36,109 bases of DNA, taken from NCBI GenBank assembly GCA_023150835.1, contig JAKLKB010000116.1, forward strand, positions 1-36,109. The letters are read 5' to 3'. Origin of the DNA: Myxococcota bacterium (GTDB taxonomy: Bacteria > Myxococcota_C > UBA6777). Position 1 is the first letter of the stretch; each line of letters starts with the position of its first letter. Made by a program: the position numbers and the translations under genes. Shown here in pieces: positions 1 through 36,109 of the stretch. The notes beneath the pieces are model-generated. The model was not told the origin of the DNA and made no database searches. It was given only the letters and a program-made list of their open reading frames with translations.

Positions 1-204
1 CGCCCTCCCCCGTGAACAGGGGAGGGAGCGAAAGTCGGAAGCAGCGGGGATTTTGTTTTTTCATGACGCACGCTGTTTGCACGAGACGCAGACGCTGCCC
101 GTTCCAACTTCCCCCCGTTCACGGGGGGATTGAGGGGGGGGAGAAAAAAAAGGCGATCAAGACCGACTCTACGAGGTTTCCACCTTAACAAGGCGCGTAT
201 GGGG
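1..204. repeat. Repeat family R1 copy 1 (left end cut by window edge)
   Basis: Near-identical to about 12470-12673 and 22439-22614. Contains the CCCTCCCCCGTGAACAGGGGAGGG and CCCCCCGTTCACGGGGGG hairpins and the right end CTTAACAAGGCGCGTATGGGG. Confidence 0.9.
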
Positions 205-315
205 TTTCACCCCACACCCCACAAGGGAGCGAAGCCCCCTTGACCCCGTGAGGGGCGAAGACAGCATAGGTTTTTCAAGCAAACGGCTCTGTCGCTTGAA
301 GTGTCGCGAACACGG
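200..315 (-). repeat. Repeat family R3 copy 1 (~115 bp four-stem element)
   Basis: Reverse complement reads CCGTGTTCGC..TTCAAGC..GCTTGAA..CACGGGGTCAAGGGGGC-TTC-GCTCCCTTG..TGGGGTGAAACCCCA; homologous to the copies at 5085, 12317 and 30940. Confidence 0.85.
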
Positions 316-365
316 CTTCTTTGGGCCGCTGCGTCAGTCCTCTGTGTCAAACGCGATGTTGTGGC

Positions 366-3059
366 TTAGCGAGGGCGAGGTGGTCCGAGGTGGTGTTGAA
401 AGAAGCGGATCAGTCGGTCGTTCAGGGCACGCAAGGGACGAGCGCGGCGTACCATGTGCGTCATATTGGAGAGGGGGAGAAATTCGTGATCTTTTTGGGC
501 GAGCAAAAATGCGTGAGACAGCTTGAGCGAATGAAGGAAAAAGACGTTGTCATCGGCGGTTCCGTGTATCAACAACAACGGTCGATTGAGTTTGGAGGCA
601 TCGAGCAGGGCATTGGAACGGGCGTAAGCTTGGGGATCTTGTTGTGGCAAACCAAGAAACCGTTCGGTGTAATGGGTGTCGTAGTCCATCCAATCCGTGA
701 CGGGCGCACCTGCCACACCAGCATGAAAGACATCAGGGCGGCGCAACGTCGCCATCACCGAGAAGTATCCGCCAAAAGACCAGCCATACACCCCCACTCG
801 ATGCAGATCGATCTGCGGGATCAGCTTAGCGACTTCTCGAAGGCCCGTGATCTGATCTTCGAGCGGCTTGGCGATAAAGTCCCCTTGGATGGCGCGCTCC
901 CACGCACGTGTCCGCCCGGGCGTTCCGCGACCATCAACACTCACCACCAAAAAGCCTCGATCGGCCAGCCATTGCGCAAACAAAAAGTGACCGCGCACCG
1001 CATTCACCATCCGATACCCCGGACCTGCGTACACATACAACAACGTGGGATAACGCAAGTGGGCTTGAAACCCTTTGGGAAAGATCACCGCAGCGCGCAA
1101 GGCTTGTTCTCCAACCTTGAGCAAACGAACGTTGGGGATCACCTTCGGATCTTCCGATCTATCCGCGATCTGGGCGATCACCTCACCACGCGCAAAAGCA
1201 TCGCGTGGAGGCGTTGTTGTTTGTGTCGAGGATTTTTTATCCGCAGAGGTCGGAGGCATCGGCGTTTTAGAAGATGGCGAACCCTGAACAAGGATGGGAC
1301 GGTAGGCAGGTTTGGGCATACTCAGCGGAGGCATCGAGCGGTAGGCAGGTTTGGGCATACTCGGCGAAGACTTCGCTCGTTCGGCAAGTTTGAGTGTGGG
1401 ACTCCCAAGCGGCGGGTCCAAACGCCGAACGGTGTAAGAGGTGCTTGCTTCCATCGTCGCAGCCGTCAGAACATACAACAAGGCCGATTTTCCGTGACCG
1501 AAATGCCCCGAATGAACACCCGCTTTGTAAGTCAGGCGTTGCATCCGCCATTGTTCGCCCTGCAACGCCACGCGATACAGATGCCCTTCGGTCGGTTCGG
1601 GGCTTGCGGAGAGATAAGCCGTCCCACGCACAGCGTCCACCGCAAGCAGCCGCCGATAGCCCATCGCACGCGGCGTCAAGACCCGCACAAACGCGCCCTT
1701 GGCATCGCGCAGTTCGAGTTGCCATCCCCCACCTCGCTCGCTCGACCACAAAAAGGACCGACCATTTGGCAACCAATGCGGAACACTCTGATCGATGTTT
1801 AACCACGCTGCATCGCGCTCTTCGAGCAACATCCGCAACGCTCCTGTCGTCGTATCCACCGCCAAAAGCTGCGCATGACGCTGTAGACGATCTTGAACAA
1901 GCAGCGTCAACGGCGCACCTTTTGACCAACGAACGGTATTGAGATACGGAAAGCTCTTGCGATCCCACTCGATCCAACGGGTCTTTCCGCTCGCCAGATC
2001 CAATAACCCCAACCGCACGATCGCATTGGCCTTGCCCGGGCGCGGATAACGCTGCTTGTGCGGCTTGCTCTGCGGCTGCGCTGCGTTGGGCAAATAGATC
2101 CACTCCACACCGCGTTCATCCGTCTGTTGGTACAAGATCTGCCGACTGTCAGGCGACCACCAATAACCACGCATCCGCCCCATCTCTTCTTGTGCAACAA
2201 ACTCCGCCGTCGCATGGGTGATGCCTTCTGTGCGCTTTGTCAGACGCCGCTCTTTTCCTGTCGCGATCTCCACGACGTACAGATCTCCCCCACGCACCAC
2301 AGCGATCTGTTTCCCATCAGGCGAAAACCGCGCATCGATCGGATACCCCGCCTTGCTATCCAAGACGCGCACCCGCCCACTCGCCCGATCATACAGATAC
2401 AACTTGCCTGACAACGGCAACAACAAAGAACCACCGTCAGGGGCCATCCGATACGAGACCAAACCACGCGCCGCCAAACGCAGCCGTTCACGCCGCGCCT
2501 TTTCTTCAGCGCTTAAATTCTCCCGTACACCCGCAAGCAGCGTCTCTGCGGTCAACAACACCCGCTCTCTGCCCGTCGTCAGATCCAACGCATACAGACT
2601 CCGCACAAAGCTCCGTGGACCCGAACGCAAAAACAACAATTGCTTCCCGTCCTCCGTAAACGAAAAATGGCTCGGCTTTCCCATCCGAAAACGAAAGGTC
2701 TTTGCGTAACGTGTCAAAAAGTCTTCTTTCTCCGACCCCGCCACCGCCCCACCTCGCAGAGAAGGATGCTGCCCCACAGGCCGCTGCACGGGTCGAATAA
2801 CCTCCCCCACAGGCCGCTGCACAGGTCGAATAACCTCCCCCACAGGCCGCGCCTTTACAGGATGTGACGGTACAAGTCGAACAACGTCCCCCACAGGCCG
2901 CGAAGACGGACGTTCTGCCCATGCTCGACCCCCGAGCCACCCTGCCCCAAGCCACTTGACCCCTCCATACCTTCCCCCAGACCACGCCCCGCAAAACACC
3001 ATCCCTCCAACGATCCACCCCAAGACGGGGCGCAACCACAACGCACGCAAAACAGACAT
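366..3059 (-). CDS. S9B family dipeptidyl peptidase IV-like serine peptidase, probably exported
   Basis: DPP-IV beta-propeller motifs (FSPDG, WWSPD, AEFVAQEEM, YPRPG) and catalytic GWSFGG, GTADDNV and His (MTHM). Start moved to ATG 3059 behind AAGGAAAAGG; the ORF extension to 3200 runs into the repeats. Confidence 0.92.
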   Translation of the reverse strand: MSVLRALWLRPVLGWIVGGMVFCGAWSGGRYGGVKWLGAGWLGGRAWAERPSSRPVGDVVRLVPSHPVKARPVGEVIRPVQRPVGEVIRPVQRPVGQHPSLRGGAVAGSEKEDFLTRYAKTFRFRMGKPSHFSFTEDGKQLLFLRSGPRSFVRSLYALDLTTGRERVLLTAETLLAGVRENLSAEEKARRERLRLAARGLVSYRMAPDGGSLLLPLSGKLYLYDRASGRVRVLDSKAGYPIDARFSPDGKQIAVVRGGDLYVVEIATGKERRLTKRTEGITHATAEFVAQEEMGRMRGYWWSPDSRQILYQQTDERGVEWIYLPNAAQPQSKPHKQRYPRPGKANAIVRLGLLDLASGKTRWIEWDRKSFPYLNTVRWSKGAPLTLLVQDRLQRHAQLLAVDTTTGALRMLLEERDAAWLNIDQSVPHWLPNGRSFLWSSERGGGWQLELRDAKGAFVRVLTPRAMGYRRLLAVDAVRGTAYLSASPEPTEGHLYRVALQGEQWRMQRLTYKAGVHSGHFGHGKSALLYVLTAATMEASTSYTVRRLDPPLGSPTLKLAERAKSSPSMPKPAYRSMPPLSMPKPAYRPILVQGSPSSKTPMPPTSADKKSSTQTTTPPRDAFARGEVIAQIADRSEDPKVIPNVRLLKVGEQALRAAVIFPKGFQAHLRYPTLLYVYAGPGYRMVNAVRGHFLFAQWLADRGFLVVSVDGRGTPGRTRAWERAIQGDFIAKPLEDQITGLREVAKLIPQIDLHRVGVYGWSFGGYFSVMATLRRPDVFHAGVAGAPVTDWMDYDTHYTERFLGLPQQDPQAYARSNALLDASKLNRPLLLIHGTADDNVFFLHSLKLSHAFLLAQKDHEFLPLSNMTHMVRRARPLRALNDRLIRFFQHHLGPPRPR

Positions 3060-3081
3060 ACCTTTTCCTTTCCGTGTAGGA

Positions 3082-3468
3082 GTGACACGAAATCCGCAGG
3101 GTGTGTGATCGTCAAACGTAGGGGCAGCCCCCTGTGGCTGCCCAAAAACAGGGCCATTACACCGAAGCAGCCCCATGTGGCTGCCCAAAAACAGGGCCAT
3201 TACACCGGAGCAGCCCCCTGTGGCTGCCCAAAAACAGGGCCATTACACCGGAGCAGCCCCCTGTGGCTGCCCAAAAACAGGGCCATTACATCGGAGCAGC
3301 CCTCTGTGGCTGCCCAAAAACAGGGCCATTACACCGGAGCAGCCCCCTGTGGCTGCCCAAAAACAGGGCAATTACAGCGCAGCAGCCCCCTGTGGCTGCC
3401 CAAAAACAGGGCAATTACAGCGGAGCGCACCAACATCGCGATCACATACGACCCGAATATCGTACGAC
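3082..3468 (+). repeat. Repeat family R2 copy (TIR-bounded GTAG-REP element) with internal tandem expansion
   Basis: Left end GTGACACGAAATCCG, GTAGGGGCAGCCCCCTGTGGCTGCCC at 3118, right end CGAATATCGTACGAC. Confidence 0.8.
3124..3424. repeat. 7 x 43-bp tandem repeat of a REP-like hairpin
   Basis: Unit GCAGCCCCCTGTGGCTGCCCAAAAACAGGGCCATTACACCGGA, seven near-identical copies with no unique spacers. Confidence 0.95.
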
Positions 3469-3562
3469 ACAGTTCATCAAAAACAAACCACTTCGCCCTC
3501 GGAGCGCTTGTAGTGTACAAAAGCAAAGCACAAAGGCAAACCCCAAGGAGAGTAAACGCATC

Positions 3563-5035
3563 ATGGGCAAACGAAAGCCACGCAACGAAGAAGTGTTTGA
3601 AGTCGAAGTCACCGCGCTTGGCCGAAAAGGGATCGGCATCGCGATCGCTCCCGATGGCGATCCCATCGAGATACGTGGTGTCCCACCCGATACAGTCGTC
3701 GAAGTCCGCGCCCGTCGCAAACGCAAGGGCTTGTGGGAGGCCGTTCCGTTGCGCATCGTTCGTTATCCCGCATCCGCCGAAACACCGCGCTGTGCGGTGT
3801 TTGAGATGTGTGGGGGCTGCACACTCCAAGGACTCCAGCTACACGCGCAGCGCACCGCCAAACAACGAACCGCCATCAACGATATCGCCCGTGCCATGAA
3901 CCTTTCCAGCGAAGAGCTTGCACAACAAGTCACGATCCACCCAACACGCGGCCCTGAACAAGCCTACGCTTACCGAAACAAAGTCGAACTCACTTTCGGC
4001 GCACAGCGCTTCCTCGACAAGACGGATCTTGATGCAGGCTTGCCGTTTGATGGCCGTTACCTTGGCTTCCATGCCCCCGGTCGATTCGACAAGATCGTCG
4101 ATGCGGCCCGCTGCGAACTGATCAGCGAACCCGCCAACCAACTGCTCGCCATCGTTCGCCAACAAGCCCTAACACCCGATGCTCCGCCGACTTGGGATCC
4201 ACGTACTCACACGGGCTTCTGGCGTCATCTGCTCTTGCGCGAAGGATTCGCCAGCGGAGAACATCTGATCGGACTCTACACGGCTCCCGCCCAAACCCCC
4301 GAACAAGAAGCGGCAGTATCGCGGCTTGCAGATGCCCTTCAACACGCCTCGCTCGCTTTCAACCATCGCCTCGCAGGGATCGTCTGGTTTGAAAATGACT
4401 CGGTGGGTGATGCCGCTCAAGGCTCGATCCGTCAGGTATGGGGCCGACATTGGCTCCACGAACGCCTCGGATCCATCGGCTTCCAACTCTCGATCCAGTC
4501 CTTTTTTCAAACTTCCACCCTCGGCGCAAAACTGCTTTACGATACCCTTGGCGACGCGATCACGTCCTCCCATCGGCGCTTGTACGATCTTTATTGCGGC
4601 ATCGGCTCGATCGGACTTTATCTCCACCAACGTTTCGATCAGATCATCGGCATCGAAGAGATCCCCCAAGCCGTCGAAGATGCCCGCCAAAATGCCCAAC
4701 GCAACGGCATCCACCACACCACCTACCACGCCGCCCGCGTCGAAGAAGCCCTCGATCTCCTACCCACCACACAACACGATCACACCTTGATCGTCGACCC
4801 GCCCCGGGGTGGTTTGCATCTCAGCGTCGCAAATGCCCTTGCACGCGCCCCGGGTGACGAATTGCTTTACGTCGCCTGTCACCCCGCATCCTTGGGCAGA
4901 GACGCTCTCCCTCTCGCTCGCGGCGGATGGCGCCTCGCTCATCTGTGGTTTGTCGACCTCTTCCCCCAAACCTATCACATCGAAGCCATCGCACGCTTTG
5001 AACGCCAACCTAAAAAAAATCCGCCCCCCCTATAA
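3563..5035 (+). CDS. rlmD: 23S rRNA m5U1939 methyltransferase (RlmD/TrmA family)
   Basis: TRAM-like N-terminus, C-x5-CGGC Fe-S motif, YRNK, SFFQ, DLYCGIG, VDPPR, YVAC, DLFPQTYHIE. ATG 3563 follows AAGGAG. Confidence 0.9.
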   Translation: MGKRKPRNEEVFEVEVTALGRKGIGIAIAPDGDPIEIRGVPPDTVVEVRARRKRKGLWEAVPLRIVRYPASAETPRCAVFEMCGGCTLQGLQLHAQRTAKQRTAINDIARAMNLSSEELAQQVTIHPTRGPEQAYAYRNKVELTFGAQRFLDKTDLDAGLPFDGRYLGFHAPGRFDKIVDAARCELISEPANQLLAIVRQQALTPDAPPTWDPRTHTGFWRHLLLREGFASGEHLIGLYTAPAQTPEQEAAVSRLADALQHASLAFNHRLAGIVWFENDSVGDAAQGSIRQVWGRHWLHERLGSIGFQLSIQSFFQTSTLGAKLLYDTLGDAITSSHRRLYDLYCGIGSIGLYLHQRFDQIIGIEEIPQAVEDARQNAQRNGIHHTTYHAARVEEALDLLPTTQHDHTLIVDPPRGGLHLSVANALARAPGDELLYVACHPASLGRDALPLARGGWRLAHLWFVDLFPQTYHIEAIARFERQPKKNPPPL

Positions 5036-5084
5036 CCCATCCAACCGATCCGACCCCGACACGAAACACGCCACCCACCAAACC

Positions 5085-5198
5085 CCGTGTTCGCACTCCT
5101 TCAAACGGCACCGCTGTTTGTTTGGATATCTCTGTTCACCCCGTCTATACGGGGTCAAGGGAGCCGCGCTCCCTTGCGGGGCGTGGGGTGGAACCCCA
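5085..5198 (+). repeat. Repeat family R3 copy 2
   Basis: CCGTGTTCGC..TTCAAAC..GTTTGGA..TACGGGGTCAAGGGAGC-CGC-GCTCCCTTG..TGGGGTGGAACCCCA, lying between convergent genes. Confidence 0.85.
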
Positions 5199-5268
5199 CA
5201 AAGACCATCCAACCCACAAAGACCATCCACCCCGCACCCCTCACAAGAAACACGCTGCGGCTCGCTGT

Positions 5269-6618
5269 CTAGCGCGATGGTTCGAGGCGCAAAGATCGCC
5301 ACCACGCGCCATCTATCGGCTGTTTGTGTGCGCCCCGCGCCAAAAAGCCCGTCAGATACACTTCGAGACCGCCTTTCGCGGGTGGGGCCGGCCAGATCAA
5401 GATCGGATCGGGGAGATTGTGCGGGATCACCAACACAGGATGCAGGGAGCGCGCACAATCCCCAAAGTCCACCCCGTAGATCGGGAACTTTGAAAAGTTA
5501 TTCACATAGAACACCGAGGGGCGGTAGTTGTAGATCGCCGCGAGATCATAGGGCAGATAAAACAAGCCGCGATGCCGCATCAATTGAAGGGTCAAGCGCA
5601 GATCATCCATCAGCTTCGGAGAGGGCCGCGCCAACGACGGGGCCAATGCTTCTTGTGTGCGCGCTGCGATATCCACCAAAGGCTCATCCGAGCGAAACGC
5701 CCCACCACTCGCCACAAACGAAGCATTCCCCACAAATTCGGGGGGGATCCCTGCAAGCCGCTCTCGCCCATCCAAGACGCTGACTTGACCGCACGCCACC
5801 GAAGCTGACGCATGAAAAAGCTGCGCACAGCTTCGAGAAAGATGCGCACACAACAACGCATACAAGCCGATCTCTTTTCCTGCTGTCTCTTCGGTGCGTT
5901 TGCGCAGCCCTGCGAGGGCCTCTTGCGATAAAAAGATCGGTCGTGTGCGCTGCAAGATCCCACCGAATAAAAACAGGGGCAAGCCCGACATCAGCTTGAG
6001 AAAGCTTGGCTTGATCCAGCCCGCTGCAACGACGCGTTCGCGGACTTCTTTTTTGGACAGCAACGGCTCTGTCGGCTGGAAGACTTGTACCAACGATTGA
6101 TCCAAACATGGCGCAACCATCGACTTTCCAGCGTAAAGCCGCCCCCAGTTTGCCACCATCGTGTAAAAGCTGTTTCCATCCATCAAAGCATGCGAAGAAC
6201 ACACGCTCAGCACCGTACCGTCATGGAGAGAGCTTACACAGATCGCGATCCCCGCTTCTTTTCCGCGCCGAAAAGCTTTTTTGTCAGGCGGCCTAGCAAA
6301 AGACTGTGCCAACGTATGATCCGCCTCGATATCCGCGATCTTGATATCGAACCGCTCCGCTGTATGAAACGGCACCCCTGCGTTGTCGAGTGCGATGCCA
6401 ACCCCTTGTTTCATCCGCCCCGCAAGATGCGGATAATCCGACAGCAACAACCCCAATGTCTCCTTGAGGCGCTCCACATCCAACAGCGCATCAAAGATCC
6501 ACGTCCCTCGGATGATCAACGCTTGGTTCACCTCGTCCAAAGGCGTGAGCCGCCACACAGCCCCGACAGGTGCGGGATCTTTGGCTTGGATCAGCAGCGG
6601 CGGTCGAACAACAGACAT
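5269..6618 (-). CDS. BAHD-family (Transferase) acyl-CoA-dependent acyltransferase
   Basis: LTPLD, LxxLLSDYPHLAGR, catalytic HxxxDG (HALMDG), FVGNA and PIYGVDFG (DFGWG-like). GGAGG RBS before ATG 6618. Confidence 0.85.
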   Translation of the reverse strand: MSVVRPPLLIQAKDPAPVGAVWRLTPLDEVNQALIIRGTWIFDALLDVERLKETLGLLLSDYPHLAGRMKQGVGIALDNAGVPFHTAERFDIKIADIEADHTLAQSFARPPDKKAFRRGKEAGIAICVSSLHDGTVLSVCSSHALMDGNSFYTMVANWGRLYAGKSMVAPCLDQSLVQVFQPTEPLLSKKEVRERVVAAGWIKPSFLKLMSGLPLFLFGGILQRTRPIFLSQEALAGLRKRTEETAGKEIGLYALLCAHLSRSCAQLFHASASVACGQVSVLDGRERLAGIPPEFVGNASFVASGGAFRSDEPLVDIAARTQEALAPSLARPSPKLMDDLRLTLQLMRHRGLFYLPYDLAAIYNYRPSVFYVNNFSKFPIYGVDFGDCARSLHPVLVIPHNLPDPILIWPAPPAKGGLEVYLTGFLARGAHKQPIDGAWWRSLRLEPSR

Positions 6619-6685
6619 TTGCGCTCCTCCTTCGGCACGAAACAAGCGTCGCCAGACATGGGATCCCCTGTATGCGTAGCCCACC

Positions 6686-7693
6686 CTATTCTTTGTACGG
6701 ACCCAAAAACTTGCCTCCGTTGAAATGGATTAGATGGTCTGGAGAATCGGCGATCCAAACTTCGGTTTCCCATGCGATATCTGGTGCGAACTTCCGAAAC
6801 GTTGCTCGGTCAAGAAATGCGGTGATGTACACGATCTCGGCTGTACAGTCTGTGGTTAGGCGTTTGAGTTCTTCAAGCCTCACGGGTGTGATCGGGCCTG
6901 AACTATGGACTGCTTCGATCAAAAATAGCCAGTTCTTCGACGAACTGTACGCAAGAACATCGGGGAGTTCATCGTGTGCGATTTCAAAGAAGGACAACGC
7001 CGCCAATTGACGCTCGTCGCACAGAAGCAGTTTCTTTGCCGTGTCGCCAACATAGAGCACCTCGCACTCAAAACCGTAGCGAGGAAGAAACTCCTCAATG
7101 ATAGCCTTCTGCAACTCGTTGTGTTTGCCGGGTGAAAACTCCAATTTTTGCCCGCTTGGAAGCGATACGCTCACCCTTTTTATCTCTCTTTGAGAAGAGA
7201 GCCTATCGCGCAACGTGCCTGTCTGGGCAAGAAGTTCGTCAACATCTTTTTCCCACCCCTCGTTGCCGTACGAGCGGACGACGTCGATGTATCGAGGACT
7301 CAAAGCATAACCTCGCGTCGGGTTGTTTGTCGCCGCATTTGGATCGTTTGCACTACGTTCGACGATCCCTGCGACTGTAGCCAACTTCAAATCTTTACGG
7401 CGGATATCGTCGTACGATCCACTCGATATAGATTCGCCAAAGTGGCTGTTGATGTAGTCGATCATCTGCCTTGTTTGGGGAGTCCATCCGTCTCCACTTT
7501 GCTTGGCTTTTGGCCAGTCTATCGAGCACTTCACATCAAGAACCGCCAAAAACGCCATCGCCATCCGCTCAAGACGGCGCTCAGTTAAACCGTCGAACGG
7601 AATGCCTAAGCTGTTGAGGATATGAAGAGCCTCGTTGATGACTTTCTTCGTCGAGTCCGATTTTTTGGTCGTAGGGATAAAATCAGGTGTCAA
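6686..7693 (-). CDS. BsuBI/PstI-family type II restriction endonuclease
   Basis: FSPGKHNELQKAIIEEF, LYVGDT, PD..IEAVHSSGP and C-terminal IAWETEVW..PDHLIHFNGGKFLGPY. TTG start after GAGGAGG, 3 nt after the MTase stop. Confidence 0.92.
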   Translation of the reverse strand: MTPDFIPTTKKSDSTKKVINEALHILNSLGIPFDGLTERRLERMAMAFLAVLDVKCSIDWPKAKQSGDGWTPQTRQMIDYINSHFGESISSGSYDDIRRKDLKLATVAGIVERSANDPNAATNNPTRGYALSPRYIDVVRSYGNEGWEKDVDELLAQTGTLRDRLSSQREIKRVSVSLPSGQKLEFSPGKHNELQKAIIEEFLPRYGFECEVLYVGDTAKKLLLCDERQLAALSFFEIAHDELPDVLAYSSSKNWLFLIEAVHSSGPITPVRLEELKRLTTDCTAEIVYITAFLDRATFRKFAPDIAWETEVWIADSPDHLIHFNGGKFLGPYKE

Positions 7694-7696
7694 GCA

Positions 7697-8728
7697 TTAC
7701 CCTCCTCGCGATTCCATTGCGAAAAGTTCTGGTTGTACAGGTAAGTTCCGATGCATAATTTCGGAGTTTGAAAAACGATGATCTGACTTCAAGTATTCGA
7801 CAACGGAACAGGCGATTGCGTAAGCGAACAAAGGAGGCACTGCGTTGCCGACCTGGTAGTATTGGCTTGTTTCTGTTCCAGAGAACTCAAACCAGTCAGG
7901 AAAACTCTGAAGGCGCGCAGCTTCACGAACGGTGATTCTTCTCCTCCTGCCGTCTGGGAGGCGCAGCCGATGCATATCTCCGGTTGCACCCGCCAAGTTT
8001 CTACAGGTAAGGGTTCGTGCCGGGCGGTCGAGGTGAAGGTCGCGCGGGGTGACACATTTGGATGCCTTCTCATAATTGGCGACGTACTCGTCCATTCTTG
8101 CGGTAAGAAACTTGGCATCATTCGGAATTGAGACAGCCAATTCACCGAGGGCTTCACCAGCCGTCACCCGAGCAGAAGTTTCCTTCGGGAACTGAAAATC
8201 CCCACGATGCCCAACAACAACGAGTCGCTCTCGATTTTGAGGGACACCAAATCCAACAGCGTTAAGCAACCGATATTCAACCACATAATTCAATTCTTTA
8301 AGTCGGGCTAGGATCTCTTCAAAATAACGCTTGTTTCGATACAAAAGACCACGCACATTCTCAAACATCCAAATATCAGGATCGACTTTCTTGATAGCTT
8401 CGACGAAAATGGGAAAACCGTCCCTCGGGTCTTGGAGGCCCAGTTGCTTTCCTCCGACGCTGAATGGCTGACAGGGGGGGCCACCGATCACGATTTGAGC
8501 AGGAGAATACTCTTCTCCAAGATCGAGCCGCTTGCGTTTGCAGGGGCCGTTCAGGTTGAGTGAGTAGGTGTTCGCGTAATCGGATTCCATTTCGTATCCA
8601 CTCGTACGAATGCCACATGCCTCAAAGCCGAGAGCCAGTCCTCCACATCCAGCAAAAAGGTCGATCGCGTCGTACTGAAACGACGCTGGTCGCGTCAACT
8701 TCTCTTTTAATTCGTCCAAATAAGTCAT
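7697..8728 (-). CDS. DNA cytosine-C5 methyltransferase
   Basis: Motifs DLFAGCGG (I), GGPPCQPFS (IV), ENV (VI), QNRER (VIII), REAARLQSFPD (IX) and GNAVPP (X). Confidence 0.95.
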   Translation of the reverse strand: MTYLDELKEKLTRPASFQYDAIDLFAGCGGLALGFEACGIRTSGYEMESDYANTYSLNLNGPCKRKRLDLGEEYSPAQIVIGGPPCQPFSVGGKQLGLQDPRDGFPIFVEAIKKVDPDIWMFENVRGLLYRNKRYFEEILARLKELNYVVEYRLLNAVGFGVPQNRERLVVVGHRGDFQFPKETSARVTAGEALGELAVSIPNDAKFLTARMDEYVANYEKASKCVTPRDLHLDRPARTLTCRNLAGATGDMHRLRLPDGRRRRITVREAARLQSFPDWFEFSGTETSQYYQVGNAVPPLFAYAIACSVVEYLKSDHRFSNSEIMHRNLPVQPELFAMESRGG

Positions 8729-8799
8729 GAGTTTCACGCCCGATGTATTTCTCTGAACACGGCGCAACCGTGACCAAGAACCCTGTCGCAAAAGCAACG

Positions 8800-11577
8800 C
8801 TAACGATCTTGGTGGCGTGCGCCCCATTGAAAACCAAACGAAAGGCTCGGATCAAAACGAAAAGCCACAGGGCCGTGGATGAACTTCTTTTCGGGGTTGT
8901 TGTTGAGGGGCCGAAAGATGCCACGAAAGACGATCATGCGAAATCCCAGCGCAAGAAAAAGGCCACTGGTGATCCCGATGCGAAGCTCATTATTCCAGCG
9001 AAAGTCGTGCAAGTTGAGACCGTCTTTGCCCTGACCGATCACAAACGTCATGTTGTACTCGGCTTTGGACTTGAGCGTCAACGGAACCTGCCCAAGCTTT
9101 ACGAATGTCCACCCCTCCACCTCATAATCGACCGAAAACCCCAAAGAGCTATCGAGGTTGACACGCGCAGGGATATTCACAGGATCTTTCAAGGTCAAGC
9201 CGGGCGCCCATTCTTTGCGCCAGACCCCACCGAGCCGCATGGTGATCTTGGAGTCGTATTGAAAGCTAAGCCCCAACTTGGCGCGAGTCTCGAAGTGATG
9301 GAATATCTCGGTGCTTCCGCTGTTTTCAAAGAACTTTTGCGGCGAAAGATCGGGACGTTGGGTGGTGGTGGTTTCCGTCTCAAGCAGCGCCTCGATAAAA
9401 GGCGAGGCCACTTCCCACTTGGTATCTTTGAACACATTCTTCAAAAAATGCCAGTGGTACTGGGTTTTCAACGTCACTTGGTCGGTGCTTTCCTGATAGA
9501 TGCGCGGATCGATCGGACCTGCGGGCGGGCCTTTGCTCCACTGAATGCTCGTATCCAAGGCATAATTGATATGGAGTTCCGTCACCCACAGATGTTGAGA
9601 AGTCTCCATCTTGAGGGAGCTTTGAAGCTGGCCTTGGGCATTGAACTTCTCGTAGAATCCGCCATTAAACTCTTCGTGTTGGGTGTAGACCACATTGATA
9701 TTGATCGGCTCGATGCTGAGCGCCGTAAAGCCCGCTTGGAAAGAGAAGTTGAACGTCCACGTCGGCTTGGCCTCGATATCTTGGAGTTTGCCGTGATGGG
9801 GGATCACTTGTTCTCCCGCCAGATCGGTCTTTTTGGGGTCGCGTCGAAATCCCTTGAATTGATGAAAACGAAAATGATCGACCAAGGCTTGCCGCAACAA
9901 CAGCGGATAACCGCCCGCCCGCGTCAACACCGACATCCGCAAGATCGCAGACTTCGCCAGTTTGGGGTGTTCGCCCATTGCGATGCTTTGGGTGGTGACA
10001 AGATGATAATGCAGCTTTTCCTCGATCTTTCGACCATTCACATTGCTTGAGGACACGCCCACAAAAGAAAATGGCTTGGACGTAGGCCCCGCAGATTCGG
10101 AGGTTTCGATCAGGGCCGTCAGGTCTTTTCCTGTCAGGGTGAGGATCGCAAGCGGTTCTTCCCGAGGGATGGCCCGAAACAGATCATCCATGCTGATATG
10201 CTGCTTGATCGGAAAGACGCCCCCTCCAAATGCCGACGCTGGCAAAAACGCCACTTCTGCCTGCCCTTGCAGCCGCAGCCAGTCCAACACATACTGCCGA
10301 AACTGCTCTTCACTCATGCCATCATCGCCTTGTATCCGCCCGTTTCCAAGCGGTGCGCCCCAGTTTTGGCAGTAGGTTTTTTCCCACCGCAATAATTCTG
10401 CTCGCAGACGTGCATGAGTGTGCTTTTCTTCGGCGGCGAAAAAACGATGATCCACGCGGTCGATCTGGACTTTTCCGTCTTTGCGGCGCAACGACCAACG
10501 CAACTGACCAAGCTGTGCGCCGTGTGGACGCCCGCCCACGATCCACGTCACCGCGCCATTTTCGGCGTAATGCGTGATCATCCCTGTTGCCTTGCCTTTG
10601 GACATTCGACTGGCCACGATCACGTCGATCCCTTCGACTTCGGAGGCCAACTTGCGTGCGTGACTGCCGTTGGAGTCGCCGACTTCGAGATCCGAAAGCA
10701 CCACCACGATATCCGCTTTGTGCTTTTCGCGCAGTTCTTTGACGCGCTCTTTGGCGAAATCATCGGGCGCAACCAACGTGATCTTCCGAGCGCTCGGTTC
10801 TTGCGCCCCCTCAGGCATGGACTCGGGACTTAGATGAAACACTCCGATGCGCCAAGGCCCACGCTGGATCACAAAGGTCGAAGGAGCGACTTGGGTCGGT
10901 TGCTCTTTCAACGCATCGAGCGGATGCTCCGACGGGATCTTCTTGACGTTGGCCAGCGAGAAACGCACACCCGCCGCTCGTGCGGCCTCCAACATCAGCT
11001 TGATCTGACGCAACTCCGTTCCAAAGTCCGCCGCCCCGATCCCCAACACGTCGTACTCCATGAGCGCGAGGTATTTGGCCAAAAAAGCGGCCCCCGTTTG
11101 TGCCCCAAGATGGAGGATATAACGCGCCGAACGATCAGGCGCGAAGCTGTCCCCTGTCGAAAACAGCAACGGCTTGAGCAAGCCCTGTTTCGCGTGTTCT
11201 TGGCGTATCGACTGGATCAATCCAAGGAGGTTCGCCATATCGGGCGGTGTTTCTTCTTGGGTTTCATCCTTTTTCTTCGGGCAAAAGAACGACCGCCAAC
11301 GCCCCCCCAGATCGGTGTGATAAAGCAGCGTCAGCTCGTCGTGTCTCTGCGATGCAACCAACGGCAGCACAGGGGTTTGCGTCGATATCGAGGGTGGGGA
11401 GATGGGAGAGGTCTTCGTTCGAGTAGAGGCATCGGCCTTGGCGGGATTCTGTTTTGGGGTGGCTGTGTCCCCAACGTTGGGGGTTGATTTTCCCGTGTGT
11501 GGGGGAGTTTGAGCAAAAGAAAAACGGTGCAAGCAACCAAAAAGTCCGAGCAATAGGGCAACAAACAAACGTGCCAT
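8800..11577 (-). CDS. Exported 5'-nucleotidase-like (degenerate metallophosphoesterase + C-domain) protein with probable C-terminal outer-membrane beta-barrel
   Basis: Signal peptide; UshA-like segments (LLYHTD, TGD, ANV, RIGV, KADIVVVLS, GIDVIV, DLFRAIP, LTGKDL). C-terminal ~310 aa of alternating aromatic beta-strands ending SFGFQW. Start 11577 inferred. Confidence 0.7.
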   Translation of the reverse strand: MARLFVALLLGLFGCLHRFSFAQTPPHTGKSTPNVGDTATPKQNPAKADASTRTKTSPISPPSISTQTPVLPLVASQRHDELTLLYHTDLGGRWRSFFCPKKKDETQEETPPDMANLLGLIQSIRQEHAKQGLLKPLLFSTGDSFAPDRSARYILHLGAQTGAAFLAKYLALMEYDVLGIGAADFGTELRQIKLMLEAARAAGVRFSLANVKKIPSEHPLDALKEQPTQVAPSTFVIQRGPWRIGVFHLSPESMPEGAQEPSARKITLVAPDDFAKERVKELREKHKADIVVVLSDLEVGDSNGSHARKLASEVEGIDVIVASRMSKGKATGMITHYAENGAVTWIVGGRPHGAQLGQLRWSLRRKDGKVQIDRVDHRFFAAEEKHTHARLRAELLRWEKTYCQNWGAPLGNGRIQGDDGMSEEQFRQYVLDWLRLQGQAEVAFLPASAFGGGVFPIKQHISMDDLFRAIPREEPLAILTLTGKDLTALIETSESAGPTSKPFSFVGVSSSNVNGRKIEEKLHYHLVTTQSIAMGEHPKLAKSAILRMSVLTRAGGYPLLLRQALVDHFRFHQFKGFRRDPKKTDLAGEQVIPHHGKLQDIEAKPTWTFNFSFQAGFTALSIEPININVVYTQHEEFNGGFYEKFNAQGQLQSSLKMETSQHLWVTELHINYALDTSIQWSKGPPAGPIDPRIYQESTDQVTLKTQYHWHFLKNVFKDTKWEVASPFIEALLETETTTTQRPDLSPQKFFENSGSTEIFHHFETRAKLGLSFQYDSKITMRLGGVWRKEWAPGLTLKDPVNIPARVNLDSSLGFSVDYEVEGWTFVKLGQVPLTLKSKAEYNMTFVIGQGKDGLNLHDFRWNNELRIGITSGLFLALGFRMIVFRGIFRPLNNNPEKKFIHGPVAFRFDPSLSFGFQWGARHQDR

Positions 11578-11644
11578 GTGTTTTCTCGTGTGCGTTGCGC
11601 AGCGTGGGGTCTGCGTGTTGTATGCTGAAGCATTCCGAAAAACA

Positions 11645-12091
11645 TCAATTGCAAGTCGTCCCTGCGGGACAGAGGCATTGTCCGGGGATCGATTCGCTTG
11701 GGATATCGCCTTTGCTGGGATCTTGGCAGACAAAGCCTTTTTTGGTGGACATCACCGCTCCCGTTTTTGGGTCGGTGATCTTGTTGCAATCGGCGGCTTG
11801 GAAACAGACGCGGTGGCAATGCGCATCGGGTTGGTTTTTATCGCACACACAAGCCCCTGCGTTGCAGACATACCCGCTTGGGATCGAAGTGTTGTTGGCC
11901 CCCGCTCGTGGGGTCTGATCGCACTCCTCATTTTTCGTGCATTCGGTTAAGCACATCAGATCGCGGCAGCCGTACCCTTGACAAACAAAGTGCGATGTAC
12001 ACACCCGAGAACGGCATCCCACCAAAGAAACACAAAAAACAACCGTCCCTAAAAAAACCAGCAAGAGCCTCTTTTTGACATAATTTGCCAT
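11645..12091 (-). CDS. Cys-rich lipoprotein
   Basis: Basic N-terminus, hydrophobic stretch, lipobox LVGC, many Cys, GAGGG RBS. Confidence 0.8.
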   Translation of the reverse strand: MANYVKKRLLLVFLGTVVFCVSLVGCRSRVCTSHFVCQGYGCRDLMCLTECTKNEECDQTPRAGANNTSIPSGYVCNAGACVCDKNQPDAHCHRVCFQAADCNKITDPKTGAVMSTKKGFVCQDPSKGDIPSESIPGQCLCPAGTTCN

Positions 12092-12113
12092 CGTTTACAC
12101 CCTCAAGACAAAA

Positions 12114-12234
12114 CGAATACGATATCCGAGTGATGTGTACACAAAGGAGAGTACGTAGACGCCCGACTCTTGGGCAGACCCCTGTGTCTGCCACTACATC
12201 CTTACGATCACACAACGGGCGGATCTCGTGTCAC
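12114..12234 (-). repeat. Repeat family R2 copy
   Basis: Reverse complement GTGACACGAGATCCG..GTAGTGGCAGACACAGGGGTCTGCCC..GGGCGTCTAC..CGGATATCGTATTCG; aligns end-to-end with 21469-21588. Confidence 0.85.
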
Positions 12235-12316
12235 ATGCGCTGTTTTTCGTTTGGAAAAACGCACAAACCGAACACACAAAGAGCCGCCTGTTGACAACAA
12301 AAGCCGTGTTCAAAAG

Positions 12317-12431
12317 CCGTGTTCGCAAAACTTCAAGCGGCTGTGCTGTTTGCTTGAAACACCATCGATCACCCCGCCAACACGGGGTCAAGGGGGCAAA
12401 GCTCCCTTGTGGGGCGTGGGGCGCTGCCCCA
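12317..12431 (+). repeat. Repeat family R3 copy 3
   Basis: CCGTGTT..TTCAAGC..GCTTGAA..AACACGG GGTCAAGGGGGC-AAA-GCTCCCTTG..TGGGGCGCTGCCCCA; abuts R1. Confidence 0.85.
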
Positions 12432-12673
12432 TAGGCGTTAGGTTAAGCGCTTGTTGGCCCCCCCACCCCAGCCCTCCCCCGTGAACAGGGGAGGGAGCGA
12501 AAGTCGGAAGCAGCGGGGATGTTGTTTTTTCATGACGCACGCTGTATGCACGAGATGCAGACGCTGCCCGTTCCAACTTCCCCCCGTTGGCCGGGGGGAT
12601 TGAGGGGGGGAGAAAAAAAAGGCGATCAAGACCGACTCTACGAGGTTTCCACCTTAACAAGGCGCGTATGGGG
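12427..12673. repeat. Repeat family R1 copy 2 (complete)
   Basis: Ends CCCCATAGGCG.. and ..GGCGCGTATGGGG; core nearly identical to 1-204. Confidence 0.9.
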
Positions 12674-12716
12674 CAAAGCCCCACGTATCCCAAACCGAAT
12701 TGTGTCCCTTCACGCT

Positions 12717-15062
12717 CTATTTGCAATCAAAGAAACGCACATCATAAGAAAAGACAGTGCCGATCTGAACGGTGTAGGATTCGCCAGCAAGGGGCAGACG
12801 GGGCTTAAACGTGATCCCGCTGGGGTGTCCATAACCTGAGATGCGACCGGTGGTAAGGGTTTGAACGTCGTTGTCGCTTTTTCGGGTGAGAGTGACGGAA
12901 GACACCGCAGAAGTCGAGTACTTGGAGCTTGTGAAGGACCAGAGATCGACGACGGAATAGCCCGAGCCCATGGCTTGTATCGGGACGGGTCCAGCGGGTG
13001 GAAAAGCGACGTAGTCGACTTGGCCGGTTCCAGAGCGATCAAAAGAGTACATACACGAAGCAACGCGCCAGCGGCCCGATCCAGTCGCCAAGCCGAAGGC
13101 CGTCTTGCCCATCCCGGGAGAGATGATCCAGAGGCGATGCCCGAGGGAGGGGGTGCCGCGATCCGCGATGTACTGTGTGACAGTTTCAGCGGGATGGCCG
13201 ACGCCCCACGAAAGGTTACTCGATCCTGATCCTGCGGCTCCACCCGAGGTATAGCAATTCCATGTACTCGGCGGACTGTGTGGATTGGGACCCGCGCCGG
13301 GTCCGTCGTTGTTGGCTTGAAGGACCGCGCATTCTTGCATCTGCTGTTTGAGCGTGGTTTGCTCGGTGACACCGGGCAATCCAACGAGATAGCGATACAG
13401 GCTGACGCGGCGGATGGCATCATCGATCGAAGCTTGTGAGATGGTTCCGGGGTCGCACCCTCCGGCGCTTTGAAAGTTGGCTTGGCTTGTGATGGGGAAG
13501 TCCGCCTTCCATCGCGTGCAGACTTCTTGATCGGTGCGAAGGGCTGGATCCGTCGGCTTTACACAGCTTCCCCCGCTGCATACGTTTCCGCCGCTACAAG
13601 AAGATTGTTTGACCCACTTGAAACAGCCCGTCGCATCGGCTTGACACGCCTCGATATCGTTGGCGGCACAACGCGTTGCCCCGCTGGTACAGGGATTCGG
13701 ACAGGCCGACGCACAGGTATTTCCTTGGCAGCTTTGGCCGCTCGGACAAGCGCTGGCCTTCCATTCGGTGCAGCCGCTGGTTGCTTTTTCGCAACGCTCG
13801 ATCTGCGCCCCCGCACAACGGGTTGCCGCCGCTGTACACGCATCTTGACAAGCGCCCTTGCAAGCGTTGTTTTCGCAGATCTGTCCCGCCGCACAAGGCC
13901 CTTTCTTCCATACAAGGCAGCCATTCGCATCTTTGGCGCACGTCTCCACATCGGTGGCCCCTGCACAACGACTTGCTCCCGCTGTGCAGGCGTCATTACA
14001 AGCGACTTGGCACTTGTTGTCGCGGCAGCTTTGCCCGACAGGACAAGCCGCCGCGCTCCAAGCATAACACCCGCTCCCATCGCGCTCACAGCGCTCGATC
14101 TGTGCGCCTGCACAACGCGTCTGCCCACTTTGACAAGCATTCTGACACGTCGCTGCTTCGCACTTTCCGGCCTTACAAGTCTGCCCCGCAGGACAATCCA
14201 CCACCACACCCCATATTGGGCAGTTTGTGTCGATATCCTTGGCGCACGTTTGATAACCCGCCCCCAAACATTGGGTCGCTCCCACGGTGCAGACATTCAA
14301 ACAAGACTTCGAGCAGATCCCGCCCTGACACAACTCACCCGTCGCACAAGCCGCCGTCGCTCCCCACTGATAACAACCATTCCCGGGATCTTCACAAGCT
14401 TGCACCCCATTTTGCACACAGCGTTTTTCATCTTTTTGACAAGAAGAAGTGCAGCCTCCTGTTCCTTTGCAGCGCCCTTCTTCGCAAGTTTGGTTGCTTG
14501 TGCAGCGTTGGGTGGTGTTCCAGATCGGACACGACAAGCCCGGTTGTTTGGCGCAGACTTGCACGCTGTTTGCTTCGCAGCGCACCGCACCATCTTGGCA
14601 AGTCCCTACGCATCCTGCGACGCCTTGACACACACCGTCTTTGCAAGCCGCTCCCGCAGGACACATCCGATACGGCTTCCAATCGGGACAGTCTGCGGTC
14701 GCCTCTTTTTGGCATAACATCACTTCTTCGCCTTGGCACTTGGTTGTTCCCGCAACACAGGCCCCCGGACATCCTGCTTGAAGCAAACACAACGCCCCTT
14801 GGTTTGTGGTCGTGCAGCGCATCCCGCTCCCACAAGCCCGCAAGATCCAACCCGAACAAGCGCGCTCTGGGATCTTCTCGCAATGCAAAACTCCCTTCTG
14901 CTGAGGATCACAGCGCGTTGAACCTTCTTTGCAGGGTTCACACTCGATCGGCCCGCCGCAAGCCCCCACGCCCCAACCCAAACAGAAAAACATCGACCAC
15001 AACACAACACGTCCAAACCATCGAACGTTCGGTTGCTTTTGTTTTGCTTCTTGCATCCCCAT
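12717..15062 (-). CDS. Lipoprotein with nine ~50-aa Cys-rich repeats and a C-terminal CAP/SCP domain
   Basis: Lipobox GVGAC; repeats C-x3-C-x2-G-x-TRC..C..W..C..C..C; CAP motifs (YRYLVGLP, HSPP, SNL, GHRLWIISP). AAGGAG before ATG 15062. Confidence 0.82.
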   Translation of the reverse strand: MGMQEAKQKQPNVRWFGRVVLWSMFFCLGWGVGACGGPIECEPCKEGSTRCDPQQKGVLHCEKIPERACSGWILRACGSGMRCTTTNQGALCLLQAGCPGACVAGTTKCQGEEVMLCQKEATADCPDWKPYRMCPAGAACKDGVCQGVAGCVGTCQDGAVRCEANSVQVCAKQPGLSCPIWNTTQRCTSNQTCEEGRCKGTGGCTSSCQKDEKRCVQNGVQACEDPGNGCYQWGATAACATGELCQGGICSKSCLNVCTVGATQCLGAGYQTCAKDIDTNCPIWGVVVDCPAGQTCKAGKCEAATCQNACQSGQTRCAGAQIERCERDGSGCYAWSAAACPVGQSCRDNKCQVACNDACTAGASRCAGATDVETCAKDANGCLVWKKGPCAAGQICENNACKGACQDACTAAATRCAGAQIERCEKATSGCTEWKASACPSGQSCQGNTCASACPNPCTSGATRCAANDIEACQADATGCFKWVKQSSCSGGNVCSGGSCVKPTDPALRTDQEVCTRWKADFPITSQANFQSAGGCDPGTISQASIDDAIRRVSLYRYLVGLPGVTEQTTLKQQMQECAVLQANNDGPGAGPNPHSPPSTWNCYTSGGAAGSGSSNLSWGVGHPAETVTQYIADRGTPSLGHRLWIISPGMGKTAFGLATGSGRWRVASCMYSFDRSGTGQVDYVAFPPAGPVPIQAMGSGYSVVDLWSFTSSKYSTSAVSSVTLTRKSDNDVQTLTTGRISGYGHPSGITFKPRLPLAGESYTVQIGTVFSYDVRFFDCK

Positions 15063-15161
15063 CCGATCTTCTCCTTGCGGCCCGCTCGATCCATCTCCAC
15101 AAACGCACGCTGCTCTGCCCTGTTGCGCCTTTGCGCCTCCCAACATGACCCTTGCGCGGCG

Positions 15162-15794
15162 TCACTTGGTCCCAAAGATCCGATCTCCTGCATCGCCTAG
15201 CCCCGGCACGATGTAGCCATGATCGTTGAGGTATTCGTCCACGGCTGCCGTATACACGGGTGTATCGGGATGGTGCTTGTGGAAATAGGCCAAGCCTTCG
15301 GGCGCTGCAAGCAAACACAAAAACTTGATATTGCGCGGTTTGCGCGCTTTGATCCGTTCGACCGCTGCGGCTGCTGAATGGCCTGTCGCCAACATCGGAT
15401 CGACCACGATCACCGCACGCTCTGTAATGTCTTCGGGGATCTTGAAATAGTATTCCACAGGCTGCAACGTCGCAGGATCCCGATACAAACCAAGATGACC
15501 CACCCGCGCAGAAGGCATCAACTGCAACAGACCGTCTAAGATCCCCGTCCCTGCCCGCAAGATCGACACGATCAAGATCTTTTTCCCCTCAAGCAACGGT
15601 GCTTGCATCGGGGCCAACGGTGTTTCAATCTCCTCCATCACCAGAGGCAGATCGCGTGTCACCTCGTACCCCAACAGCAAACTCACCTCGCTGAGCAATC
15701 GACGAAAGCTCGCTGTACTGGTCTCTTTTCGCCGCATAATCGTCAACTTGTGCTGGATCAGTGGGTGTGAGATCACGTGGACTTCAGGCGTCAT
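15162..15794 (-). CDS. upp: Uracil phosphoribosyltransferase
   Basis: [19 protein letters not shown] motif [28 protein letters not shown]. Confidence 0.98.
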
Positions 15795-16018
15795 CCAAAC
15801 CTCCTATCTTCGGTGTTCTTGATCGCATTTCAATTCAATGTACGCCCTTCATGCAGAAAGGCACGTCATCCTACACCACACATCCCCACAGCGAAAGATG
15901 GCGCGCCTCTGCCCCTCGACACAAACATCCTCATACGCCATCTCTATCCAAAGACGACGCCCCCCACGCACTGCGTCGCTCACAAAAACAATCCACTCTT
16001 ACGCCAAGGAAAAAACGC

Positions 16019-16462
16019 ATGACCCAACCGCACCCACCCGAAAACACACCCCTGACTTCAGCCTTTCCGAGCGATTACGAGCGCATCGGTGGGGAGCCTG
16101 CCCTCCGTCGCATCGTCGAACAATTCGTTGGGCGCTTTTATGATGATCTGATCATCGGTTTTTTCTTTACCAAGATCGATCGCAACCGCTTGATCCAGCA
16201 CGAATTGGAACACGCAAGCCAACACCTTGGCGGCCCACATACCTATCAAGGCCGTCCGATCGGCTCGGCGCATCGGCCTCATCGCATCAATGCCGGCCAA
16301 TTTCATCGCCGCCTGTGGATCGTCGAACAGACTTTGCGCGCCCATCACGTCGACGAAGAGATCATCCAAGCATGGCTCGAACAGGAGCGAAAGCTCTTCA
16401 ACGCCATCACCCAAAATCGCCAATGTGTGGAACCCATCGACACACAGACAAAGGAGTCTTGA
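16019..16462 (+). CDS. Group I truncated (2/2) hemoglobin
   Basis: YERIGG..FFF..LGGP-x2-YxGR..AH (proximal His F8) pattern; start MTQP after AAGGA. Confidence 0.85.
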   Translation: MTQPHPPENTPLTSAFPSDYERIGGEPALRRIVEQFVGRFYDDLIIGFFFTKIDRNRLIQHELEHASQHLGGPHTYQGRPIGSAHRPHRINAGQFHRRLWIVEQTLRAHHVDEEIIQAWLEQERKLFNAITQNRQCVEPIDTQTKES

Positions 16463-16878
16463 TGAATCCGTTGTTTTTGGGCCTAGCAGCAGGCGGGATC
16501 GTGATCATCGTTATGCTACATTATGTTTTAGGCCAAACCAAAACCCGAGAGATGCCGCAAGAGCAGGAGATCCGCGATCGTTTTCATGCAGCGATCGGTG
16601 AAACGCCCGAAGCTCTCGCCCTCTGCCAAACCATGGCTTTTGCCCTTGACCGCAAAAGCCAACAGATCTGGGTGTTGTTTGTGCATGGTCTACACCTCAA
16701 CTTGCGCAGCTATGGGCGCTCAAGTATCCGCTCTTTGCGCATCCAAGGACCCCCGCTTTGTCTCGATCTACGCATCCGATCTTTTGATCGAGGGCGTTTT
16801 TGCGATACATTGCGCGAAGATCAACAAGCACAGGCTGCCCGTTTGTGCGAAACCGTCGCATCATGGGGCGCTGCGTAG
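16462..16878 (+). CDS. Hypothetical protein with N-terminal membrane anchor
   Basis: ATG overlaps the globin TGA; AAGGAG RBS; hydrophobic LFLGLAAGGIVIIVMLHYVLG. Confidence 0.75.
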   Translation: MNPLFLGLAAGGIVIIVMLHYVLGQTKTREMPQEQEIRDRFHAAIGETPEALALCQTMAFALDRKSQQIWVLFVHGLHLNLRSYGRSSIRSLRIQGPPLCLDLRIRSFDRGRFCDTLREDQQAQAARLCETVASWGAA

Positions 16879-16891
16879 GAGAAAAAAGACC

Positions 16892-17788
16892 ATGCCACCG
16901 ATCCACCTACCCGATCCAGTTCAATACGCGATCCCGGGCTTTGTGGCGCTAATCATCTTGGAGATGTTGATCGGAAAGCTCCGTCACAAGGCCGAATATG
17001 AGATCCGTGACACCATCGCCAGCCTATTGATGGGCTTTGGCAATCTCTTGACCAAACTACTCACAGGATTCATCACTCTTGCCGTCAGCGTTTGGGTGTA
17101 CCAATACCGCCTATGGACCGTCCCCTTTGCTTGGTGGGCCTTTGTCCTGATCTTTTTCGCCGAAGATCTCTGCTACTACTGGTTTCACCGCATCAGCCAC
17201 GAATCCCGATGGCTGTGGGCGGCTCACGTCAATCACCATTCCTCCCAACACTACAACCTTTCCACCGCACTGCGCCAAACATGGACGGGGTTTCTCTCGG
17301 GGGGATGGCTGCTTTGGCTTCCTTTGGCCTTTCTCGGCTTTCATCCCGCCCTGATCGCCTTCCAAGCAGGCATCAGCCTTGTCTATCAGTTCTGGATCCA
17401 CACCGAAGCCATCGATCGCCTCGGACCTCTCGAATGGATCCTCAATACCCCTTCCCACCACCGCGTCCACCACGCCACCAATCTCAACTACCTCGACAAA
17501 AATTATGGGGGGATCTTGATCCTCTGGGATCGGATATTCGGCACTTTTGAAGCCGAAGACCCCAACGAGCCTTGCGAATACGGCATCCTCAAGCCACTCG
17601 CGACCTTCAACCCCTTCCAGATCGCTTTCCACGAATGGTTCGCCATCCTCCAAGACGCCCTCAAATCCAACCCCTTGTCTGTGCGCCTGCGTTATCTCTT
17701 TGGCCGCCCCGGCTGGAGTCCCGACGGCTCCACGCTCACCGTCCCCCAAATGCGCGCCGCACAACAGCAAAAACAAAACAACCCATAA
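16892..17788 (+). CDS. Sterol desaturase / fatty-acid hydroxylase family di-iron membrane enzyme (alkylglycerol monooxygenase-like)
   Basis: His boxes YYWFHRISH, HVNHHSS, FWIHT and HHRVHH; NLSTALRQ; DKNYGG..WDRIFGTF; AGGAG RBS. Confidence 0.92.
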   Translation: MPPIHLPDPVQYAIPGFVALIILEMLIGKLRHKAEYEIRDTIASLLMGFGNLLTKLLTGFITLAVSVWVYQYRLWTVPFAWWAFVLIFFAEDLCYYWFHRISHESRWLWAAHVNHHSSQHYNLSTALRQTWTGFLSGGWLLWLPLAFLGFHPALIAFQAGISLVYQFWIHTEAIDRLGPLEWILNTPSHHRVHHATNLNYLDKNYGGILILWDRIFGTFEAEDPNEPCEYGILKPLATFNPFQIAFHEWFAILQDALKSNPLSVRLRYLFGRPGWSPDGSTLTVPQMRAAQQQKQNNP

Positions 17789-17871
17789 ACGACTCTACGC
17801 AACATATTGCAAAAAAACCCGCGTTCGCGCCACTCCACGCGACAGAGCCGTTGATTTGAGAGACCTCTGCT

Positions 17872-18069
17872 CATTTCCGTACATTCCGTACATTCCGTAC
17901 ATTCCGTACATTCCGTACATTCCGTACATTCCGTACATTCCGTACATTCCGTACATTCCGTACATTCCGTACATTCCGTACTTTCCGTACTTTCCGTACT
18001 TTTCGTACTTTTCGTACATTCCGTACTTTTCGTACTTTTCGTACATTCCGTGCTTTCCGTACATTCCGT
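17872..18069. repeat. 9-bp VNTR (ACATTCCGT)n, about 22 units
   Basis: 11 perfect units at 17881-17979, then variants ACTTTCCGT and ACTTTTCGT; lies between convergent genes. Confidence 0.97.
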
Positions 18070-18125
18070 GGACTCTTCTTTTCGATATCCTCTGCGTGAT
18101 GCCCGCGTTTTGTACCCATGTAAGA

Positions 18126-18171
18126 GGGGCCATCTGTGGCTTCACCTAACGCCTAGGGTGGCAAAGCCCCA
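18126..18171 (-). repeat. Relic of an R1 left end
   Basis: GGGGCCA..GCTTCACCTAACGCCTAGG resembles the reverse complement of 12427-12463 and is followed by GGCAAAGCCCCA as at about 12672. Confidence 0.55.
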
Positions 18172-18187
18172 TCACCTATCCTACGGA

Positions 18188-20800
18188 CTATTCGTTTTCA
18201 GTCATCTTGGGTAGCGGCCAGCGTCGGAAAAACACTTCCATCAGGGCAGGAAGAAAGACAAGGCAGCCAAACAGCAGGGTGATCAGGCCGATTACTGCGG
18301 TCCATCCCATACTGCGCAGCCCGATATGATCCGAAAAGATCAGCGAAGCAAAGCTGATGACGGTCGTCAACGACGCCATAAAGATCGGACCTCCCATCTC
18401 AAGCTGCACACCCAGCGTCCCCAGTTCGGGTTCTTCGTGATAGCGATGGATCAGATGCACACCCGAGTCGACACCGATCCCCAGCAACGACGGGATCACC
18501 ACGATGTTAAAGAGATTGATCGGCAGGTGGAACACCACTTGGATGATCACCAAACCAAACAGGCCCAACAACAACGGCCACAAGGACATCAGCGTCAGTC
18601 GCAGCGAACGCAAACTCACAAACACCAACAGCGCCACCAACAACAAACTCGCCAAGATCACCACAGGACTGTCGCGTTGAAGGTACTCGATGATCCGCGC
18701 CAAGACGATCGCTTCTCCCGACGGGGAATAGGTCATCCCGCCGACTTTCATCGGCTGCAAGATCTCGCTTAATTGCACCGCATGCCAACCATTCGAGGTT
18801 TTCATGGTGTGTTCTACCGTGACAAGATACCCGTTGATCCTGCGGTAATCATTTTTCTCGTACAAGACGAGATCGCGCTGTATAAACAGGGGAAGATCGC
18901 GCACACCAAAGGCAGAGGCATTGAGCATCTTGCGAAAATCACGAAGCTGCTGGCGTTGTTTGGCGTCCTTGATATCATCGTCTTCGATATCTTGGCTGTC
19001 GAGATAACGCTTGATCTTGCGTAGCCATTGCAGTTTGGCCTGTTGTTCGGAAGGAACGAGATCCAGAGCGCTCAGCGTTGCTTTGACCCGAACATCGGCC
19101 TGTTTGCGTTGCTGGTATTCGGTGCGTGCGCGCTTCATAATCCGTTCTTGGAGTGTCTTGGTATCGGGTTGATTGTCTGTGATGTACACGACAGGACTGG
19201 TGTCTTGGCGGGAGATCTTTTTGAATTTTTCCCATCGCTGGTTTTGCTCGCGCAGCCCGCCTTGTTGGAAAGACAACTTGGTGAAATCGTACTCAAAAGG
19301 CAGCCGAGGCAAAAGCACCAAAAAAGCCACAACAGTCACGATCCCCAGAAACATGACGCTCCGAGAGAACGGGAAGTCATGACCCCAATGGCGCGTTCGG
19401 ATCACCGAAACAGCCCCAGCCATCGGCCCCCGATGCTCAAAGATCGCGATCATCGCAGGCATCACGGTACACATCGCCAACAAACACAAGAAAACACCCA
19501 CGCCCCCGATCAAACCAAACTGCGAAAATCCCCGAAAGCGGCTGATCATCAGCGCAAAAAAGCCCGCTGCTGTGGTTGCCGCTCCCACCGCGATCGCCAA
19601 ACCCGTCCAACGAAAGGTGTGTTCGAGCGATTCGTCGATGCTGTGGCCTTTTTTGCGCTCTTCGAGATAACGATCCAACAAGTAGATCCCATAATCGATC
19701 CCCAACCCCAACAACAACACCGCAATAAACCCCGTCAGCGTGTTGAGATAACCGATCATCAGATAGGTCAGGCCCATCGTCCACAACAAACCCATCCCCA
19801 GCGGGATCGGGATCAACCACAACGACCGCTTGCGCCGAAAAAACAAAAACAACAGCAGCATCAAGATCCCTGCCGTCGCTCCAAACGATTGAAAGAGTTC
19901 ACGGCGTATCCCGTCGTATTCTTGAAGGGCCGCCAAAAATCCCCCGCTATAGGTCACTTCCATCTTCGGATGAAAGCGTTTCGCATCGACTTCTTTGGCG
20001 AGCCTCATCAGGTCCGGGATAAATTGCTTGCCAAAGTCCAGATCCGTCGAGACACCACGCGGGCGGATCACCAAGGCCGAATGGACGTTGCCGCCTTGAT
20101 CCACCCGCATCGCTTCGGGAAATCCTTCGCTGCGATCGCGGTATCTGTCTTCGATATCTTTGTAATCAAACCCCGGATCTTTCGCCTCTTTGCCGATCAG
20201 ATCCAACGATGACTGTTTTTTGCGCATCTCATAGCGGATCTTTTGCCGTAGCCGATCATAGAGCTTGCCGAGATCATCGACGCCCAAATAAAGCAACTGA
20301 TGCTTTTCAAAAAACGCTCGTTCCATCCGATGATACGCAAAGATCACCATCGGCGTCTTTTCAAAATGGCGCAGCCATGCGGAAACTTGGGACTGGATGT
20401 AAGCATCTGGATAACGAGAAAGGTGGAAGATATCGCGCAACATCCCGTGCATCCGCTCATATTGATCATCGAGCGCCGCTTCGATGGTGCTCGGAGGCGG
20501 CGCAAAAAGCTCCGTCAAACGGTCGCGCAAAGCCAGCAGATACGCTTCGTTTTGTTTTGCATCGGGAGACGTTGCGATCACAGCCTGATAGCCGAGACCA
20601 TCGTTGGCTTCGATCACACGCTTGAGCGTCTTGGAAGAGGGCAGATCCTTCGGAAGCAAGGTCAAAAAGTCATTTTTGAGTTCGAGTTTTGTGGACCACC
20701 ACAAACAAAAGCCCGAAAAGATCAAGGCTGCGATCAACGTTGTCCACGGATTGCGTCGGCAAAGGTGCGAGATCGCTAGAGGGAAGGAAAAAAACCGCAT
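18188..20800 (-). CDS. MMPL/RND-family lipid transporter (HpnN/YdfJ-like)
   Basis: Two RND halves with LGLGIDYGIYLLDRY and LGIGVDSGVHLIHRY, TTAAGF, SLTT; about 12 TM segments. Confidence 0.92.
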   Translation of the reverse strand: MRFFSFPLAISHLCRRNPWTTLIAALIFSGFCLWWSTKLELKNDFLTLLPKDLPSSKTLKRVIEANDGLGYQAVIATSPDAKQNEAYLLALRDRLTELFAPPPSTIEAALDDQYERMHGMLRDIFHLSRYPDAYIQSQVSAWLRHFEKTPMVIFAYHRMERAFFEKHQLLYLGVDDLGKLYDRLRQKIRYEMRKKQSSLDLIGKEAKDPGFDYKDIEDRYRDRSEGFPEAMRVDQGGNVHSALVIRPRGVSTDLDFGKQFIPDLMRLAKEVDAKRFHPKMEVTYSGGFLAALQEYDGIRRELFQSFGATAGILMLLLFLFFRRKRSLWLIPIPLGMGLLWTMGLTYLMIGYLNTLTGFIAVLLLGLGIDYGIYLLDRYLEERKKGHSIDESLEHTFRWTGLAIAVGAATTAAGFFALMISRFRGFSQFGLIGGVGVFLCLLAMCTVMPAMIAIFEHRGPMAGAVSVIRTRHWGHDFPFSRSVMFLGIVTVVAFLVLLPRLPFEYDFTKLSFQQGGLREQNQRWEKFKKISRQDTSPVVYITDNQPDTKTLQERIMKRARTEYQQRKQADVRVKATLSALDLVPSEQQAKLQWLRKIKRYLDSQDIEDDDIKDAKQRQQLRDFRKMLNASAFGVRDLPLFIQRDLVLYEKNDYRRINGYLVTVEHTMKTSNGWHAVQLSEILQPMKVGGMTYSPSGEAIVLARIIEYLQRDSPVVILASLLLVALLVFVSLRSLRLTLMSLWPLLLGLFGLVIIQVVFHLPINLFNIVVIPSLLGIGVDSGVHLIHRYHEEPELGTLGVQLEMGGPIFMASLTTVISFASLIFSDHIGLRSMGWTAVIGLITLLFGCLVFLPALMEVFFRRWPLPKMTENE

Positions 20801-21034
20801 CGGCTCGCGCTCCCTGTTGAGGGCCGTATGTATCGTTTCTGCAACACCGTTGCACACAAAATACACAAAAGAAGAAAGATCCTGCGGACTTCGGCGTCTG
20901 CTTCAGGATGGAGATAACACGGCGTGCGGAGGCTTGCGAATTTTGTACCGCCCCTCCACGTCAGGGCGGTAGCCGTTCTCAGCGGTCGGATCGGAGGATT
21001 GAAGGTCAGAGGTTCGGGCGGATGCGCTCCGTTC

Positions 21035-21445
21035 CTAGAGCTTAGGGGATTGCAGGATATACCAGAGGATCGCAGTCAGACTGGCGTAATAAAAAGAATT
21101 GGCAGCCCCCGCAAAATCAAAGGTCACACGCTGACCAAAGCACAGGATGGAAAACAAAAAGATCGCCCCAAGAAGTCCCCAACTCATCCAATAGCGCGGC
21201 GTCCCAAGCGCGCTCACCCCAAAACTCAAGGCAGCCAAAACAAACAGCACCGCCACCACCAGCTCGATCAACGCGATCGTCCACCACAACAAGGGCAGCG
21301 GAGCCAAACGACCCAGCCAACTCTTCGCAAATTGCTCGCGAAACCAATCAGGAACCCCGCCGCCAAGCAGCTTGGACAGCGAAGCCTCCCCAAACACCAC
21401 CAGAAAAAGCACGACGATAGCACATTGAAAAACCAGCGATTGCAA
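21035..21445 (-). CDS. DoxX-like four-TM membrane protein
   Basis: SKL..WFREQFAKSWL..IE..FGQR pattern; TTG start after AGGAG. Confidence 0.75.
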   Translation of the reverse strand: MQSLVFQCAIVVLFLVVFGEASLSKLLGGGVPDWFREQFAKSWLGRLAPLPLLWWTIALIELVVAVLFVLAALSFGVSALGTPRYWMSWGLLGAIFLFSILCFGQRVTFDFAGAANSFYYASLTAILWYILQSPKL

Positions 21446-21468
21446 GGGCGCTCTCCTTTTTGTGTGGG

Positions 21469-21588
21469 GTGATACGAAATCCGCCCGTTGTGTGCGTAAA
21501 GAGGTCGGTGCAGCACCCTGTGGCTGCCCTAGAATCGGGTGCCTACGTACTTCCCTTTGCTGTGTGCATCACTCGGATATCGTATGAC
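21469..21588 (+). repeat. Repeat family R2 copy (120 bp, simplest form)
   Basis: TIRs GTGATACGAAATCCG / CGGATATCGTATGAC around a degenerate GCAGC..GGCTGCCC hairpin and GCCTAC. Confidence 0.85.
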
Positions 21589-21685
21589 TCTGTACGCCCC
21601 GAACACAAGGACAAAACCGATCAGGGCGGTGTGTTCGGACTTTTGGACAAGGTATGTCGTGTAGGCGCAAACCAACGAACGGGCA

Positions 21686-22330
21686 TCATGGCGCAAGGCG
21701 TTCGAGGACCCAACCTTCACCCTCGCGGCGATAGTTGACGCGGTCGTGCAAGCGACTGGGGCGACCTTGCCAAAACTCGATGGCCTCGGGTTCGAGGCGA
21801 TAACCGCCCCAATGCGGAGGGCGCGGCACAAGCTCGGTGTGGGCGTATTGATCAGCGATCTCGCGCTCGCGTTGTTCGAGGGCTTGGCGATTGGGCAAGA
21901 CCGCACTTTGGGGAGAGGCCCACGCCCCGATCTGACTGGCTTTTGGGCGTGTACGAAAGTATTCATCCGACTCGATCGCCGAGACTTTTTGGATCCGCCC
22001 GTCGATACGCACTTGTCGTTGCAAGGCCGACCACCAAAACACCAACGAAGCATACGGATTTTCCGCCATCTGCTGCCCTTTGTGGCTGTTGTAGTTGGTA
22101 AAAAATACGAAGCCTTTTTGATCGAACCCTTTGAGCAAGACCACACGGGCGGTTGGGCGGCCTGTTGCATCGGCGGTGGCAAGCACCATCGCGTTGGGTT
22201 CGTGGACTTCGGCTTGAAGGGCTTCTTGGAACCAGTAACCAAATTGATCGAATGGGTTGGGATGTACGGATGACTCGTCCAGTTGCTCTCGTGTGTATTC
22301 TTCCCGCAAAGCGGCGATCTTTTCGTTCAA
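21686..22330 (-). CDS. pdxH: Pyridoxamine 5'-phosphate oxidase
   Basis: [62 protein letters not shown] start at 22330 inferred from GAAAGGA. Confidence 0.96.
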
Positions 22331-22352
22331 GGTTCGATCCTTTCTGTTTGAA

Positions 22353-22704
22353 GTGATACGAGATCCGCCCATCGTATGCGCCAATATGTAGGGGCAGCCC
22401 CATAGGCGCCTTGTGAAGCGGAGGAAAGCCCCCCACCCCGCCCTCCCCCGTGAACAGGGGAGGGAGCGAAAGTCGGAAGCATCGGGGATTTTGTTTTTTC
22501 ATGACGCACGCTGTATGCACCAAATGCAGACGCTGCCCGTTCCAAGGGGGGAGAAAAAAAAGGCGATCAAGACCGACTCTACGAGGTTTCCACCTTAACA
22601 AGGCGCGTATGGGGGCAGCCCCCTGTGGCACGGCTGCCCAAAAACAGGGCGTCTACAGCGGATCGCGCCTACCCTTCGCGCACATCTCTCGGATATCGCG
22701 TGGC
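22353..22704 (+). repeat. Repeat family R2 copy interrupted by an R1 insertion
   Basis: GTGATACGAGATCCG..GTAGGGGCAGCCCC [R1] GGGGCAGCCCCCTGTGG..GGCTGCCCAAAAACAGGGCGTCTACA..CGGATATCGCGTGGC. Confidence 0.85.
22398..22614. repeat. Repeat family R1 copy 3 (second hairpin deleted)
   Basis: 21-bp imperfect TIRs CCCCATAGGCGCCTTGTGAAG / CTTAACAAGGCGCGTATGGGG. Confidence 0.9.
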
Positions 22705-22898
22705 TTGTTGGATGGGGGCTTGGGTTGGATTCGAATGCGCCGTGCCGACACAACCCACGCGAGAGCAGCGGCGGACCGCCGCCCTTCCGAACGTACGATG
22801 CCCCGCTGTACAACGATCTACCGCACTTCACAAGCCCCTTTTTTTGTACTATACACCCAAACGGAACCATCCAACCGCGTAATTTCTAGGAGTATCTC

Positions 22899-23516
22899 GT
22901 GAAACTGTACTGTCACCCCGCCTCGCACAATGTGCGCCGTGTTCTCGCGCTGATCAAACACCTTTCTTTGGATGTCGAGATCTGCGAAGTCGATCTGTTC
23001 CAAGGCGCAACCCGTAAGCCCGAGTATCTTGCGATGAATCCCTTTGGAGGCGTCCCTGCTTTGCAAGATGGCGACTTCGTTTTGACCGAAAGCAACGCCA
23101 TCATGCAATACCTCGCCTCACAAAAGCCCAACTCCCTGTGGCCCGAAGATCTCCGACTGCGCGCCGATATCACACGCTGGCAATTTTGGGAGACGGCCCA
23201 ATTCGGCCTCGCCTGTAGCGGCCTGCTCGTCGAATATCTGCTCAAAGGGATGCGCGGCCAAGAACCCGACCCGACAAAAGTCCAAGAAGCGCTGTCCCGT
23301 TTTAACCGAGCAGCCGGCATCATGAACACACACCTCGCCAAACACGACTACCTTGTCGGCGATCAACTCACCCTCGCCGACCTCTCCATCGCTGCCGATC
23401 TCACGTACGCCACCGTCTCCCGTATCCCACTCGAAACCTACCCCCACATCCAACGCTGGTACGAGCGCATCAGCGCCCTCCCCGCTTGGCTTGCCACACA
23501 GCCCCAAAACGGCTAA
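22899..23516 (+). CDS. Glutathione S-transferase family protein
   Basis: MKLY..S..RRV, NPFGGVPAL, ESNAIMQYLA, YLVGDQLTLADL; GTG start after AGGAG. Confidence 0.95.
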   Translation: MKLYCHPASHNVRRVLALIKHLSLDVEICEVDLFQGATRKPEYLAMNPFGGVPALQDGDFVLTESNAIMQYLASQKPNSLWPEDLRLRADITRWQFWETAQFGLACSGLLVEYLLKGMRGQEPDPTKVQEALSRFNRAAGIMNTHLAKHDYLVGDQLTLADLSIAADLTYATVSRIPLETYPHIQRWYERISALPAWLATQPQNG

Positions 23517-23553
23517 GGCGAAACGGGCATCGTTCCTTTGGCCTCGTGCGGGA

Positions 23554-23679
23554 CTCATACAAAATCCGCTCATCGTGTACACGAAAAATGTAGGGGCAGC
23601 CCCCTGTGGCTGCCCTATTACAGGGCGTCTACAGCAAATCGCACCGACCCCACAAAAACCATCCAACGACATCGGTGTC
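23554..23679 (+). repeat. Repeat family R2 copy (degenerate ends)
   Basis: CTCATACAAAATCCG..GTAGGGGCAGCCCCCTGTGGCTGCCC..CAGGGCGTCTACA; lies between convergent genes. Confidence 0.75.
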
Positions 23680-23708
23680 TGTTCTGCTCCGAAAGCCAAG
23701 GCTTGCTC

Positions 23709-25118
23709 TCACAAGCCCGCTCCCTTTCGGGGCGGGTCATTGACGTCAGCGCTCAAAAACACGCGAGCATGGGTTTTGGCCGTAAGTTTCTGACAAGCGT
23801 CATGCAGGATCTTTTGGATCGCATCGGCATCTTCGGGGGTATACAGCAGGGTGAGGGTTTGTGCGCGAACTTCGGAGAGACCGCGCACCGAGCGATGATG
23901 CGCAAAGTGTTGAAGGATCGCCGAACAATCGGGAAAACGCTGATCGGGATCGTTGGCGGTGGCGCGGCGCACAAACGCAGCAAGATCGTCTGGGGCATTT
24001 TCCACAACGCGGGTGATATCCAAAGAGGGCGTGTGAAGCTGCATTTGTAAAACTTTGGTCGAATTGGGCGCAGGGAAGGGCTTTTTGGCGGTGAGCATAA
24101 TAAACGCGACGACCCCGAGAGCGTAGATATCGACACGATGGTCAAAGGGTTTTCCAGCGATCTGTTCGGGGGCGACGTATCCGGGTGTTCCCATAAAACC
24201 ATCGGAGATATCGGCATCTTTTTCAACACGCGGGGCTTGGGCGATCCCAAAGTCCATCAGTTTGACGCGGCCAGTGCTTTCGAGAAAGATGTTGGCAGGT
24301 TTGATATCGCGGTGGACAACCTTGTGTTCATGGGCGTATTGGAGCGCGGAGGCGGTTTGAACAAGGATCTCGCGGGCCTCATCAAAAGAGGTCTTGCCCT
24401 TGAGTTGGATGTGTTCACCAAGGTTCTGGCCTTGGAGTTTTTCCATCACGATAAAGTACGTACCATAGGCTTCTTCGGCGTCGTACACTTGCACGATATT
24501 TTCATGCGAAAGGTTTGCGATCAGTTGTGCTTCGGCTTGGAAGCGCTTGACGAAGGAGATGTTGTAGCTAAGCGAGTGATCGAGCATCTTGACGGCGACT
24601 TGGCGATCGAGGGTTTGGTGCTGGCCGTTGAAGACGATGGCTGTCCCCCCGCGCCCGAGCCGACTCACCAACGTGTACTTGCCGACTTGGCGCATCTTTT
24701 CGGATTCAAGAAGGCGCTTCGACAAGATCTCGGTCAAAAAGCGGGCGATGGCGGGATGTTGTCGCAACAGCAAGTCGACTTCTTGCTTCTTCATCTCAAG
24801 ACAGACGCACTTGCTATCCCCAACAACGATCACATCTGCCGAGCGCTTTTCCCCCGTCAACAGGGCCATCTCACCAAAGACGTTGCCTGCTTCAAGGCGT
24901 GCCGTAAAACGCACCGCACCATCCGCATCAAGGATCGGGATCAACACTGCCCCTTCCATGATCACGTACATCGCATCGCCGTCTTCGCCTTTGCGCAACA
25001 CAGCTTCGTTGGGTGCAAAGCTCCTTCGGTTGGCCTTTTCGACGAGGCGCTCGGCTTCCTCTTCGGAGAGGGTACTAAAGGCTGGGATCTTCAGAAGGAT
25101 CTCGACGTCTTTGTTCAT
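23709..25118 (-). CDS. Cyclic-nucleotide-binding domain / Hanks-type Ser/Thr kinase fusion
   Basis: cNMP cassette FGEMALLTGEKRSADV; kinase motifs LGRGG, VAVK, HRDIKPAN, DFG, GTPGYVAPE and DIYALG. No TM segment. Confidence 0.93.
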   Translation of the reverse strand: MNKDVEILLKIPAFSTLSEEEAERLVEKANRRSFAPNEAVLRKGEDGDAMYVIMEGAVLIPILDADGAVRFTARLEAGNVFGEMALLTGEKRSADVIVVGDSKCVCLEMKKQEVDLLLRQHPAIARFLTEILSKRLLESEKMRQVGKYTLVSRLGRGGTAIVFNGQHQTLDRQVAVKMLDHSLSYNISFVKRFQAEAQLIANLSHENIVQVYDAEEAYGTYFIVMEKLQGQNLGEHIQLKGKTSFDEAREILVQTASALQYAHEHKVVHRDIKPANIFLESTGRVKLMDFGIAQAPRVEKDADISDGFMGTPGYVAPEQIAGKPFDHRVDIYALGVVAFIMLTAKKPFPAPNSTKVLQMQLHTPSLDITRVVENAPDDLAAFVRRATANDPDQRFPDCSAILQHFAHHRSVRGLSEVRAQTLTLLYTPEDADAIQKILHDACQKLTAKTHARVFLSADVNDPPRKGAGL

Positions 25119-25169
25119 CAGAAAATGTCCTTATCCAAAGCAATGGGCCAAAAGTTCAAGGAACGCAGA

Positions 25170-25225
25170 TCGTAGACGATCAGAGGCGCAAGACCATTCG
25201 TAGACGATCAGAGGCGCAAGACCAT
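25170..25225. repeat. Perfect 28-bp tandem duplication covering the 3' end of the MBL gene
   Basis: TCGTAGACGATCAGAGGCGCAAGACCAT twice. Confidence 0.9.
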
Positions 25226-26032
25226 CCCTTCGCGAGCGACGCGTGCGCCCGGCAGAGCGATATCCATCTCGGCTTGGACCTGATCGAGAAAGTCGTCATC
25301 ATGTGTCGGATCATGATGAAAAGTGACCAACATTCGGGCTTGTGCAGCTTTTGCAAGCCGAACGCCTTCTTGCCATGTCGAGTGGCCCCATCCGACAAAA
25401 CGGGGGTATTCTTCGTCTGTGTATGTGCTGTCATAGATCAAGATATCGGTCCCTCGGACCAGATCAAGGATGGCTTGATCGATCCCGTCGTGTCGGTGTT
25501 CGGTGTCGGTGATGTAGCAGACCGATCGGCCACCCGCTTCGACGCGATAACCCGTCGCACCGCCGGGATGGTGAAGCGGAGCTGTACGGATCGTCAAGCC
25601 TTCGATCAGTTGGAGAGAATCACCCGCTCGAAAATCGTGGAAAGAAAGCTGCGCAGACATCGCCTCGGGATCCACAGGAAAAAACGGATGCGCAATAATC
25701 CGATGCACCACAGAACGCAGATCTTGGCCTTCGGCGAGATGCCCTGCCCACACTTGGATCTGTGTCGTCGGATGGTACACAGGCGCAAAAAACGGCAAGC
25801 CGTAGATATGGTCAAGATGCGTATGCGAAAAAAACAGATAAAACGGATGAGGCGACGGTAACGTCAAGACATCACCAAGCCGCTTGAGACCGCTGCCCGC
25901 ATCAAAGATCAACAGATGCTCGTTAAATCGCACTTCCACACAAGAAGTATTTCCGCCATAGCGCAGCGTCTCTGGCCCCGGACAAGGGATGCTTCCGCGT
26001 ACGCCCCAAAATCGAACAAAGAAATCCCTCAC
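25208..26032 (-). CDS. MBL-fold metallo-hydrolase (PhnP / cyclic phosphodiesterase-like)
   Basis: FWGVRGS, YGGNTSC, DAGSG, HTHLDH, HPGG, TDTEH, WGHS, FHHDP. Start GTG 26032 or TTG 26035 inferred. Confidence 0.9.
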   Translation of the reverse strand: MRDFFVRFWGVRGSIPCPGPETLRYGGNTSCVEVRFNEHLLIFDAGSGLKRLGDVLTLPSPHPFYLFFSHTHLDHIYGLPFFAPVYHPTTQIQVWAGHLAEGQDLRSVVHRIIAHPFFPVDPEAMSAQLSFHDFRAGDSLQLIEGLTIRTAPLHHPGGATGYRVEAGGRSVCYITDTEHRHDGIDQAILDLVRGTDILIYDSTYTDEEYPRFVGWGHSTWQEGVRLAKAAQARMLVTFHHDPTHDDDFLDQVQAEMDIALPGARVAREGMVLRL

Positions 26033-26263
26033 CAACGCGACGCTCCCTTCTCTCCCAAAAAAAAGAAACACGCCCAACAACACACGCCCAAAGAACGTAC
26101 TGCGTGTTTTGTGACATACTCACCCACAAGAGTCGATCCCTTCAAAACCATCCGACACCACCGCACACGCGGCAAAAAACGTTGCGAGGTTAACAGCCTT
26201 CACCTACAGCGTCAAGTTGCAGACCTCCGCATACCACACGCTCGCGTCCCCTTGCTGCGCACG

Positions 26264-27184
26264 TTACGACGACGGATCCCCTATGCGCAAAGGCCCATCA
26301 CAAGGGAGTGTTTCGTGAAAAGGCCGCAAGTCTAGCTGCGTACGCCCATCTGGGAGACGCTCGATCACGTCCACAAATCGCCGATTCCACAAGATATCCG
26401 ATGCCGTATACAAAAAATAAGCGTGAACCGTCTGTGCCAACACACCGTCGATCCCCGTCAAGGACAAAAAGATCCGCATATCCGAGCGTTTCATCTCTTC
26501 AAAGCTCATACCATACAACGGACTCTCTTGATTGATCGGATGGATCACCGTCCAACTCAACAAAAACAGCGGAGATGTGCTGCGTTGCAGCTTCATATCG
26601 TGCAAGCGCTTCATCACATCGCCCTCTTTTGTCCGCTCGTCGAGCAACACCGTCATCGAAAGATTGGCCTCGATGATGTTGGATCCACGCCGATTGGCAA
26701 GCCGAAACACCAAGCAGGGAACGCCATCGCGCTCATGGATCACCATGCACCGACTAAACAACACCCGCGCTGTAGGCCGCGCAAACTTCGCAAAGATCAG
26801 CCCCGTCGTCATCGCCACGCACACGATCCCCACCAACGCCTCGATCGTAACGATCAGATTCGCCCATACCCCTTGCGGTGAGATCACCCCATAGCCGATC
26901 GTCGAAAAGGTCTGCACACTAAAAAAAAACGCATCCAACCATCCCCCTTTGCTGCCTTGCAAACTCTGTGGGATCAACCAATACGCCGTCGCAAACACCG
27001 CATTGATCGCAAAATAAAAGCAAGCCGCCAACACAAACAGCCAACGCCACTTGCTTTGCAGCAACGACGCATACACATCCTCGATCGGAGAACGCCGCCC
27101 ACCGATGATCCGCATCATCGCCGCAGGTTCTTGTACGGCTTGAGACAGATGCACCGTCGAGACTTTCGAACGAGTCATCCTCAT
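26264..27184 (-). CDS. KirBac-type inward-rectifier potassium channel
   Basis: DxY..W slide helix, FFFSVQTFSTIGYG filter, GLIFAKFARP, FRLANRR, W.V.HPI..SPLYG. Confidence 0.95.
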   Translation of the reverse strand: MRMTRSKVSTVHLSQAVQEPAAMMRIIGGRRSPIEDVYASLLQSKWRWLFVLAACFYFAINAVFATAYWLIPQSLQGSKGGWLDAFFFSVQTFSTIGYGVISPQGVWANLIVTIEALVGIVCVAMTTGLIFAKFARPTARVLFSRCMVIHERDGVPCLVFRLANRRGSNIIEANLSMTVLLDERTKEGDVMKRLHDMKLQRSTSPLFLLSWTVIHPINQESPLYGMSFEEMKRSDMRIFLSLTGIDGVLAQTVHAYFLYTASDILWNRRFVDVIERLPDGRTQLDLRPFHETLPCDGPLRIGDPSS

Positions 27185-27186
27185 CG

Positions 27187-28095
27187 CTACACATCCAACG
27201 CATAAGTATAAGAAAAGCGCAAAAACCACCGACCATAATAACCCGCAAATGCCCAAAATCCGTAACTGTACATCCCGCCCATCGCTTCAAACCGACCCAC
27301 ACCCGGCTGATCCCACGAAGCATACAAACGATATCCCCCCGTCGCTGGACCCAACACTTCGTTGTCTAAAAAATTCATGATCCCCGCCCCGATCTCCAAC
27401 ACGCTCCCTCCGAGCTTTGGAAACCTAAAGTCGATCTTCACCCGCATATCGTACACATAAAACACTTCGAGATATTCGGTCCCAAAATACAGCGGATTGC
27501 GATACACTTCTGGCCGCGTCAACTCCATCCGCAAAACCAGCCCACCATCAAACGCAAAATAGCGCGTGTCCACATGATGCAAAAACAACACGCTGTTCTC
27601 GCCTTTTTGGATATCCCCGTAGCTGTTGTGCATCATCAAGATCCCCAACGAACCGTCCCGCACCAACGGCAACGGGATATGCACAAAACCGCCCACATAA
27701 TACCGCAACGCATCTCCCGCCCCGGGCGGCGCATAACGAATCCCCGCCCGAAGATCCAATATCCGATCCATCCGAAAACGATATTGAACCTCAGGGGCCA
27801 CCCCGCTGTCTAACCCCGTATGATCCGACGTGATATGCAAACGACCCTCGAAAGCGTGTTGAAAACGCTTCGCTGGCTTTGTCGTCGGCTCCGCTGCTTC
27901 AACTTCACCCACACACACCAACACACACCCCCAACAAACACACCATCGCCCCCCGACAGATCCGCCCCGACCGAGCCACCCCATCCAGCGCCCAATCCAC
28001 CGAGACTCACTCCAAGCCTCGCCAAGATGCCCAATCCACCGAGACCTTTGCACTTGACCACACAAAGATCTGAACCACCGCCGCAACAGGCTCAT
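27187..28095 (-). CDS. Hypothetical exported protein, probable outer-membrane beta-barrel
   Basis: ATGA overlap with the upstream gene; signal-like AxA site; amphipathic aromatic strands ending FLRFSYTY. Confidence 0.65.
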   Translation of the reverse strand: MSLLRRWFRSLCGQVQRSRWIGHLGEAWSESRWIGRWMGWLGRGGSVGGRWCVCWGCVLVCVGEVEAAEPTTKPAKRFQHAFEGRLHITSDHTGLDSGVAPEVQYRFRMDRILDLRAGIRYAPPGAGDALRYYVGGFVHIPLPLVRDGSLGILMMHNSYGDIQKGENSVLFLHHVDTRYFAFDGGLVLRMELTRPEVYRNPLYFGTEYLEVFYVYDMRVKIDFRFPKLGGSVLEIGAGIMNFLDNEVLGPATGGYRLYASWDQPGVGRFEAMGGMYSYGFWAFAGYYGRWFLRFSYTYALDV

Positions 28096-29384
28096 CGCGC
28101 ACCTCCTGCGGTGTTTTTCAACCACTCAGAAAAGCGGATATCCACAACCAACTCCGCACCAAAGGAAGGGAACTGCAAAAAGTACAACGTGTACAGGTTG
28201 GTTCGGATCGGCGGAGGGTTGGGATACCATTGACCGATCATGGCGAGACGCACCGAAACAGCGCGACCCAAAGAAAAGTCCACACCCGCTCGCCCCCGCA
28301 ACAGCAAGGTCTGTTCGAGGTTAAAGTTCAGATGCGCGTAGGCTTGGGCATGAACGCCCAGCCACGGCAACGGCGTCATATACCATTCTAGCCCAACGTG
28401 GCCATTGAGCGCAGGTGTGATCGCATTAAAACCGCTGAGATTGTCGCGATTCGTTGCCCCCAAAAGTGTCGCACTAATCGGCAACAACACCAGATGCAAG
28501 TGATTCATATCGTACTGATACGGCCTTGCATCCCGAAACCAAAATGGGATCCGTACCCCCATCCTCACACTTAATCCTGCATCCGAGACGTGCATCTCCG
28601 CACCGCTGCGCAAGATGCTCAGATCATAATAAAAATGGATCTGCGGATGCACATGCACCGCCACATCCACATCAAAGATGTTGTAGCCGTAGTTCACCGT
28701 GTCATAACGATCCGCTCGACCATTTTCTTCAAATGCCAAAAACAACGAAAACGGCCGCCATCGAAAACGCTTAATCGCATCATACGCCGTCAACCGCACC
28801 CCCAAAGAAAACGGCAGATTCAACGGCGAATACGCATCATGTACCGCTTGCAACAACTGCGCTCCGATCTGCAACTCCCACCGTGCAATCGCCCCCTTAC
28901 GCGGCCAAAGAAAATCCACAAACGCAATCGGCAAACGCTCACTATCCGGCATCTCTGGACGATCCGCCACAGGCGCAGGACCCATCGTTGCGGGCTTTCC
29001 TGCCGATAGCGGCTTTTCCGCCACAGGCGCAGGGCCCATCGTTGCGGGCTTTCCTGACGATAGCGGCTTTTCCGCCACAGAGGCAGGCTTCGCCGTTGTG
29101 GGCTTTCCTGCCGATAGCGGCTTTTCCGCCACAGAGGCAGGCTTCGCCGTTGTGGGATTTCCTGACGATAGCGGCTTTTCCGCCACAGAGGCAGGTCCAA
29201 CTGTCGCCTTTTTTCCTCCATTTATCGGCTTTTTCGCCAAAGATACGGGTTCCACCCCCGCTGTTTTTCCTGTGGACATCGTGGTTTTTGGCGGTTGAGC
29301 GTACACACAGACGCCCCCAAGCACCGATATCCACACACCCACCGCAAACACCCATAACCACCTAGCACCGCACAGACTACCCAT
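28092..29384 (-). CDS. Hypothetical exported protein with a 19-aa Pro/Ala/Lys repeat linker and probable beta-barrel
   Basis: Signal peptide; 57-bp repeats (PASVAEKPLSSGKPTTAK-like) at about 28965-29240; beta-strand-rich C-terminus. Confidence 0.65.
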   Translation of the reverse strand: MGSLCGARWLWVFAVGVWISVLGGVCVYAQPPKTTMSTGKTAGVEPVSLAKKPINGGKKATVGPASVAEKPLSSGNPTTAKPASVAEKPLSAGKPTTAKPASVAEKPLSSGKPATMGPAPVAEKPLSAGKPATMGPAPVADRPEMPDSERLPIAFVDFLWPRKGAIARWELQIGAQLLQAVHDAYSPLNLPFSLGVRLTAYDAIKRFRWRPFSLFLAFEENGRADRYDTVNYGYNIFDVDVAVHVHPQIHFYYDLSILRSGAEMHVSDAGLSVRMGVRIPFWFRDARPYQYDMNHLHLVLLPISATLLGATNRDNLSGFNAITPALNGHVGLEWYMTPLPWLGVHAQAYAHLNFNLEQTLLLRGRAGVDFSLGRAVSVRLAMIGQWYPNPPPIRTNLYTLYFLQFPSFGAELVVDIRFSEWLKNTAGGAR

Positions 29385-29402
29385 CGTTTGTTCTTTCTCA
29401 CG

Positions 29403-30302
29403 CTAAGGCGTTTGCACCTTCCACTTGAGGTATCCTTCCACTTCGATCGGAACGAGAGTGGTTTTGACTTCCTTGGCGTCGACATCGACGCGCAAGATCA
29501 TCTTGCTTGGGCTGTTCTCTTTGAGCGCCGAGGCTGTAATGTAGCGGATGCCGTTGATCGACACGCTCCGGTACAGGTGGCTGTGGCCCATCAAAACATG
29601 CTTCACGTTGTACCGCTCAAACAACGCAGCAAAGGTCTGTTCCTCTCGCGAAAAAGAATGGCTCTCCAGCACATAATCCAAATCCCCATATATCGGGAAG
29701 TGCATTACGGCGATCCGATGCGTGGCCGTGTCTTGCTTGAGTTGTTGTTCCAACCACAACCGCTGCGCTTGCCCAAAGGTTCCCGTTGCGTTGTCAAGAA
29801 TGTAGAGGCTTGTGTGTGGCAACTTGAGCAAACGTACCGTCGTTCCATAATAATCGCGCCATAGCCGCCAGCCATCCCCGAAAAAGTCGTGGTTCCCCGC
29901 ACACCAAAAGATCGGTAGTCCTAGCTTTTTCATCTCCCGATCCACAAAGCCGTATTCTTCGGAGGTTCCGCTCTGGGTGTTGTCGCCCCCTGAGATCAAA
30001 AAATCCACAGGGTTGTTCTTCAGATACGCACCCAGCACCTCGATCGCTGGCGCACGCAACGCCGCCACCAACCGCTCGTCCACTTGGATATCCGCAAAAA
30101 ACACAAACGAATAGCGCGCTTTTTGTTGTACTGCCGCAGGCTCAAGCAATACCTGCGGAGGCAACAACTCCATCCGCTTGTTCGCGTCGTATTCTTCCAC
30201 CGGCACAAAAAAGCGGCAACTCCACAACCCCAACCCACAAACCAAGCCGATCCCGATCAACCTCGCCCAAAGACGCAGCCCATCCCGCAGCTTGCACCTC
30301 AT
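29403..30302 (-). CDS. Calcineurin-like metallophosphoesterase lipoprotein (Icc/CpdA-like)
   Basis: Lipobox LWSC; motifs FADIQ, GGD, GNHD, MHFP and GHSH. ATG overlaps the upstream TGA. Confidence 0.88.
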   Translation of the reverse strand: MRCKLRDGLRLWARLIGIGLVCGLGLWSCRFFVPVEEYDANKRMELLPPQVLLEPAAVQQKARYSFVFFADIQVDERLVAALRAPAIEVLGAYLKNNPVDFLISGGDNTQSGTSEEYGFVDREMKKLGLPIFWCAGNHDFFGDGWRLWRDYYGTTVRLLKLPHTSLYILDNATGTFGQAQRLWLEQQLKQDTATHRIAVMHFPIYGDLDYVLESHSFSREEQTFAALFERYNVKHVLMGHSHLYRSVSINGIRYITASALKENSPSKMILRVDVDAKEVKTTLVPIEVEGYLKWKVQTP

Positions 30303-30892
30303 CAAGATCCACCCTCCTGCGCAGCGCGGCGTTCTTTGGCGCGTTGCTGTTGCACCCATGCCGCTTGTTGACGCAAAAGGCGCTCGCTCGCCAGTTCTTG
30401 ACGCTTTGCCAACGCCAACGCATAGCTGCCTTGGACATTCAACAAAGCACTTTGGGCTTGATTCATCGTCGCGATCTGCACAAGCACTTTCCCTGTCCGA
30501 TCTGCACAAAATACCGTAGCATCCGAACCAAACAACAGCGCTCGACGATGCCTTGCAAGGTAGGCGTTGCTGCGTTTCCCCTGCGCATCCTTCAAAAACA
30601 ACACCGCCGAATACACAGGAAACGCATTCGGCCACGCCACCCCCAAGCGATAACAATACCCCGCCTCCACTTCAAAGGTCTGCTTCACGATCGGCCCACC
30701 TCGCAGCACCAACGGCCCTTCGACGTGTGCATAACTCTGCCTCACCGCCACTCCTTTGGCCACCTGTCGCAATGTCTGCTCGTCGTCTTCTTTCTCTTTG
30801 AACATGAACGCACAACCCCCCTGCAAAAGGCCCCATCCGAAGCTCCACATCACGATCCAAAACACCCCATGACTTTTTCTTTTTCGCCGCAT
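30302..30892 (-). CDS. Hypothetical lipoprotein
   Basis: Basic N-terminus and lipobox-like LQGGC; beta-rich body (EAGYCY..FCAD); translationally coupled to the next gene. Confidence 0.7.
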   Translation of the reverse strand: MRRKRKSHGVFWIVMWSFGWGLLQGGCAFMFKEKEDDEQTLRQVAKGVAVRQSYAHVEGPLVLRGGPIVKQTFEVEAGYCYRLGVAWPNAFPVYSAVLFLKDAQGKRSNAYLARHRRALLFGSDATVFCADRTGKVLVQIATMNQAQSALLNVQGSYALALAKRQELASERLLRQQAAWVQQQRAKERRAAQEGGS

Positions 30893-30939
30893 CTTGTTTC
30901 TTTGCTCTGTATCAGGACTTGCGCATTTGGTTTGTTTTG

Positions 30940-31053
30940 TGGGGCGAGGTACCACACCCCGCAAGGGAGCCTCGCTCCCTTGGTCCCGTGTTGGCGGGTG
31001 ATCTTTGTTTTTTCAAACAAGCAACTCTGCCGCTTGAACTTCCGCGAACACGG
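30940..31053 (-). repeat. Repeat family R3 copy 4
   Basis: Reverse complement CCGTGTTCGC..TTCAAGC..GTTTGAA..AACACGGGACCAAGGGAGC-GAG-GCTCCCTTG..CCCCA. Confidence 0.85.
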
Positions 31054-31305
31054 GGGTTTTTGACGAGCCGTTCCTGCACTCAACGAACCAGACGACCCGA
31101 CCAAACCGCCCGTTGACGCTTCATCCGAGGCCCAAGGCTTATGCCCCGTTGACATCGAAGATGCAGCGTGACGAATTCAACCGACCATACAACAAGCCCT
31201 TGGTGGCGAAAAGAAGCCGCTCTTGCTTCCACCCTTTTTTCTCCTTCTCCGCCCTCCAAGAAACTATCCACGCAACGTCCGATACCACCGAAAGAAACAT
31301 CGCCG

Positions 31306-32325
31306 ATGAACGCCCCACAATGGTTTGATGGACACCTTGACCTCGCTTGCTTGGCCCTGATGGGACGCGATATGCTCGTCCCCCCCGAAGATGCCCAAGG
31401 ACCACCACAGCCCGCCTCCCTCACCTTCCCCAGTATGCAGCAAGGCCATATCGTCCGCTGCATCGGCACGATCTTTACTGCACCCAACTTTTCTGGCCCT
31501 TGCGGCTACCCTCGCGAAGATTCCGTCGAAGGCGCACACCTAGCCGGCCTACGTCAACTCACCATGTACCAGATCTGGCAAAAGACCCGTGTCATCGACT
31601 TGATCACTCACCGCGAACACCTCGATCAGACCTCCACACGACCACAAGTCTTGCTTTCGATGGAAGGCGCTGATCCGATCCGTCATCCCGAAGAAGTCGC
31701 TTGGTGGCATACCCAAGGACTTCGCCTCGTCGGCATGGCATGGAACCAAGGCACCCGATACGCGGGCGGAAACGCCCGACCCGGCCCTCTCACCACCGAA
31801 GGCCGCGATCTCGTCCATGCCCTCGACCAACACGGCATCATCCACGATCTCTCCCACCTCTGCGACCAAGCCGCCGAACAACTCCTCGACCTCTCCGACG
31901 GCCCCATCATCGCCAGCCATTCAAGCAGCCGCACCGCCCTCCACAGCCAAGATCAACGCCACCTCCCCGATTCCTTGATCCGCGCCATCAGCCAACGCGG
32001 CGGCATCATCGGCCTCAACCTACTCAGCCAATTTCTCCACCCCAACGGACTCAAACAACGCGCCTCCCTTGATGACGCCATCGCGCAGATCGAAGCCCTG
32101 TGCGAACGTATGCAACGCCGCGATGGCATCGGCCTCGGCAGCGATCTCGATGGCGGATACGGCGCAAATGCCCTTCCCCTCAGCATCCAAGCCCCCCGCG
32201 ACTTTATCAAGATCTGCGATGCCCTTGCACTTCACGGCTGGAGCGACCACGACATCCAAGGCTTCGTCTCCCACAACTGGCTGCGGTTTCTCCACAAGCA
32301 CCTCCCCTCACACCCTTCCCCCTAA
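31306..32325 (+). CDS. Membrane dipeptidase (peptidase M19) family
   Basis: DGHLD, SMEGAD, DLSH, ASHS, R-x-L-x-D, GGIIG, GLGSDLDG, NWLRF. Confidence 0.92.
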   Translation: MNAPQWFDGHLDLACLALMGRDMLVPPEDAQGPPQPASLTFPSMQQGHIVRCIGTIFTAPNFSGPCGYPREDSVEGAHLAGLRQLTMYQIWQKTRVIDLITHREHLDQTSTRPQVLLSMEGADPIRHPEEVAWWHTQGLRLVGMAWNQGTRYAGGNARPGPLTTEGRDLVHALDQHGIIHDLSHLCDQAAEQLLDLSDGPIIASHSSSRTALHSQDQRHLPDSLIRAISQRGGIIGLNLLSQFLHPNGLKQRASLDDAIAQIEALCERMQRRDGIGLGSDLDGGYGANALPLSIQAPRDFIKICDALALHGWSDHDIQGFVSHNWLRFLHKHLPSHPSP

Positions 32326-32554
32326 TACGACACCACTCGCTCCCAACGTACACAAAACAGCACAAACCTTCTTTCTCGTCATATTGAACGCTCCTCTCCT
32401 TTGTGCGTACAAAAACCTTAGTCCACCGCACCACCGATTCCAAGAACGACGCCAGAGAACAAAGACAACTGAATACGCTTTGAAAAGTTTCTACGCTGCC
32501 TTGGAGAGTCCTCGACTTGACTTCTCTCGCTCAACTTGCGATATCGTTTCCGAA

Positions 32555-32569
32555 TGTAACTCAGTTACA
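32555..32569. promoter_or_regulatory. Palindromic operator candidate upstream of the toxin-antitoxin operon
   Basis: TGTAAC-TCA-GTTACA, 33 nt before the toxin ATG and just downstream of TTGACT(32517)..TATCGT(32542). Confidence 0.55.
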
Positions 32570-32602
32570 CAAGGCGAGCAAAAAACACGGAGGCTGGGTT
32601 GA

Positions 32603-32929
32603 ATGGCGAAGAAACATCGCCCAAAGATTGAAAATCCTCTTGGAAGAGCAAGAGCTTGCTGGACAAATGGTGACGTTGTCTTTATGCCTCATGCTCTCCT
32701 GCGACAAGAAGAGAGGCAGATTACCGATCCAGAGGTCGGGCAAATTATTTTGGGAGGCTTTCACGAAAAATCAAAAGACGAATACAAAGAAAATCTAAAA
32801 GAGTGGAATTATGCCCTGCGTGGAAGAACGATAGATGGGCGAGATCTTCGGATTGCTGTTGCTTTTGAGCTTTCTGAGCTTGAAGAAACTTTATTGATCG
32901 TGACTGCAATTGAAATCAAAGCGACATGA
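32603..32929 (+). CDS. DUF4258-like putative type II toxin (RelE/MqsR-like)
   Basis: HA..R..ER-x-I, WNYALRG-x-T-x-DGR-x-LRIAVAF, LIVTAI; ATGA-coupled to the HTH gene. Confidence 0.75.
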   Translation: MAKKHRPKIENPLGRARACWTNGDVVFMPHALLRQEERQITDPEVGQIILGGFHEKSKDEYKENLKEWNYALRGRTIDGRDLRIAVAFELSELEETLLIVTAIEIKAT

Positions 32930-33453
32930 TGAGGTCAAAAGAAATGGAAGAAAAAGTATGGCTCGATACACGCTTCGGATTCCCTGTTGAGCTTCGCGGT
33001 GTCAAATCCCGCATCATCCGAGGGGAAGAAGTCCCGATGATCAATGCAAATCATCTCCGCTTTGCTGTCATCGCAGGGTTGATCTTGAAGCCCGGACGCT
33101 TGACGGGCAACGAAGTCAGATTCCTTCGACTGTGGATGGAGTTGACTCTTTCTCAGCTTGGCTCGGAGCTGGGCGTGACCCATCCTGCCGTACTCAAATG
33201 GGAAGCCAAAGAAAACAATCCTTCAAGTATGGGAAAAGCTGTGGAGATCCAGCTACGTCTGCTTGTTCTCTCTAAGTTTGCTCAAACGATGGAAGAACAA
33301 AAAAGCACAGAAGCGCCACAAACCGTACAGCAGCTCGAAGAAAAGATACCCTTCGATTCTGCCGGTCCTTTGGCGTTCGGACATATGTTGAAAACCGTCG
33401 CCACGGCTGTCAAAATGCAGCCTTCCACCCCCGTTCTTCAGATCTCCGCTTGA
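32926..33453 (+). CDS. MqsA/HigA-like Xre HTH antitoxin
   Basis: LTGNEVRFLR..LT..LG..LGVTHPAVLKWE helix-turn-helix. Confidence 0.8.
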   Translation: MMRSKEMEEKVWLDTRFGFPVELRGVKSRIIRGEEVPMINANHLRFAVIAGLILKPGRLTGNEVRFLRLWMELTLSQLGSELGVTHPAVLKWEAKENNPSSMGKAVEIQLRLLVLSKFAQTMEEQKSTEAPQTVQQLEEKIPFDSAGPLAFGHMLKTVATAVKMQPSTPVLQISA

Positions 33454-33468
33454 AAGCACATCGCCCGA

Positions 33469-33663
33469 TCACATCAAAGTTCCAAGCTTTTCCAACACCT
33501 CATCCACCGTCTCTCCAACTCTTCGTTCCCGCGCTTCCTCGTCGTCTGCATCCCTCAACAATCGCTGCATCCGCTCGTATTCTCTCCGATAACCCTCAAC
33601 CAACTCCTCTTCCGTATACTCTTTTCGCAAACGCAACAACTTCCGCGCTTCCAAACCCTCCAT
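33469..33663 (-). CDS. Small charged helical hypothetical protein (64 aa)
   Basis: Strong RBS GAGGAGGT before the ATG; fills the intergenic gap; Glu/Arg-rich. Confidence 0.55.
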   Translation of the reverse strand: MEGLEARKLLRLRKEYTEEELVEGYRREYERMQRLLRDADDEEARERRVGETVDEVLEKLGTLM

Positions 33664-33730
33664 CTCACCACCTCCTCTTCCTCAAAACCTCACGCGCTCC
33701 AAAACACCGCCACACACCCATCCTTTAACT

Positions 33731-34477
33731 TCACAACACTTGCCATTGATCCGACCGCAGCAGCTTTTGAACCTCTGAGCGCATCGATTGCCAAAGCCCC
33801 AAAAGCTTGCTTTCTAGCTCGTTCACTTTCTTTTGAAGCTGTTCGATCTTTTCGTTGTCACGGTACTTTGCGCCAAGCTGCACGCTCAAACGCGCTGCCG
33901 CTTCCTGCTTCTCCGTATGAGTCTTCGCGTACGGAACATCAAACTGCCGACCCAACGCCAACAGACGCTCTTTCTGTTCATTTGTGAGTGCTACGCGCTC
34001 TAGCCTTTTGATCGCCCGTTCCACCCACGCCATCGGCGTCTCGTGTTTTCTCTTCACTTTCAACCGCAGCCTTGCCACTTGTCCAAAAGACCAATCTTCT
34101 TTCGCTTCTAATTGCCCCATCTCCGCGTCCATCTGCCCGATCAGATCATCAAAATGCCTGTCTTTGTCGATCATCCGTATGTGCATCCGCGTCTTCGCTG
34201 GCAGACGAAAAATCACCGTTTGCTTCCATTGAGGGCGATAGCTATCCATCACCACACGGGTCTGGAACTTTTGCCCCCCTCCCTCGATCACCACAAACGG
34301 ATCTGGTGCCTGCTTCCAAGGAAATCCCCAATCCCATTTCTTCCCGTTCGCTTTCGTCGACCGAATCTCCGCCTCCACGATCTCCACCTCCCATTCCACA
34401 ACCCCCTTCCCCCATGCTTCTCCTACCAACCCGCACCACAAACTCACCCAAACAACCACCTTCCAAAACGCCCACAT
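33731..34477 (-). CDS. Secreted C2-domain protein fused to a Spy/CpxP (LTxxQ)-like helical domain
   Basis: Signal peptide ending AWG; C2 motifs PDPFV, T..V..SYRPQW and DKDRHFDDLIG; then LTNEQ...LRSDQW. AGGAGG RBS. Confidence 0.75.
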   Translation of the reverse strand: MWAFWKVVVWVSLWCGLVGEAWGKGVVEWEVEIVEAEIRSTKANGKKWDWGFPWKQAPDPFVVIEGGGQKFQTRVVMDSYRPQWKQTVIFRLPAKTRMHIRMIDKDRHFDDLIGQMDAEMGQLEAKEDWSFGQVARLRLKVKRKHETPMAWVERAIKRLERVALTNEQKERLLALGRQFDVPYAKTHTEKQEAAARLSVQLGAKYRDNEKIEQLQKKVNELESKLLGLWQSMRSEVQKLLRSDQWQVL

Positions 34478-34678
34478 ATCCGCCTCCTCTCCTCTCACTT
34501 CTCGGCCACCTACCGCTCGCAACCTATCACGAGGGACCTCGCCCTGCCAACGAACAGTGAGGGGGCAAGAAGAGCGCGGCACGCTCTGCCTCTGCTCCCG
34601 CTTGCTTTGTCGCTTGCGCGTGTGCCCTGCCCGACCTTCCCTGCCCTTCCCTCCCTGCTCTGCTTGACACCCCTCTTC

Positions 34679-35689
34679 TCAATTTGCGTCTGGCGTCGGA
34701 TGGTTCGGATCTGTCGGATTCGCTGGCTTCTCAGAAGCCTTCGCGTCCTTTTGCTTCTTGGCTTGACCCTTGCCGCTTTTGTTACTGGCTTTTTTCGCGC
34801 TTGTCGTGGGTGTGGTCGCGTGCAGTTCGATCTGTGCAAGAACCTCTGGCTGACCGTCGTAAATAAATCGCAGATACCGCGCCATCTCTCGTTGAATGCG
34901 CACAAAATACGTCCACGCCTGATCCCGCAATAGGCGCGCTTTCTCCAACGCTGCTTTTTCCTTCGACGGTGCCAACAGCGACTCTGCCAGCCTTGGCATC
35001 GCGTCCATCTCCTCCTCCGTCAACAGCTCCTTCTTCAAAAGCACGCTCCGATAACGCTTCACCGCCGAATGCAGATCTTTCAGATCATCCGCTCGATCTT
35101 CGTAGCCTGCCCCCGGGCGAACTTCCTCCAACACTCGCTGTACATCGGCATCCCCTCGACCCACCACCTTCAACACATCCACCACCCGTCCCTTCAATTC
35201 CCCTGCTTCTTCGTACCTCTTGCGCAGTGTCTGTGATCTCGGATCGATTAACGCCACGTCTCGCCTTGCCCGCCAAAAGGCCAACGCTGCCACTCGCAAC
35301 TGACCCAGTTCTCCCTCCGGCAGGATCTTGAAATGCTTCCGCAATCCCGACAACGCATCCTGATACAGCACTTCCACCCGCTGCGCATACCCCGAAACTC
35401 GCCCTCCACTCAACCGAACCTGCTCCACCTCTGCCTTCTTCAACCGACATATCTCTGGCAACAGCACTTCGAGCGCTTCCTTTGCCTCTTGCGCTGGTTC
35501 TTCGTCTTCTTCCGCTTCCGATACCTCCGCGCTTGCGCTCTTTGGGTCTTCCTCCGCCTCTGCTTTGGCTTCTGATGCCTCTGCGCTTACAGGCTTTTGA
35601 GCTTCCTCCGCCTCCGCTCCCTCTGTTTGTACCTTTCGCGTCTCTTGGCTCTCTTCTTTCAAGCCTTTCTGCTTCTTGGCCTTTGCCAT
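34679..35689 (-). CDS. Hypothetical alpha-helical protein with acidic N-terminal and basic C-terminal disordered tails
   Basis: ATG 35689 after AGGAGAGGGA; helical core (GAGYEDRADDL, LRDQAWTYF). The ORF extension to 36082 crosses repeat DNA. Confidence 0.75.
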   Translation of the reverse strand: MAKAKKQKGLKEESQETRKVQTEGAEAEEAQKPVSAEASEAKAEAEEDPKSASAEVSEAEEDEEPAQEAKEALEVLLPEICRLKKAEVEQVRLSGGRVSGYAQRVEVLYQDALSGLRKHFKILPEGELGQLRVAALAFWRARRDVALIDPRSQTLRKRYEEAGELKGRVVDVLKVVGRGDADVQRVLEEVRPGAGYEDRADDLKDLHSAVKRYRSVLLKKELLTEEEMDAMPRLAESLLAPSKEKAALEKARLLRDQAWTYFVRIQREMARYLRFIYDGQPEVLAQIELHATTPTTSAKKASNKSGKGQAKKQKDAKASEKPANPTDPNHPTPDAN

Positions 35690-35936
35690 CGCTCCCTCTC
35701 CTTTTCTGTCAAGGTCACTACTCCGAAACACACGCACCGCACTCAACGCACGCGACATCTGCTTCTGTTCCTTACCTAAATCCTTAAACGCCCCTCCCTT
35801 TTCGCATAACGCCTCATCAAAGGGAAGAACCTGATCCCACAAAACCAACCCGTCTTCGCCTTCTTTTGGCACCCACCACCACCCCAAAAACCTGTCATCA
35901 CCTTCTTTTGGCACTCCACACCACCCAAACCAACCT

Positions 35937-36042
35937 GTCATACGACATCCGAGCAAGAGGGTGTCTAACGCAGCGATATCTGAACGCGATATCTCCGCGT
36001 AATGTGTGATCGTAAAAATGTAGGGGCAGCCCCCTGTGGCAC
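35937..36042 (+). repeat. Repeat family R2 partial copy
   Basis: GTCATACGACATCCG TIR-like 15-mer, then TGTGTGATCGTAAAAATGTAGGGGCAGCCCCCTGTGGC. Confidence 0.7.
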
Positions 36043-36109
36043 TTGGACCAACTAATGCCAAATCACGAAAAAGGCTGGACAATTGAAACGAATCTTGTTC
36101 GTTGAAACA

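Follow-up and report, generated by a model that had tools for sequence, protein, structure and literature searches.

A short repeat nested in other repeats of a Myxococcota genome is very probably a transposase-less relative of IS186 and IS231 that duplicates 11 bp at GGG-N5-CCC sites

Insertion sequences (ISs) of the IS231 subgroup are described as having CAT ends, a YREK motif and direct repeats of 10-12 bp (PMC2266710). For IS231A, an 11-bp target, GGGNNNNNCCC, of the form GGG-N5-CCC is tabulated (PMC2577343, Table 1, citing Hallet 1994); for IS186, the target is given as GGGG(N6/N7)CCCC (PMC5009759), and IS421, with 99% identity to IS186, is placed in the IS231 subgroup of the IS4 family (PMC6352166). 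MIC231 cassettes, which have no transposase, are reported to move in trans (PMC6199540). ISRm22, an IS4-family element of Sinorhizobium meliloti, is reported to insert at the palindrome axis of REPs, and approximately one-third of its copies have mismatched direct repeats, which were put down to recombination (PMC1525189). Here, we compare with these systems a short repeat, R1, that lies inside two other repeats, R2 and R3.

The window analysed here is the whole stretch of 36,109 nucleotides, a contig (C56) of an assembly (G000) of 7.56 Mb in 239 contigs with 55% GC and a completeness of 93%; DNA nearly identical to the window is present in activated-sludge and wastewater metagenomes. At 22353..22704, flanked by ordinary genes for a pyridoxamine-phosphate oxidase and a glutathione S-transferase, a copy of R1 is nested in a copy of R2. 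The locus has the following features (TIR, terminal inverted repeat):

22354-22356, + strand: R2 duplication (T-N-A), left copy, TGA
22357..22390, + strand: 5' part of R2; TIR TACGAGATCCG, running into the GTAG tag of its REP (R2 HMM match 22356-22403)
22391..22400, + strand: R1 target-site duplication, left copy, GGGGCAGCCC, 10 nt
22401..22611, + strand: R1 MITE, 211 bp, CAT...ATG, internally deleted compared with the ~240-bp type
22401..22418, + strand: R1 left TIR, CATAGGCGCCTTGTGAAG, of hybrid type (between the usual left and right TIRs)
22441..22464, + strand: R1 internal hairpin, CCCTCCCC-8-nt loop-GGGGAGGG
22594..22611, - strand: R1 right TIR, CATACGCGCCTTGTTAAG (read inward)
22612..22622, + strand: target-site duplication, right copy, GGGGCAGCCCC (GGG-N5-CCC)
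22612..22700, + strand: 3' part of R2; rest of the GTAG REP, partial inverted REP and degenerate right TIR CGGATATCGCG

On inspection of the sequence, the palindrome GGGGCAGCCCC is present at both 22391-22401 and 22612-22622, and the palindromes previously placed at 12417-12431, 12670-12683 and 200-214 are there as well. In each 'hairpin', the innermost C and G are R1's own bases (CAT...ATG). Typical R1 has a second, inverted hairpin, which this copy has lost through a deletion near 22545 (loose ends 22545/22546), and the GTAG REP in the 3' part of R2 bears a unique 5-nt insertion. By eye, the hairpin at 22441..22464 is similar to the palindrome that precedes the DUF559 gene of the genome. In the sister genome G001 (91% identical here), the orthologous site holds R2 together with an R1-family element whose interior differs, and the left copy of the duplication has the full 11 nt; in the related genome G002, the site is without R2 and without R1. 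Because the G001 site is filled and G002 lacks both repeats, comparison with these two genomes gave no strain-level empty allele of the insertion at 22391. R1 was probably already at 22401 before G000 and G001 diverged, and its interior was remodelled later; the alternative is that R1 inserted independently into a shared target in the two genomes. None of the contigs of four runs bridges the R1 insertion at 22353-22704. Joints that skip 22400-22632 were considered as an empty site and rejected: they have sides of 22-28 nt and inserted letters and are probably other repeat copies.

Genome-wide, BLAST gave 216 merged R1 loci, with both ends recognised in 54, only the left end in 75, only the right end in 65 and neither in 22; most of the one-ended loci stop at a contig end, and R1, R2 and R3 loci account for many of the contig breaks in the assembly. 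R1 begins with CAT and ends with ATG, and its terminal repeats are 18 bp long. A motif search found 323 R1-type ends, 302 of which start with CAT; of 74 paired ends, 68 enclose 138-275 bp. GGG-N5-CCC abuts 280 of the 323 ends, mostly in R3 or R2, while a perfect GGGG-N5-CCCC is present at 235 of the 322 end-motif matches with enough flank; the 43 misses among the 323 include spurious motif matches and the left end at 22401, which is one C short. Thus, the coincidence of R1 ends with GGGG-Nx-CCCC hairpins, which the original prediction had noted in the window, extends over the genome and is far beyond chance.

Duplications were counted with CAT...ATG as the element in 73 end pairs less than 1 kb apart, of which one was dropped for its short flank. 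Among the remaining 72 two-ended copies, 48 have an exact 11-bp duplication, one (the 22401 copy) an exact 10-bp duplication and 23, including the copy at 12430, no exact duplication. Shuffling of the flanks gave a mean of 4.9 exact duplications, with a maximum of 15 in 10,000 trials. Because the exact 11-bp repeats are far above this level, the 'hairpin on both sides' of R1 is an 11-bp target-site duplication. The boundaries of R1 are fixed because an 891-bp variant on C117 has a non-palindromic 11-mer, ACCCTCACCCC, on both sides and the copy on C225 has GGGCAGCGCAC duplicated. Two other delimitations, a 13-bp duplication with ATA...TAT ends and a 5-bp duplication with CCCC...GGGG ends, fail on the R2 sites or on C117 and C225. 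The loop had been thought to differ between the two sides of R1; normally, it is duplicated exactly, the 12430 copy being among the 23 exceptions. Mismatched direct repeats are elsewhere attributed to recombination between copies or to adjacent deletion (PMC1525189, PMC11708052). For the non-matching R1 flanks, we infer recombination or conversion; a misassembled, collapsed repeat could equally account for them.

Several irregular R1 structures were also observed. In 4 of the 72 copies, the flanking 11-mers are reverse complements rather than direct repeats. TIR types are often swapped (right-type at 23 left-interior ends and left-type at 14 right-interior ends) and hybrids occur, which suggests template switching or conversion along the long stem formed by TIR plus duplication. 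Four tandem R1-R1 junctions (C35:15513, C89:136, C159:7137 and C231:33604) share a single 11-bp spacer, suggesting that an R1 end rebuilds a target-like site; the R1 junction, TATG-GGG-N5-CCC, resembles the TGTG-GGG-N5-CCC of R3. If this is true, each R1 insertion makes two target-like junctions, and stacks grow on themselves.

The ends of R1 match those of a described IS, IS186/IS421 of the IS4 family, at 13-14 of 18 nt; such a match, with a target-site duplication, is what the original prediction had named as refuting the hairpin-targeted mobile system that it proposed. Compared with IS186A of Escherichia coli K-12, which begins CATAAGCGCTAACTTAAG, the left TIR is identical at 14/18 and the right TIR at 13/18 positions. 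R1 follows the subgroup end consensus CAT-------AA--TAA, with TAA or GAA at positions 15-17; of the AA at positions 11-12, which IS231A and MIC231 have, the left TIR retains only half and the right TIR nothing, R1 having AG or TT there.

As had been expected for a non-autonomous element with its enzyme encoded elsewhere, pieces of a transposase gene with R1-type ends were found elsewhere in the genome. On C235, a 333-bp element has R1-type ends on both sides of transposase amino acids 1-66; on C126, amino acids 1-44 lie next to an R1-type left end; and on C214, amino acids 76-111 and 405-438 with the stop codon are followed by an R1 right TIR, identical at 18/18 positions to that at 22594..22611, in an R3 palindrome. 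Further pieces lie on C174 and C120. With the pieces as queries, intact proteins of 438-442 amino acids were found in metagenomes, and the pieces are 88-94% identical to one of these, P0005 (438 amino acids). P0005 is a PF01609 protein with D110/D165/E301 and the Y-2-R-3-E-6-K signature YRCRWQIELGIKRWK; the D-D spacing of 55 is just below the stated 60-110 and the same as in IS186. It is encoded by a single ORF and has the DDE residues and the Y(2)R(3)E(6)K signature of the subgroup, and it is linked to R1 ends via the genome fragments. Its best NCBIfam match is the IS4 model NF033592 (E 5e-23; 82 bits, below the cut-off of 115), on which the IS186 transposase scores 133 bits. Two short fragments from G000 gave a weak IS4 match (E 0.027) and spurious Pfam matches, and a tblastn search of plasmids with a 117-amino-acid fragment gave no match.

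The G000 assembly contains no intact cognate transposase, and scans for loci with the intact cognate gene gave only distant relatives (best-segment identity 22-53%). Because no contig shows an intact gene with both ends, the putative full-length cognate IS of R1 is reconstructed from the fragments. Multicopy ISs are often missing from such assemblies. Among 102 distant-relative loci, 56 have a candidate end pair and 12 of these 56 an exact duplication of at least 10 bp, nine being of 11 bp and 7 of the 12 lying in GGG-N4-7-CCC; one IS with a distant transposase (L091) has ends identical at 18/18 positions to the R1 left TIR. In G001, two transposase 3' ends at contig breaks are each followed by a TIR of the R1 type, both in R3-type palindromes with different loops. 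By eye and uncontrolled, many distant IS186-like elements of other phyla lie in GTAG-REP-like or DUF559-type palindromes; examples are L042, L053, L066, L072, L079, L083 and L112-L117. Two more apparently intact PF01609 transposases of the genome (L222 on G000:C187 and L223 on G000:C103) have TIRs of their own, and their ends are unrelated to those of R1-R3. In the window itself, the 28 ORFs scanned (of 126 listed) gave no Pfam transposase match, and an Rfam scan gave 0 matches.

R1 is short and TIR-bounded, has no transposase and occurs in dispersed copies with a target duplication, as MITEs do; its direct repeat lies within the 10-12 bp, and its target at 280/323 ends within the GGG-N5-CCC or GGGG-N6,7-CCCC, of the IS231/IS186 subgroup. 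We are therefore confident that R1 is a MITE of this subgroup, which would be moved in trans by a DDE enzyme and not by an HUH enzyme. It is apparently an undescribed MITE family of a known IS subgroup; the literature searched, mostly open-access and outside ISfinder, yielded no description of an IS186-derived MITE. IS186/IS421 of E. coli shares with R1 the CATA-GCG...TTAAG ends and a GC-rich palindromic target, and with the R1 parent a homologous DDE/YREK transposase, although P0005 is only 23% identical to the E. coli IS186 transposase (343 amino acids, E 3e-12). In contrast to IS186, R1 has no gene, is ~240 bp long, has an N5 spacer and an 11-bp duplication (IS186A itself has a 10-bp duplication in GGGG-N6-CCCC) and occupies ~200 loci instead of a few. 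IS231A of the Bacillus cereus group is described with an 11-bp duplication like that of R1 (PMC2577343), and IS231 with CAT ends and TAA at positions 15-17 (PMC2266710, Table 1). While MIC231 carries passenger genes and is 0.7-3 kb long, R1 consists of non-coding hairpins or minisatellites. ISRm22 resembles R1 as an IS4-family element in REP palindromes with some mismatched direct repeats; however, it is described as autonomous, of subgroup IS4Sa and with 6-bp repeats (PMC1525189).

In the mechanism that we propose, the cognate 438-amino-acid DDE transposase would bind the two 18-bp CAT-ended TIRs in trans, excise R1 and insert it into the palindromic duplex GGG-N5-CCC by a staggered cut of 11 bp, the best target having a further G and C outside this core. 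Repair would duplicate the 11 bp, and because of this the same 'mini-hairpin' would stand on both sides of R1. The cut-and-paste chemistry would be that of IS231A, and the mobilisation in trans that of MIC231, both by analogy. R2 and R3, which are older, abundant and non-coding, would have spread by their own, different enzymes.

The hosts of R1 were assigned with HMMs built from natural empty copies of R2 and R3, as BLAST host classes mislabelled outer ends as 'other'. The R2 HMM gave 1390 matches (925 covering more than 80 model positions) and the R3 HMM 770 (684 covering more than 80). Among the 73 two-ended R1 copies, 45 adjoin R3, 16 R2 and one both; eight of the other 11 have remnants of R2 or R3 ends (by eye), and those on C94, C117 and C179 have none. 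R1 is thus, as predicted, site-specific for R2 and R3 palindromes and forms a nested mosaic with them. Its accumulation in R3 and R2 is explained by these repeats supplying nearly all intergenic copies of the target. Of the non-repeat intergenic GGG-N5-CCC sites, 3 are filled (hand count) and 226 empty (p 6e-4, with crude gene calls); because R1 avoids these sites, more than the six core bases matter. Empty intergenic GGGG-N5-CCCC sites, with both the flanking G and C, number only 11 outside a repeat-like context, and compared with non-repeat sites with the same flanks, the occupancy of R3 (p 1.0) and R2 (p 0.33) is similar in a test of low power. The nesting is explained by this sequence rule, and recognition of a hairpin, on which the original prediction rested, is not needed.

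We find it rather improbable that the same DDE transposase and MITE use a target that needs, besides its sequence, an extruded hairpin or cruciform or a strongly bent palindrome. Complementary bases at positions 4 and 8 (C-G, T-A or G-C) in 254 of 276 occupied GGG-N5-CCC ends would agree with such a target; however, this complementarity is a property of R3 and R2 themselves, and unpaired R3 ends are filled as often as paired ones (2/12 versus 56/320, the former a small sample). Similarly, of two overlapping GGG-N5-CCC registers in R2, the symmetric one is used 30 to 1, which fits either a flank preference or hairpin symmetry; an outer TGT preference at R1 targets predicts the same register. 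By eye, several distant IS186-like elements also lie in REP-like stems, but R1 copies are found in non-hairpin sites (C94 and C117), and IS186 insertions are reported in coding GGGG-N6-CCCC sites (PMC5009759). A broader reading, which we put forward as unlikely if slightly less so, is that DDE transposases of the IS186 clade recognise REP-type palindromes in part by their structure (hairpin or cruciform) and, in many phyla, land in other selfish repeats (GTAG REPs, DUF559-type palindromes and R3-type ends) as harmless sites, with R1 stacks growing by themselves and the stem of TIR plus duplication promoting conversion. Structure recognition by an IS4 DDE transposase, if shown, would raise the importance of these findings, whose significance is otherwise modest. 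The ~280 ends are an unusually large natural insertion set for the target rule of IS231 and IS186, including flank preferences.

The original prediction had R1 mobilised by HUH (RAYT) transposases. We consider movement of R1 as single-stranded DNA by an HUH (RAYT) or DUF559-type hairpin-recognising enzyme highly improbable. The genome does encode a 252-amino-acid RAYT-like ORF with R2-like GTAG REPs, and one DUF559 gene lies behind a palindrome resembling the internal hairpin of R1; among the literature matches listed, no paper treats DUF559-linked palindromes. However, no R1 end occurs in the RAYT or DUF559 flanks shown, and R1 shares its ends with IS4 transposase fragments. Moreover, R1 has an 11-bp duplication and CAT-ended TIRs, so that its junctions are of the DDE type and no HUH step is needed, and it is not built like a REPIN, with GTAG-tagged terminal REP hairpins and neither DDE-type TIRs nor a long duplication. 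Long target duplications and CAT-ended TIRs are features of DDE elements, and HUH elements are not known to make such a long target duplication. Equally little credence can be given to integration by tyrosine or serine site-specific recombination between a circle with GGGG-N5-CCCC and a chromosomal site, the 'duplication' being a shared core: both R1 junctions rebuild the same palindrome and the four tandem junctions share one 11-mer, but a carried core is excluded because relatedness among 47 exact-duplication copies is independent of the loop (p 0.35) and of the host repeat (p 0.44), loops differ between copies that show no mismatch at any aligned position and R1 lies in R3 in both orientations (20 versus 14), and in addition the 11-mer duplicated at C117 is non-palindromic and the R1 ends belong to a DDE element.

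R1 as a DDE-mobilised MITE has R2 as its target and not as its mobiliser. R1, R2 and R3 had been taken for one system; they are independent elements, because their ends and the lengths of their duplications (11, 3 and 5-6 bp, respectively) differ. BIME-like mosaics can arise from selfish repeats that are independent of one another.

R2, ~113 bp long, has TACG...CGTA ends and 11-bp TIRs, which enclose a GTAG REP together with a partial inverted one. Its duplication is an exact T-N-A in 158/373 copies, and a 3-bp duplication is present in 119/272. As a whole, R2 has the TIRs and the target duplication of a TIR MITE, while its core has the tag, the GC stem-loop and the cognate REPs beside a RAYT-like gene of a GTAG REP. 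The core thereby resembles GTAG REPs, REPINs and BIMEs with RAYT, for which GTAG-tagged GC stem-loops with a partial inverted partner, tandem arrays and a RAYT gene with similar REPs are described (PMC3733652). Unlike in REPINs, the REP lies between 11-bp TIRs flanked by a T-N-A duplication, and because of this the spreading unit of R2 looks like a TIR MITE. The RAYT-like ORF, on C113, has HUH and tyrosine motifs and scores 58 bits on NF047646, below the cut-off of 80. Similar GTAG REPs lie inside and downstream of it, and because of these the proposed RAYT link, misplaced for R1, fits the REP core of R2. Between the HUH and tyrosine motifs, the ORF (L180:1453-2208, G000:C113) has an in-frame REP-derived expansion of IGQAQ units. 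No autonomous partner with R2 ends was found in G000 or in six PF01609 loci of the genus.

An element of ~170 bp bounded by TAGGACTTACGCA-type TIRs has R3 as its conserved core; 11 of 209 empty R3 cores keep both of these TIRs. R3-type TIR pairs have a 5-6-bp duplication in 43/61 cases (7/17 in the 160-179-bp class), and no IS701/ISAba11-group transposase with R3 ends was matched in G000 or the genus. A 114-117-bp family shares the R3 TIRs and the 5-6-bp duplication (39/61 TIR pairs), and R2 lies inside R3-type TIRs in 42/373 cases.

The window contains the following other copies:

1..201, + strand: R1 MITE truncated at the contig start; its right end, ATG, lies at 199-201
202-212, + strand: target duplication copy GGGTTTCACCC for R1 1..201
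199..321, - strand: inverted R3 core (HMM), target of R1 1-201
3087-3464, 12117-12230, 21472-21585 and 35994-36040: further R2 copies, the first a tandem REP array
5080..5203, + strand: empty R3, unfilled target
12312..12432, + strand: R3 core; its terminal GGGG-N5-CCCC palindrome served as target
12430..12670, + strand: R1 MITE, 241 bp, with unlike flanking 11-mers
17878..18157, - strand: R1-family variant; left end at 18157, then a 9-bp tandem array
23557..23635, + strand: R2 without R1, the empty-site model for the 22391 insertion
30935..31059, - strand: empty R3, unfilled degenerate target

All five R1 ends originally reported in the window do lie at hairpins; the count was one short, since a sixth R1-type end is present at 18157 (- strand). 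The right end of R1 1..201 abuts GGGG-TTTCA-CCCC of the inverted R3. The 12430 copy is flanked by GGGCGCTGCCC at 12419-12429 and GGGCAAAGCCC at 12671-12681, giving GGGG-CGCTG-CCCC as its left and GGGG-CAAAG-CCCC as its right palindrome; it would be a hybrid of two R1 copies or a misassembly. The variant at 17878..18157 has lost its other end, where it joins the 5' half of an R3 copy (17813-17877). Its interior is a tandem array of the 9-bp unit TTCCGTACA (17875-18070), and the genome has ~20 variant ends of this kind, with array lengths that differ in many of them. In the R2 copy at 3087-3464, the REP is expanded to a 43-bp tandem array of ~7 units, which overlaps the start of a long, mechanically called ORF (3134-5035). 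At 6686-8827, a C5 cytosine methyltransferase adjoins a BsuBI/PstI-type restriction endonuclease; the usual partners of PstI-type enzymes are adenine methylases. A DUF4258 and HTH gene pair at 32603-33453 is similar to a toxin-antitoxin module. Finally, 36040-36109 belongs to a fourth family, R4, with ends CA[CT]TTG..CCAACT.AT, which also inserts in REP stems; it has 68 ends genome-wide and a 9-10-bp duplication in 2 of 9 pairs, and its ends resemble those of an IS4 element (L221) in G002.
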